From Candidatus Marinacidobacterales bacterium (GTDB taxonomy: Bacteria; Acidobacteriota; Vicinamibacteria; Marinacidobacterales; SMYC01), in assembly GCA_965237955.1 (NCBI GenBank), contig OZ250169.1:5664001-5728000 (forward strand): DNA of 64,000 nucleotides, given 5' to 3'. How positions within the stretch are numbered: the stretch's first letter is position 1; the number at the start of each line of letters is the position of its first letter. A program made the position numbers and the translations under genes. The notes below the pieces were generated by a model that searched no databases, was not told the DNA's origin, and worked only from the letters and a program-made list of their open reading frames with translations. Below, piece by piece: positions 1-64,000 of this stretch.

Positions 1-3000
1 GAGCATGCGCGCGAGGCTCAGGCTGAGCGGTTCGACGTCGCTCGGCTCGATGGCGAGAGGTGAGCGCGCCAAAAGCTCGTGAACGAGTGAGCCGAACCGT
101 TTGCCGCCGGGTCTTTGGGGGTCGCGTCCCTCGACCTCGGCTAGCTCGACGGAATCGGCTCCCGAAACGGGGGCTTCCTCCTCCACCAACCTGCTGACCG
201 AGCTCGCGCGGAAGCTTTCAGTCGAGCCCTGCCGTACAGTAGCTTCCTTCCGCTCGGTCCAGCTGGCGTGCTCGCGCTCGCCCGCGGTCGGACCCTCTTC
301 CGGCTGGGCCTGAAGAATCCAATAGCGTCGTAGTCCGGGTTTGGTCGCGGTCTCTAGCTCGAACTGATGGGGGTCCCACCACACGACTTCGTGGCGTCCG
401 ACGGCGGGTTTGTGCAATCCGGGGCGAATGCCTTCACCGGGCATGATGTCGGCGCGTCCCGGCCGTTCGATCACACACTCCTCGCCGGTGAACCGGGGGA
501 CATTGGCTGCGACCATCGGGAGCCGATAGGAGCGCGGTGATGGATAGAGCGCCGGCAGGAGCGGAGCCACCCAACCGGCGTCCTGCGGACGGTCGGCGAC
601 GACGGGGACCGCGAGGATGTCCCGCGCGCGCGTCGCAGCGACGTAGAGCAAGCGCAAGCTCTCGGCAGCTTCCCGCTCGCCTTCCGCCTGCTCGTGGTCG
701 ATGACTTCCCACGGTAGGCCGCCGGCGAATCGAACGGCGAAGATGCCCCTCTCGGGATCGACGTGGCGGGAGGCGCCCATCGAACGCGAGCAGGTGATGT
801 CGCACAGCACGATGACGGGGAACTCGAGCCCTTTCGCTTTGTGCACCGTCATGAGGCGAACGCCTTCGACCCCATCCTCGATGAGCGGCTGCTCGCTTCC
901 GGTCGCGCTCTCGGCGAGTGCATCTAAATGATCTACGAACCCGCGGAACGAAAGCCCGCCCGTCTCTTCGAAGTTACGAGCGAGCTGCATCAGCCGGAGG
1001 ACGTTCGCAAGGATTTGATCTCCCGCCTGCCATAGCGCGAAGCCTGCCTGTGCGCGCGTCGCGTCCAGGATTTCCCGAATCGTCAACGCGATCGGTCGAA
1101 AGTTCCTACTTTTATGTAGACGACCGAGTACGTCGATCGCCTCTTGGACGGATGCGTCGTCGCCACGAAGCTCGGCCGTCGTCCGGCGGAACGGATGAAG
1201 CGATCCGTGACGCGTACGAAACTGGAGCAGGCTGTCGTCGGAAAGACTGAACAGCGGGCCTCTCAGAGTCGCGAACACCGACAGCTCGTCGTCGGGGCGC
1301 TCGATCGCGGTGAGCGCCACGCGCATCGCATCGATCTCTTCTCGTTGATGGAACCCGCGCCCACCTATTAGCACGTGCGGAACATCGAAACCTTGAAGCG
1401 CTTCGACGTACGGTTGCGTGATCGATCTCTGCTGGGTGACGAAACGGCGGAACAGAAGACACACGTCGGACGCTCCGATGGGTCGTGGAACGGAGTCTCC
1501 GCGCGACGTGACTTGGTACCCGCTGTCTTCGATGAGCCAGCGAACCCACGATGCCACCGCACTCGGCTCGGACCGCTGCATCGCATACTGCGTCAAGTAG
1601 CCCCAGTCGCCGTACGGACGTGGTATCGGAAGTGCTACGACCGAGGGTTGCCCCTCGATCGCGGGGCGATGCGGCTCGAGCGCGACGTAGTCCGCCTGTT
1701 GGTTGTTCTCGGTCCGCTTCATCGCGGCCGACATCGAGGCGTTCACGATCTCCTGTATCTCGGGTACCGATCGAAAGCTGACGCTCAAGTAGACTGGCTG
1801 TGCGCCCGCGGCTACGAGCTGGCGCTTCACTCGCTGATAGAGCGCGACGTCGGCGCGACGGAATCGATAAATCGACTGTTTCGGATCGGCGACGACGAAG
1901 AGTTTTCCCGGGACGGTCTTTACCCGGAGCCAGTCGTCTTGCTCGGGGTCCGCCGCTGACAGGAGCAGCAGAATTTCGGCTTGGAGCGGATCGGTGTCCT
2001 GGAACTCGTCGACGAAGATGTGAGTGAACCGCTCCTGGAGTTCTTGCCGAAGAGCGTCGTTGTCTCGGAGTAGGTCGCGCGCCTTGACCAGGAGGTCGAG
2101 AAAATCGAGCCGCCCTCGTTTCGATTTCGCGTCCTGGTAGCGGTCGACGACTTCGCGTAGCTCGTTTTGCAGAAGCGCGGCCCGATCCGAGGAAGCGCGT
2201 TTCTTGAAATCAGTGAGCGCGTCTTTGAACGCTTCTCGTTCGGACAAGAGCTCCTCGCGGATGACAGATTCGCCGTAGGCGCCCCGTCCCTTGCGCCTTC
2301 CGAGCTTGAGTGCCGGAAGGCGGTGCTCGAGCGCGTCGTAGTCGCGCCGGCCTCTCACTTGCTCCTGACCCTCGAGATCCTGGACGAAGCTGAGCAAAGT
2401 TTTGAAATCCATGAACAAATAGTCCCGCTCGCTCGAGCGCTTCCGGGCGGTTTCGGCGAGACTGAGAGCGCGCTCGACTAAGTCGTCGATCTCTCCCTCT
2501 CGATCGAATGGACGAACTTGCCAGGGGGTCTTGAAGTCACGGATGTCGATGAGCGTCAGACCAGCACGATAGAGCTCGTCGATGGGGCCTTGCTCTCGCA
2601 CCGCGCTCTTTCGCAGCAGACGCCGGACGCCGGGCGGCGGGTCGTCGAGTTTCTGCTCGAGCCAGCGATCGAAGACGCGGCGATACATCCGCTCGGTCTC
2701 TCCCTCGGTCGCGACTTCGAACAACGGGTCGACGCTCGCTTGCAGCGGTCGCTCCTTGAGCAAGTCCGCGCAAAAGCCGTGGATCGTACCAATGTGCGCC
2801 TCTTCGAGCTGCGCTAAACCCTTTTCGAGTCGTCGGCGTACGTCATCGTCGTCCGCACCCTGGTGGGCATGACGGGCGCGCTCGAGCTCGCTTCGCAGCC
2901 GAAGCTTCAGCTCGCCCGCGGCTTTCTCGGTGAACGTCACCGCCACGAGGCGTCGCAGCTCAACCCGCCCGGTTCGAATGACCTGGATGATGCGTCCGAC

Positions 3001-3108
3001 GAGCGCGGTCGTCTTGCCCGTTCCCGCTGCCGCTTCGACGACGAGCGTCTTGTCGAGATCGTTCTCGATCGCGTCGCGATCGCGTTGGTCGGCGAGGGGA
3101 GACGTCAC
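1..3108 (-). CDS. addA: ATP-dependent helicase/nuclease subunit A (AddA/UvrD-like), 3' end outside window
   Basis: Manual translation from GTG 3108, which overlaps the addB stop: Walker A VEAAAGTGKTT, VDEFQDTD, VGDPKQ-type motif, MTVHKAKGLEFP, RLLYVAATRARD. It is absent from the ORF track, consistent with the frame running off the left edge. Confidence 0.9.
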   Translation of the reverse strand, partial: MTSPLADQRDRDAIENDLDKTLVVEAAAGTGKTTALVGRIIQVIRTGRVELRRLVAVTFTEKAAGELKLRLRSELERARHAHQGADDDDVRRRLEKGLAQLEEAHIGTIHGFCADLLKERPLQASVDPLFEVATEGETERMYRRVFDRWLEQKLDDPPPGVRRLLRKSAVREQGPIDELYRAGLTLIDIRDFKTPWQVRPFDREGEIDDLVERALSLAETARKRSSERDYLFMDFKTLLSFVQDLEGQEQVRGRRDYDALEHRLPALKLGRRKGRGAYGESVIREELLSEREAFKDALTDFKKRASSDRAALLQNELREVVDRYQDAKSKRGRLDFLDLLVKARDLLRDNDALRQELQERFTHIFVDEFQDTDPLQAEILLLLSAADPEQDDWLRVKTVPGKLFVVADPKQSIYRFRRADVALYQRVKRQLVAAGAQPVYLSVSFRSVPEIQEIVNASMSAAMKRTENNQQADYVALEPHRPAIEGQPSVVALPIPRPYGDWGYLTQYAMQRSEPSAVASWVRWLIEDSGYQVTSRGDSVPRPIGASDVCLLFRRFVTQQRSITQPYVEALQGFDVPHVLIGGRGFHQREEIDAMRVALTAIERPDDELSVFATLRGPLFSLSDDSLLQFRTRHGSLHPFRRTTAELRGDDASVQEAIDVLGRLHKSRNFRPIALTIREILDATRAQAGFALWQAGDQILANVLRLMQLARNFEETGGLSFRGFVDHLDALAESATGSEQPLIEDGVEGVRLMTVHKAKGLEFPVIVLCDITCSRSMGASRHVDPERGIFAVRFAGGLPWEVIDHEQAEGEREAAESLRLLYVAATRARDILAVPVVADRPQDAGWVAPLLPALYPSPRSYRLPMVAANVPRFTGEECVIERPGRADIMPGEGIRPGLHKPAVGRHEVVWWDPHQFELETATKPGLRRYWILQAQPEEGPTAGEREHASWTERKEATVRQGSTESFRASSVSRLVEEEAPVSGADSVELAEVEGRDPQRPGGKRFGSLVHELLARSPLAIEPSDVEPLSLSLARML

Positions 3109-6100
3109 GTGAGGTTCCTCAGCCAGTTGAGTGGGGACAGGCGCGGGTCTGCCTGCTTGCGCTTGGAGTCGATCTCCATGCGGGGGCCGCAGACCGAGAT
3201 GTAGTCGCAAAACCGACACCCGAATTTCGGCAGCGGCGAGGCGGGGAAAAAGCCCTCCTCGATGCTCTCGTCGAGTCGTCGCTGGAACTCGGCGATCACC
3301 TCCAGAGCTTCTTCGTCCGTGTACACGGTGCGCTCAGAGTAACTTCCGCGCTCGGTGCAGTAGTAGAGTCGTGAGGACTCCACTTGCTCACCCGTCAACG
3401 CTTCGTAAGCCAATGTGTACAGCACCGGTTGGAGGCTTTGTCCGCCGTTCACAATCGCGCTTTCGGGCATCCACACTTTGCCGCTCTTGTGGTCGGTCAC
3501 GCGCACCTTCCCGTCGGCGCGTTTTTCGACGAGGTCGATGGCACCTCGAAGCCGCAACCCGTTTTCGAGTTTCGCCACTTCCAATGTGCTCGCGGGGTCC
3601 GCGGGTCCTCTCGGTTTCATCCCGAACGTAAATTCACGCCGGATGGGCACGAAACCTCCGGTCGCCTTCGCCTCCCGGCGAAGCCAGCCTCTGAGGTCGA
3701 AACGAATCCGCTCGAGCTCGTCGCGCCAGATGCGCTCGATGGCGGGAGCGAGCTCTTCGTAGAACCGCTCGGTGACCTCATCGAGGGTGAGCTCGAATAC
3801 TTGCATGACCTCTTCGAGGTTTTCGGGACGCACCGGTAAGAGGTCAGCGTCCTCCAATCGCTGCAAGATATGGAATTGGGCGTCGTGCAAGATGTGGCCG
3901 CGCGTCAACGCATCGAGGTGGGTTATGGATTCGATGTCGTCCCGCGGCCTCAGGCGCAACACGGCGTTGAGATAGAACCGGTACGGACACCCTGCGTATT
4001 TCTCGAGTGCGGTGACGGAGTACGCGCGGGCGTCGAGGCGGTGGTGCGCAAGGATCTCCTTGGCGGCGCTCGAAGGTTCGAGGAAGCCGTCCACGGGCGT
4101 GAACGTCCCGGAGCGTCCGCGTTGATACTTCGCCCGGAGCGAGCGTGCGAGAGACGGGTTCACATCTATTAGGTAGCGACCGGTGCCGCGCACGTCGTCC
4201 TCGCTCGTGTCCCTGCGAAGCGCATCGGCGAGAAAGGCGAGGTCGAACTCGGTGGCATCGATCGCTTTTTGCCGATCCAGGGGAGCTGGCCACCCGAGAC
4301 GTGCGCCGCTCGAGCTTGCCGCCTCGCGCTCGAGCGTCTCGAAGTCGGGAAGCTCGCCTTGACTCGCGCGCGCGATCTCGAGGAGATAGAACGACGGGAC
4401 TTTGGATCGGCCTTTGGCCAGATCGACCGACGGGTAGCTGAAGACGATGCGACGGGTCGCGGCGCCGATCGCAAGCCGCAGGGCGAGCCGCTCTTTCTGG
4501 ACGCGGTCTTCTTGTAACGGTAGTGCGGCGTCGAGCTTTTTCCGGTCGTCGTCGAGAAGGAGGGGATCTTCCACGATTTTTTTCGGGAACATGCGCTCGG
4601 CGAGGCCCGGTACCAAGACGACGTCGAAGCTCGCCCCACGAACCGAGTCGATGGGCGCGACCCACACTTTGCCGTATCGATAGTCGGTAGGCCGTTGTGA
4701 GAGGAGCGTCAGCCGCTCGCTCAAGACCTCGCGGACCTCGATCCAATCGACGGGCCCCACCGCGGCCATCGGGCGGAGCTCTTTGAGCATCGATAGCACA
4801 CCGTCCGGATGCGCAAGCGAGCGCATCGCGAGCGTTTCCAGGGCATCGAGCCAGCTGCCCCAAGGAGCGCGCTTCGGAAGCTCGGCGAGAAGCTCGAGGA
4901 CCGGCAGTGCGAAGCGCTTCAAATGCTCGAGGTCGTCGCGTTCTCGTTGAAGCGCGACTGCTTCGGCGCCCTCGGGATCCTCGAGCTCTGCCAGCCGAAT
5001 CTCGAGCTCACGGGCGAGTCCGGCGAGGCGTCGCTCCCACCGCTCGAGACTTCCGATCACGGCCGCGTCGACGAGGAGTTTCTCCCATCGCCACGGTGCA
5101 CGGAGGCTTCCCTCGATGGCGGTCTCGAGCTCCGGCTCGTCGACTTTTTCGGGCTCGGCGAAGAGGTCGAGTTGTACCGGTTCGTAGGCGGAGTCCGAAG
5201 TATTCGGTGCGAGCGCGTGTTGTGGTGGAATCCACAACACGTCTTCGTCCTCGGGCAACTCCTCGGGCGGAATCGGTACCCCGTGGGCGTCGAGTCGAGG
5301 AAGCTGCGAGAGCGAAAGATATTCCGCGAAACGTGTGGCGCTCAGCTCGTCGTCGGCGCAGTCCATCAGAGCGAGGAAGGCGCGTCCGGCGGGATCGGGG
5401 CGCTTGGTCCCTTTCTCGAAATAGGCGGGAATAGACGCTCGCTCGAACGCGTCCTCGAGGTGCGCGGTGTAGCTTTCGGGCGAGCGTAGCAACACCGCGA
5501 TGCGGTCGAAGGGCGTTTTGTCGGCGGCTTCGGCATGGATCGCGCGAGCGATCTCTACGGCTTCTTGAGCTTCACCGGGCGCGGAGAGAATCGTGACGTC
5601 GGTGGGAGCTTCGGTCTTGACAGTCTTGACAGGCTTGACTGGCACTTCGTCACTGAATACGTAATGCTGGAGGTCGAGGATCGCCTGGCTCGCTCGTGGT
5701 TCGATGGATTCCGGCTCACAACCCAAGGCTCGGCCGAGAAACCGAAGCGATTTGTCGTCTCCCGATGGCACCGTGGCCACGATCGCATCCGCTTTCTCCG
5801 CGAGCGCCTCGACGAACCGCGCTTCAGCCGGCGATTCGATGGGGACGTCGAGAAGCAAAATGGACGCGCTCACGTTGTTGTCCGACTCACTCGCGAGCTC
5901 GAACACGAGAGCACGATCGGCGACGCCATGCTCGCGCGCTAGCGCTTGATAGCGCGCGGTGAGATCACCGAGCACAGCGCTATCGGATGAAAGCTCCGAG
6001 AGCGCCTCGGGTGTCACCTGGTGAAGTCGACACTCGTGGATGGTCGAGGTGAGCGCGCGCGTAAGCCCCGGCCCGTCGGCAACGCTCGCGAGGGCGCCCA

Positions 6101-6419
6101 GGTGATTCTCCTTCGAGCTCTGGTGAATGACGCGCGCGGTCACCGCCTCCTGGCCCAAACGGCTGTGGGATGCCATGCCGGCCTTCGCGAGCGCCGGCAT
6201 CGCGAGGCGATAGGCGAGGGCATCCAGAGTCATCCGCTGCACGCCGAAAATCGAGCCCTGCTCATGCACGATTTCGCGAACGAAGTGGTCGGCGGACTCC
6301 TGCTCTTTCGACAAGAGCAGCAGCGAGGCGGGTGACGACAGCTTGCTGAAAGCGCGACCCGCGCCCTCATGCCGGGCTGCCGCCGAGGGTCCGACGAGGA
6401 GCGTTCGACGTGATGCCAT
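3105..6419 (-). CDS. addB: AddB-like inactive helicase plus C-terminal PD-(D/E)XK nuclease
   Basis: 1132 aa ORF, likely ATG 6419. C-terminal CPYRF, LRGAIDLVE, TDHKSGK and CRFCDYISVC (four Fe-S-type cysteines). Coupled to addA by a GTGA overlap. Confidence 0.85.
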   Translation of the reverse strand: MASRRTLLVGPSAAARHEGAGRAFSKLSSPASLLLLSKEQESADHFVREIVHEQGSIFGVQRMTLDALAYRLAMPALAKAGMASHSRLGQEAVTARVIHQSSKENHLGALASVADGPGLTRALTSTIHECRLHQVTPEALSELSSDSAVLGDLTARYQALAREHGVADRALVFELASESDNNVSASILLLDVPIESPAEARFVEALAEKADAIVATVPSGDDKSLRFLGRALGCEPESIEPRASQAILDLQHYVFSDEVPVKPVKTVKTEAPTDVTILSAPGEAQEAVEIARAIHAEAADKTPFDRIAVLLRSPESYTAHLEDAFERASIPAYFEKGTKRPDPAGRAFLALMDCADDELSATRFAEYLSLSQLPRLDAHGVPIPPEELPEDEDVLWIPPQHALAPNTSDSAYEPVQLDLFAEPEKVDEPELETAIEGSLRAPWRWEKLLVDAAVIGSLERWERRLAGLARELEIRLAELEDPEGAEAVALQRERDDLEHLKRFALPVLELLAELPKRAPWGSWLDALETLAMRSLAHPDGVLSMLKELRPMAAVGPVDWIEVREVLSERLTLLSQRPTDYRYGKVWVAPIDSVRGASFDVVLVPGLAERMFPKKIVEDPLLLDDDRKKLDAALPLQEDRVQKERLALRLAIGAATRRIVFSYPSVDLAKGRSKVPSFYLLEIARASQGELPDFETLEREAASSSGARLGWPAPLDRQKAIDATEFDLAFLADALRRDTSEDDVRGTGRYLIDVNPSLARSLRAKYQRGRSGTFTPVDGFLEPSSAAKEILAHHRLDARAYSVTALEKYAGCPYRFYLNAVLRLRPRDDIESITHLDALTRGHILHDAQFHILQRLEDADLLPVRPENLEEVMQVFELTLDEVTERFYEELAPAIERIWRDELERIRFDLRGWLRREAKATGGFVPIRREFTFGMKPRGPADPASTLEVAKLENGLRLRGAIDLVEKRADGKVRVTDHKSGKVWMPESAIVNGGQSLQPVLYTLAYEALTGEQVESSRLYYCTERGSYSERTVYTDEEALEVIAEFQRRLDESIEEGFFPASPLPKFGCRFCDYISVCGPRMEIDSKRKQADPRLSPLNWLRNLT

Positions 6420-6595
6420 AGGTTCGATGCTCTCGCATGTTAGCTGCGATCGTCGTCGAATCAAACCCGGGCTCCGGTACGGAACGCAGTTGAAGTAGGC
6501 CACCCCGCGGTTGTAGGATGGCGCCCAAGGATTTTGTTGATTGCCCGCCGCTCCCCGGGGCGGGATATCATTTTTTTGTTCCGAGGAGGGATGTC

Positions 6596-8227
6596 ATGAG
6601 GACTTTTCCGGCTTTGAAGCTGGCCGTCACGTTGATGCTCGTCGCGAGCGTCGCCGTGGCCGCCCTTGCTACCCAAGACAAGATTCCCCAGAAGGACGTT
6701 GGCAGGTACGTGCAAAGGGCGGAGAAGGAGTACAAGGAAGGCAAGCTGAAGGAGGCGATCGGCTACTACTTCACGGTTCTGTATGCGTTTCCCGAGATGA
6801 CGGACGTGCGCTTCAAGGTTGCCCGCATTCACAACGAGCTGGGTGAATTGGCGAACGCTGCGACAGCGTACGAAGAGGCGCTACCGGGACTCGAGAAAGA
6901 CGAAGAGATTGCAGAGGCGTACGAAGTCATGACGATCGGCTACGCACGGACCGCCAACTATGCGAAAGCGGTCGAGTACGGCCGGAAGGCGTGGGAGATG
7001 AATCCACAGAGCGCGGACGTGGCCATCGGGCTCGCCATGGGCCTCGCCAAGACGGGGAGCTTGACCGAAGCCGCGGAGATAGCGAAGCAGGCGCTCGTGC
7101 TTGCGCCCGACAGCGCACTCGCGCACAACACCCTGGGTGAAGCTGCCCTCGCGGAAGGAAACGTCGACGAGGCCAAGGCGTCGTTTACAAAGGCACTCGA
7201 GCTCGATGCGAACACCGCCGAAGCCCACGCGGGTCTGGCGGAGATTCATTTTCAGGGCGAGGAGTACGCTGCCGCTGCCGATTCGGCGACGAAAGCACTC
7301 GAGTTGAACGACCAGCTGACGCGCGCCTACGGAATCCGAGGCAAGGCCAACAACGCCCTCGGCAAGAGCAACGAAGCGCAAGCGGATCTGTCGATGGCCA
7401 TCACCGTAAACCCCGACGACCCGGACGCGAATCTCGCGTACGCGCAGGTCCAGCAGTCTCTGGGCAACAACGGACAGGCCGCGACGTACTACTTGAAGAC
7501 CATTTCGTTGAATCCGAGCCTCACCGCCGTGTATGAGCCGCTCGCCGAGCTCCTCGTCGCGCAGCAGCGGTACAACGACCTCATGGATGCGATGCAGCAG
7601 GTCATCGCCACAAAGCCGGACACCGCGGAGGCTCATCTCTACCTGGCAGTGGGTCAGGACGGATCGAAACAAACCGCCGAGGCGCTCGCCGAGTTCAACA
7701 AGGCAATCGAGCTCGACGACAGTCTTGGGGAAGCTCATTACCATCGAGGTAAGATCCTGAGGACGCAAAAGCAGACCGCGGATGCCATTGCTGCCTTACA
7801 GAAAGCGGAATCGTTGGACAGCGAGAACGCCGAGTACCTGACAGAGTTGGGGATTGCGTACTACGAAGGCGGGCAACTCCAACCCGCGATGACAGCGCTC
7901 GAGAAAGCCATCAACAGTCCGGACTACGCCAACGCGTTGGGCTGGGCATACTATGGCGTGACGCTGAAGGATAGTCAGCGTTATGCCGACGCGGCTGGGT
8001 ACTTCACCAAGGCCGTGGAAGTCTTCCCGAACTATGGGCTTGCACATTGGGGCCTCGCCTGGTCCGCCTTCGGTCAGATCAAACCAGGCTGCCCGTGCAC
8101 GCCAGAGGATGACGCGCTGGTGGCGCTCGTCGTGGATCACTCCGCGAAAGCGGTCGAGTTTGGAGCGAACGATCCCGGGCTGACAGAACGCGCCGACGTC
8201 CTCGGGAGGGGCGAGAAAGTCAAGTAG
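6596..8227 (+). CDS. Secreted tetratricopeptide-repeat protein
   Basis: RBS GAGGAGG before ATG 6596, signal-peptide-like N-terminus, many TPR units (e.g. AHNTLGEA..A...F.KALELD, AHYHRG). Confidence 0.85.
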   Translation: MRTFPALKLAVTLMLVASVAVAALATQDKIPQKDVGRYVQRAEKEYKEGKLKEAIGYYFTVLYAFPEMTDVRFKVARIHNELGELANAATAYEEALPGLEKDEEIAEAYEVMTIGYARTANYAKAVEYGRKAWEMNPQSADVAIGLAMGLAKTGSLTEAAEIAKQALVLAPDSALAHNTLGEAALAEGNVDEAKASFTKALELDANTAEAHAGLAEIHFQGEEYAAAADSATKALELNDQLTRAYGIRGKANNALGKSNEAQADLSMAITVNPDDPDANLAYAQVQQSLGNNGQAATYYLKTISLNPSLTAVYEPLAELLVAQQRYNDLMDAMQQVIATKPDTAEAHLYLAVGQDGSKQTAEALAEFNKAIELDDSLGEAHYHRGKILRTQKQTADAIAALQKAESLDSENAEYLTELGIAYYEGGQLQPAMTALEKAINSPDYANALGWAYYGVTLKDSQRYADAAGYFTKAVEVFPNYGLAHWGLAWSAFGQIKPGCPCTPEDDALVALVVDHSAKAVEFGANDPGLTERADVLGRGEKVK

Positions 8228-8254
8228 TCGGTGTGCAGCTTTTTTTCTGGAAAA

Positions 8255-8358
8255 GAAAAGATCACCGCAGAGGCGCAGAGGACGCAAAGGAAACGCAACT
8301 CTACCGGTGATTCTTGGTTGCGGTGTCGCTGCGCTGTGTCTCTGTGGTCAAATCTTTT
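8255..8358. repeat. Imperfect intergenic hairpin of the CACCGCAGAGGCGCAGAG repeat type
   Basis: aaagatcaccgcagaggcgcag pairs imperfectly with ctgtgtctctgtggtcaaatcttt; a related half-unit lies at about 48968-49008. Confidence 0.5.
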
Positions 8359-8373
8359 GCCTCTCCTGCCATT

Positions 8374-9591
8374 TCAGTGGATCCTCTCGAGGGTGAGACC
8401 GCCACAGTTTAGGTAGACGAGACTGATGAGAGCTTCGGCAGAGTGGAGTCCAAAGCTGCGGTGGCTCAGCAGCCTGATTTTGTTGTTCATTCCTTCGAGT
8501 CGGCCGTTGCTGAGTCTCCACGTGACCCACGCGATGACGCCATCGAAGTGGCTGCTCATCTTCGCCGCGCGTTTGACGGGCTCTATCCTCGAGCTCATAG
8601 CGCGCCGCAGCCATCCTCGGAGAAACTTCTTGGCCCATGTCTCGGTTTTGTAGGTGTAGAGGTCCATGAAGTTGTCGCGCAGAAGCATGGCGCGGTAGAG
8701 GCGACGATTAGCTCGCACCTGCTCGCGGAGCACCCGTTTGTCTTTCGCGCTGCGGTTGTGTTTGGCCTTGAGAAGGGGAAACTTGGTGTTCTTGAGGTTG
8801 CGCCGGGCAGTCCCTTTGAGCTCGCGCACCAGCTCGCGCCGGGTCTTATCCACGGCCTCGTTCAGATGCTTGACGATGTGGAAGCGGTCAAAGATCACCC
8901 GTGCCTGAGGAGCCTTTTTGCCGACGACAGTTCTGTACGGCTCCCACATGTCCATGCTGACCGCTTCGAGCTCCGCGGCTCTTTGTGGTCCGAGCTTGCG
9001 GAAAAACCGCAGCAGCGTCTTGGCCTTGCGCTCCTTTCCCGCCCAGACGACCCGGCCGCTGAGATGGTCTATTACCACTGTTAAGTACTTGTGGCGTTTG
9101 CGGTAGCTGATCTCGTCCATCCCAATCACCCGCAATCCATCGAGCTCGCGCCGCTCATCCCGCTGCTCGGCAACCACTCGCTGGATGATCCGTCGCACCG
9201 AACGCCACGTCACTCGGAAATAGTTCGCTACGGCGCTGACGTCCGTCCTCTGTGCCAGCCACGCTACCTCTTGTTCGAAGCTTTTGGTAAAGCGGCTTCC
9301 CTTGTCTGCCCAAGGCACCTTTTCTCTGACCACTCCACACCGCCGACATACCACTCGTCGGATCGAGTAGCGAAGATAGGTCCGGACTCCGAACAGGTCC
9401 AAGTGCCGCCAGTAGCGATTGTAGCGATCTTTGTTCTTGCGGACCTTTCGTCCGCAAATCCCGCACAGAGGCTTCCTCCTCCGTGGTACTACATCCACCA
9501 CCACTCTGGCTTTGTCCGCCTGGAAGTGGAAACCTCGGACCCACAGGCCTTGCAATCCGATGAGCTTGTTGACTAACGTAGTAACGCGCAT
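8374..9591 (-). CDS. ISL3-family transposase
   Basis: Zinc finger CGICG...CRRCG, IGMDEISYRKRHKY, SMDMW, FDRFHIVK, SNGRLEGMNNKIR. Net 3 bp shorter than the inner copy (KMSSHF vs KMIRSHF). Confidence 0.93.
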   Translation of the reverse strand: MRVTTLVNKLIGLQGLWVRGFHFQADKARVVVDVVPRRRKPLCGICGRKVRKNKDRYNRYWRHLDLFGVRTYLRYSIRRVVCRRCGVVREKVPWADKGSRFTKSFEQEVAWLAQRTDVSAVANYFRVTWRSVRRIIQRVVAEQRDERRELDGLRVIGMDEISYRKRHKYLTVVIDHLSGRVVWAGKERKAKTLLRFFRKLGPQRAAELEAVSMDMWEPYRTVVGKKAPQARVIFDRFHIVKHLNEAVDKTRRELVRELKGTARRNLKNTKFPLLKAKHNRSAKDKRVLREQVRANRRLYRAMLLRDNFMDLYTYKTETWAKKFLRGWLRRAMSSRIEPVKRAAKMSSHFDGVIAWVTWRLSNGRLEGMNNKIRLLSHRSFGLHSAEALISLVYLNCGGLTLERIH

Positions 9592-10591
9592 CGCGGGAAC
9601 GCTCTTTTCTCTTTCGGAAAAAAAGATGGTTCTCCTGTCGTTTCGGGGGATCTGATTTGTGTTGGAGGGCATGGCCTATGGACGCTGCCGCGATTGTGGA
9701 AAACGCCGGAAACTCCGGGCGAGAGAGGCGTTTAGGGAAAGGTTGTGAGCACGTACAAACGTGGAGCGGCGTTTTCCACAATCGCTTGGAAAACGCTTCG
9801 CGTTTCCCACGAGCGCCCACAGGCCCCTCCTGATATATATACAAGAAAGATTAATTCATATGGAATAAGGAAGGGGGGGCTCGATTAGTGGAGGCTATGG
9901 AAAACGCCCTTCCAGGCTTCGAAGAGAACTCAGTCGTGAGCAAGGTCTGAACGACCAGAACCGTGGGGGCGTTTCCCGCAGCCTCGTCTCCCGCTGAGGG
10001 GCAGTGGCATTTGGTGAGGCCCGTGGGTTGAGAGGGTAAGCCATGTGTAGATGCGCATCGGCGAGAACGCTAGAATCTTTTTTTCCGAAAGAGAAAAGAG
10101 CGTTCTCGCGATGCGCGTTACTACGTTAGTCAACAAGCTCATCGGATTGCAAGGCCTGTGGGTCCGAGGTTTCCACTTCCAGGCGGACAAAGCCAGAGTG
10201 GTGGTGGATGTAGTACCACGGAGGAGGAAGCCTCTGTGCGGGATTTGCGGACGAAAGGTCCGCAAGAACAAAGATCGCTACAATCGCTACTGGCGGCACT
10301 TGGACCTGTTCGGAGTCCGGACCTATCTTCGCTACTCGATCCGACGAGTGGTATGTCGGCGGTGTGGAGTGGTCAGAGAAAAGGTGCCTTGGGCAGACAA
10401 GGGAAGCCGCTTTACCAAAAGCTTCGAACAAGAGGTAGCGTGGCTGGCACAGAGGACGGACGTCAGCGCCGTAGCGAACTATTTCCGAGTGACGTGGCGT
10501 TCGGTGCGACGGATCATCCAGCGAGTGGTTGCCGAGCAGCGGGATGAGCGGCGGAACGTGTCAACAACTTTGAGACACCCGCGGACTGCAT

Positions 10592-11731
10592 TTAGTGAGC
10601 CTCAATCAATGCAGTAAGACTCGTGGGCCCGGGGCGGTCACCGTCTGCGTGCGGCGAGATCTGGTCGCGTTGGCCTGAATCCGGGGGTACCCCAGGTGTG
10701 GACCACCTTGAGAAAGTGGCTCCGGCGGCCTCCTGGCGCGTCGTTTTCTCCGGCGGCGGGTTGATCCAGGCCTGAGGAGGCAAAACGGGGGGCTGTGGCA
10801 TTCCGCGAACGAAGCGTTCGGGATGAGCCCGATGAGCTTCGAGGAGGATTTGGCGCCGGGCAGTGGTGAGCTGTTCCGCGAGACCATCGTGAACGGCGGC
10901 CGGTGTCATGATGCCGATTCCCGAGTGCCGGCGTTCGTGATTGTAGTAGTCGAGGAAGCCGCCGCAGAACAGCCGGCCGTCTTCGATGGAACCAAAACGG
11001 CTCGGAAACTGAGGGCAATACTTCAGAGTCTTGAACTGGGACTCGGAGTAGGGGTTATCGTTCGAGACGTAAGGTCTGGAGTGGGTCTTGGTAACGCCGA
11101 GGTCAGCCAGGAGCATAGCTACGGACTTGCTTCGCATCGAGCTGCCACGGTCGGCGTGGATGGTGAGCTGGTCTGGTTCGATGTTCTGTTTGCGGCAGCT
11201 CTCGCTGATGAGACGACGAGCGAGCTCAGCGCTTTCTCGTCGAGCCAACATCCACCCGGTCACGTAACGGGAGAAGATGTCCAGAATCACGTAGAGGTAG
11301 TAGTAGGTCCACTTGACGGGGCCACGCAGCTTGGTGATATCCCACGACCAAACCTGGTTCGGCGCTTCGGCCAGCAGCTCCGGCTTTTGATAATTCGGAT
11401 GTCGCAGCTGGTTCCGGCGCTCTCGGACCTCTCCGTTCTCCGCCAGAATCCGATACATCGTGCGGATCGAGCAGTAGTAGATTCCCTCGTCCAGGAGCGT
11501 GGCCCACACCTGAGCGGGCGCCTTGTCGACGAACCGCTCGGAGTGCAAGGCACCGAGAACCAGCTCACGTTCGGTCACATCGAGGGCTCGGTGCGACCGA
11601 GGGCGGCGTTTCGCATTGGACGTTACCGTCTGGCGCCTGCGATACAACGTGGAGCGAGCTATTCCAAGGGCCTCGCAGGCTTCCGCCGTCTGTCCAATTC
11701 GTCCCGCCAGCTCCTCGGCCGCCACCATCAA
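10592..11731 (-). CDS. IS3-family transposase OrfB (rve/DDE)
   Basis: WSWDITKL, ILDIFSRY, HADRGSSM, NDNPYSESQFKTLK. Confidence 0.92.
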   Translation of the reverse strand: MMVAAEELAGRIGQTAEACEALGIARSTLYRRRQTVTSNAKRRPRSHRALDVTERELVLGALHSERFVDKAPAQVWATLLDEGIYYCSIRTMYRILAENGEVRERRNQLRHPNYQKPELLAEAPNQVWSWDITKLRGPVKWTYYYLYVILDIFSRYVTGWMLARRESAELARRLISESCRKQNIEPDQLTIHADRGSSMRSKSVAMLLADLGVTKTHSRPYVSNDNPYSESQFKTLKYCPQFPSRFGSIEDGRLFCGGFLDYYNHERRHSGIGIMTPAAVHDGLAEQLTTARRQILLEAHRAHPERFVRGMPQPPVLPPQAWINPPPEKTTRQEAAGATFSRWSTPGVPPDSGQRDQISPHADGDRPGPTSLTALIEAH

Positions 11732-12195
11732 TCGTTCTCGTCGCTGTCTGGTGGATTCAGGGGGATCCCCAGAAGTTCGGAGGTTTTTTTTTGGATCTCT
11801 AGCATCGTCTCCACCCGAGCCAGGCGATGCTTCAATCGCGCGTTCTCGCGCTCGAGCTCCTTGACCCGTGGATCCTCTGCCTTCGCCTTCCGTCCTCGCT
11901 TCCTCGATGTCAACCCCGCCTTGGCAATCTTGTCACGTTGGCGACGCCAACTCGAAAGATGCGACGAGTACAGTCCCTCTCGACGCAGAAGAGCCGCAAC
12001 ATCCCCGTCACCCTTGCAAGCATCGGCCTCGCGCACTATCCGCAGCTTGTACTCTGCGGTAAAGCGTCGACGCTTCGCTTGCTCACTCACTTCGGGATCC
12101 GGGACCCCTGCCGCATCGCGGCCGGCGCGATCTGCAGTCGCCCTACGGGCTCCTTTCGATCCCGCCGGGGTCATTCTCTCAATCAACGTAGTCAT
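11728..12195 (-). CDS. IS3-family OrfA (HTH)
   Basis: RRRFTAEYKLRIV...LLRREGLYSSHLSSWRRQ plus coiled coil; overlaps orfB start. Confidence 0.88.
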   Translation of the reverse strand: MTTLIERMTPAGSKGARRATADRAGRDAAGVPDPEVSEQAKRRRFTAEYKLRIVREADACKGDGDVAALLRREGLYSSHLSSWRRQRDKIAKAGLTSRKRGRKAKAEDPRVKELERENARLKHRLARVETMLEIQKKTSELLGIPLNPPDSDEND

Positions 12196-13525
12196 TCATG
12201 ATCCTCCTCCGCCCTCTACACTAATTTCAAGGGGCGAAGTGTCTCAAGGAGGTTGGCACAGAGGGCGGCGCGAGCTCGATGGATTGCGGGTGATTGGGAT
12301 GGACGAGATCAGCTACCGCAAACGCCACAAGTACTTAACAGTGGTAATAGACCATCTCAGCGGCCGGGTCGTCTGGGCGGGAAAGGAGCGCAAGGCCAAG
12401 ACGCTGCTGCGGTTTTTCCGCAAGCTCGGACCACAAAGAGCCGCGGAGCTCGAAGCGGTCAGCATGGACATGTGGGAGCCGTACATAACTGTCGTCGGCA
12501 AAAAGGCTCCTCAGGCACGGGTGATCTTTGACCGCTTCCACATCGTCAAGCATCTGAACGAGGCCGTGGATAAGACCCGGCGCGAGCTGGTGCGCGAGCT
12601 CAAAGGGACTGCCCGGCGCAACCTCAAGAACACCAAGTTTCCCCTTCTCAAGGCCAAACACAACCGCAGCGCGAAAGACAAACGGGTGCTCCGCGAGCAG
12701 GTGCGAGCTAATCGTCGCCTCTACCGCGCCATGCTTCTGCGCGACGACTTCATGGACCTCTACACCTACAAAACCGAGACATGGGCCAAGAAGTTTCTCC
12801 GAGGATGGCTGCGGCGCGCTATGAGCTCGAGGATAGAGCCCGTCAAACGCGCGGCGAAGATGATCCGCAGCCACTTCGATGGCGTCATCGCGTGGGTCAC
12901 GTGGAGACTCAGCAACGGCCGACTCGAAGGAATGAACAACAAAATCCGGCTGCTGAGCCACCGCAGCTTTGGACTCCACTCTGCCGAAGCTCTCATCAGT
13001 CTCGTCTACCTAAACTGTGGCGGTCTCACCCTCGAGAGGATCCACTGAAATGGCAGGAGAGGCAAAAAGATTCTAGCGTTCTCGCCGATGCGCATCTACA
13101 CATGGCTTACCCTCTCAACCCACGGGCCTCACCAAATGCCACTGCCCCTCAGCGGGAGACAAGGCTGTGGGAAACGCCCCCACGGTTCTGGTCGTTCAGA
13201 CCTTGCTCACGACTGAGTTCTCTTCGAAGCCTGGAAGGGCGTTTTCCATAGCCTCCACTAATCGAGCCCCCCCTTCCTTATTCCATATGAATTAATCTTT
13301 CTTGTATATATATCAGGAGGGGCCTGTGGGCGCTCGTGGGAAACGCGAAGCGTTTTCCAAGCGATTGTGGAAAACGCCGCTCCACGTTTGTACGTGCTCA
13401 CAACCTTTCCCTAAACGCCTCTCTCGCCCGGAGTTTCCGGCGTTTTCCACAATCGCGGCAGCGTCCATAGGCCATGCCCTCCAACACAAATCAGATCCCC
13501 CGAAACGACAGGAGAACCAATCTTT

Positions 13526-14383
13526 TTAAGACCGATTCAAGCCCCAGTCGTAGTCTCGAAACTTCACGCTAACGCTATCGCTGTGAGCGGCAACCAACTC
13601 ACGCACTTCCGCCGTCGCGTACTTCGCGATGAACTCTTGCAGGCTCCTCTCGGAGCCGATGTACTCCGGATCGACGAAGTCGCTTCCGTACCAATCCATG
13701 ATCTTGCTGACCAGTAGCGTGTCGCCGTCGACGGAGACGTAGTCGGGGTTGGTCAGCGCGTTTTTGCTGACGGTGTCGAGTTGTTCGTCGATCTCATCTC
13801 CGGTGAACGCGCGCGTCGGTAGCGGAGGGCACGAGATCGACGCGCAGTTCACTGCGAAGTGGAAGCGCGGGTCTTTGAACAGCGGGCGCAGTACGTTGTG
13901 CTCCATGTTGTCGAGGCTCAACAAAAAGCTGCCAACGGTATGGTCCTTACGCCCGAAGACGTCGGGAACGTCCCGGATGCTCTGGATATCGAAAGCTCCA
14001 TCGGCGCTCACGTGGTCCAAGATCGTGGCAATGGTGTACGCGTTGTAGGCGTTGGCGAACAACGCTTGAATCTCGTTCGATGACAACGCGGACAGATCCG
14101 CGTCGGCGAGCGCGCCGAGGTAGGCGTCGAACTGTTCCTCATCGGCTTTGAGCCCGGCGTAGTCGAACCGACGCCCGCCGTCCTTGGCGTGTCTTTGCAC
14201 GAGCTCATCCCAAGAGGAGTGGTCGAAGCGCGCCGAGCCGTCCTCGATGCCGTGCGCGAGGACCGAGGAGAGGTCTCCGCCAATCGGTGCGGCACGCGGA
14301 GCGCCGCACGCCGCGCTCGTCACCGCGACGAGCCCCGCCAAGAGCCCCGCCAAGAAACGTCCCATGCTCTCCAGCATCAGCAT
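13526..14383 (-). CDS. DUF547-domain secreted protein/lipoprotein
   Basis: NAYNAYTI, SLDNMEH, DPRFHFAVNCASISCPPL, SKIMDWYGSDF, YDWGLN are DUF547 motifs. The stop codon overlaps the ISL3 TSD. Confidence 0.88.
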   Translation of the reverse strand: MLMLESMGRFLAGLLAGLVAVTSAACGAPRAAPIGGDLSSVLAHGIEDGSARFDHSSWDELVQRHAKDGGRRFDYAGLKADEEQFDAYLGALADADLSALSSNEIQALFANAYNAYTIATILDHVSADGAFDIQSIRDVPDVFGRKDHTVGSFLLSLDNMEHNVLRPLFKDPRFHFAVNCASISCPPLPTRAFTGDEIDEQLDTVSKNALTNPDYVSVDGDTLLVSKIMDWYGSDFVDPEYIGSERSLQEFIAKYATAEVRELVAAHSDSVSVKFRDYDWGLNRS

Positions 14384-14516
14384 ACACTGTCATTTTCCGC
14401 GACCCTGTGAATACTTCCACACGTCGAGAAAGGGCACGGGCACGGGTTCGAGCACTCTAGTGTGGCTGTTCGATTTGTGTTACATTACCACTTCGACGGA
14501 AACTTCGGAATTACGC

Positions 14517-16148
14517 ATGTACGAAGCCTTCTTCGGCTTTCGGGAGAAGCCTTTCAACCTCACCCCCGACCCGAAGTTTCTGTACTTGTCGACAAAGCAC
14601 AACGAGGCGTTCGCTCACCTGGAGTTCTGCCTCAAGCAACGCGGCGGGTTCATGGCCGTTACCGGCGAAGTCGGGACCGGCAAGACGACTCTGTGTCGCT
14701 ACTTCCTCGAACGGCTTGACGACGACACCCTAAGCGCGTTCATCCTCTATCCGGCGCTGGGCACGACCGAGCTTCTTCGATCGGTCAACAAAGACCTGGG
14801 TATTCCCGCCGAGGGTGAGTCCAACAAGGAGCTCATCGACTGCCTTCACGAGTTCCTCCTCGAATCGCGACGCGAGGGGAAGAACATCGTGCTCGTCATC
14901 GACGAAGCCCAAAATCTGTCGCGTGACGTCCTCGAGCAGGTGCGACTGATCTCGAACCTGGAGACGGATACGGAGAAACTCATTCAAATCGTCCTCATCG
15001 GACAATCCGAGCTCAACGACATGCTGGCGCAGACGGATCTCCGCCAGCTCGCGCAGCGTGTGACCGCGCGTTACCACTTGACTCCGCTAACGCGTCAGGA
15101 CCTGACGCAATACATCCGGCACCGGCTCGCGGTTGCCGGTGGGATCGGCACAGTGGACTTTACCGCCGGTGCTCTTCGAGCGGTACACCGTTATTCAAAA
15201 GGCATTCCACGACTCATCAATCTCGCGTGCGACCGCGCCCTTCTCGCGGGTTTCGTTCTCGAAAAGAATGAAATCACTGCGAGCATCGTTCGCCGCGCCG
15301 TCAAAGAGCTCGAGGTGATGGACCCGCGTCCGTGGTATCGCCGTTTCGGGTGGGGATTGATGTCTATCGCCGCCTCGCTGGCTCTCGTGCTCGGCGTTTT
15401 GTCGCTCGCGCACGTCGGGGGAGCGAACGGATGGAGTTTCAATCCGGGGACCGTTTGGTCGGCACTGAGCTCGGACCGACCGGCGCCGGTGGCGCCCTCG
15501 GGCATGAACCTCGAGCAACTGACCGAGCACTTCGAGCTGCGTCTGGTCACACTGTCGGAGGAGCTTTCCCGCCGCGCTGCTTCGGCAGTGCTGCTCGAGC
15601 GGTGGGGGATTCGCCTTGGGGGCGGCCTCGCAGCGATTTCCGCTCTCGAGGATATGCCGTCGCTTGCGGATCGCGCCGCGCTTCAGTATTCGGAGCTCGA
15701 GACAAGCTTCGCCCAGCTTCGCGCGTTGAACGTCCCCGCCGTCCTCGAAGTGATTCACCCTTCGCGCGACCGCGTCTTGTACGTGACGTTGACCGGCCTG
15801 GAGGACGACGACGCGGTCGTCTACTTTGCCCCGGGGGACTTCTACGAGCTTCCGATCGACAGCGTGAAGAAATTCTGGACGGGTCGGGCGCGACTGTTCT
15901 GGCGGGACTTCGACGAGCTCGAATCGGCCGACATTCCAAGCCGGTTGGTGTGGGCGCGCGTTCGGTTGAAGAAGATGGGACTGCTCGACGACGACGCGGA
16001 TTTCGAAGCGGTCGAACTGCAAAAGGCACTCCAGGAGCTTCAAAGGCAAGTTTTCCTCGAACCCACCGGAAGTGTCGGGCACGACACGCGCTTGGCACTT
16101 TATAGTCTCGGCGGCGACTACCGGATGCCGTCTCTCATGCACCCATGA
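14517..16148 (+). CDS. exeA: ExeA/GspA-type AAA ATPase with C-terminal periplasmic region
   Basis: MYEAFFGFREKPFNLTPDP, GEVGTGKT, IDEAQNL, LIGQSEL, GIPRLINLACDRAL, one TM helix, peptidoglycan-binding-like tail. Confidence 0.88.
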   Translation: MYEAFFGFREKPFNLTPDPKFLYLSTKHNEAFAHLEFCLKQRGGFMAVTGEVGTGKTTLCRYFLERLDDDTLSAFILYPALGTTELLRSVNKDLGIPAEGESNKELIDCLHEFLLESRREGKNIVLVIDEAQNLSRDVLEQVRLISNLETDTEKLIQIVLIGQSELNDMLAQTDLRQLAQRVTARYHLTPLTRQDLTQYIRHRLAVAGGIGTVDFTAGALRAVHRYSKGIPRLINLACDRALLAGFVLEKNEITASIVRRAVKELEVMDPRPWYRRFGWGLMSIAASLALVLGVLSLAHVGGANGWSFNPGTVWSALSSDRPAPVAPSGMNLEQLTEHFELRLVTLSEELSRRAASAVLLERWGIRLGGGLAAISALEDMPSLADRAALQYSELETSFAQLRALNVPAVLEVIHPSRDRVLYVTLTGLEDDDAVVYFAPGDFYELPIDSVKKFWTGRARLFWRDFDELESADIPSRLVWARVRLKKMGLLDDDADFEAVELQKALQELQRQVFLEPTGSVGHDTRLALYSLGGDYRMPSLMHP

Positions 16149-16825
16149 GCCTCATACTCGACGCACTGAAGAAGATCGAACAGGACAAGAGGCGGTCCGG
16201 CGGCTCGCAAATCGAATCGATCACGGTGTCGCGGGGACGCTTCGGCGGCCGTCAGCATGTGTTGTCGATGGCGGCCATCGCCGTCGGCTCGGCATTGTTG
16301 ACCGCCGCGGCGGTCTCGTTTCTCATCAACAATAGGCACGGTGCTGACGCGACCGTCCCCGTCGCGCCACCTGAGGTCGAAGCGCCGCCCGAGCCACGTG
16401 AGCTCGACACACCACCGACCGAACTGGAAACTCCAGTCGTGGTCGTTACCAAAGAAGCCAGCGTCCGGACTCGCGACCCCGAGCCCGATCCCGACCCAGC
16501 TTCCATCGAAGAAGCCGACGACGCGACCCAACCCATCCGACTCGTGGGTCGCGAGCGGGTTCTGTTGGACGGTTTGAGCATCAAGGACCCAGCCGAATCC
16601 TTTGACCATGACGACGCCGAGCCCCAAGACAGCGAGCCACTTCCCGACGATTTTCCCGATCTCGTTCTACAGGGCACGTCGGTGATTGGCAACAACGCGG
16701 TCGCGGTCATCAGCGATCAGCGTGTCTTCGAAGGAGACCGCATCGAAGGCGCCCTCGTCATCCGTATCGGCGAGCGTGAAGTGGAGCTAGAGCTCGACGG
16801 TCGTCGGTTCACACTACGTCTCTGA
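16145..16825 (+). CDS. exeB: ExeB/GspB-like protein
   Basis: MSLILDALKKIEQ start, TM helix, Pro-rich linker, C-terminal beta domain; ATGA overlap with exeA. Confidence 0.8.
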   Translation: MSLILDALKKIEQDKRRSGGSQIESITVSRGRFGGRQHVLSMAAIAVGSALLTAAAVSFLINNRHGADATVPVAPPEVEAPPEPRELDTPPTELETPVVVVTKEASVRTRDPEPDPDPASIEEADDATQPIRLVGRERVLLDGLSIKDPAESFDHDDAEPQDSEPLPDDFPDLVLQGTSVIGNNAVAVISDQRVFEGDRIEGALVIRIGEREVELELDGRRFTLRL

Positions 16826-16853
16826 CATCAGCCACCCGCCATCAGCTTCGACC

Positions 16854-17357
16854 TTGCTAGTCTTTGGTCACGTTGCATCCGCTAGCGTTGCTTGCCACGG
16901 CCTCGATCGGAGGGCGGACCTCCGGTGGATCATCTTCTTGACGCTCGTCGCCGACATGATCGACAAGCCTTTCGGGCTCGTCATCTTCAGTGACACCATC
17001 AACAACGGACGAGTGTGGTTTCATTCGCTCGCGGTCAACCTCGCGCTTTCTCTCGTCTTGTTGCTCTGGAGAAAACCGCTCGTCTACGTGCTCGCACTGT
17101 GGTTCCATCAGCTTTGCGATCGCATGTGGATGCGACCCTGGGTCGCGCTGTGGCCGTTGACGGGCGCGTTCTATCGTGACATGGCGTTCGATGAATGGGT
17201 ATACAACGTTTTGAATCCGTACAACGTCATAAGTGATGTCATCGGGCTCGTTGTTCTGATCGTCTTCGCGCGGTACTACCGACTTTTTCAAAAGGACCGT
17301 TTGGTGGCGTGGATCCGTACCGGCAGGCTCGAGCGCCCGTTGCCATCGTCGCAATGA
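16854..17357 (+). CDS. Membrane metal-dependent hydrolase (YdjM-like)
   Basis: GH...DMIDKP...HSL...HQLCD...LWP motif pattern; hydrophobic. Confidence 0.7.
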   Translation: MLVFGHVASASVACHGLDRRADLRWIIFLTLVADMIDKPFGLVIFSDTINNGRVWFHSLAVNLALSLVLLLWRKPLVYVLALWFHQLCDRMWMRPWVALWPLTGAFYRDMAFDEWVYNVLNPYNVISDVIGLVVLIVFARYYRLFQKDRLVAWIRTGRLERPLPSSQ

Positions 17358-17393
17358 ACGACCTTGCGCGCTAGACTCGACTGATCGCTCGAG

Positions 17394-17799
17394 ATGCTGC
17401 GTCCGTTGACCATCGAATCGACCGGCCAGGGGCTCGTCGACATCACTTCCGATGTCGAAGCTGTCGTTCGCTCGTCCGGGATCGCCGAGGGACTGTGCAC
17501 CGTATTTGTGCAGCACACCTCCGCGAGCCTCGTCATCCAGGAAAACGCGGACCCCTGTGCGCGTCGTGACCTCGAGGCGTGGCTCGGACGGCTCGTTCCC
17601 GAGGGCGATCCCCTCTACACCCACACCGCCGAGGGCCCAGACGATATGCCAGCCCACGTCAAGAGCGCTCTTACCGCCACGAGTCTCGGTGTGCCCGTCG
17701 CTTCGGGACGATCTAGCGCTCGGGACATGGCAAGGTATTTACCTCTGGGAGCACCGACACCGAGGTGGCGCCCGGCGGGTTCTTGTCCACGTCAGTTGA
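17394..17799 (+). pseudogene. yjbQ: YjbQ/UPF0047 protein with a +1 frameshift near 17711
   Basis: HTSASLVIQENADP...EGPDDMPAHVKS lies in one frame and LALGTWQGIYLWEHR in another; could be a sequencing error. Confidence 0.85.
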
Positions 17800-17806
17800 C
17801 TTACAC

Positions 17807-17857
17807 TTGATATTCTCCTTTCGCTGAGTCACAATACGATGCGAACATTTGGAGAAA
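17807..17857 (+). promoter_or_regulatory. Putative lexA promoter and LexA box
   Basis: TTGATA-N17-CACAAT (17807-17835). GAAC-N7-GAAA at 17843-17857 is one mismatch from the GAAC-N7-GAAC direct-repeat SOS box described for Alphaproteobacteria and Acidobacterium. Confidence 0.5.
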
Positions 17858-17865
17858 TCAGAGGG

Positions 17866-18468
17866 ATGATACTGACGAAGCGACAGAAACAAATTCTGAA
17901 CTTTATCGAAGAATCCATTCGCAAGAACGGCTACGCGCCGAGTCTGGACGAGATCAGCCGACACTTCGAGCTGCACTCGATTTCGACAATCCACAAGCAT
18001 TTGGTCAATCTCGAGGACAAGGGCCTCATTAAGCGGCACTGGAACCGCGCTCGTGCTATCGAGCTCGTTCCCGCACAGGACAAGCCGGAAGCGCGCGACG
18101 TGCCCTTGGCCGGGCTCATCGCCGCCGGCGAGCCGATCGAGGCGGTGCGAGGCAACGAGCTCGTTGCCGTTCCCGAGGACATGATCGGCCGGCGGGAAGT
18201 CTATGTGTTGAAGGTGCGGGGCGAGTCGATGGTGGACGAGCAGGTGCGCGACGGCGACTACGTGATCGTCGAGAACCGAACCGATCCGAAAAACGGCGAA
18301 ATGGTAGTGGCTCTCTTGAACGGTGAGAACGCGACGCTCAAGAAGTTCTACCGCGAGAAGAGCCAGATTCGACTTCAGCCGGCGCACCCGACGATGAAGC
18401 CGATTTTCGTTCAAGACGACGAGATCGCGATCCAGGGAGTCGTCGTCGGAGTCATGCGTAAATACTGA
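17866..18468 (+). CDS. lexA: SOS repressor LexA
   Basis: LTKRQKQIL...GYAPS HTH, Ala-Gly cleavage site IAAGEP, catalytic Ser (GESM) and Lys (TLKK). Confidence 0.96.
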   Translation: MILTKRQKQILNFIEESIRKNGYAPSLDEISRHFELHSISTIHKHLVNLEDKGLIKRHWNRARAIELVPAQDKPEARDVPLAGLIAAGEPIEAVRGNELVAVPEDMIGRREVYVLKVRGESMVDEQVRDGDYVIVENRTDPKNGEMVVALLNGENATLKKFYREKSQIRLQPAHPTMKPIFVQDDEIAIQGVVVGVMRKY

Positions 18469-18488
18469 GCCACTGAAATGGAGAGAAG

Positions 18489-18833
18489 ATGACTGCCAAG
18501 AAATCCATCAACTTCACCGTCGTTCCACAAGAGCCTGATGAAGGACAAGCGCCGTCCGAAAGTGTGTACGCGAACTTTTGCGCGGTCAACCACACCCCGT
18601 TCGACTTCACATTGACGTTTTGCGAGATGAAGCCGCTCAGCGAGAAAGATGTCGAGGAGGCCCCCGAGGGTGCGACGCGAACGGTCCGGGCCCCCGTCAA
18701 GGTCAAAATAGTCGTGCCTGCGCAGCTCATCCCCGCTTTGGGCGCAGCGTTGCAAGAGAACTGGCGGCTCTACCAAGACGCCTATTCGAACATCGGCTGG
18801 GCCAAAGGGAAGATGGGCGGGAAGGTTCACTAA
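18489..18833 (+). CDS. DUF3467-like small protein
   Basis: VYANFCAVNHTPFDFTLTF...ALQENWRLY pattern; RBS GGAG. Confidence 0.7.
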   Translation: MTAKKSINFTVVPQEPDEGQAPSESVYANFCAVNHTPFDFTLTFCEMKPLSEKDVEEAPEGATRTVRAPVKVKIVVPAQLIPALGAALQENWRLYQDAYSNIGWAKGKMGGKVH

Positions 18834-18843
18834 AGAGGACGCG

Positions 18844-19734
18844 ATGACCGCCTCGCCGAAAACCGTGGTCCACGTCACCATCGAGCGCTTTTTTGAATCG
18901 ATAGGAAGCCGCAAGCTCGACGATTTGATGTCGTTGAACGACCAGCTCGACCAAACGCTCGCGCGGCACGCGACCGGGTGGCAGCGGCCGTCGGCGGATG
19001 AGGCTGTTCTTGCGACGGATCCGCCGTGGGATGAGAACGGGTCGCCCATGGATTGGGCGAGTGCACTGAGCGATTCGGTCCGCGACGAGATCGGTCTCGA
19101 CTGCTCGGTCGGGATCGCGGCCACGCGGTTCGCGGCGCGTATCTGTTCCCGCATCGCCCGGCCGCGCGGTGTTCTGCTGTGGCTTTCGGGCTACGAGGAC
19201 GGTTTGATTGCGAGCTTGCCGCTCGAGGAGCTCGACGAGCTCACACCCAAACAACTCGCGATGCTGCGCGCGCAGGGGGTGCGGACCCTCGGAGAGATGT
19301 CGTCGCTCGCGTCCGTCGAGGCGCGGGCGATCCTGGGCTCGCAGGCGTCCAAGCTGATGAGCCTGTTCCGTGGGCTCGATCGCACTGCCGATCGCGGCGA
19401 GGGGAGCCGCTTGTCGCGAGCTGTCGCTCTCCTGGCGCGGCGTCTTACCCGACGTCTCGCGCGTTGTGATCGTCGAGCCCGTGGCCTCGAGCTTCGCTTG
19501 GTTTTCGACGACGGAGTGGGTCGAGAAAGGTACACGCTTCTTCCGCGTGCGGTGGCGGAGCTCGAGGAACTGGACCGAGCGGCCCAACGACTGCTAGCAA
19601 TGTCCCCCCGACGTGAACGCCCGGTGACTGGCTTGTCTCTCACCGCTACCGGCCTTACGTCCGGAAACGGCCAACTCAACCTGTTCCGCCGAGAGCGCCC
19701 CCGCGAAGTAGAAGTCAAGCTCGGCCGCAGCTGA
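18844..19734 (+). CDS. Degenerate Y-family DNA polymerase homolog (DinB/ImuB-like)
   Basis: VVHVTIERFFESI (cf. HVDMDAFYASV), SADEA, GLDCSVGIAATRFAARI (cf. SIGIAxNKxxAK), GVRTLGE, little-finger region, C-terminal QLNLF. Confidence 0.8.
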   Translation: MTASPKTVVHVTIERFFESIGSRKLDDLMSLNDQLDQTLARHATGWQRPSADEAVLATDPPWDENGSPMDWASALSDSVRDEIGLDCSVGIAATRFAARICSRIARPRGVLLWLSGYEDGLIASLPLEELDELTPKQLAMLRAQGVRTLGEMSSLASVEARAILGSQASKLMSLFRGLDRTADRGEGSRLSRAVALLARRLTRRLARCDRRARGLELRLVFDDGVGRERYTLLPRAVAELEELDRAAQRLLAMSPRRERPVTGLSLTATGLTSGNGQLNLFRRERPREVEVKLGRS

Positions 19735-19920
19735 GCTGGCTGATGGCAGATCCTCCCGCACGTGTAGTGCCTTCCCTACAGGCGTTTTTTGGCTCTTGAA
19801 GCTAAGTCGTTGATAGGGAACTCGTTATCCAGAGGCATCAGCAGGAACGCTGTTTGCATTAACTCTCGTTTCAGGGTCGTGTCCGTTCCCCCGCGGGGCG
19901 CGCTCATTCCAGGAGAACGC

Positions 19921-20331
19921 ATGACCGAACGCCGCAGACGACGCCGCATCCCGGTAGAGCACGCCATGGAGGCTCGGCTCGTTGCCGACGGCAGAGAGAC
20001 GCGGGGCCAGGTCATCGACCTCAATAACGCCGGCGCATTCGTGGCCACAGACCTCGTTCTCGACAAGAACACCGCTGTCGAAGTGGAGCTTCAAATCCCG
20101 GGCGAGGACAAATCTTTACCACTGAAAGCGGTCGTGGCACGCCGCACTGAAGAAGTGAAAGGCAAGACCCGTGTCATCCCTGCGGGACTCGGGCTCGTGT
20201 TCATGACCGAGAACGTGATGGAGCGGGCCTTCATGCAGAAGGCAGTTCTCGAGGCCCTGAAGGGAAGTCTGGCGGTGACGCGGATGAATCTCTCGACTCC
20301 TCCGGCAACTGACGAAAACGCTCGCCCGTAA
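19921..20331 (+). CDS. PilZ-domain protein
   Basis: ERRRRRR (RxxxR) plus DLNNAGAF (DxSxxG-like), AVVAR, GLGLVF. Confidence 0.8.
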   Translation: MTERRRRRRIPVEHAMEARLVADGRETRGQVIDLNNAGAFVATDLVLDKNTAVEVELQIPGEDKSLPLKAVVARRTEEVKGKTRVIPAGLGLVFMTENVMERAFMQKAVLEALKGSLAVTRMNLSTPPATDENARP

Positions 20332-21292
20332 AGATTCGCCACTCTCCTCTGCCGACTGCCACTCCGAAGAGCTCGCGATACGCTTGCGGGAGAAACCCGA
20401 TTCCGAGCGCGGCGTTCGCGACCATGAACGTCAAGTGCGCCGCGAGGCTGTAAGCGAGAAGCTGCGGAGCGGGGACAACGTCGCCGTGGAAGAAGATCCA
20501 TGCGAGCGGCGTGGTTCCGAGACGAGCCACGTTGATGGGAAGCGCACCGACGATAAAGATGATGGGCAGCGTTGCGAGCAGGCGGACGAACGGGATTTCG
20601 AACCCGAAACTGCGGATGGCGTAGCTATGGGCGGCGACCGCGAGCAGCAACAAAGGTGCTTTGAGCGCCAGCACTCCCAAGTAGTGCTCAGGCCGCGCCA
20701 GTCGAAACGTTCGCAACAAGCGCCAGTCCGGAGCTTTCAGAACCTTCCCTAGGAACGCGAAGCCCCCATGGACGTAGCCGAGGAACACGAACCACAGTAA
20801 GACGACGGCGACGGGTGCAAGCAGAAGCGCGGGCGGCAGTTGCTCGGAGACGAGCAGCATCCCGACACTCGCCCACAGAATGAGGTGGGTCTTCTGCAGG
20901 AAATCGAGGAAGAGAATCGTGCTCGCGATCTCGAGCAAGCCCGCTGACAATCCCCGTGCAAGGTAGGCAACCATCGCGCCCTGCGACAGGCGGTGGTTCA
21001 AGATCGAGAGCAAATAGTCGACGGCTCGCACCAGCAGCAGGTTGCGAAAAGAAAGCTTGCCGTGAAACCAGCGCACGACGTACCCGAGCACGACGCTATC
21101 GAGCGCGAAGTACAAGATCGAGAAAGGGAGGAGCGCGAGAAAAAAGCGCGTGTAGTCCGCCTGCGTCAACGCGTCCACAAACGCTTCGAACGGGATCTTG
21201 CGGAAGATCAGAACGAGGATGGTGACGGTCAAGACCGGGGGCACGATGATGCGCCACAACTCGACGGACCGTCGTTTTCGTCCCCGATCCAT
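20231..21292 (-). CDS. Flippase-like membrane protein (LPG synthase TM/UPF0104)
   Basis: About 8 hydrophobic segments; LPINVARLGT resembles the LPxxxxGxG family motif. Confidence 0.7.
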   Translation of the reverse strand: MDRGRKRRSVELWRIIVPPVLTVTILVLIFRKIPFEAFVDALTQADYTRFFLALLPFSILYFALDSVVLGYVVRWFHGKLSFRNLLLVRAVDYLLSILNHRLSQGAMVAYLARGLSAGLLEIASTILFLDFLQKTHLILWASVGMLLVSEQLPPALLLAPVAVVLLWFVFLGYVHGGFAFLGKVLKAPDWRLLRTFRLARPEHYLGVLALKAPLLLLAVAAHSYAIRSFGFEIPFVRLLATLPIIFIVGALPINVARLGTTPLAWIFFHGDVVPAPQLLAYSLAAHLTFMVANAALGIGFLPQAYRELFGVAVGRGEWRIFTGERFRQLPEESRDSSASPPDFPSGPRELPSA

Positions 21293-21301
21293 GTCTACGC
21301 C

Positions 21302-21949
21302 TTAACCGCCTATTCCTGTAATACGAATTCCGGTGGATTTTACGCCGTAGTGCTTGTTGATTTTCAACAAGATGCCGGTAATCGCCTCGGCCACGCGAGC
21401 CTGCCGCAAAGCGCCCGCGATCACCCCGCGAAGCCCGGTCTCGTCGACGAGTGCACGCGCCGTCTCGCGGGCATCGGCATCGTCGCCGCAGATGAGGACG
21501 TCCTCCGGATCGGACTCCGTTTTTCTGAGGGTGCCGGCGGAGACCGTCTGAAACGCGGCGACCACGCGGATGGCGCTTCCGAGTGCTTCCTGGGCGTCCT
21601 CGGCCGCGGAAGGTTTGCTCGTCGGACCCGGCGGCCATGCAATGGTCGCGACCACGAGAATCTTCCCGTCGAGCTCGCTCGCGAGGCCGGTCAAAATCTC
21701 GATGTGCCCGGTGTCGGGTAACGTCGAAACGACCACTTCGGCGCCGGCGGCAGCTTCGCGGTTACTCGTTCCCTGGATGCGCGTCGTCCCGAGCTTCTCG
21801 TTCAAGGCGTCTGCGATCTTCCGCCCTTTCGATGCGAGCCGCGAGCCGAGAATGACCTCGCGACCCGCGCGCGCCCAACGAAGAGCAAGGCCCTGGCCCT
21901 CTTTTCCTGTCCCACCCAAAATCGCAAGCGTCATCGATGCTCTCTCCAT
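21302..21949 (-). CDS. npdG: NADPH-dependent F420 reductase
   Basis: ILGGTGKEGQGLALRWA, LGSR, SAAE, AAFQTVSA, DVLICGDD; directly follows cofE. Confidence 0.88.
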   Translation of the reverse strand: MERASMTLAILGGTGKEGQGLALRWARAGREVILGSRLASKGRKIADALNEKLGTTRIQGTSNREAAAGAEVVVSTLPDTGHIEILTGLASELDGKILVVATIAWPPGPTSKPSAAEDAQEALGSAIRVVAAFQTVSAGTLRKTESDPEDVLICGDDADARETARALVDETGLRGVIAGALRQARVAEAITGILLKINKHYGVKSTGIRITGIGG

Positions 21950-22707
21950 CAGCGAAAAAGATCGCGGGCCTCGTCCCGCACGAGCGAAGCGGCGCCGTCA
22001 TCACCGGGTGTATAGCGGTAGCCTCTCACGACGGCAACGGGAATGCGGTCGAGTTTTCCCATGACGAGCTCCGCCGCTCCCGCGAGCTCATCGGCGACGG
22101 CGATCACAGTCGACGCGAGCGAGCGTCCGTCCGCGTCGGATCGACCACGATAGTCGTTCAGTGGATTCAAGCCGGCGATACCGATCGCCACGTTGACCAC
22201 GCCTTCGCGCCATGGGCGGCCGAACGTATCCGAGATGATGACCGCGATGCGCGCGCCGGTTGCGTCTTGGAGCTCGCGCTGCAGCCGTTCCGCCGAGCGG
22301 TCAGGCTCGCGGGGAAGCGAAGTCGCCGCATCGGGGGAGCCGACGTTCGAAGCGTCGACGCCGGAGTTAGCGCACACGAAGCCATGGCGCGTCTCGGTGA
22401 TCAAGACGCCGCGATCCATTCTGACGATTCGTTTCGCTTCTCGAAGCGCGAGCTCGACGAGCCGTGGATCCTTGCCGGATTCCCGGGCGAACGTGCTGGC
22501 GATGGGGGATGGGTCCACGTTGCTCAGCGACTCGATACACCCTTCCGCTTTCGAAACGATTTTCTGGGTAATGACGACGACATCGCTGTCGACGAGCTCC
22601 AGGTTTCCGCGACGACACGCCTCGAGGATGAGCATCGCCAGCTCGTTGCCGGGAGCGATCTCTGGCAGGCCGGCGACTCCGATCACCTCGATGCGTTTAT
22701 TCGCCAC
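21949..22707 (-). CDS. cofE: Coenzyme F420-0:L-glutamate ligase
   Basis: TQKIVSKAEG, GFVCANSGVDASN, SDTFGRPWREG, VADELA, DLFR end. Confidence 0.93.
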   Translation of the reverse strand: MANKRIEVIGVAGLPEIAPGNELAMLILEACRRGNLELVDSDVVVITQKIVSKAEGCIESLSNVDPSPIASTFARESGKDPRLVELALREAKRIVRMDRGVLITETRHGFVCANSGVDASNVGSPDAATSLPREPDRSAERLQRELQDATGARIAVIISDTFGRPWREGVVNVAIGIAGLNPLNDYRGRSDADGRSLASTVIAVADELAGAAELVMGKLDRIPVAVVRGYRYTPGDDGAASLVRDEARDLFR

Positions 22708-22805
22708 GGGGCGCGATTATAGAACTACTCCGCCGCATTTGGGTGTTCCGCAGGAACTGAAAAATATCCCCACTGAGTCACAGAGCGGCGGATCCGCAAC
22801 CCAAA

Positions 22806-23008
22806 TCTTTCAACGCAAAGTCGCCAAGGCGCAAAGACGCAAAGGAAGGCCGAATGCGGGTCTCTGCGCCTCGCGGCGCTTGGTTGGGCTACGCACTGCT
22901 CCCGGCAAGAACGCAGAATGTTGGGAACTCAGCATCAGCGCCGAAGGCGCTCTAGTTCGCGCCCTTGCGACTTTGTGCCTTTGCGTTAAGTTTTTCTTCT
23001 CCGGGAAC
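22806..23008. repeat. Dispersed ~200 bp palindromic intergenic element, copy 1
   Basis: Arms caacgcaaagtcgccaagg / ccttgcgactttgtgcctttgcgttaag; collinear similarity with 45488-45718. Confidence 0.75.
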
Positions 23009-23030
23009 ACGCGGGCTACCATTCGGCGCG

Positions 23031-24509
23031 ATGGAACACGGTAGCGGAGACGCTCTTCGTCACTATCACGAGGCGACGAAGCACAGCTACGAGAGCGTCC
23101 GCATGACGCCGCACTTTCTCGATTGGGACAATCAGCCGCTTCCGTTCAAGTTGTACAAAGATGTAGAGCAGGTTGCGCTGCCGGACGTATCTGCGTCCGC
23201 CGATGGGAATACACCTGGTGTTGGGATCGGCGAGCTCGCGCGGGTCTTGTTCTATAGCGCGGGCGTCACGAAAAAGCGCCGTTTCCCGGGCGGTGAAATG
23301 GTGTTCCGCGCCGCCGCGTGTACGGGCGCGCTCTATCACATCGAGATATACGTCATCGCCGGTTCGCTCGACGGGTTGGACGCCGGCGTTTATCACTACG
23401 GTCCAAAAGATTCCGTCTTGTCCCGACTACGGGACGGTGATTGGCGCCGAGCCCTCGTCGCTGCAACCGGCGATGAGCCTGAGCTCAGCGAGGCGCCGGC
23501 GGCGCTGGTTTTGACGAGCACGTTCTGGCGAAATGCGTGGAAGTATCGCGCTCGCGCGTATCGTCATTCGTTTTGGGACAGCGGCACGATGTTCGCCAAT
23601 CTCGAAGCGATCGCGGCCAAGCTCGACCTGCGAGCGCATCTCGTTCTCGGCTTTGCCGACGATGAGGTGAACCGTCTCATCGATGTGGACGGTGACAAGG
23701 AAGCCGCAGTTGAGATCGTCGCGATCGGCGCTCTCGGCAGCCACGCCGAGGATGGCGAGCGCGGGATTCCCGCCGCACCGGGGGTAGCTCGACGGCTCGA
23801 GCTCGACACGGTGCCGTTGTCGCGGATGGAAGTCGACTATCCGCCGATCCGTGAAGCTCACCGGAGCTCTTCGCTCCCCAGTGGCGATGCGGCGAGAACG
23901 TGGCGGGGCGTGCACGTGAGCTCCCGTGCATCCCTGTCTCCGCCCAGCGACGTCGAGGCCGTGATCCGCCGCCGAGGCTCGTCGCGTCGTTTCGAGCGGT
24001 GTTCGATCGAGAAAAACGCCGCCATGCAGGTTATCGGCTCGACGCTTCCCGCGGTCGATTCTGACGTGCCGGCTCTCGGTGACGTGTACGTGATCGTCAA
24101 CGACGTCGACGGGATCTCGTCCGGATCGTATTTCTACCCGCGCGACGGCGCCGAGCGAGGCAGCCTCCAGCTACTCGAGAGCGGGGAATTCCGAGACGCG
24201 GCGCGGCACCTCGATCTCGAGCAGGATCTCGCGGGCGATGCGAGCGTGAACGTCTACGTTCTGACATCGCTCGATGCCGTGGTGATGCGCTATGGCGATC
24301 GCGGCTATCGGGCGGCGCAGCTCGAGGGCGGCGTCCTCGGTGGAAGGATGTACTTGGCGAGCTATGCACAAGGCCTGGGGGCGACAGGGCTTACGTTTTT
24401 CGATGACGCCGTCACCGACTTTTTCTCGCCTCACGCGAGGGGAAAGGCGGTGATGTTTCTGCTCGCGTTCGGGGTGCCGGCGAAGCGAAAGGTGTTGTTT
24501 CAGCGCTGA
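23031..24509 (+). CDS. SagB/ThcOx-type double nitroreductase-domain protein
   Basis: YHEATKH, LDWDNQPLPFK, RAAACTGALYHIEIY, WKYRARAYR, RRGSSRRF, GATGLTFFDD. Confidence 0.88.
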   Translation: MEHGSGDALRHYHEATKHSYESVRMTPHFLDWDNQPLPFKLYKDVEQVALPDVSASADGNTPGVGIGELARVLFYSAGVTKKRRFPGGEMVFRAAACTGALYHIEIYVIAGSLDGLDAGVYHYGPKDSVLSRLRDGDWRRALVAATGDEPELSEAPAALVLTSTFWRNAWKYRARAYRHSFWDSGTMFANLEAIAAKLDLRAHLVLGFADDEVNRLIDVDGDKEAAVEIVAIGALGSHAEDGERGIPAAPGVARRLELDTVPLSRMEVDYPPIREAHRSSSLPSGDAARTWRGVHVSSRASLSPPSDVEAVIRRRGSSRRFERCSIEKNAAMQVIGSTLPAVDSDVPALGDVYVIVNDVDGISSGSYFYPRDGAERGSLQLLESGEFRDAARHLDLEQDLAGDASVNVYVLTSLDAVVMRYGDRGYRAAQLEGGVLGGRMYLASYAQGLGATGLTFFDDAVTDFFSPHARGKAVMFLLAFGVPAKRKVLFQR

Positions 24510-24654
24510 GACGTCACGTGGCGGCAAGTGGCCATCCCGGTTGTCGATTTGTGCTTCTTTAGGTAGCATAGAGGTAACTATCAAAATGTAAAGCTTCTGA
24601 TGCGCCGGACCCCCAACGGCCCGCGCGCGTAATTCCTCTGACACGGAGGTAGCT

Positions 24655-25455
24655 GTGTTGAAACATCAGCAGCTCAGCAGTGTTGCGACTGCGTCGGACG
24701 GTTTGAGCCTCGTCGACCTCGCGCGACACGAACGTGAGCGCGAACGGATCTTTCGCTTTTTTCGGCTGAACTTGGAGCCGCGAGAAGTCGAGTACCACTG
24801 GCAACGGCTTCTTTTGCACCATGCGCGGTTTCCCACGCGCCAAGCTCGGAAGGTCGACCTGCGGACCGCCGCGTTCGATTACTTCCTCAACGAGACCGAT
24901 CTCCTGGTGGAGCCTTTGGTCATGGAGCGAGAGCAGCTCCGGCAGACGGAGCTCATGGCCTACTTCGACCACCTCACCGGGCTCCGCAACTACGCGTATT
25001 TCGAGAGCGAGATCAAAACCGAGGTCGCGCGGGCCAAGCGCTACGACACGTCGCTGTGTCTGCTCCTCGTGGACCTGGACGAGTTCAAGCTCGTCAACGA
25101 TACCTTCGGGCACCTTGTCGGAAACGAAGTCCTCCGCGAAGTGGGGCACATTCTCCAAAAGCGTCTCCGTTCCAGTGACCTCGTCGCGCGCTTTGGTGGA
25201 GACGAGTTCGCGGCGCTGTTGCATCGCACCGATCCGACCGACGGGCACCGGATAGCACGAAGTCTTTGCAGGAGCATCGACGAGCAGTTCAAGGAGAGCG
25301 CTCAGATCGAGCTTCCACGTCCGTTGACCGCGAGCTTCGGTCTGAGCGCTCTGCCGCTTCAAGCTGACGACGAGGTGAAGTTGTTCGAGCTGGCCGACAA
25401 AGCGCTCTATCGAGCGAAACGCGCCGGCGGCAACTGCGTCGTGTACGCGTCGTAA
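24655..25455 (+). CDS. Diguanylate cyclase
   Basis: DHLTGLRN, DLDEFKLVNDTFGH, RSSD I-site, RFGGDEF, ADKALYRAK; RBS GGAGG. Confidence 0.93.
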   Translation: MLKHQQLSSVATASDGLSLVDLARHERERERIFRFFRLNLEPREVEYHWQRLLLHHARFPTRQARKVDLRTAAFDYFLNETDLLVEPLVMEREQLRQTELMAYFDHLTGLRNYAYFESEIKTEVARAKRYDTSLCLLLVDLDEFKLVNDTFGHLVGNEVLREVGHILQKRLRSSDLVARFGGDEFAALLHRTDPTDGHRIARSLCRSIDEQFKESAQIELPRPLTASFGLSALPLQADDEVKLFELADKALYRAKRAGGNCVVYAS

Positions 25456-25478
25456 GCCCTGAGGGCCCAAGCCTGTCG

Positions 25479-27458
25479 CTACTCGAAGGACGCGGCGGTC
25501 CTCGCCGCAGGCGGTGGGTAGTCGGGACGGATAAACCGACTGCGGATATCTCGCGAAAGCCACACTGCGCCCCACCCGATCCATCCGATCAAGATTACCG
25601 TTGCCGCGACACGGCCGGTCCTCGCGGCTTGACGCCAAACGTCGAGCAACATCCCTAGCGCAAACACGATGACCGGAAGGATCACTAGATCGTCCTTCGA
25701 GAACTGGAATATGTGTGTCGATCCCAAACCGGCTCGCAGGAAGTTCAACCCCACGAAGGTTGCGATGGCGGCACCTGCCAGAGGTCCGACGAGCGAGCTG
25801 GTAAGCTTGCCGCGCAGGAAGTAGAGGCCTCCGAGAGCCAGGAAGCCCCAAAATCCATAGAAGAGATTCAGTCGGTGTGCCGTCATCGAGAGCGCGGCAA
25901 GTGGGGTGAACGTGACATCGACCAACTCCGAGACCAACTCCGAGCTCGAACCGGCTGCCTCGGGTCGCGTCAGAATCTCGGGGATGTATTGCCAGTAGAA
26001 ACTGAAGACGGCGGCGAGAGCACCGACGAGCGCCCACGCCGCGATCGCGACGAGGCGTTTGCTCTCGGGACGACGATCCTTTTTAACAAACACGAAGGCG
26101 AGGCAAAACGCGGGAACGAGCATGCCGAGGACGAGCGCGCTTCCGGCATATGACAAGATCGAGACTGCGACGAGCGATGCGAACCCCATCGCGTAGAGCG
26201 GTCGTTCGATACGGTCGAAGAACAACACGAGGTAGAGCACGACCACCGTGTCCCAAAAATGCCCGAACAAAGCTGCGTACGACGCAACGGCCAGGCGGAA
26301 CGCGAGGACCCGTGCCGTTGCATGTAGAAGTACGACGAACACCGCCGCGTTCCCGGTGAGGCCGAGTGTTCGCGCCAACGCGAACAGGACGAGCGCTTCG
26401 ACCGCGAGAAGCGCCGCTGGGACGAGCTTCATCCACTCTTCCACCGGGAGCTCGAGAAGGCTCAGGGGGTAGATCGTCAAGTAGAGGAGAGGTGGATACG
26501 GGAACGCCAACCATTGATTGCCGACGAGCTGGAGGCCGAGAAGATGCGTGTGCTGGTTCTCAATGTAGTTCGCAAAGAAGCCATCGAGCCCTTCGGTCCA
26601 GATGAGAGAAACGAACTTCGAGTGCGTGCGGACGTCGGGATAGTAGAAATCGGGGTGGAACAAGGCGAACAACCGGATCGCGAGACCCAGGTAGACCAGG
26701 TATACCGCCCATCGCGCTTCGGACGTCGCGAACGCCGAGCCTTGGACTCGCTGCCTGAGCAGGAAGAACAAGACCAGGAGGGCGGCGATGACGTGCGTGC
26801 GCATGCCGAGCGTCGCGCTCGCGTGCACGGGCCATAGTTTGTGGAAACCGGTGAGCACGACCAGCGCGAAAGCGGCAAGCGCGCTCGAGACAGATGCCAC
26901 CTTGAAGCCGAGCCCCAGGAGACGGGGGACGATGTAGAACGCCGCCACCCACGAGAGCATCCACAGTAAGGCTGGTGCGTTCGGCACGACCGCGCCGAAT
27001 TGGGGTGACGGGCGAATCTGCATCCAGTCGAGTGCGAGCCCGAGCGGTCTCGGATCGTCCGAGCGAGAGAGGAGACGGAGCTCGAACGGACCGCCGTCGG
27101 TGTTGTCTGTGTGAAGGTCGATGAGTCCGAAGTCTCGTTGCGGCACGGTCGCGGTTTCGAGGAGCTCGTCGCCGAGAAAGAAACGAACATCTGCGGGAGA
27201 GGCAATGTGTCGCTTGTAGCGCAACGTCACATCGTACGGGCCGCTCAAGTGGAACGGGACGATTACCGTAGAGCGATCGCTCGACCAGTGGATGATGGTC
27301 GGCTCATCGACTTCGAAGTCTTCGCGAAAGCCGCGCGTGTAGCGTGTGTCGTTGGGCCCGAAATCGAGGAAGATGTCGGAAGGAAGCTGGAAAGCGAGCA
27401 GAAGGGCGAAAGCGGCGAGCACGAGGAGCAGACCGACGCGAAAGGCGTCCGCGCTCAT
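25479..27458 (-). CDS. Polytopic membrane protein, possible GT-C glycosyltransferase
   Basis: 659 aa, more than 10 TM segments, YPD...H and FPYPPLLY loop motifs. Confidence 0.6.
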   Translation of the reverse strand: MSADAFRVGLLLVLAAFALLLAFQLPSDIFLDFGPNDTRYTRGFREDFEVDEPTIIHWSSDRSTVIVPFHLSGPYDVTLRYKRHIASPADVRFFLGDELLETATVPQRDFGLIDLHTDNTDGGPFELRLLSRSDDPRPLGLALDWMQIRPSPQFGAVVPNAPALLWMLSWVAAFYIVPRLLGLGFKVASVSSALAAFALVVLTGFHKLWPVHASATLGMRTHVIAALLVLFFLLRQRVQGSAFATSEARWAVYLVYLGLAIRLFALFHPDFYYPDVRTHSKFVSLIWTEGLDGFFANYIENQHTHLLGLQLVGNQWLAFPYPPLLYLTIYPLSLLELPVEEWMKLVPAALLAVEALVLFALARTLGLTGNAAVFVVLLHATARVLAFRLAVASYAALFGHFWDTVVVLYLVLFFDRIERPLYAMGFASLVAVSILSYAGSALVLGMLVPAFCLAFVFVKKDRRPESKRLVAIAAWALVGALAAVFSFYWQYIPEILTRPEAAGSSSELVSELVDVTFTPLAALSMTAHRLNLFYGFWGFLALGGLYFLRGKLTSSLVGPLAGAAIATFVGLNFLRAGLGSTHIFQFSKDDLVILPVIVFALGMLLDVWRQAARTGRVAATVILIGWIGWGAVWLSRDIRSRFIRPDYPPPAARTAASFE

Positions 27459-28102
27459 GGGGTTTTCGTGCTGGGGCTTTTTTGGCTGCCGTGGTTGTTT
27501 GTGACCGCGACGACGCGCGCCATGTAGTAGTCACACACGCCACTGCGGAAGAGCTGTTCGTCCTCGAAACGGAAAAACGGCTCCAACAGGGTGCGATAGT
27601 CGTCGGCAGGACGGATGTAGTGGCCGTTCTCGGCCCAGTGGAGGAGGTGTCCGATCAGATTCAGCCGTGACTCGGTGGGGATGTCTTCGATGAAGAGGGC
27701 TGTTCCTCCCGGCCGCAACACACGTTTCATCCCCGAAAGCACGGCGCTGACGTCGTCGTCGTCGAGGTGGTGCAACAGACCGTAGACGAGGGCGTCGTCG
27801 AACGCCCCTTCGGGGAAATCCAGCGCCCGCGCGTCCTGAACCGAGAACTGCCCCTGATAATGCTCCTTGGCGAAGCGAATATACTTCGGGTTGAGATCGA
27901 CCCCGGTGTATGCGTCTTTCGGGAACAGGTCCGAGAACGCGCCAGGCCCGCAGGCGACGTCGAGCACTTTGCGCCCGGGACGCGAGCCCAGGTGGTCGCT
28001 GATGGTCTTCCGGATGACCTTGAAGTTCGCCTCCAGGAGCCCCCGGCAGAAGAGGAAAAAACGCGGGTAGTCGGAGAGTTTCTCGATAAGAGCGTGCAGC
28101 AT
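27455..28102 (-). CDS. Class I SAM-dependent methyltransferase
   Basis: VLDVACGPG, GVDLN, LLHHL, RVLRPGG. Confidence 0.9.
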   Translation of the reverse strand: MLHALIEKLSDYPRFFLFCRGLLEANFKVIRKTISDHLGSRPGRKVLDVACGPGAFSDLFPKDAYTGVDLNPKYIRFAKEHYQGQFSVQDARALDFPEGAFDDALVYGLLHHLDDDDVSAVLSGMKRVLRPGGTALFIEDIPTESRLNLIGHLLHWAENGHYIRPADDYRTLLEPFFRFEDEQLFRSGVCDYYMARVVAVTNNHGSQKSPSTKTP

Positions 28103-28170
28103 GTAACGTCCGCGCAGATATTATCGCAGCGGGATTGAAAAACCGAATCGAGCGAAGGTTAGAATAAGCC

Positions 28171-29244
28171 ATGCGAATCGCCCTCGCATTCGGCCCATTC
28201 GCTTTTGTAGCGCTCGGCCACGCTGCGCTTGCCGCTCAGGATCTCGAGCGGCAAGTCATGCAGGTTTTCGAGCGCGCCGGTCCCGGGGTCGTGAACATCA
28301 CCAGCCGCAGTATCTCGTATGATTTCTTTCTGCGCCCGATACCGCAGGAAGGCTCCGGCTCTGGATTCGTGTACGACGCGGCCGGGCATATCGTCACGAA
28401 TTTTCACGTCATCGAAGGCGCACGAGAGCTTCACGTGACCTTCTACGACGAGACGAGAGTGCCGGCGAGCGTCGTCGGGTTCGATCCGTCCAACGACCTC
28501 GCGGTGATCCAAGTCGATGTCGCGTCGGAAGTTCTGAACGTCATCCCCATACGAGCTTCCGATGAGCTGAGAGTGGGGCGCTTCGTCGTCGCCATCGGCA
28601 ACCCTTTCGGCCTCCAGCAAACGCTCACCACAGGCGTGGTCAGCTCGCTCGGGCGGGTCATTCAAAGTCCCGATGGCCGGTTCATCGGGGAGATCATCCA
28701 AACGGATGCCGCGATCAATCCGGGGAACTCGGGCGGTCCGCTCTTGGACTTGCAGGGCCATGTGGTCGGGCTGAACTCGGCGATCATCAGTCCGAGCCGG
28801 GCTTCGGCGGGGATCGGCTTCGCGATCCCCGCGAGCACGTTGGAGCGCGTCGTGCCCGAGCTCATCGCGCGCGGACGTTACGCCCATCCGTGGCTCGGGG
28901 TCTCGTTGATGGATGTCAGCTCGAATCTCGCGGCGAGGCTGAATCGAAACGGTGTTCGCTCGCCCGGCGGCGGCGGCGTGCTCGTGGCGGAAGTGCTCCG
29001 GCGAGGTCCCGCAGGAGCAGCCGGGATCCGTGGACCGCAAAGGATGGGACGCCTCGGAAATCTCCGCGTTCCACTCGGTGCCGACTACATCCTCGCGATC
29101 GGCGACGAGCCCGTCCGCACGAGACGCGATCTCACCGTGGTGCTCGAGACCCAATACCGTGTCGGCGACACTGTCCAAGTCTCGATCTGGCGCGAGGGCC
29201 GCGTGGTGGAGATTCCTCTCAAACTAGGGGAGCGGCCTCGATAG
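28171..29244 (+). CDS. HtrA/DegP-family serine protease with PDZ domain
   Basis: GSGSGF, TNFHV, DLAV, IQTDAAINPGNSGGPL. Confidence 0.93.
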   Translation: MRIALAFGPFAFVALGHAALAAQDLERQVMQVFERAGPGVVNITSRSISYDFFLRPIPQEGSGSGFVYDAAGHIVTNFHVIEGARELHVTFYDETRVPASVVGFDPSNDLAVIQVDVASEVLNVIPIRASDELRVGRFVVAIGNPFGLQQTLTTGVVSSLGRVIQSPDGRFIGEIIQTDAAINPGNSGGPLLDLQGHVVGLNSAIISPSRASAGIGFAIPASTLERVVPELIARGRYAHPWLGVSLMDVSSNLAARLNRNGVRSPGGGGVLVAEVLRRGPAGAAGIRGPQRMGRLGNLRVPLGADYILAIGDEPVRTRRDLTVVLETQYRVGDTVQVSIWREGRVVEIPLKLGERPR

Positions 29245-29484
29245 CTAAGTTTCTTCCAGTCCCCGTGCGCCTGTCCCTCCCCGACGAGGTTCGCTGAAAA
29301 GGTAAAAAAGGGGACAGGGACTACTTTGCCAGATGGTCACAAAGGCGCAAACAAAAGCACACGACACGACCTCCGTGCGTCCATCGCCTGTTGAGTGAAC
29401 CACGGTGCGCGCGCCCCTCTGTGCCAACCTCCTTGAGACACTTTGCCCCTTGAAATTAGTGTAGAGGGCGGAGGAGGATCATGA

Positions 29485-29952
29485 ATGACTACGTTGATTG
29501 AGAGAATGACCCCGGCGGGATCGGAAGGAGCCCGTAGGGCGACTGCAGATCGCGCCGGCCGCGATGCGGCGGGGGCCCCGGATCCCGAAGTGAGTGAGCA
29601 AGCGAAGCGTCGACGCTTTACCGCGGAGTACAAGCTGCGGATGGTGCGCGAGGCGGATGCCTGCAAGGGTGACGGCGATGTTGCAGCTCTTCTGCGTCGA
29701 GAGGAACTGTACTCGTCGCATCTTTCGAGTTGGCGTCGCCAACGTGACAAGATTGCCAAGGCGGGGTTGACGTCGAGAAAGCGAGGCCGGAAGGCGAAGG
29801 CAGAGGATCCACGGGTCAAGGAGCTCGAGCGCGAGAACGCCCGACTCCAACGTCGCCTGGCTCGGGTGGAGACGATGTTGGAGATCCAAAAAAAAGCCTC
29901 CGAACTGCTGGGGATCCCCCTGAATCCACTAGACAGCGACAGGACCGACTGA
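29485..29952 (+). CDS. IS3 type A OrfA
   Basis: Near-identical to 11728-12195. Confidence 0.88.
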   Translation: MTTLIERMTPAGSEGARRATADRAGRDAAGAPDPEVSEQAKRRRFTAEYKLRMVREADACKGDGDVAALLRREELYSSHLSSWRRQRDKIAKAGLTSRKRGRKAKAEDPRVKELERENARLQRRLARVETMLEIQKKASELLGIPLNPLDSDRTD

Positions 29953-29954
29953 TC

Positions 29955-31058
29955 GTGGCGGCCGAGGAGCTGGCGGGGCGGATTGGGCAGATGGCGGAAG
30001 CCTGCGAGGCTCTGGGTGTGGCTCGTTCCACGTTGTATCGAAGGCGCCGGCCGGTGACGTCCAAACCGAAGCGTCGTCCTCGGCCGCACCGAGCCCTCGA
30101 CGAGACCGAGCGCGAGGAGGTCCTCGGAACCTTGCACTGTGAGCGGTTCGTCGACAAGGCGCCCGCTGAGGTGTGGGCCACGCTCCTGGACGAGGGAATC
30201 TAATACTGCTCGATCCGCACGATGTATCGGATTCTGGCGGACAACGGAGAGGTCCGAGAGCGCCGGAACCAGCTGCGACATCTGAGTTATCAAAAGCCGG
30301 AGCTGCTGGCCGAAGCGCCGAACCAGGTTTGGTCGTGGGACATCACCAAGCTTCGTGGCCCGGTCAAGTGGACCTACTACTACCTCTATGTCATCCTCGA
30401 CATCTTCTCCCGCTACGTGGTTGGCTGGATGCTGGCTCACCGAGAAAGAGCGGCGCTCGCCCAACGCCTCATCGCCGAGAGCTGTCGCAAGCAGGACATT
30501 GAACCCGACCAGCTCACCCTTCACGCGGACCGTGGCAGCTCGATGAGAAGCAAGCCCGTGGCTCTGCTCCTGGCTGACCTCGGAGTTACCAAGACCCACT
30601 CCAGACCTTACATCTCGAACGACAATCCCTACTCCGAGTCCCAGTTCAAGACGATGAAGTACTGTCCTCAGTTTCCGAGCCGTTTTGGTTCCGCCGAAGA
30701 CGGCCGGCTGTTCTGCTGCGGTTTCTTCGACTACTACAACTACGAGCACCGGCACTCAGGAATCGGCTTCATGACGCCGGCCGACGTTCACTATGGTCGA
30801 GCCGAACAGCTCACCACCGCTCGGCGCCAGATCCTTCTCGAAGCTCATCGGACTCATCCCGAACGCTTCGTTCGCGGAACGTCACAACCTCCCGTTTTGC
30901 CTCCTCAGGCTTGGATCAACCCGCCGCCGGAGAAAACGACGCTCCTGGAGGCCGCACAAGCCAGTCTCGCGGCGGCGTCCATACCTGGGGCACCCCCTTT
31001 TTCTGCTCCACTAAACGAGATCTCGATCGATGCAGATGTGGACCGCACTGGCGTCACG
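29955..31058 (+). pseudogene. IS3 type A OrfB with nonsense mutation and 3' IS insertion
   Basis: TAC changed to TAA at 30201-30203 relative to copy 1; tail interrupted at 31059. Confidence 0.88.
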
Positions 31059-31108
31059 TGAACCGCCCCGGGTTTTCCGGAGACTCCAACTCTTGAGAGG
31101 ATGGAGTC

Positions 31109-32469
<1,361 letters not shown>

Positions 32470-32650
32470 AACAGTCTCCGGAAAACCCGGGGCGGTTCAC
32501 ACGAGCCTCCCGACGCTAATCGAGGCTCACTAAATGCAGCTCGCGAGTGTCTCAAAGTTGTTGACGCGTTCCGCGCGCGTCAAGGTTTCCCTCGCTTCGC
32601 TCGGCGCTTCGCGACCCTGACACAGGGGGACACGCACTGCGCGCCGGGGT

Positions 32651-32740
32651 GATTCGATGAGTGGGCGATGGGCGGACGGGGCGCCGGGCACCAGGTTGGG
32701 GCGTCGTGGCGTGGGTAACTGTGTCTGGACACAGTTGGTG
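32651..32740 (-). repeat. Inverted copy of the 3' end region of the HNH gene
   Basis: Reverse complement aligns with 37489-37593, terminal 23 nt 21/23 identical; contains palindrome AACTGTGTC-TG-GACACAGTT (32717-32736). Confidence 0.8.
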
Positions 32741-34088
32741 TGAACGCTCTCGAAAAAAAACAGAACAAAACGAATTGTGCAACCGCCTACATCGGTAACG
32801 AAACAGACCGGGCACATAGGTAACAGTTTGCGGTGTCGTGGATTCTCTTCGAGATCATTTCGGGCCTCGTCTTTTGTATGGCCTCTTGCTTCGTCGTTCG
32901 GGAGAAACTAGAAGCCCAAAGGCGCGATATCCACGGTCCCTGGCGTTTCGAACATCGAGAATCCCGAGAGGGACGGGACCGAAGTGAACCTTCCACCGGT
33001 CGTCATCGACTTGCTCGAGACCGACGCGCTCTGACTTTAGACAGCTGCTTATGTACCACTGCTTGGACTCAAAAGAGATCATTCCGTTGGGATAGGTTTG
33101 AGCGACGTAGAAGTGCTCCGGGTATTCGATTTGCGGGAGCTGACGAGGGTAGGGGCGGTTCGAGGGCTGATAGCGAGATGCAGGAACCTCCTGACCAAGT
33201 GCCTCATGCGGGCGGATTTCGTTGTATTCCTCCCGGAACCGATCGAATGCCCGTTGCTGTGCTCGAAAGCTCGCTCGGGGCGGTTTAGCCGTCTCTGACT
33301 TCAAGGTGCTGTGCATCCGTTCATGTCTTCCGTTTTGATCGGGTCGGCCGGGCTGAATCCGCTCAGGACGGATTCCGAGACGAATCCACCAAACAGCAAG
33401 TCTGGACAGTCCTCCTGGCGCAAGAGTCGAGAACGGCGCTCCGTTGTCGGTTCGAATCGCGTCCGGCAGACCGTATGCTCGAAATACCGATTCGAATATC
33501 TTCCGTGTCGGCTTGAACAATGGCCGGTGAAGACCCTGACAGGCAAATAAATAGCGACTGCATCCGTCGCTCACGGTCAAGGGGTGACAACGCTCCCCTG
33601 CAACCGGAAAATGTCCCTTGAAGTCGGCACACCACACCGCATTGGGGCTCCCGTAGTCGCCCAGACGATCGCCATACGGAGAGCTTCGGCGTATCCGCCG
33701 CCGCTTCTGGATGAGCCCATTCTTACGCAGAACCTCTCCGATCGTGCTCGTCGCCGGCAGCGCGAGCTGCGGATAGTGCCGTTGCAGGATGACACGCAAC
33801 TTGCGCGGTCCCCAACGCGGGTGTTTCTTCCGGGCTCTCAGAATCTTTTCCACCACGTCGTCCGCGACAGCGTGAGGATGCGACAAAGGGGCGCGAGAAC
33901 GCTCTTCCAGACCTGCGACCCCATCCAACTCGTAACGTTCGACCCACTTGTAGCCAGTCTTTCGGCTCACCCCAAACCGTTCGCACAGGGCACTGAACGG
34001 CTCCCCAGCTTCAAGGTGTCAACGCCGGCCGAAAACTGCGCATTCATGGCGGATGAAAATTGCACACCCGAGCCATGGGTGGCGAACC

Positions 34089-34928
34089 CTATGACGCCGT
34101 CGCCTCCGTGTATTTCCTATGAGATTTAGCCGGCGGGTGAGGTTCGTCCGAACCTGCCGGATGGAGCGCTCGCCACAGTTCGGAGTGCTCTCTCATGCGG
34201 TAACTGTTTCCTCGGATGTTGACGAGGTGGCAGTGGTGCAGAATGCGGTCGATGAGAGCGGCGGCCATGACTTCGTCGCCAAGGATCTCGCCCCATTCCT
34301 CGAAACTTTTGTTAGAGGTGAGCACGGTCGAAGCGCGCTCGTATCGCCTACTTATGAGCTGGAAAAAAAGCACCGCGCCGGTCTGGGTGACGGGTAGGTA
34401 TCCGATTTCATCGACAACAAGCAGTGACGGATAACTGAGAACCGCGAGTCGACGAGTGAGGCGGCCCGCGTCACGAGCCTCTTCGAGGGAGGTGATGAGC
34501 TTAGCCAGGGTGCCGTAATAGACGCGCCGTCCATTCTGGGCAGCGGCGATGGCAAGACTAATCGCGAGATGAGTTTTGCCCACACCAGGAGGTCCCAATA
34601 AGACGACGTTCTCCTTACGTTCAACGAACCCGAGCTCGTGAAGGTTCTCAATCTGCTCGCGTTTGATCGATGGCTGGAACGAAAAATCGAACTCATCGAT
34701 TGTTTTGACCGCGGGGAGTCGTGAGGAGCGCATCGCCGCTTGGAGACGACGGTTGTTTCTCAACGTGATCTGCGCTCCAAGAAGGTTCTCGATGGCCTCC
34801 GCCGTTGTGACCGCACCGCCATCGGCATCAGATAGTACGCGGTCGACAGCTTCGAGCGCGCCAGGCATCTTTAGGTCGGCCAGCATCGTACGGATCTGCT
34901 CACGTCGCGATATTGTGCTCGCCTTCAT
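34089..34928 (-). CDS. istB: IS21 helper ATPase IstB
   Basis: FDFSFQPS, GPPGVGKTHLA, VVDEIGY, TSNK, AALIDRILHH. Confidence 0.95.
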   Translation of the reverse strand: MKASTISRREQIRTMLADLKMPGALEAVDRVLSDADGGAVTTAEAIENLLGAQITLRNNRRLQAAMRSSRLPAVKTIDEFDFSFQPSIKREQIENLHELGFVERKENVVLLGPPGVGKTHLAISLAIAAAQNGRRVYYGTLAKLITSLEEARDAGRLTRRLAVLSYPSLLVVDEIGYLPVTQTGAVLFFQLISRRYERASTVLTSNKSFEEWGEILGDEVMAAALIDRILHHCHLVNIRGNSYRMREHSELWRALHPAGSDEPHPPAKSHRKYTEATAS

Positions 34929-35968
34929 TGTCCACCTCCAACGAGCCGCGTGTAGACTTCGAGGGGACGATGCTCGACATCCATCGAAGGCAGTGTGGTT
35001 AAGCAGGCTTTTGGAGTTCTTCTCGCGGGTTGGTTTGGCAGTACAAGAGAGCGATATGGCCGCTCAACGAGCGGTCTCAGAGTGGCCCTTTCATCGCGCG
35101 CGAATCGTTCTATCGGTCGTTCGTTGGTTGTGCGATGGAGTCGGACGTTGGCGACGTCACTCAGCCAACGCTCGAGCTGAGCATCGAGGTCGTCATCGTT
35201 GATAAAGTGGCGACCGTAGAAGAAGCTTCCTCTCACATAGCGGATTGGCCTTTCCACTTTGCCCTTGGTCTTCGCCCGATACGGGCGACACGCTCTTGTT
35301 CGAAACTCCCAGTGGTGGGCGAAGCGGACGAACTCTGGGTTCTCAACGAGAGGGCCACCTTCCCGGCGGTGATCCTCGACGATGACCGAACGCATCTGGT
35401 CAAAAAGGAGCTCTTTGGGAACTCCTCCAAAAAATAGGAAGGCCTGCTCAAGCCCCGCGAACAACGTCCGCATGTCCTGTCGCTTGAAAAACCGAAGCCA
35501 TAGCAGCCTCGAGTATCCGAGCACCACGAGAAGTGCCCACCGACGACCCCATGGCAAACGAAAGTGTGCAAAATCGACCTGAGCTTGGTGGCCTGGTGGG
35601 GTCTCGAAACGCACCAGCGGCTCCGCCGGTGGCTGTGGGCGAATCTGCCGCACGTACTCCTTGACCTGCGTGTAGCCGCCTTCATAGCCCGCGGCACGGA
35701 TCTCATCATGCAGGCGTACTGAACTCAGCTCCGGGAACTCGTGCAGGCGCGAATGAAGGATCTCCCGGTACGGGTCGATCCTGCGCTCGATCCGCGGACG
35801 CTTCTTGTAGCGCACCGTTTCCTCGTCCAACTCTCGGTCCAGTTGACCCGTCTTTATCCAGTGGTGGACCGTTCGGCGGCTGATTCCTAGCTTGTCTGCT
35901 AGCGCCGCCTTCTTGATTCCCTGCTCCAAATACTCTCGTAGTAACACTCGTTTCTCCCTTCCGTACAT
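34925..35968 (-). CDS. istA: IS21 transposase IstA
   Basis: RFETPPGHQAQVDF, LGYSR, FDQM, KTKGKVER. Confidence 0.94.
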   Translation of the reverse strand: MYGREKRVLLREYLEQGIKKAALADKLGISRRTVHHWIKTGQLDRELDEETVRYKKRPRIERRIDPYREILHSRLHEFPELSSVRLHDEIRAAGYEGGYTQVKEYVRQIRPQPPAEPLVRFETPPGHQAQVDFAHFRLPWGRRWALLVVLGYSRLLWLRFFKRQDMRTLFAGLEQAFLFFGGVPKELLFDQMRSVIVEDHRREGGPLVENPEFVRFAHHWEFRTRACRPYRAKTKGKVERPIRYVRGSFFYGRHFINDDDLDAQLERWLSDVANVRLHRTTNERPIERFARDERATLRPLVERPYRSLVLPNQPARRTPKACLTTLPSMDVEHRPLEVYTRLVGGGQ

Positions 35969-36423
35969 CGGCGCCTCCACTCCGGAAACGCCATTCTGAT
36001 TGAAGGCGCGCCGTCATGTCTGGCACTCCAGACACACGACAACGGCCTCCTTTTACGGATGGCCGAGTGTGCAATTTTCGCCCGCCGCTAACACAAGGCG
36101 CGCAGCGATGAATCTCACTCGTCCATTCATGCAATTCGTCTCGTCCCACGGCATCGGCCACCTCCCTGGTAAAGGGATTGTCACCCATGTCGCCGGTCTG
36201 TTTTGTCACCAATGTACCCGGTCCGGACCAATTATTTGCTTGACAGCTTTTTGGAAGCGCTTTGGAAAAAAGCGTAGGTGCGCTCTGTCGTGCGGCTGTA
36301 CGTGCGTTAGAGGCACGATGGTCGCCTTGTCTTCGTCGTCGAGACTTTGAAAGAGGGTTGACGTCTCGGCGCTTCGCACACGCGAAATGCGAGCGACGAA
36401 AAAGTCCATGCTATAAGAAACAG

Positions 36424-37518
36424 ATGAACGACCAAAACGATTTGAAATCACTTTCCGACGACGAGTTGCTTCGTTGTTTGTCCGAGGCGTTGGCGCAGTC
36501 GCGACGAGTGGAGTGGGTTCTTGTCGCACACATTGCCGAAGTCGATGCGCGACGACTTTATGCAAGTGAAGGATCGCCTTCGATGTTTCAATACTGCCTC
36601 GAGGTCTTGCATTTGTCAGAGTCGGAAGCCTATCGACGCATCGCGGCGGCTCGCCTCTCCCGCAGCTATCCTGTGCTCCTAGAAATGCTCGAGGATGGAC
36701 GCATTCACTTGGCCGGTATCGCAGTACCGAGAAAGCATCTAACGGACGCCAACTACGAAGACGTTTTGGCTCGAGCCACTCACAAGACTAAACGTGAGCT
36801 CGAAGAGCTCGTGGCCGAGTTGGCGCCGAAGGCTGATGTTCCTCCGACGATTCGAAAGCGGTCACAACGCAAAGCCGAGTCCGAGCCATTGAAATTGAGC
36901 TCGTCGAGTCAACTGTGTCCGGGAACAGTTTTAACAAAGACATCGGCAGCGAAGCCACAGCCGGCCCCTGACAAGTTGACAAGCCGGGCAACCGTCAAAC
37001 CACTGTCACCTGCGCGCTACAAAGTGACGTTCACGGCGAGCGAGGAGCTCCGCGACAAACTCGAGCGGCTCCAAGCACTCATACCCGGCGGCGACCTCGC
37101 TTCCATCATCGACGCGGCCGTGAGCGAGAAACTCGAACGTCTCGAAGCCAAACGCTATGGCAGGACGAACAAGTCGAGAAAAAACCTCGAAGACGCCGAC
37201 ACCTCACCGGGCGTGCGCGGCATCTCCGCTGCGGTGAAACGCGCCGTCTGGGCGCGCGATCGGGGTCAATGTACCTTCCTCAACGCCCGGGGCAAACGCT
37301 GCCCGGAGTGCCACCGGCTCGAGTTCCACCACGACGAACCCTACGGGCTAGGTGGAGATCGAAGCGTGGACAACGTACGACTGGCGTGCCCGGCTCTCAA
37401 CGCCTACATGCCTGAGCTTGACTACGGTAAGGAGAAAATGGACCGGCACCGGCGCTCGGCCGAGAGAGTCGGCGAACCTCAGCCCACGCTCGAGCTCTGC
37501 CTGGACAAAGTTGCCTGA
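36424..37518 (+). CDS. DUF222-like/HNH endonuclease-domain protein
   Basis: LSDDELL...HIAEVDARRLY...SMFQYC...LSESEAYRRI N-domain; C-terminal VWARDRGQC...RC...LEFHH..PY..GG...DNVRLAC. ATG 36424 follows a TGCTATAA extended -10-like motif. Confidence 0.8.
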   Translation: MNDQNDLKSLSDDELLRCLSEALAQSRRVEWVLVAHIAEVDARRLYASEGSPSMFQYCLEVLHLSESEAYRRIAAARLSRSYPVLLEMLEDGRIHLAGIAVPRKHLTDANYEDVLARATHKTKRELEELVAELAPKADVPPTIRKRSQRKAESEPLKLSSSSQLCPGTVLTKTSAAKPQPAPDKLTSRATVKPLSPARYKVTFTASEELRDKLERLQALIPGGDLASIIDAAVSEKLERLEAKRYGRTNKSRKNLEDADTSPGVRGISAAVKRAVWARDRGQCTFLNARGKRCPECHRLEFHHDEPYGLGGDRSVDNVRLACPALNAYMPELDYGKEKMDRHRRSAERVGEPQPTLELCLDKVA

Positions 37519-37593
37519 AACACACCGCCCGCGCACGACAGCCACCAAACCGCGTGCCCGCGTGCCTCGAGCCCATCGCCCACATATCGAATC

Positions 37594-37776
37594 GTTACGG
37601 TTCTTGCCCCATACTCGCAGCGGTAGGTCCTCCGTCACGAGTGGACTGAGATCAACGATCCTATTGGGCAGTGGAGCCTGGGTCAGGCTCTCATTGGTTG
37701 GCTGATCCTCGGGGCTGGTACAGCTGAGACAGGCGGTCGCCGTGCAAGATATGAAGATCGTCCAGAGTTTCTTCAT
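37594..37776 (-). pseudogene. Truncated N-terminus of a cyclase-family (kynurenine formamidase-like) lipoprotein
   Basis: RBS AAGGAG, signal peptide with LSC, RIVDLSPLVTEDLPLRVWG, then runs straight into the HNH-associated repeat at 37593. Confidence 0.55.
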
Positions 37777-37814
37777 CGGTATCTCCTTGTGCGGCCTACG
37801 ACGAGCGTGGCTTC

Positions 37815-39020
37815 TCACGACTCTTCTTGCAGGATGGCGCCCGCTAGTTTGGCCACCCGGTAGAAGTAGTTCGCGCCTATCGGTAGCACTGCTTCGTCGA
37901 AGTCGAATTTGCTCGAGTGTGCCGGGTAGCCTTCGCGGCCTTTTTCGCGGGCGCCGAAGCGTGCGTAGCAACCGCGGATCTTCTCCATGTAGTACGAGAA
38001 GTCTTCACCGCCCATGTTGGGAGTATGGAGCGGCACTGCGTAGTCGGACCCGACGACGTTGCTCGCGGCGCGGCGGGCGATGTCTGCCATCGCTGGTGGA
38101 TTGATGACGGGGGGGACGCCTTCTTGTACCCTCATCGAGATCTCGGCATTGTGGAGCTGGCTGACGGCATCGCAAATGCGCTTCAAAGACGCGACGACGT
38201 GATCGCGAACGCTCTTTTCCTGTGCGCGGATGGTGCCTTCGAGCTCGGCTCGACCGGCGATGACGTTCGGAGCCGTGCCCGCGTCGAATCGCCCCACGGT
38301 CACCACCGACGGGTACGCCGGGTTGACCTCGCGGGAAACGATCGTCTGGATCGCCATCACCAGGAGCGAGCCGACCACGACGGAGTCGACGCTCTCATGG
38401 GGTCTCGCTGCGTGTCCGCCCTGACCACGGATATCGATCCGAAACGAGTCGGTCGACGCATTCACCGCGCCCGCGTGGGTGACGATCGCGCCCGTCGGGT
38501 AATGCCTGTCGACGTGTCCACCGAAGATCATCGACACGTTGTCGAGAGCGCCTTCTGCGATCATCGCTTTGGCGCCGGCGCCGCGCTCTTCGGCGGGTTG
38601 GAACAAAAGACGCACCGGCGCGGGCAAGTCGCCGTCGCGCGCGAGAAGCTCGGCGGCGCCGAGAACCATGGTCGTGTGCCCATCGTGGCCGCACGCGTGC
38701 ATCACTCCATCGTTCTCGGACGCGAACGCTAGACCGGTTTCCTCGTGGATCGGCAGCGCGTCGATGTCGGCGCGGAGCGCGACCTTTTTGGAATCGTCTC
38801 CCTGGCCCGGGATGTCAGCCACGATTCCGGTGTGAGCGACACCGCTTTGATACCGAATGCCCAATCCGTCGAGCTCCTTGCAGATGCGCTCCGCGGTGCG
38901 CGTCTCTTGGAAAGCGAGCTCGGGATGTTGGTGTAAGTCCCTTCGGAAAGCGACCAGTCGCTCCCGTAGCTCTTTGTCGTCGCTAGTGGACCTGGTGGAC
39001 TTGCCGGCCTTCGTGCTCAC
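37815..39020 (-). CDS. M20D amidohydrolase (HipO/AbgB-like)
   Basis: RRDLHQHPELAFQE, LRADIDALP, MHACGHDGH, FQPAEE, GGHAARPH, MGGEDFS. Confidence 0.93.
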   Translation of the reverse strand: MSTKAGKSTRSTSDDKELRERLVAFRRDLHQHPELAFQETRTAERICKELDGLGIRYQSGVAHTGIVADIPGQGDDSKKVALRADIDALPIHEETGLAFASENDGVMHACGHDGHTTMVLGAAELLARDGDLPAPVRLLFQPAEERGAGAKAMIAEGALDNVSMIFGGHVDRHYPTGAIVTHAGAVNASTDSFRIDIRGQGGHAARPHESVDSVVVGSLLVMAIQTIVSREVNPAYPSVVTVGRFDAGTAPNVIAGRAELEGTIRAQEKSVRDHVVASLKRICDAVSQLHNAEISMRVQEGVPPVINPPAMADIARRAASNVVGSDYAVPLHTPNMGGEDFSYYMEKIRGCYARFGAREKGREGYPAHSSKFDFDEAVLPIGANYFYRVAKLAGAILQEES

Positions 39021-39039
39021 GCGAAGTGCTCCTAGAGGT

Positions 39040-40044
39040 TTAGAGGGCTCCGACTTCTTGCAACAGCGCAAGAGTGCCTTCGAGATCGTCGAGCTCGCTC
39101 AGATCGATGTCGGGGGTCTTGATCTCGGATAGGGGAGTGATGAGCGAGTGGGTGGCGACGCCGTCGGCGAGTGGGTACTCGAACGTGTCCGTGGCGAAAT
39201 AGCTTTGCGCTTCCTCGGAAAGCAGATACTCGATGAAGCGCTCCGCGGTCTCGAGATGAGGCGACGTGTCGACGATACCGGCCCCGGCAATGTTGACGAG
39301 CGCACCCGGTCCGCCGCCCCGGGGGCTATAGTTCTTCACCGGCACAACGTTACTCGTCCCTTCGAGGAAGCGGAACAAGTAGTAGTGGTTGGTCAGCCCC
39401 ACGTCGATCTCGCCGCTCAAGACGGCCTCGAACAATGGAGTATTGTCGCGATAGGCCTTCGGCTCGTTGGCAACCATCCCCTGAAGCCAATTTCTCGTCG
39501 CCTCTTCGCCGTCGACGACGCGCATCGCCGTCACGAATGTCTGGAACGAGCCATTCGTGGGAGCCCAGCCGAGGCGACCTTTCCAGCGAGGATCGGTCAG
39601 CTCGACGACGGCGTCGGGAAGCTCCTCCGCGGTGAGCACCGAAGTGTTGTACGCGAGCACCCGGGCTCGGCCCGATGTGCCCACCCAGCGACCGTCCCCG
39701 GCGCGAAACCTGTCGTCGACTCGCTCCAGAAGGGAAGGAGGGAGCTCGCGCAAGCGTTTCTGTTTGGCGAGGGCCCCGAGTGCGCCCGCGTCTTGACCGT
39801 AGTAGACGTCGGCGGTGGTCTCGTCGCCCTCATCGAGGATCGTTGCCGCCATCTGCGCAGAGCCGCCGTAGCGCACGTCGACGACGGTTCCGGTCGCCGC
39901 CTCGAATTTGTCGATGACGGGCTGGACGAGCGCCTCGCTCCTTCCCGAATAGACGGTCAACGTTGGGGCCGGCGGAGGTGCCCCGCAGGCGTGGACAATA
40001 AATCCGGCGAATCCGGCGCAGAGAATAACGGCTTTTCTCGACAT
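39040..40044 (-). CDS. Iron(III) ABC transporter substrate-binding lipoprotein (FutA/FbpA-like)
   Basis: Lipobox VHAC, LTVYSGR, SGRARVLAYN, NHYY, FEYPL. Confidence 0.88.
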   Translation of the reverse strand: MSRKAVILCAGFAGFIVHACGAPPPAPTLTVYSGRSEALVQPVIDKFEAATGTVVDVRYGGSAQMAATILDEGDETTADVYYGQDAGALGALAKQKRLRELPPSLLERVDDRFRAGDGRWVGTSGRARVLAYNTSVLTAEELPDAVVELTDPRWKGRLGWAPTNGSFQTFVTAMRVVDGEEATRNWLQGMVANEPKAYRDNTPLFEAVLSGEIDVGLTNHYYLFRFLEGTSNVVPVKNYSPRGGGPGALVNIAGAGIVDTSPHLETAERFIEYLLSEEAQSYFATDTFEYPLADGVATHSLITPLSEIKTPDIDLSELDDLEGTLALLQEVGAL

Positions 40045-40128
40045 TTGTCTGGTGAAGGTTAGCACGGTCTTGGACTGGGTCTTGGTCTTGTTACTGAGCG
40101 CGGTCAGAGCTACGATGCTTCTTTGGAC

Positions 40129-41319
40129 ATGCACGCTGGCCAGCCCTCTAGTATTTACGAACTCATCGAGAGCGAGCTGAAACCGCATTTCGAAGCGCTT
40201 TCTCTCTGTAGGTCTACGCCGGAGCTCCGTTCCCATCCGTTGTACCGGTCTCTCGAGCCGGCGGTGTCCAAAGTTCTGAACACCCCGGACGTGGGGAGTT
40301 TTGCGCCGGTCGAGGGCGATGCCGAGGCCGAGCCCAAGCAGCGCTATCGCGTGCTCGCGTGGAACCTCGAGCGCGGGATCGAGCTCGAAGGCCAGCTGGA
40401 TGCGTGCCGACGGCACCCGTATTTGCAAGAGGTGGATCTGTTCCTGCTCACCGAGACGGACGTCGGGATGGCGCGCTCCGGCAATCGTGCTGTCGCGCAA
40501 ACCATGGCCCAAGAGCTCGGCTTACACTATGCGTTCGCGCCTTGCTACTTGAATCTCGCCAAAGGCTCGGGCGTCGAGTACGACGTTTCCGGTGAGAATC
40601 ACCTCGGCCTCCACGGGAACGCGATTTTGAGCCGTTACCCGCTCGCGAACGCCCGCGGCATTGCGCTCGAAAACGGCAAGGACAAAATGGCGGGGCGGGA
40701 GAAGCGGCTGGGGAATCAAACAGCGCTCGCGGTGGACGTTGCGCTTCCGGGGCTGCCGCTCACCGCCGTCGCGGTTCACCTCGATGCGCAATCGCGGCAG
40801 CGACACCGCCGCGATCAGATGCGCGACGTGCTCGACGGTCTGCCCGATGACACTCGTGCAATCATCGGTGGTGACTGGAACACGACGACTCACAACTCTT
40901 CTCGCGCGTTCTACGCCATCATGGGCTACTGGCTGCGCGTGTTCATGGGCATCGACCGCTCCATCGATCACTACCTCCATCCGCATCGCACCTTCGAAAA
41001 AGGGCTCTTCGAGCTGTTGGAGCGCCGCGGCTTCGACTACCGTCGCTGCAACGAGCTCGGCGAGCGCACGATGTCCTACGACGTGGACTGCGACAAAACG
41101 CGACAAAATCTCGGAGAGTGGGTGCCCGGATGGTGCTTCGCCTTCATTCGCTGGGCCCTCCGGAATCACGAAGGACGATGTCCTATGAAGGTGGATTGGT
41201 TCGCCGCGCGTGGTCTCGAGACCGAGAGCCCGATGGTGATCCACGAGCTTCGTGAGGGGCGCAAGGTGCCGTTGTCGGACCACGACGCCATCGGCATTGA
41301 TCTTGTCCTCGACGGGTGA
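40129..41319 (+). CDS. Endonuclease/exonuclease/phosphatase family protein
   Basis: AWNLERG, LTETD, GNAILSRYP, HLD, GGDWNT, SDH. Confidence 0.88.
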   Translation: MHAGQPSSIYELIESELKPHFEALSLCRSTPELRSHPLYRSLEPAVSKVLNTPDVGSFAPVEGDAEAEPKQRYRVLAWNLERGIELEGQLDACRRHPYLQEVDLFLLTETDVGMARSGNRAVAQTMAQELGLHYAFAPCYLNLAKGSGVEYDVSGENHLGLHGNAILSRYPLANARGIALENGKDKMAGREKRLGNQTALAVDVALPGLPLTAVAVHLDAQSRQRHRRDQMRDVLDGLPDDTRAIIGGDWNTTTHNSSRAFYAIMGYWLRVFMGIDRSIDHYLHPHRTFEKGLFELLERRGFDYRRCNELGERTMSYDVDCDKTRQNLGEWVPGWCFAFIRWALRNHEGRCPMKVDWFAARGLETESPMVIHELREGRKVPLSDHDAIGIDLVLDG

Positions 41320-41400
41320 GCGGATATCGAGAAAGAAATCGCCTAGCGCGATAGAGCCTGATACACTTCGCCTATCGATGCACACGGAAAAGGAGCGTTC

Positions 41401-41832
41401 ATGAAGATTGTGACCATCGAGACCGACAAGGGTGCTATCCGCTTGCAGCTTCATGAGGACAAGGCGCCCAAGACGTGCGCAAACTTCCAGAAACTCACGG
41501 GCGAAGGCTTTTACAACGGTCTCACTTTCCATCGTGTCCTCGATAATTTCATGGTCCAGACTGGGTGCCCGCAAGGAACCGGCACCGGCGGTCCGGGTTA
41601 CCAGTTCGACGACGAGTTCCACGGCGACCTCAAGCACGCCGGCCCGGGCATCTTGTCGATGGCGAACTCGGGGCCGAACACGAACGGCTCGCAGTTTTTC
41701 ATCACCCATGTGGCGACCCCTTGGCTGGACGGCAAACACTCCGTGTTCGGCCTCGTCCTCGATGGACAGGATGTGGTGAACTCGATTCGCCAAGGGGACA
41801 AAATGGTCAAAGTAACCATCTCGGAGGAGTAG
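41401..41832 (+). CDS. Cyclophilin-type peptidyl-prolyl isomerase
   Basis: [38 protein letters not shown]. Confidence 0.96.
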
Positions 41833-41856
41833 CGAGGCGGTTCTTCACGGGTTTGA

Positions 41857-42297
41857 ATGCGTCTAGCGTTGCTGTGGGTGGGCGCTATCCTTCTCGCCGT
41901 GTCGGCATGGCCCGAGCCGGGATTCGTCGGTGCCGAACGGTGCAAGCTCTGCCATCGAGACGTCTACGAGTCGTGGCGACGCACGCCGCACGCGAGCACG
42001 GGAACCGTGGACATTGACTTCGATGCGCGCTGCAACGCGTGTCACACGACTGACGTGCGCACTCGGCGACGTGGTGTGCAGTGCGAGGCGTGTCACGGCC
42101 CCGGCCAGGACTATTGGCCGGCTGAAGTGATGATCGATCCTGACAAGGCGTCGATGGCGGGATTGGTGCAACCTACCCTGGCGGTGTGTCGCCGCTGTCA
42201 CGACACTGAGAATGTCGAGCCCGAGCACCGGCGTGACTTCGTGACACCGTCAGAAGCCGCGTGGGAAGCGTGGGTGCACATCCGGGACGAACCTTGA
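41857..42297 (+). CDS. Small periplasmic tetraheme cytochrome c (c554-like)
   Basis: Signal peptide; CKLCH, CNACH, CEACHGPG, CRRCH. Confidence 0.88.
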   Translation: MRLALLWVGAILLAVSAWPEPGFVGAERCKLCHRDVYESWRRTPHASTGTVDIDFDARCNACHTTDVRTRRRGVQCEACHGPGQDYWPAEVMIDPDKASMAGLVQPTLAVCRRCHDTENVEPEHRRDFVTPSEAAWEAWVHIRDEP

Positions 42298-43598
42298 GCC
42301 AGTCGCGCTTCGCTTACCCGGAAAAACTCGCATTCGAGTGCACCCGCTGTGGTGATTGTTGCCGTGGCTGGCAAGTCATGCTCGGAGCGGGTGAGCCCGA
42401 GCGCTTGCAGGCGCTATATTGGCGTGGACACGCTGACGCTGACGATCTTGCCGATGCGTCGGTCGTAGTGAGACATGATAAACAGGGCAACCGCTCCATC
42501 CTTGCGCGTCGGGACGACGGTGCGTGTGTCTTCCTCGGGGACGAGAACCAATGCCGCATTCACGAACACTTCGGCGGTGACGCAAAGCCGTTGATGTGCC
42601 GTTTGTTCCCGTTCGGGTTCTTTCCCGTCGGCGATCGGATTGCGGTGGATGTTTCGTTCGCGTGCCGTTCGGTGAGTGAAGGCACCGGCCGGGCGCTGAA
42701 AGTTCGTGTGCCGGAGTGGACCAAGCTCGTCAGCGACACGAATGAAGACACTCGGCATCGGTTCTCGAAAAAATACGACGTCCACGGAACGCTCTTGTGG
42801 GAGCTCGAGCACCACCTGCTCGAGCTTCTATCGAACCGGTCCCTCTCTTTCGTCGAACGCGTTCGTGCCGTCTCGGAGTTCATCCGGCTGGCGACGACGA
42901 GCGATCCGCGTACCGACGCCGCGCGCCAGCTGAGACAAGTCATGGTGTCCGGTATTCCCGCGCTCGTTCGTGAGAGGAAGAGTGGCGAGCCCCTGAACAT
43001 GATGACCGTAAGGATGGACAAGACCCAGCGGGCGATCTTTTTTCATCTCTTGTTCCTTCACCTCAATCCGACGCCCCCCGAGCTCTCCGCTGCATCCCGG
43101 AAAACGCGCCACAAAGAAGTGAAGCGTCGCGTCCAAGCGGCTGACGGGTACAAGTACCCGAAAGCGTGTCCGTGGCTCGATAACAGTGAGCTCGACGTCG
43201 ACTACCGCGCGATTGCCGCAGTCGATTCCGGCTACCTCGGAAAAGACACGGGTGCGGAGCTCATGGAGCGCTATTTCGAGGCCAAGGTCGTTGGGCAGCG
43301 ATTCATGCGGGAAGGAGAAAGGGAGCTGCCGTTCATCGAAGCCGTCCCCCGGCTCCTTTTGCTCTTCCCGATGCTCGTGTGGACGGCCAAAGCGCTCGCC
43401 GCGGCCGAAGGCGCCGGAGAAGTAGCCGAGGCCCATGCGCGCCGAGGGCTCCGCCTGCTCGATAGAAGCTTTGGCGAAGTGCGGTTGTCGGAGCTTCCCG
43501 TCAAGCAACGGAAAGCGTGGCAGTTCGTGTTGCTCGAAACCGAGCTTGCGACATGCGCGAACCTCGACATGCTCGCCGGCACGGAGAGTGGGGTGTAG
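42294..43598 (+). CDS. YkgJ-family CxxCxxCC Zn/Fe-S protein with long C-terminal domain
   Basis: FECTRCGDCC, CVFL, CRIH, KPLMCRLFPF. Confidence 0.82.
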   Translation: MSQSRFAYPEKLAFECTRCGDCCRGWQVMLGAGEPERLQALYWRGHADADDLADASVVVRHDKQGNRSILARRDDGACVFLGDENQCRIHEHFGGDAKPLMCRLFPFGFFPVGDRIAVDVSFACRSVSEGTGRALKVRVPEWTKLVSDTNEDTRHRFSKKYDVHGTLLWELEHHLLELLSNRSLSFVERVRAVSEFIRLATTSDPRTDAARQLRQVMVSGIPALVRERKSGEPLNMMTVRMDKTQRAIFFHLLFLHLNPTPPELSAASRKTRHKEVKRRVQAADGYKYPKACPWLDNSELDVDYRAIAAVDSGYLGKDTGAELMERYFEAKVVGQRFMREGERELPFIEAVPRLLLLFPMLVWTAKALAAAEGAGEVAEAHARRGLRLLDRSFGEVRLSELPVKQRKAWQFVLLETELATCANLDMLAGTESGV

Positions 43599-43601
43599 CT
43601 C

Positions 43602-44087
43602 TTGGCGTCGCTTCCGAACTGGCATCCGTTTCTCGTGCACTTTCCCATCGCGCTATACACGACCGCGTTCGTATGTGACGTGTCGCTTTTGGTTCGCTTC
43701 CGGCGCGGTTGGTTGGATCGCGCCTGTGTGTTGCTGTACGTCGGCGCCGCCCTCTCGTCTGGCGCGGCTGCGCTCAGCGGCAAGCGCGCGGCGGACGCTA
43801 TGGCCGATAGCCTCGCGCCGGTTGTCAACGAAGCGGTGGCACTTCACGGCGAGTTGGCGTTTTTCTCTGTGGTTTTGTTGTTTGTCGTGGCCGCGATGCG
43901 ATTCGACACGACGTGGCGCGACCGACGCGCGGCCAATCCGAAGTTGCACCGAATGCGGTGGTTAACGGTCGCCTTGTCCATGATCGCTCTCGGGGTCGTG
44001 GTGAACACGGCCGTTCGGGGTGGAGAGCTCGTTTATCGTTACCGGGTTGCGGTCCAAGACCGTGGGATAATTCCAGAGCGGAGGTAA
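43602..44087 (+). CDS. DUF2231 membrane protein
   Basis: HPFLVHFPIAL...H...GGELVY. Confidence 0.8.
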   Translation: MASLPNWHPFLVHFPIALYTTAFVCDVSLLVRFRRGWLDRACVLLYVGAALSSGAAALSGKRAADAMADSLAPVVNEAVALHGELAFFSVVLLFVVAAMRFDTTWRDRRAANPKLHRMRWLTVALSMIALGVVVNTAVRGGELVYRYRVAVQDRGIIPERR

Positions 44088-44093
44088 CTACAG

Positions 44094-45209
44094 GTGGGGC
44101 GTGCAACGGAAGAGGGGACTGCCGCGTTTGCAGCGGCCGCCATCAAACGCGACATGGCTTCCGAGCACTTTCGTGAGGCGGAAGGTTTGAAGCTATCGAC
44201 GATCGGATTCGGCACCTATCTCGGTGACAACGATGACGCCACCGACGACGCGTATCGAACGGCGATCGTCGAAGCGGTCTCGATGGGTTGCAACGTTCTC
44301 GATTCCGCGAGCAATTATCGCTGTCAGAGAAGCGAGCGCACGGTGGGCGCGGCGCTCCGCGAGCTGGAACGTGACGGTTACGAGCGCGAGCAGCTCGTCG
44401 TCGCGACCAAAGGCGGCTACATCCCTTTCGACGACGCGCCGCCTTCCGATCCTGGAGCGTACGTTCGGGAACGCTTCGTCGATCGTTCGGTTTTTACCCT
44501 CGAGGATATCGCCGGAGGTAGCCACGTGCTCGCGCCGTCGTTTCTTCGGGATCAACTCGAGCAAAGCCTCGAGAACCTCGGCGTCGATTCGATCGACATC
44601 TATTACCTGCACAACCCGGAGGCGCAACTCCTGTCAGTGGACCGTGAGATGTTCGAGGCGCGACTCCTTGCCGCGTTCGAGCTCCTCGAAGAAGCGGTGA
44701 GCGAAGGGAAAATCGGGTGCTACGGCACCGCGACGTGGAACGCCTACCGGGTCGCCTCCGACGCGAAAGACTACGTCTCCCTCGCTGATGTCCTCGCTCT
44801 CGCACGTGACGTGGCTGGAGACGGACACCACTTCCGCTTCGTGCAGGTGCCTTACAACTTGGCGATGACCGAGAGCTTCACGACACAGAGCCAGAGTGTC
44901 GACGGCGAGGACCTGTCGCTCTGTCAGGCGGCCGACTCCCTCGGTGTGTATCTCGTGTCCTCCGCGAGTCTCGCTCAAGGTCGTCTTACCAACGGCTTGC
45001 CCGACTGGCTAGGAACGCTCTTCAAAGGCTTCGACACGGATGCGCAGCGCTCGCTTCAGTTCGTCCGCTCGACCCCGGGCTTCGTCAGCGCCCTCGTGGG
45101 AATGAGGTCGGTAGCCCACGTCCGCGAAAACCTCGCAGTTGGAAGAGTTGCGCCCGCTCCCATGGAAGATTTCCTGAAACTCTTCGAAGTCGATTCGTCT
45201 CAAGGTTGA
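44094..45209 (+). CDS. Aldo/keto reductase
   Basis: IGFGTYLG, DSASNY, ATKGG, DIYYLHNPE, QVPYN. Confidence 0.92.
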   Translation: MGRATEEGTAAFAAAAIKRDMASEHFREAEGLKLSTIGFGTYLGDNDDATDDAYRTAIVEAVSMGCNVLDSASNYRCQRSERTVGAALRELERDGYEREQLVVATKGGYIPFDDAPPSDPGAYVRERFVDRSVFTLEDIAGGSHVLAPSFLRDQLEQSLENLGVDSIDIYYLHNPEAQLLSVDREMFEARLLAAFELLEEAVSEGKIGCYGTATWNAYRVASDAKDYVSLADVLALARDVAGDGHHFRFVQVPYNLAMTESFTTQSQSVDGEDLSLCQAADSLGVYLVSSASLAQGRLTNGLPDWLGTLFKGFDTDAQRSLQFVRSTPGFVSALVGMRSVAHVRENLAVGRVAPAPMEDFLKLFEVDSSQG

Positions 45210-45487
45210 CCGATTGGACCCTGTGAAAACAAGATTTTGCGAAATGTAAATGAAAATGTGCGCTATATCACCGTTTTTCACCTGCATTTAGAGGTATTTA
45301 TTCTCCTCGTGGTGAGGGTAGAGTCCCCAACCCAAAACCAAGGTGTGCGGAAGTTACTCTACCCCCGACCCCCAACCAGGGGTTAGTGGAGACAACGCAT
45401 CCCCCCAGCTCTGCTCTCACCACATACCCACCCAGAGCGACACAGGCGCTCGAAAACGAACACAGCCCAGCTGAGTCGTAACCCACG

Positions 45488-45718
45488 TCTCTTAACGCAA
45501 AGACGCCAAGCAACGCTGAATGCGGCTCTTGGCGCCTTCCGACGCCCACTTGGGCTACGCGCTCCCGTTTCGACAGGATCGCAGGAATCTGAGGAACTGA
45601 GAACGAGAACAGAGGGCGCCGAGGATGACGCCGGACAGAAAGACGCCGCGCCGAAGGCGCTCACTTGCGCCTTTGCGACCCTGCGCCTTTGCGTTGAGTT
45701 TTTCTTCGCCGGAGAACA
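45488..45718. repeat. Dispersed palindromic intergenic element, copy 2
   Basis: aacgcaaagacgccaag...gaatgcgg...ttgggctacgc...gcgccgaaggcgctc...gcctttgcgttgagtttttcttc is shared with 22806-23008. Confidence 0.75.
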
Positions 45719-45768
45719 AGCTTTTTCTTGGTCAGTAGTACACGGTCTCGCCAGTCGACCGAAGCCTC

Positions 45769-47289
45769 CTAGCTCTTGGTTTCGAGCCGAGGCCAGAGCG
45801 GAGGGCCTTTTTCGCATCGAAGCTCACCGGCCGCACCCCACGGTGCATCGATGGCGAGACGCGCGCTGGTTGCGTCTTTGGGGAACCCGAGACGCCGCAA
45901 GATCTCCTTCGACGAGCCAGGCATCACCGGAAGTAAGAGCAGTGCGGCGATGCGCGTCGCTTCGGCGGTGTCGTAGAGTACCTGCGCCAAGCGCTCACTC
46001 GCGGACGGATCTTTCGCGAGTGCCCACGGCTCCGATTCGGTGATGAACTCGTTCACCGCGTCGATGAGGCCGAACGCCGCTGCCGCGCCGTCGTGAAGCG
46101 CCAACGCCTCCATCGCGTCGACGTAGCGCGACATGGAAGATTCGGCGATGGCGCGCAGCGGGCCCGACGCCGACGGCGGAGCGAGTCGAGCGTCGAGATA
46201 CTTCTCCGCCATGGTGGTGATGCGGCTCACGAGGTTGCCAAGGTTGTTCGCGAGGTCGGCGTTATAGCGAGTTTTGAATCTCTCCCACGAGAAATCGCCG
46301 TCTTGTCCATAGACGATCTCGCGGGTAACGTAGACGCGCAACGGATCGGGGCCGAAGCGCTCGGCCGCATCGAGAGGGTCGACGACGGCTCCGAGGCTTT
46401 TACTCATCTTCTCGCCTTTGAAGGTGACGAACCCGTGGCCGAACACTTGGCCCGGAAGTGGTACGCCTGCGCTCATGAGCATCGCCGGCCAGTAGATGCA
46501 GTGAAAACGGGTGATGTCCTTGCCGATGATGTGAAGGTCTGCCGGCCACCACTTGTCGACGAGATTATCGTCCTGTCCGAATCCGAGCGCTGAGATGTAA
46601 TTGATGAGCGCGTCCACCCATACGTAGACCACACTATCGGGATCGAACGGAACCGGGATGCCCCACTTCTGACTCTCGCGGCTAATCGAAAGGTCTTCGA
46701 GGCCGGACTCGATCACGTTGAGAATCTCGTTCCGGCGAATCTCGGGAACGAGAAACTCGGGATGAGCGTGATAGTGATCGAGAAGCGGCTTTTGGTATTT
46801 CGAGAGCTTGAAGAAGTGGTTGCGCTCCTCGAGCCATTCGGGCTTGGTGTGATGGAGCGGGCAGTTGCCGTCGACGAGATCCTTCTCGAGCTTGAAGCCC
46901 TCGCACGAGTTGCAGTACCAGCCATCGTAGCTGCTCTCGAACACGTCACCGGCATCGTAGATGCGCTGGATGAGTGCTTGCACCGATGTTTCGTGCCGCG
47001 GCTCCGTCGTCCGGATGAAGTCGTCGAACGAGATGTCGAGCTTGGCCCAAACGTCCTTGAACTCGGCCTCCATCGTGTCGCAATACGCCTGCGGCTCGAC
47101 GCCTAGCTCTTGGGCTTTCTTGAACACGTTGAGTGAGTGCTCGTCGTTGCCCATCACGAAATGGGTGTCGTAACCGTTCAGTCGCTTGAACCTAGCGATG
47201 ACGTCGGCGGTGATCTTCTCGTACGCCGTCCCCAGGTGTGGGCGGCTGTTGACGTAGTCGATGGCAGTGGTGAGATAGAACTTGGGCAT
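45769..47289 (-). CDS. metG: Methionyl-tRNA synthetase (short form, no C-terminal tRNA-binding domain)
   Basis: FYLTTAIDYVN..PHLGT, GNDEH, CNSCE...CPLH knuckle, YVWVDALINY, IGKDI, KMSKS. Confidence 0.96.
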   Translation of the reverse strand: MPKFYLTTAIDYVNSRPHLGTAYEKITADVIARFKRLNGYDTHFVMGNDEHSLNVFKKAQELGVEPQAYCDTMEAEFKDVWAKLDISFDDFIRTTEPRHETSVQALIQRIYDAGDVFESSYDGWYCNSCEGFKLEKDLVDGNCPLHHTKPEWLEERNHFFKLSKYQKPLLDHYHAHPEFLVPEIRRNEILNVIESGLEDLSISRESQKWGIPVPFDPDSVVYVWVDALINYISALGFGQDDNLVDKWWPADLHIIGKDITRFHCIYWPAMLMSAGVPLPGQVFGHGFVTFKGEKMSKSLGAVVDPLDAAERFGPDPLRVYVTREIVYGQDGDFSWERFKTRYNADLANNLGNLVSRITTMAEKYLDARLAPPSASGPLRAIAESSMSRYVDAMEALALHDGAAAAFGLIDAVNEFITESEPWALAKDPSASERLAQVLYDTAEATRIAALLLLPVMPGSSKEILRRLGFPKDATSARLAIDAPWGAAGELRCEKGPPLWPRLETKS

Positions 47290-47371
47290 CCTTTTCAGCA
47301 TTTTAGCAGAACGATTGGGTTTGACACCGCTCGGGTGGGCCTTTAATGTCCCTTCGACATTGGAGTCACAC

Positions 47372-48961
47372 ATGAACGCATGGAAAACTTGGGTAGGCAC
47401 GATATCGACGAGCCTCGTCCTCGTCATTCTCGTCGGGGCGGCGTTCGCATCGGAATGGCCGAAGGGGCCCGATGGGTTCGTGATTACCGGGGCTCGTATC
47501 GTCACCGGAACCGGGGAGGTCATCGAAGACGGGACTATCGTCATGGCTGACGGACTCATCGTGGCAATAGGAACCTCGGGCGGGGCCCAGGCGGGGACGT
47601 CCGACGTTCCCGCGGGCGCATGGGTCATCGACGGCACCGGTAAGACCGTTTATCTCTCGGCTGCGGACGAGCTGACCCTCGCCGACGAGCGGATGGAGAA
47701 ATGGCGAAGCTCCGCTTTCACGTCGACGTTGACTCGTGGGGCTTCGGCTCAGGAACCGCCGCAGAGTCATGAACAAGATCGAGCACGGCAGTTGCATGAG
47801 GAAGTGCCGCTCATTGATGGGCATAACGATCTTCCGTGGCAGTACCGTAAGGAAGTGAACCGGCGCATGTCGGAGTTGGATATCGCCGAGAGTCAGGCCG
47901 GCCTCCATACGGATATCGCTCGTTTGCGCGAAGGCGGCGTCGGAGCCCAGTTTTGGTCCGTGTGCGTTCCGGCGAGCCTCGAGGGAGCGGACGCGGTACG
48001 AGCGACGATCGAGCAAATCGATGTCGTCTACGAGCTTACCCGCCGGTATCCGGATACGTTCGAGACGGCGTTCACCGCTGACGACGTCGAGCGCGTGTTC
48101 GCCTCCGGCAAGATCGCGTCCATGATTGGGATGGAAGGCGGCCATTCGATCGATAGCTCGCTTGCGACGCTGCGCATGTTCTATCGACTCGGTGCCCGTT
48201 ACATGACCGTGACCCACTCTCGTAGCACTCCTTGGGCGGACTCGGCGACCGGCAAAGCGAGCTCGAGTGGACTTTCGGAGTTCGGAAGCGAAGTGGTCCG
48301 CGAGATGAACTGGCTCGGAATGCTCGTCGATTTGTCGCATGTGTCACCGGCGACGATGCACGACACCCTCGATGTGGTCCAAGCACCGGTGATATTCAGC
48401 CACTCGTCGGCGAAGGCGCTCAGCAATCACGCGCGGAACGTTCCCGACGACGTGTTGCGGCGATTACCCGAAAACGGTGGTGTCGTCATGGTGAGCTTCG
48501 TGCCGCAGTTCACGTCGCAAGACGTGAAGGACCACGGCGAGAGCCGCAACGCCGAGCGCGACCGTCTGGAGGGGCTCGCCGGTTCGACTGATGCGAATGA
48601 CGCGAGCGTCCGGGACGGTCTGGCTGGGTGGGATCGGCAAAACCCGGCGCCGAAAGCGACGCTATCGCAGGTGGCGGACCACATCGATCATATCCGCGAC
48701 GTCGCCGGCGTCGACCACATCGGACTCGGTTCGGACTTCGACGGCATCTCCACGGTGCCGCAAGGCCTCGAAGATGTCTCCACGTTCATCGACTTGACCC
48801 GGGAGCTCCTCGCGCGCGGCTACAGCGACGAGGACATTCGTAAGATTCTCGGAAAGAACCTGCTACGAGTGATGCGCTCCGCCGAACAAACCGCGGCGCG
48901 CTTGCACGAGGAACGAGGTCCTTCCGAAGCCATCTTCCCCGGCCGCACAGGTTGGAATTGA
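47372..48961 (+). CDS. M19 membrane dipeptidase with N-terminal amidohydrolase-like fragment
   Basis: LIDGHNDLP, GMEGGH, VDLSHVS, FSHS, RNVPD, GLGSDFDG. Confidence 0.88.
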   Translation: MNAWKTWVGTISTSLVLVILVGAAFASEWPKGPDGFVITGARIVTGTGEVIEDGTIVMADGLIVAIGTSGGAQAGTSDVPAGAWVIDGTGKTVYLSAADELTLADERMEKWRSSAFTSTLTRGASAQEPPQSHEQDRARQLHEEVPLIDGHNDLPWQYRKEVNRRMSELDIAESQAGLHTDIARLREGGVGAQFWSVCVPASLEGADAVRATIEQIDVVYELTRRYPDTFETAFTADDVERVFASGKIASMIGMEGGHSIDSSLATLRMFYRLGARYMTVTHSRSTPWADSATGKASSSGLSEFGSEVVREMNWLGMLVDLSHVSPATMHDTLDVVQAPVIFSHSSAKALSNHARNVPDDVLRRLPENGGVVMVSFVPQFTSQDVKDHGESRNAERDRLEGLAGSTDANDASVRDGLAGWDRQNPAPKATLSQVADHIDHIRDVAGVDHIGLGSDFDGISTVPQGLEDVSTFIDLTRELLARGYSDEDIRKILGKNLLRVMRSAEQTAARLHEERGPSEAIFPGRTGWN

Positions 48962-49099
48962 TCCTTTTTCACCGCAGAGGCGCAAAGAGCGCAGAGGCAA
49001 CGCAGAGAAAAACAAAGCAGGGACGCTGAAAGGCGACGGTGTAGGGCGAACGGCACGAAGTGCTAGTCGGCGCCCTAACGTTCCGCCCGTTTTTTTCTC

Positions 49100-49319
49100 T
49101 GCGAGTCCTCTCGAGGTCGCTCAATAAGGGCATCGGGGCGAATAGACCCTGCTTGAGGTAGCGCTTTCCGTCCGGAAACTGGACGGCCGGGAGCATATAG
49201 AACAAGGTCTGGAACGGGTCCTTCGCTGGGACGCGATACATGAGAGCCGGCTGTGCATTCAGTCGGGCAGCCTCCGCGTTCGATACTTCAGCCATCAAGA
49301 CAGTCAATCCCAAGAGGTT
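49100..49319 (-). pseudogene. Internal fragment resembling an FAD-dependent oxidoreductase
   Basis: YMLPAVQFPDGKRYLK resembles, from recall, a motif of sarcosine-oxidase-like proteins; no clear start or end. Confidence 0.3.
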
Positions 49320-49937
49320 CATCCCGAAATTGAATGGGACTTTCGCCTGGAGCAGGTGAGGACGATCAATGCTTCGGGGCACAAGTATGGTCTGGTCTAT
49401 CCGGGGATCGGCTGGGCGATCTGGCGAGACGAGGCGGATATTCCCCAGAGTCTGGTTACGGAGACGAACGTGTTGGGTTTTATCGAAAGATCGTTCAGTC
49501 TCAACTTCTCACGCGGCGGCGCGATGATTCTGGCCCAGTACTACAACTTCATCCGTCTTGGGCGGGAAGGGTATACGAGAATTCAGAACGCGATGCGCGA
49601 AAACGCGCGATATCTTGCCAAAGGCATTACGGAAATCGGCAAGTTCGACATCCTCAACGGAGGTGAACTCACTCCGAGCTGTATTAGCAAACTTAAGGAT
49701 GAGAGCAAATACAATGCGGCGGATTTAGTCGCGGTGCTCGCTCAAAGAGGTTGGACTATTCCTGCCTTCAGTTTGCCGCCCGCGGCCGACCATGTGAACG
49801 TTCTGCGAATGAACGTCAGAGAGCAGTTCAGCCGCGACATGGCGGACATTCTGATCGGGGACATCAAGCAAGCGATCGACAAACTCGAAGCAACTCACAG
49901 CGAACCGCATGGCACGGTGGGCACGCACCACCACTAA
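49320..49937 (+). pseudogene. gadB: Glutamate decarboxylase, C-terminal fragment
   Basis: HPEIEWDFRLEQVRTINASGHKYGLVYPGIGW (PLP lysine), LNFSRG, QYYNFIRLGREGY; N-terminal half missing. Confidence 0.88.
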
Positions 49938-51382
49938 CTGGTTACGTTCGCTCACGTGCGCGGCCGTTAAGGTTTGAAAGATAAATCAGGGAGATGTCCC
50001 GGCCGCTGTTGAATTTGGTCGGGTAGCGGCGGCACCTGTGAATACTCTTAGGCAGCAACCTCATCGCTGTCAAGAGATTTCTGTTTGCTTCTAAGCGCGT
50101 GAACGAGAGCGCCCATATGGCGATAGCCTTTGATACGGTGAAACTTTTTCTCCGCCGTGACGACGCCGAGAGCGGTCCATCGGCGAATCATGGAAGGACT
50201 CTTCCACCGCTTGACGTTTCTCGAGACTCTGCGGATGGTGCCGTTGAGATTCTCGATGGCGTTTGTCGTGGCCAGAGATTTGCGAAGTAACTCGGGTAGA
50301 GCGAGCTTCACAACCGTGAGGGTCTCTTCCATCCCTTCGCGAAGGCTTCCGGCAGCTTCGTCGTAGCCGTTTCGCTCGAGCCACGACACCAATGCCTGAA
50401 GTCGCTTGCGCGCCTTGTCGGCACTCTTGCATTTGTACGCTTCCTTCATTGTCTGGAGCACGTAGGCGTGACGGGACTTGGGAAGGTACGAGCGTAGATT
50501 TCGTAGTTTGTGGAGCTGGCATCTTTGGATAACCGCGAGATCCCCAAAAACGTCGACGAGTGCTTTGCGGATCCCTTTGCCTCCGTCCACTACGCAGAGA
50601 ATCGATTCGTCGATCCGCAATCCCCGCTCGAGAAGGTTCTGCAACATCGCGGTGCACACCGAGTTTTCCGTCGAGCCCAGCCATATACCCAAGGGCACCT
50701 TCGTTCCATCTATTGTGATACCGAGAGTTACGACGACGGTCTGTCCGGCCACCTCAAGGCCATCCAGCATCAGTGCCGCAAGCTCGAACTCCTCTAGCCG
50801 CCGAGACAGGTATTCCTCGAGCTTCTTAGTCGTCTGGCTCACGAGGTGACGGCTGGCGGCACTCTTGCTCGTGCCACGAGACTTCAACTTCGCCGAGGGT
50901 TTGTCCAGACTCGATTCGTAATTTCGGGTCGATACCCCCACCAAGATCTGGTTCAGCACTCGCTCCGGAAGCGGGTCTTCTTCGCGGAAGGCTTCGAAGT
51001 GTGGAAGCGACGCCTCCTCGCCCGACTTCGAACGAACTCGAGGTCGCGACACTTGGATTCGACGACCGCCGAAGCTCAGCTCCCCATCCGTGCTCCCCCA
51101 GTGGTTATGAGTTCGCTCCTTCTCGTGCTTGCCCTTCGGCCCCGCGATCTTCTCCGCGTCCTCTCTCAGGAGTAGGTGCAATGCGGTCAGTCCTTGCTCG
51201 TACACCCATTCCGTCAGGTCCGCCTTCGTGGCCGCGATCCCAGCTATCATCGGTAGCAGTATCTGACCGACTTGGCCAACTACCTTGCCCGTAGGCGAGT
51301 GCGTTTGCTTTCTTACTGGCTTCTTTGATTTCTGAACCGCCCCGGGTTTTCCGGAGACTCCAACTCTTGAGAGGATGGAGTC

Positions 51383-51703
51383 ATGACAAGACGAAGCAGG
51401 TATTCACCGGAGGTAAAAGAGCGCGCAGTGCGGATGGTTTTCGACCAGCAGGCTCAGCACGAATCTCAGTGGTCAGCGATCTCATCGATTGCGTCGAAGA
51501 TTGACTGTACGCGGGAAACGCTACGCACGTGGGTGCGGCGAGCAGAGCGTGATGCTGGGAAACGAGCGGGACTGACGACGGACGAGCGTCAGCGGCTGAA
51601 GGAGCTTGAGCGAGAGAACCGTGAGCTAAAGCGGGCGAACGAGATCCTTCGCAAGGCGTCGGCGTTTTTCGCCCAGGCGGAGCTCGACCGCCGACCGAGG
51701 TGA
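51383..51703 (+). CDS. IS3 type B OrfA
   Basis: [14 protein letters not shown]...[23 protein letters not shown]. Confidence 0.93.
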   Translation: MTRRSRYSPEVKERAVRMVFDQQAQHESQWSAISSIASKIDCTRETLRTWVRRAERDAGKRAGLTTDERQRLKELERENRELKRANEILRKASAFFAQAELDRRPR

Positions 51704-52614
51704 TGTCGTTCGTCGACGAGAACCGTGAGAGTTACGGGGTCGAGCCGATCTGCCGGACGCTCCCGATCGCCCCGTCGACATATTACGAGCAGAAAGCGCG
51801 AGAGAAGGACCCAAGCCGCCTGCCAGCGAGAGCGAAGCGCGACGTTCAGCTCCGCGGCGAGATTCGTCGTGTACGGCAAGAGAACTTTGACGTGTATGGC
51901 GTGCGCAAGGTGTGGCAACAGCTGTGTCGAGAGGGCAGCCAAGTGGCCCGGTGCACCGTGGCCCGTCTGATGCGTGAAATGGGGCTTCAGGGCGCGGTCC
52001 GTGGACGTCGATTCAAGACGACGAAGCCGGATTCGAGCGGCGCTCGCCCGATGGACCTCGTGGAGCGCGACTTCAACGCCACACGCCCGAACGAGCTCTG
52101 GGTTTCGGACCTGACCTACATCGCCACGTGGCGCGGCTTCGTGTATGTCGCCTTCGTCATCGACGTCTTCGCTCGACTCAGCGTCGGTTGGCGAGCGACG
52201 ACATCGTTGACTGCCGGCATCGCTCTCGATGCGTTGGAGCAGGCGCTGCACGAGCGCCGACTAAACCCAGAAGATCAATTGGTGCATCACAGCGATCGCG
52301 GCGTGCAGTACGTCTCGATCCGTTACACCGAGCGGCTCGCCGAGGCGGGCATTGAGCCGTCCGTCGGCAGCCGAGGCGACTCTTACGATAACGCTTTGGC
52401 TGAATCCATCATCGGCCTCTACAAGACCGAGGTGATCCGTCGACGTGGGCCCTGGCGTGGTCTCGAAGACGTTGAGTTCGCCACCCTCGAGTGGGTCCAT
52501 TGGTACAACACGCAACGACTCTTGGAGCCGATCGGAAATGTCTCCCCCGTCGAGTACGAGATGAACTACTATCGGTCGCAGGAAGGCTCGCTAGAGATGG
52601 CGAGACTCAACTAA
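51700..52614 (+). CDS. IS3 type B OrfB
   Basis: Near-identical to 31555-32469. Confidence 0.93.
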   Translation: MMSFVDENRESYGVEPICRTLPIAPSTYYEQKAREKDPSRLPARAKRDVQLRGEIRRVRQENFDVYGVRKVWQQLCREGSQVARCTVARLMREMGLQGAVRGRRFKTTKPDSSGARPMDLVERDFNATRPNELWVSDLTYIATWRGFVYVAFVIDVFARLSVGWRATTSLTAGIALDALEQALHERRLNPEDQLVHHSDRGVQYVSIRYTERLAEAGIEPSVGSRGDSYDNALAESIIGLYKTEVIRRRGPWRGLEDVEFATLEWVHWYNTQRLLEPIGNVSPVEYEMNYYRSQEGSLEMARLN

Positions 52615-52761
52615 AACAGTCTCCGGAAAACCCGGGGCGGTTCACTCCTTGGCATGGTGGCTCCTTGTCCCCCTCTGGAGACGGTTGGTTTGGCAGACCT
52701 ATTCTTAGGCCGGCCAAGGAGCCGCCGCTACCCCAAATTCAACATCCGGCGGGACATCCCC

Positions 52762-52951
52762 AGAACAGGCTCGGCTGGATTTCTGCCTCGTTGCATACCT
52801 CCAAGATCGGCTTTTTCTCGGCAACGTGCTGGCGCAACAGCTCTGCCTTTTGCTCCGCAGTGTGACGACGACGACCTTTGCTCATGACAGCTCCTTTTTC
52901 CATGTGCGTATTTTAACTTCAGGACTGTCATGTTCCAGCTGAACCGAAACA
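52762..52951 (-). mobile_element. Left end and truncated orfA of IS3 type C (displaced by inversion)
   Basis: IR TGTTTCGGTTCAGCTGGAACATGACAG; MSKGRRRHTAEQKAELLRQH... from ATG 52885 is cut by IS256 at 52762. Confidence 0.85.
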
Positions 52952-53364
52952 CGACCCCGTAGCTCTCGCGGTTCTTATCGACGAACGACACCATCACCTC
53001 GGTCGGCGGTCGAGCTCCGCCTGGGCGAAAAACGCCGATGCCTTGCGTAGGATCTCGTTCGCTCGCTTAAGCTCGCGAACTTCCCGCTCGAGCGCCTTGA
53101 GTCGCGTGCGCTCGTCCGTCGTCAGCCCCACGCGTTTGCCTGTGTCACGTTCTGCTTGACGCACCCACTTGCGCAGCGTCTCCGACGTGCACCCAATCTT
53201 CGACGCGACCGAGACGATCGCCGCCCACTGAGATTCGTGCTGATGCTGCTGGTCCAAGACCATCCGCACCGCGCGCTCTTTCACCTCCGGTGAATACCTG
53301 CTTCGTCTTGCCATGACTCCATCCTCTCAAGAGTTGGAGTCTCCGGAAAACCCGGGGCGGTTCA
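52952..53364 (-). mobile_element. Left half of IS3 type B copy 3 (left IR, orfA 52994-53314, orfB start)
   Basis: orfB begins MVSFVDKNRESYGV and resumes as [10 protein letters not shown] after 59238; GTCG is duplicated. Confidence 0.9.
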
Positions 53365-53738
53365 GAGAGTCGATCCCCGCGAAGGGACTGTCTCTTCACA
53401 CCATCCATCCCCCCGACACAGACACTCCTCCACCGCCCTGCCCTGTTTGCTCGAGTTCTGCTACCCTCGCCAGGACTCAGACTGCACTGTCCCATCCCAG
53501 TGGGGAAATTTCGTGCGGACCGGGGCCGGACACGTATAAATTCTTCTATCCATTTACGCTCCTCTTGTTTATTGTGTTCTTCCGAATGACAATAATTGAG
53601 CTCCGCCCGGCAGCTGGAGTACAAAGCGGCGCTCAAGGGAGGCTCTGGCTCCAGCATACGCTGGAGCGAAACCATCCTCTGCGAAGCAGGGACCTGGGCC
53701 TGATCAGATTTCATCAGCTTTTGGAGAGCGGGACTTAG

Positions 53739-54883
53739 ATGACTTCTCGAAGCATCGTCTCTCCGGAAGACCAAAAGCGCCACCTTCATCGAGCTCTTCT
53801 TCGACCTCGTCTTCGTCTTTTCGGTCACCCAGGTCGTTGGGCTCTTCCACCACGGCGTTCACGGCTACGTCGTCGGTCAAGCGATCCTCGTGTTCTGGCT
53901 CGTGTGGTGGGCGTGGAGCCAGTTTACGTGGGCCCTGAACGCGGCGGACACGACGCACACGCTCGTGGAGCTTGGAACCTTGCTGGCCACGGCGGTAGCG
54001 TTTTTCATGGCGGTCGCGGTCCCGAACGCCTTTCACGAGTCCGCTGCTCTCTTTGCCGTGACCTATGTGCTCGTTCGCGTCATCGGGCTCGCACTCTACG
54101 CCTGGGTCGCTTCAGCCGACCCCTCCCAGCACGCGGCCGTTCGCGTTTTCGCCGCGGTTTCGCTCGGGGGCCTCGTCGCGGTTGACGGGCGGCATTTTCG
54201 GCGGCGCGGCGCAATATTGGCTCTGGGGGCTCGCGATCGTTCTCGACATCGTCGCTGCCGCGATTGGTGGTCAGCTGGAGGGCTGGAACCTCCACCCCGA
54301 GCACTTTGGCGAGCGCCACGGGCTGTTCGTCATCATCGCCCTCGGGGAGACGCTCATCGTCGCCGCGGGCGGAATGAGGGGAGCGCTCTGGACGGACGAT
54401 CTCGTCAGCGTCGGGGTTCTCGTCGTCGGCATCGCCTGCGCCTTCTGGTGGAGCTACTTCACGCGCGCCAAGCCAACGCTCGACCGCGCGTTGGAATCGA
54501 GCTGTGACGCCGATCGCGCGAGCATGGCGAGAGATGTCTACAGCTTTCTGCATTTCCCCATGCTGTGCGGCGTCATCGCTTTCGCTGTCACCGCGGAGGA
54601 AGCCATCGCTCATCCCGGAGAGCCGCTTACGGTTTCAGGTAGGATTGCACTCGCGCTCGTCCTGATCCTCTTTGTCGGCGGGATGGCCTTCGCCGTCTTG
54701 CGCGCAACGGGGCGACTTCCGCTACCTCGCCTGCTGATCTCCGCGGGCGCGGCGGTCGCGATCGTGGCGATGACCGGCTTCGTCGCCCCGGTGAGCCTGG
54801 CCATCGCTTTTCTCGGCGTGGTCTGCGTCGCGATCTGGGAACACAGGCAGCAACATCAACCGTCGTCGACGATGGCTTCGTAG
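53739..54883 (+). pseudogene. ltrA: Low temperature requirement protein A, two frameshifts
   Basis: ATFIELFFDLVFV, WWAWSQFTW and HFGERHGLFVIIALGE are not in one frame; shifts near 53775 and 54185. Confidence 0.88.
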
Positions 54884-55090
54884 ACGAGCTTTCGGTGTCG
54901 GACCACGGCACCGACGACCCCAGCAATATCCCCGTCGTCGATGTGCTTCTGAAGCCCGCGCGTCACGAGCTCGAGGCGCTCGGACGAAAGCCCAACCGAC
55001 TCGGGCGGCGCCTCCGGAAGTCGCTGGGCGTCGGCCCGCACCGCCCATGCCATGAGCATGAACATCGGCAAAAATCGTCCAAGCGACATT
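54870..55090 (-). pseudogene. N-terminal fragment of a serine hydrolase/beta-lactamase-family protein
   Basis: Signal peptide, PESVGLSSERL...IAGVVGAVVRHRKLVYEA, then an abrupt end. Confidence 0.7.
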
Positions 55091-55327
55091 CCATCACCTC
55101 CGTTGCTCCAATGTATCGTCACGTTGTAAAAGATGCAGCGCAACGCAGAGACCAAGGGAGATGATGATGCTCGAGAACAGTGTTCCGCTTCAGCGGAAAT
55201 GAGACTTTCTGCAAGTGACGGGTTCTCTCCCCTGCCTGGGTGAACTGCCATGGTATCGCCACCGGGAGGATAGGGCACTGCTGGGAAGCAACCCGAGCGC
55301 CCGGTGGCCGGAATACGGTTGGCATTA

Positions 55328-56374
55328 TTACGCACTGTGTTCATGCTCCCGGGCTCCGGTATGAGCCAAACCGGATCCGCTCAAAGCGGAAAATCCCGGG
55401 GGTTCGGGGGCAGAGCCCCCGTTCGCTATGTGACAACTGGATTCTCCGAGCCGTTTGAGGTTTTCTTCGCGGCGATGCTTGCGTGCGTTCTCGAGTTTGT
55501 CGAGACGTACCTGCTTGCGCTCTTCGTGACGGAGGAGAAACCGGTCTTCGGGCGTGAGGTATTCGATTCCTGCGTGGAGCCTCTTTGCGTTGTAAATCTC
55601 TATCCATTCTCCGATGATGTCTTTCGCGTGAAGCTGATTGCGAAGCTCCTTGTCGGAGAGGCCCTCCTCGCGCAACGTGCGATGAAATCGCTCGATTGCA
55701 CCGTTGGACTGCGGATGATGAATGCGAATACGAATCTGCTTCAATGAGAAGTGCTTGATGAGTTTGCGGAAGTCCTTGCTGGTAAATTGGCTGCCGTTGT
55801 CGTTGACAATCTGGGGCCGTTCTCCAGGGTAGCGCTCCAGTGCTGCATGGACCACATCCGTCACTTCGGCGGCGGTCATGCGCGACAGCAGTTCCCAGTA
55901 CACGATGTAGCGCGAGAAGCCGTCCAGCACTCCGATGAAGAAATACCACCGTCCCGCGATCCACAGGTACATCAAGTCCGTATGCCAGCGTTCGTGGGGG
56001 CGTTTCGGAAGTTCGGGCTTGCGGCCTACGGACGGTGTGGCATTCCACCTTGCGAGCAAATCGTTCCGGTCCAGAATGCGGTACACGCTGCTCGGGCTCA
56101 GGCAAACGACATCCTCGTCCACCATCATCCAGCACAGCCGCCGGTAGCCGTCCCGTGGGTGTGCTAAAGCATAGACCGTCACCGCCTCCTCCTCTTCGGC
56201 AAGCACCTGGTCCAAGTCTGGTGCCTTGGGCTTGATGTCCTCCAGCGCTCCCTCCTTGCGCCTCTTTTGCCAGCGGTAGTACAGCGAGCGAGAGAGCCCG
56301 AGCTTCGAGACAACCCATTCCAGCTTCACCCGGCTTCTCTCCATCGTCTGCTCGATACAATCCAAAATCCTCAA
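55328..56374 (-). CDS. IS3 type D OrfB
   Basis: GYRRL, WHTDLMY, LDGFSRY, NDNGSQF, QSNGAIERFHRTL. Confidence 0.92.
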   Translation of the reverse strand: MRILDCIEQTMERSRVKLEWVVSKLGLSRSLYYRWQKRRKEGALEDIKPKAPDLDQVLAEEEEAVTVYALAHPRDGYRRLCWMMVDEDVVCLSPSSVYRILDRNDLLARWNATPSVGRKPELPKRPHERWHTDLMYLWIAGRWYFFIGVLDGFSRYIVYWELLSRMTAAEVTDVVHAALERYPGERPQIVNDNGSQFTSKDFRKLIKHFSLKQIRIRIHHPQSNGAIERFHRTLREEGLSDKELRNQLHAKDIIGEWIEIYNAKRLHAGIEYLTPEDRFLLRHEERKQVRLDKLENARKHRREENLKRLGESSCHIANGGSAPEPPGFSALSGSGLAHTGAREHEHSA

Positions 56375-56406
56375 CTTCTCGTGCGGCTCGAAACGACACC
56401 GGTCGA

Positions 56407-56700
56407 CTAGCTTCCAAGCGTTTTTTTTAGGTCCAGATTCTCCATGGTGATCTCTACCACCACCGATTTCATCCTCTCAAGCTCTTGACGCAGCTTCTCC
56501 TCGCGGCGAGACGCCTTCTCCTTCTTGCCATTCTGAAATGATTCCAGTGTCGCCTCCTCCGATTGTTTCAGCCACTGATAGTACTGCCCTGTATTCAATG
56601 CGTGGCGCCGACACACCTCGGACACCGTCGCACCACTCTCCTGGCACTCCTTGAGTATCTGCAGCTTCTCCTTCGCTGACCAACGTTTCCTGCCGTCCAT
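56407..56700 (-). CDS. IS3 type D OrfA
   Basis: RKRWSAKEKLQIL...VSEVCRRH; an A7 run (CTAAAAAAAC on the minus strand) near its end is a plausible -1 frameshift site. Confidence 0.88.
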   Translation of the reverse strand: MDGRKRWSAKEKLQILKECQESGATVSEVCRRHALNTGQYYQWLKQSEEATLESFQNGKKEKASRREEKLRQELERMKSVVVEITMENLDLKKTLGS

Positions 56701-56792
56701 CTCTGCCTTCTCCCTTCGTTGAGTATAAGACAGAGGCGAAAACCGTCACTTACTACGACCCCCAAAAGTCTCATTTTGGCTGAACCAATACA

Positions 56793-57010
56793 AACAGGTT
56801 CCAGTTCGTCGCAGGAATGATTCTGCTCTTGTCGCTTTCGCCGGGCGGCTCCATCTCGGTGACTACGAACCGTTCACGGCATTTCGGGCAACGCGCATTG
56901 CGGCCAACGACCGATGGCTTCACGCGAAGAACGACGCCGCAATGAGGGCAACTGGATTTGGTCGTGCCGCCTTTTGCCTGATCGCTATCAGGTGTTTCAG
57001 TAGACATCAC
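56793..57010 (-). pseudogene. Small zinc-ribbon (CPHC...CPKC) membrane protein split by IS3
   Basis: Reading across the AACAG TSD continues as LFSSIIISLGLCVALHLL... below 55175. Confidence 0.6.
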
Positions 57011-57071
57011 GTAGAGCACGGGTCTTCTCACAGGCTCGCAGCGCGGAAGTTACTTGACGGCACCTGGGACG

Positions 57072-57634
57072 TCAATATTCCCAAAGTTCTTTGCCGTCGG
57101 TGTGCGTGCTCTTCAGGGCATCGAGGTCACAAACCGGATCGAACACCGCGTTGTATCCGGCTTCCTGGTTGTAGGAGAACTCAATGCTATGGCCGCTTGG
57201 ATCAGTAACGTAGGCACAATAGCCGCCGGGCCAGCCTTCCCCACACGGACCATTCTCAAGAATTCCTTCTTCTTTCGCCATTTCGGCGGTTCGCTTGACC
57301 TCGCTGCAACTGCGGCAGGTGAATCCAATGTGGGCGGAAGCCACAATCGGGTGCGCGAGTTTGGCATTGTGGTAGTCGGTGGGGCCGTCGCGATTCGAGT
57401 CCGTAATGTCTACCGGGTCCGAATCCAGTAAGGCAATTTGGAACGGCCGGATGCCGTCGGCCAATCAGACGTTGACCGGATCTTCGCGGCGTTTGACCAC
57501 CTTCACCTGACAATACTTCTCGTAAAACGCGACACTTTTTCTCGACGTCGAGCACGGGAATTGCCAGATGCGAAAGGAACCCTCTTGTTGCTCACACCCG
57601 ATACGTCAAATTCGCCACGAGCTAGATCAGTCAT
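57072..57634 (-). pseudogene. VOC/glyoxalase-family protein, decayed
   Basis: RBS AAGGAG; SHLAIPVLDVEK / SVAFYEKY across a frameshift, internal TGA, then AHIGF...YVTDPSGHSIEFS. Confidence 0.75.
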
Positions 57635-57670
57635 GTTGTTCTCCTTTCAAAGGATGTTCTCGCTGATTTA

Positions 57671-58222
57671 GGGGATGTCCCGCCGGATGTTGAATTTGGG
57701 GTAGCGGCGGCTCCTTGGCCGGCCTAAGAATAGGTCTGCCAAACCAACCGTCTCCAGAGGGGGACAAGGAGCCACCATGCCAAGGAAATCAAAGAAGCCA
57801 GTAAGAAAGCAAACGCACTCGTCTACGGGCAAGGTAGTTGGCCAAGTCGGTCAGATACTGCTACCGATGATAGCTGGGATCGCGGGGCCACGAAGGCGGA
57901 CCTGACGGAATGGGTGTACGAGCAAGGACTGACCGCATTGCACCTACTCCTGAGAGAGGACGCGGAGAAGATCGCGGGGCCGAAGGGCAAGCACGAGAAG
58001 GAGCGAACTCATAACCACTGGGGGAGCACGGATGGGGAGCTGAGCTTCGGCGGTCGTCGAATCCAAGTGTCGCGACCTCGAGTTCGTTCGAAGTCGGGCG
58101 AGGAGGCGTCGCTTCCACACTTCGAAGCCTTCCGCGAAGAAGACCCGCTTCCGGAGCGAGTGCTGAACCAGATCTTGGTGGGGGTATCGACCCGAAATTA
58201 CGAATCGAGTCTGGACAAACCT
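57671..58222 (+). mobile_element. IS256 copy 2, 3'-truncated and frameshifted
   Basis: Reverse-complement match to copy 1 up to ...CTGGACAAACC; extra GG near 57885. Confidence 0.9.
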
Positions 58223-60144
<1,922 letters not shown>

Positions 60145-60331
60145 CCGATGCCGGCAGGTCGATGGAAGTGTGCGCCGGGAACCGCCAAGCCGCAAAGTGC
60201 AACAGTCTGGCCCGCGTGTTAGAATCTCTACCAGTCGATCCAGAGCCAATCCGTTGGATGGCTTGGCGTTGGATGGCTTGGCGAATGATCAACGCGGACG
60301 GTGTGCATCTCGAATCCGCATGGGCCCCTCG

Positions 60332-62650
60332 ATGAAGTTCTCTGCGTTCCCGTCGTTCGCAAGAAAGGTCGGGGCTTCGTTAACTCTCGTCCTGACGGCA
60401 GCGATTGCCGCAACCCTGGCAGCGCGTGCTCACGCAGAAGTGAGCTATAACCGTGACGTTCTACCACTCCTGACCGCAAAGTGTTTCGCTTGTCACGGAG
60501 CAGACCAGGCGAGACGCAAGGCCCACTTGAGATTGGACGTGCGCGACTCGGCGCTGGCCGACCGCGATGGCGTGCGAGCCATTGCGCCAGGCAGGCCGGC
60601 ACAAAGCGAGTTAGTCCGCAGAATCTTCTCGACGGACGCGGACGAAGCGATGCCGCCGTTGGATGAAGGCGAGCCGCTCACGGAAGAGGAGAAACAGATC
60701 CTCAAACAGTGGATCGCCGAAGGCGCTGTCTATGGGAAGCACTGGGCGTTTCAAATGCCAAAGAAGAGGCCCGTACCGGACGTGGGTGATGGGGGAGACA
60801 ATGAGATTGACCGTTTCATCTACGCGCGTCTGGTGGAAGCCAATCTAACGCCGCAACGGCCGGCGACACGTGAGCAACTGATTCGCCGGGTAACCCTCGA
60901 TTTGACCGGGCTGCCGCCCACACTCGAGGAAGTTGACGCCTTCCTGGCGGACGATTCCCCCGATGCCTACGAGCGCGTGGTGGATCGCCTGCTGGCGTCA
61001 CCCCGGTTCGGAGAACGCATGGCGGCGTGGTGGCTCGACGGCGCCCGCTATGGGGACAGCCACGGCTATGACAACGATTTGGAGAACAGCCAGTGGCCGT
61101 GGCGAAACTGGGTTATCGAAGCGTTCAACAACAACAAGCCGTTCGATCAATTCACCGTAGAGCAACTCGCCGGCGATCTGCTTCCCGATGCCACCGAGGA
61201 CCAAGTGCTGGCGACCGGCTTCAACCGAAACCACCGCATCCAAACCGAAGATGGGGCCATCGACGAGGAGTGGCGGACGGAGTACGTGATTGACCGAGTG
61301 GAAACGATGGGCACCGTTTGGATGGGGCTGACACTCAGTTGCGCGCGGTGTCACGACCACAAGTACGACCCCATCAGCCAGAAAGAGTTCTATCAACTCT
61401 TTGCCCTGTTTAACAATTTGGACGAGAAGGGCTTTATCAACGACCTGCGAGGGAGCGCCGAACCACGCGTCCGCTATCAGGCCCAACGGTTCGAGCGGGC
61501 AGCGGCTGCCATCAAGCAACGTCTGAAAGAAAAAGGCGCGCAAGACAAGGCGCTGGCCGAACTGGATTCTCGTCACCCAATGGTGATGGTGATGCGCGAG
61601 ATGGAGAAGCCCCGACAGGCGTACGTCCTTGTGCGGGGACAATACGACGCTCGCGGGGAGGAGGTAACGCCGGGATTGCCCGTGGCCTTGCCGCAGTTGG
61701 CCGAGGATGAACAAATGACTCGCCTTTCCTTTGCGCGTTGGCTCGTCAACGAGCGTCATCCGTTGACCGCGAGGGTAATGGTCAACCGACTTTGGGAACA
61801 ACTCTTTGGGATCGGCATTGTCGAAAGCTCAGAGAATCTGGGCGTGCAAGCAGATTGGCCCAGCCATCCGGAGTTGCTGGATTGGCTGGCCGTGGACTTC
61901 GTGGAGAGCGGCTGGGATGTGAAACGGCTGATGAAGAAGATCGTCACGAGCGCGACCTACCGGCAAAGCCATGTTGTGGACGAACACCGACTGCTTCGCG
62001 ACCCGAAGAACCGCCTCTTAAGCCGCGGCCCGCGCGTGCGGCTTCCCGCCGAGATGGTTCGCGATCAGGCGTTGGCGTTATCGGGGCTTCTGTATGAACA
62101 ATTCGGCGGGCCGAGTGTGCGGCCATACCAGCCGGCCGGCCTCTGGGAAGAAGTGGAGAAGCGAGGGGAGTACGAGCAAAGCCATGGCAAGGACCTCTAC
62201 CGCCGCAGCCTCTACACGGCAATTCGGCGAACCGTCGTGACACCGCAGATGGCGCTGTTCGATCTGCCCAGCCGCGAGGTCTGCACAGTGCGGCGAGCGC
62301 GAACGAACACGCCGCTTCAGGCGTTGGCCTTGATGAACGACGTGACGTATGTCGAGACCTCCAAGAAGTTCGCTGAGCGGATGACGGCGCGCGGGGCGAC
62401 GCCGGCGGAGAGAATCGCTTGGGGATTTCGCCGCGCGACGCTAAGGCGGGCGAAGCACGTGGAACTGGGCGTGCTGCTCGCCGGCTACCAGAGGCGGTTG
62501 GCCATCTATCGCATGAACCCCGACCGCGCTTCGGCGCTCTTGAAGCAGGGCGAGTCTCAGGTTGCCGGTGACCATGACAAAGCAGATCTAGCAGCCATGA
62601 CGACCGTGGCGAGTATCCTCTTGAACCTTGATGAGATCATCAATAAATGA
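60332..62650 (+). CDS. PSD1/planctomycete cytochrome c domain protein (DUF1549/DUF1553)
   Basis: CFACHG, WIAEGA, HWAF, RRVTLDLTGLPP, CARCHDHKYDP, HPLTARVMVNRLW, TNTPLQAL. Confidence 0.93.
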   Translation: MKFSAFPSFARKVGASLTLVLTAAIAATLAARAHAEVSYNRDVLPLLTAKCFACHGADQARRKAHLRLDVRDSALADRDGVRAIAPGRPAQSELVRRIFSTDADEAMPPLDEGEPLTEEEKQILKQWIAEGAVYGKHWAFQMPKKRPVPDVGDGGDNEIDRFIYARLVEANLTPQRPATREQLIRRVTLDLTGLPPTLEEVDAFLADDSPDAYERVVDRLLASPRFGERMAAWWLDGARYGDSHGYDNDLENSQWPWRNWVIEAFNNNKPFDQFTVEQLAGDLLPDATEDQVLATGFNRNHRIQTEDGAIDEEWRTEYVIDRVETMGTVWMGLTLSCARCHDHKYDPISQKEFYQLFALFNNLDEKGFINDLRGSAEPRVRYQAQRFERAAAAIKQRLKEKGAQDKALAELDSRHPMVMVMREMEKPRQAYVLVRGQYDARGEEVTPGLPVALPQLAEDEQMTRLSFARWLVNERHPLTARVMVNRLWEQLFGIGIVESSENLGVQADWPSHPELLDWLAVDFVESGWDVKRLMKKIVTSATYRQSHVVDEHRLLRDPKNRLLSRGPRVRLPAEMVRDQALALSGLLYEQFGGPSVRPYQPAGLWEEVEKRGEYEQSHGKDLYRRSLYTAIRRTVVTPQMALFDLPSREVCTVRRARTNTPLQALALMNDVTYVETSKKFAERMTARGATPAERIAWGFRRATLRRAKHVELGVLLAGYQRRLAIYRMNPDRASALLKQGESQVAGDHDKADLAAMTTVASILLNLDEIINK

Positions 62651-64000
62651 CGACCTCAGCTAACCGCAATCAAAGGGTGATGCTGCAAGAGAGTCACGCA
62701 CTCAACCGACGAACCTTTCTGAGAACCTCGGCGCATGGCTTCGGCGCCGTCGCGTTGGGATCTCTCTTGGCTGGTGAGACGGCCCAAGCTGCTTCCTTGC
62801 TCGGCAAGCCGCATCACGCGCCCAGGGCGAAGCGGGTCATCTATCTGTTCCAATCAGGAGGACCCAGTCAATGCGACCTGTTTGATCCCAAGCCCGAACT
62901 GGAGAAACAACGCGGCAAGGAGTTGCCGTCTTCAGTGCGCGGCGGCCAGCGTATTACAACTATGACTTCCAAGCAGAAGACGCTGCCGGTGACGCCAAGC
63001 CAATACCGCTACCAGCGTCACGGGGAAAGCGGAATTGCGCTCAGCGAGTTGTTGCCGCAGCTCGGGAAGGTCGTCGACGACCTCTGCCTGATCCGGTCGA
63101 TGCACACCGAAGCGATCAACCATGATCCGGCAATCACTTTCTTCCAGGCCGGCTTCCAGCTTGCCGGGCGTCCCAGCATTGGGTCGTGGGTCTCGTACGG
63201 CCTGGGGGCGATCAATGAGAACCTGCCCAGCTACGTCGTGCTCACCTCGCAGGGAGGCTCCGGGTCCCAGCCGCTGTACAGCCGGCTTTGGGCATCCGGT
63301 TTTCTCCCGACGGAGTACTCCGGCGTGAAGTTGCGCAATACGGGCGCGCCAGTTTTCTATCTGTCGAATCCGTCCGGCATCGACAAAGCACTGCGGCGGG
63401 ACATGCTGGATGACCTGGCCAAGTTGAATCGAAGGCAACACGAGGCCGTCGGCGATCCAGAAATCGAAGCGCGTATCGCGCAGTATGAAATGGCCTTTCG
63501 CATGCAGTCGAGCGTGCCCGAGCTGGCCGACATTTCCAACGAGCCTGAGAATGTGCTCAAACTGTACGGCCCTGATGTTTCCAAGCCGGGAACATTCGCC
63601 AGAAACTGCCTCTTGGCCCGGCGGCTGGCCGAGCGCGATGTCCGGTTCATCCAACTTTTTCACATGGGCTGGGACCACCACGGCAAGCTCGCCGAAATGT
63701 TGCCCAAGTTGTGCCGAAGCGCGGATCATCCCACTGCGGGGCTTCTGCTCGATCTGAAACAGCGCGGACTGCTCGACGACACGCTGGTGATTTGGGTGGG
63801 TGAGTTCGGCAGAACGATCTACGCTCAATCGCCAGACAAGAATTACGGACGCGATCACCACCCGCGTTGCTTCACCGCGATGCTCGCCGGGGGCGGCGTG
63901 AAGCAGGGGCACGTCCACGGCGCCACCGATGACTACTGCTACAACATCGCCAGCGATCCCGTACACGTCCACGACCTCAACGCCACCATCCTGCATCTTC
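62647..64000 (+). CDS. DUF1501-domain protein, 3' partial
   Basis: Manual translation: NRRTFL Tat-like motif, AKRVIYLFQSGGPSQ, RSMHTEAINHDPA, GWDHHG, GEFGRT, GRDHHP, VHVHDLNATILH. Confidence 0.92.
   Translation, partial: MTTSANRNQRVMLQESHALNRRTFLRTSAHGFGAVALGSLLAGETAQAASLLGKPHHAPRAKRVIYLFQSGGPSQCDLFDPKPELEKQRGKELPSSVRGGQRITTMTSKQKTLPVTPSQYRYQRHGESGIALSELLPQLGKVVDDLCLIRSMHTEAINHDPAITFFQAGFQLAGRPSIGSWVSYGLGAINENLPSYVVLTSQGGSGSQPLYSRLWASGFLPTEYSGVKLRNTGAPVFYLSNPSGIDKALRRDMLDDLAKLNRRQHEAVGDPEIEARIAQYEMAFRMQSSVPELADISNEPENVLKLYGPDVSKPGTFARNCLLARRLAERDVRFIQLFHMGWDHHGKLAEMLPKLCRSADHPTAGLLLDLKQRGLLDDTLVIWVGEFGRTIYAQSPDKNYGRDHHPRCFTAMLAGGGVKQGHVHGATDDYCYNIASDPVHVHDLNATILHL

What the first reader, a model, noticed from the sequence alone, without database searches (positions are those of the whole stretch)
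32651..37593. Candidate transposase-free HNH mobile element with inverted structured ends
Seen: removing the IS481/IS21 insert (32777-36229) leaves a unit of about 1.5 kb made of end-L (32651-32740), an AT-rich promoter-like leader, one DUF222-like/HNH gene, and end-R (37489-37593). End-R is the inverted homolog of end-L (terminal GCCCATCGCCCACxxATCGAATC, 21/23 identical) and overlaps the last codons of the ORF. A cyclase-like gene breaks off exactly at 37594, as expected at an insertion boundary. The unit has no DDE, HUH or recombinase gene. Known: DUF222/HNH genes (13E12-type) occur as multicopy repeats with poorly understood mobility, and TnpB/IscB guide RNAs lie at element ends. Inference: this is a selfish element, or an HNH nuclease paired with a conserved 3' non-coding module that could be an RNA scaffold whose flank supplies a variable sequence. 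I found no TSD, and the left flank is not the rest of the cyclase gene.
Basis: partly seen in the sequence, partly recalled or inferred. Interest (0 to 1): 0.8.

Follow-up and report, generated by a model that had tools for sequence, protein, structure and literature searches.

The report
Promoter split by gyrase-type DNA wrap
A many-copy nuclease gene, like some unrelated transposons, has a promoter whose two halves sit 166 bases apart around a stretch patterned like a DNA-gyrase wrapping site, so the host's gyrase likely switches these selfish genes on or off.

Summary
The inverted ends are real, but they are a local feature of four copies in this genome. Homology runs past ATCGAATC, there is no target-site duplication and no conserved RNA fold, so the guide-RNA idea fails.

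The unit is a decaying copy of a multicopy DUF222-like/HNH cassette. Two features are widely conserved: 20-bp palindromes, and a leader in which TTGACA and an extended -10 box lie 164-168 bp apart (84 of 88 genome-scan hits) although the spacers are only about 46% identical.

The same leader precedes 16 metagenomic IS66-type transposases. In both groups the spacer's GC periodicity fits the two arms of the E. coli gyrase motif at one position, 63 bp upstream of the -10 box. Chance hits and ordinary promoters show no fit, and the motif's cleavage core does not match.

Best reading: host gyrase likely wraps the spacer and gates transcription (inferred, untested). This scan noted the cassette and a fixed box spacing before on other DNA; the IS66 link and gyrase fit were not found in its notes or in my paper searches. 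An IS481 repeatedly lands 7-11 bp before the TTGACA.

The parts
32573..32650 (.). REP-like hairpin and flank shared with the sister copy at genome position 4.07 Mb (outer, ragged part of the left end)
32651..32716 (-). Left end module (subclade feature); inverted-repeat arm at 32651-32673
32717..32736 (.). Upstream 20-bp palindrome
32737..32775 (+). A-tract part of the leader, now cut off from the -35 box by IS481
32776..36229 (-). IS481-family element, 3-bp duplication, inserted 10 bp before TTGACA; its transposase gene is interrupted by IS21
34017..36093 (-). IS21-family element (istA, istB) nested in IS481, 5-bp duplication
36240..36245 (+). Consensus -35 box TTGACA with no -10 box at normal distance
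36246..36411 (+). 166-bp fixed-length spacer of low sequence conservation
36284..36413 (.). 130-bp stretch matching the two periodic arms of the gyrase motif, centre at 36348/36349
36409..36417 (+). Extended -10 box; the ATG follows 6 nt later (predicted leaderless transcript)
36424..37518 (+). 364-aa protein: helical DUF222-like domain, disordered linker, helical region, Zn-type HNH domain; this copy has Leu at a His kept in 71 of 74 open copies
36911..36930 (.). Mid-gene 20-bp palindrome in the linker, the most widely kept palindrome
37493..37512 (.). Degenerate end-of-gene palindrome
37513..37600 (+). Right end module (subclade feature); inverted-repeat arm at 37571-37593; truncated relative to sister copies
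37601..37776 (-). 5' fragment of a host gene broken at the element's right end; cyclase identity unconfirmed

Best explanation
This is a decaying copy of a multicopy DUF222-like/HNH gene cassette whose leader holds a -35 box and an extended -10 box 166 bp apart around a stretch matching the gyrase wrap pattern, so host DNA gyrase likely binds there and gates transcription, while the protein likely spreads the cassette by nicking at its own palindromes. Shown: the fixed spacing, the in-register periodic pattern, its fit to the gyrase arms with the centre 63 bp before the -10 box, the same leader before IS66-type transposases, the palindromes, multicopy spread and ragged ends. Inferred: gyrase wraps the right arm up to the -10 box and forms a loop of about 150 bp. 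That loop would take up the 149 bp excess over a normal 17-bp spacer and place the -35 box beside the -10 box, so expression would follow gyrase occupancy and supercoiling state. Inferred: the helical N-terminal domain binds the palindromes, and HNH nicks start recombination or copying, which would give ends at or beyond the palindromes without target duplication.
For: Spacing: 84 of 88 pattern hits in five genomes fall at 164-168 bp when 153-183 was allowed; the reversed pattern gave 2 hits. In this genome 166 is the top spacing of 0-400, with 12 hits against a mean of 0.36. Spacer identity averages 46%, minimum 25%. Three paralogues at 28-36% protein identity keep 165-166. Sharing: 16 metagenomic IS66-type loci have 165-169, and their GC profile correlates with the HNH profile at r=0.63 (0 of 2000 rotations reach it). 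Gyrase fit (matrix from PMC6379681 Table DS10): the arms-only score peaks at spacer position 103.5 in HNH (mean z 2.7, best window in 40 of 78) and in IS66 (z 2.9, 10 of 15), against z 0.26 and 4 of 57 in chance pattern hits and z 0.2 and 0.0 in 150 and 115 ordinary promoter-like sites. The peak survives masking the A-tract. Each arm alone implies the same centre, and the best gap between arms is 0 (HNH) or +1 to +2 (IS66) relative to the gyrase motif. The three distant paralogues, not in the 78, all peak at 103.5. The gyrase loop on Mu DNA measures 156 bp (PMC11626157). The host has a GyrA with a GyrA-box. Palindromes: 72 of 100 loci carry the mid-gene one, and its free positions pair at 79% against 56% shuffled (0 of 5000). 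Several copies begin or end at a palindrome. The model's weak fold matches include ParB/Spo0J/Noc and HNH nucleases.
Against: No experiment and no RNA data. The cleavage core of the gyrase motif does not match (z 0.3). Absolute scores are modest: HNH mean 5.4, maximum 10.7, only 37% above this genome's 95th percentile, IS66 mean 2.8, against 14.3 for the Mu site. Another protein that bends DNA with similar geometry could select the same pattern. One Legionella IS66 leader has 185 bp, with the extra length on the -35 side by the full matrix, while the arms-only matrix ranks another centre first; this sits badly with a strict 149-bp splice. None of 13 IS66 copies from plasmids has the 166-bp form. 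Four distant HNH homologues lack the -35 module. HNH leaders are related by descent, so the 78 are not independent. Most IS66 assignments were by eye (2 confirmed by NCBIfam, 4 aligned to one of them). No empty target site was found. All fold matches have E above 0.1.
Confidence: 0.5

Rival explanations
1. The leader is a fixed-geometry DNA loop, but the partner is not gyrase: RNA polymerase itself, a nucleoid protein, or a supercoil apex pinned by intrinsic bends brings the two boxes together.
For: The same spacing and periodicity data. The gyrase cleavage core does not match and absolute scores are modest.
Against: Arm length, arm phase and the gap between arms match the gyrase motif within 0-2 bp in two unrelated gene families. 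Ordinary promoter-like sites lack the pattern.
Confidence: 0.27
2. The spacer is a gyrase site serving mobility (local supercoiling for synapsis or nicking, as at the Mu site). The -10 box alone drives transcription and TTGACA merely docks a polymerase or marks the edge.
For: The Mu site promotes transpososome assembly without affecting transcription (PMC10052514 passages). An extended -10 with an ATG 6 nt later can work without a -35 box (established knowledge).
Against: It does not explain why TTGACA is almost invariant and held within 2 bp of a fixed distance. In IS66 the site is not central.
Confidence: 0.12
3. One reading: a terminal-inverted-repeat element, or an HNH nuclease guided by a 3' RNA whose flank supplies the guide.
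For: The 23-bp inverted pair is real and occurs on both sides in four copies of this genome.
Against: The module is downstream in only 6 of 79 loci. There is no sharp edge, no duplication, no Rfam match and no stable fold.
Confidence: 0.05
4. The leader is a neutral relic: an old insertion in one consensus promoter, passed between elements by capture, with no present function.
For: HNH and IS66 spacers are slightly more alike than shuffles (27.7% vs 24.5%). IS elements land next to this -35 box, so capture is possible.
Against: Length is kept within 2 bp while sequence has fallen to 25-46% identity, and both boxes and the periodic phase are kept.
Confidence: 0.06

Closest known systems
REP13E12 / DUF222 (PF02720) + HNH proteins of Mycobacterium and other Actinomycetota
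   Same: Multicopy, transposase-free genes with a DUF222-like N-terminus and a C-terminal HNH; associated with rearrangement breakpoints (PMC13157036 passages).
   Different: The window protein scores below the DUF222 cut-off. No split promoter or internal palindrome appeared in the passages read. Host is in Vicinamibacteria; nearest Atlas clusters are Myxococcota and Bdellovibrionota.
Strong gyrase sites (Mu SGS, pSC101, pBR322) and the E. coli Topo-Seq gyrase motif
   Same: 130-bp stretch with two 10.5-bp GC-periodic arms at the same spacing, carried by a mobile element.
   Different: Placed between a -35 and a -10 box at a fixed distance; the cleavage core does not match; scores are lower than Mu SGS; binding untested.
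Sigma-70 promoters with extended -10 and leaderless starts
   Same: TTGACA, TGn-TATA boxes, upstream A/T tracts, ATG 6-7 nt after the -10 box.
   Different: The spacer is 166 bp, not about 17 bp (the normal value is established knowledge).
OMEGA nucleases (IscB/HEARO, TnpB) with end-encoded RNA
   Same: An HNH domain next to conserved non-coding DNA in a mobile unit.
   Different: No RuvC match, no RNA fold or covariation, no sharp end.
Promoter-targeting transposons (TnGBS/ISLre2; named from a scan note and recalled)
   Same: The nested IS481 inserts at a near-fixed distance upstream of a -35 box.
   Different: It is IS481-family, and all 8 right ends in this genome lie in this cassette's leader rather than at host promoters.

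Membership tests
13E12 / DUF222 family | DUF222 match above the curated cut-off | tested here: inconclusive
   Window protein 17.8 bits vs cut-off 24.4; 25 of 52 homologues match at E<=0.05, best 7e-7
13E12 / DUF222 family | C-terminal HNH domain | tested here: met
   HH, N and CxxHN residues kept in most of 74 open copies; HNH fold matches; this copy has His-to-Leu at 325
13E12 / DUF222 family | Multicopy dispersed repeat without transposase | tested here: met
13E12 / DUF222 family | SOS/LexA induction | not tested
   stated for M. tuberculosis in PMC13157036 (passage)
Strong gyrase site | Two periodic GC arms at gyrase spacing over 130 bp | tested here: met
Strong gyrase site | Match to the central cleavage motif | tested here: not met
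   core-only z 0.3
Strong gyrase site | Motif score in the range of Mu SGS (14.3) | tested here: not met
   mean 5.4, best 10.7-11.2
Strong gyrase site | Gyrase binding and cleavage | not testable with these tools
   needs biochemistry or Topo-Seq
Sigma-70 promoter | Consensus -35 and -10 boxes | tested here: met
Sigma-70 promoter | 16-18 bp spacer | tested here: not met
   164-168 bp
Sigma-70 promoter | Mapped transcription start | not testable with these tools
   only assembled contigs were available
OMEGA (IscB/TnpB) system | RuvC domain | tested here: not met
OMEGA (IscB/TnpB) system | Conserved structured RNA at a sharp element end | tested here: not met
Insertion sequence or MITE with terminal inverted repeats | Family-wide terminal repeats and target duplication | tested here: not met

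The most novel reading that the evidence does not exclude
Gyrase acts as a transcription factor by topology. Its roughly 150-bp wrap splices a -35 and a -10 box lying 166 bp apart into one working sigma-70 promoter, giving unrelated mobile elements a portable switch that reads gyrase occupancy or supercoiling.
Probability: 0.25. Interest if true: 0.95.

Novelty: categorically new. Interest (0 to 1): 0.8.

Why it matters
Sigma-70 promoters are taken to need their two boxes about 17 bp apart, and gyrase is taken to affect transcription through bulk supercoiling. A leader that fixes the boxes 166 bp apart around a gyrase-shaped wrap, and that is shared by an HNH cassette and IS66 transposases, would be a new kind of control element. 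It would link mobile-element activity directly to a host topoisomerase and to drugs that act on it. Both parts match E. coli consensus patterns, so it can be tested at once in a laboratory strain. The cassette also offers a handle on how transposase-free DUF222/HNH genes spread: the family has 5,576 clusters at E<=1e-30. The novelty rating refers to the leader; the cassette itself is a variant of a known kind.

Tried and rejected
RNA reading of the leader: no paired covariation among the top mutual-information pairs, and mean folding z of -0.1 to -0.7 in 30 HNH and 16 IS66 spacers on both strands.

Excision of the 149 bp: no joint of that size in four runs, but contigs drop rare forms. None of the 14 loci inspected for a missing or odd leader showed a 17-bp version.

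Gyrase centre at spacer position 93.5, my first guess from peak positions: the matrix prefers 103.5.

Empty sites: six flank searches in sister species gave occupied orthologous loci, rearranged flanks, two scars holding a single palindrome, or nothing.

A second IS beside TTGACA is an ISL3-like element that targets AT-rich sites all over the genome, so it is not specific (family name from its protein, recalled).

Viral contigs gave only background spacings and no relatives. The strict pattern found nothing in 400 other genomes of the phylum, and the protein profile matched 2 of them, with only four candidates scored per genome.

No full-length relative was found in plasmids or among solved-structure sequences. 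The single-sequence model of the N-terminal domain was too poor to use, and the second structural aligner never ran. No RNA holder was listed.

Paper searches with no description of this leader.
Full report
Observation. The window lies in an 8.1-Mb genome of 60% GC; its relatives are labelled Vicinamibacteria / Ca. Marinacidobacterales. So are IS481 at 32776-36229 with a nested IS21 and the 364-aa ORF with sub-threshold DUF222 and HNH matches. The right junction is bridged in 5 of 7 runs laid. The boundary is not at ATCGAATC, however. The right side matches a sister copy to 37600 and the left side to about 32573, and sister copies continue further and stop at different places. The module was downstream in 6 of 79 full loci and on both sides in 1, plus three IS-interrupted copies of this genome. 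No target duplication was found. The broken neighbour could not be confirmed as a cyclase.

The cassette. The protein has 30 matches in this genome and matches in 27 of 41 genomes searched (the tally includes one unpublished genome on which nothing else rests). It has 5,576 clusters at E<=1e-30 in the representative library, and the nearest Atlas clusters are Myxococcota and Bdellovibrionota HNH proteins. Of 85 loci with a leader, 74 have an open frame, median dN/dS is 0.25 over 284 pairs, and the tree shows genome-specific expansions (loci were chosen from best hits, which favours intact copies). Orthologous copies persist between sister species while their flanks gain deletions, so movement is slow. 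The window copy is likely damaged: it has Leu at a His kept in 71 of 74, and dN/dS of 0.54 to its closest open paralogue. A 20-bp palindrome sits in the disordered linker in 72 of 100 loci, found with a symmetry-blind pattern; its free positions pair at 79% against 56% in shuffles. Copies upstream and at the gene end are less common (11 and 16 of 79), and several elements begin or end at one. The model (pLDDT 71) gives only weak fold matches, to McrA/Cas9-type HNH domains and to ParB/Spo0J/Noc. I infer that the N-terminal domain binds the palindromes and that HNH nicks drive spread; no empty site was found to show it.

The leader. Across homologues of 47-100% identity, TTGACA lies 164-168 bp upstream of a TGn-TATA box, usually with the ATG 6-7 nt after the hexamer (86 of 96 loci, search window 162-171). 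Wider scans confirm the peak: 84 of 88 hits in five genomes when 153-183 was allowed (27 of the 30 loci fetched encode the family by profile), and 166 as top spacing of 0-400 in this genome. Spacer identity is 46% on average, with no paired covariation and no folding signal. There is no -10 box at normal distance behind TTGACA and no -35 box before the -10. Four distant homologues lack the module.

Shared with IS66. A metagenome pattern scan returned 121 loci, of which 120 were analysed. Thirty-eight encode the HNH family, and 16 precede IS66-type transposases at 165-169 bp, inside the left repeat of single-gene elements or between tnpB and tnpC. Two were confirmed by NCBIfam, four align to one of them at 59-68%, and the rest were assigned by eye. 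None of 13 plasmid IS66 copies has the 166 form; one, from Legionella longbeachae, has 185 bp.

Gyrase pattern. HNH and IS66 spacers share an in-register GC profile (r=0.63, 0 of 2000 rotations) made of two 10.5-bp-periodic arms with a phase jump. The E. coli gyrase motif is 130 bp, with a 36-bp core and two periodic arms (PMC6379681, passages and supplement parts 241-242). Scoring with that matrix gives the same peak in both families, at spacer position 103.5, 63 bp before the -10 box. With arms only, mean z is 2.7 in 78 non-redundant HNH leaders (best of 207 windows in 40) and 2.9 in 15 IS66 leaders (10), against 0.26 in 57 chance pattern hits (4). The peak persists with the A-tract masked, and the core alone gives nothing. 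Ordinary promoter-like sites show no signal. Each arm alone implies the same centre, and the best inter-arm gap is within 0-2 bp of the gyrase motif. Three distant paralogues outside the set also peak at 103.5. Against: absolute scores (mean 5.4 and 2.8) are well below Mu SGS (14.3), several single leaders peak elsewhere, and the 185-bp case is ambiguous. The host encodes a GyrA with a GyrA-box (motif recalled).

How it likely works. Shown: boxes, spacing, pattern, sharing. Inferred: gyrase wraps the spacer so that the right arm ends at the -10 box. The loop seen on Mu DNA is 156 bp (PMC11626157, passages), close to the 149 bp by which the spacer exceeds 17 bp, so the wrap or the loop it leaves could set the -35 box beside the -10 box and make transcription depend on gyrase and supercoiling. 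Only one arm is thought to wrap fully at a time (PMC13284261, passages), and gyrase and polymerase may exclude each other, so the sign of the control is open. I give gyrase gating 0.5, another bending partner 0.27, a mobility-only gyrase site as in Mu (PMC10052514, passages) 0.12, a neutral relic 0.06 and the RNA-guide or terminal-repeat model 0.05.

IS481. All 8 right ends in this genome lie in the cassette's leader: seven are 8-11 bp before TTGAC and the eighth is separated from it by another IS. Related ends in other genomes and metagenomes lie 7-11 bp before it. Its terminus copies the core of the cassette's palindrome. One left end lies elsewhere. This suggests a distinctive complex at the -35 edge.

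Known systems and novelty. The cassette works like 13E12/DUF222-HNH repeats (PMC13157036, passages); membership is inconclusive. It is not an OMEGA system or a terminal-repeat IS by the tests above. The leader matches no kind found in nine paper searches (listings and abstract starts only, open-access library only, bioRxiv supplements closed). This scan noted the cassette with palindromes (e1-6381734) and a fixed box spacing in Bdellovibrio-type bacteria (e1-3032392). Searches of its notes gave nothing for the IS66 leader or gyrase. Interest 0.8.

Noticed in passing
window 32776-36229 and seven other sites in G000; L059, L065, L076, L207, L219, L372: An IS481 lineage that inserts 7-11 bp upstream of this cassette's TTGACA with 3-bp duplications, and whose right terminus equals the core of the cassette's palindrome: a likely parasite of the cassette.
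   Followed up: partly
L379:47-243 (Legionella longbeachae plasmid IS66): TTGACA and TATAAT 185 bp apart before the transposase, with the same flanking T and A tracts: a possible longer class of the split promoter.
   Followed up: partly
L388:1330-1500, L389:1250-1520: Orthologous sites in two sister species hold a lone 20-bp palindrome between a decayed left end and a host promoter: either a scar or a target site.
   Followed up: partly
L010, L019, L048, L066, L071, L072 and G000 near 6229800: 7 of 78 cassettes lie just upstream of Ser/Thr kinase genes (0.1% of random windows); some share ancestry.
   Followed up: partly
G000 near 6971700: A junction joins the mid-gene palindrome of one copy to the upstream palindrome of another, suggesting recombination at palindromes.
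   Followed up: no
window 32519-32579: A roughly 55-bp repeat with about 17 copies in the genome lies next to the left end.
   Followed up: no
window 32573-32625: A REP-like hairpin also found beside other copies of the end module.
   Followed up: partly
window 29337-32500: Two IS3-family elements side by side, one with an ALIL frameshift pseudoknot at 31516-31629.
   Followed up: no
G000, about 60 sites: A nearly identical ISL3-like element with AT-rich targets, a recent burst.
   Followed up: partly
L158, L202, L153, L206: Metagenome hits with leader-like boxes at 165-167 bp but no recognised downstream gene.
   Followed up: partly
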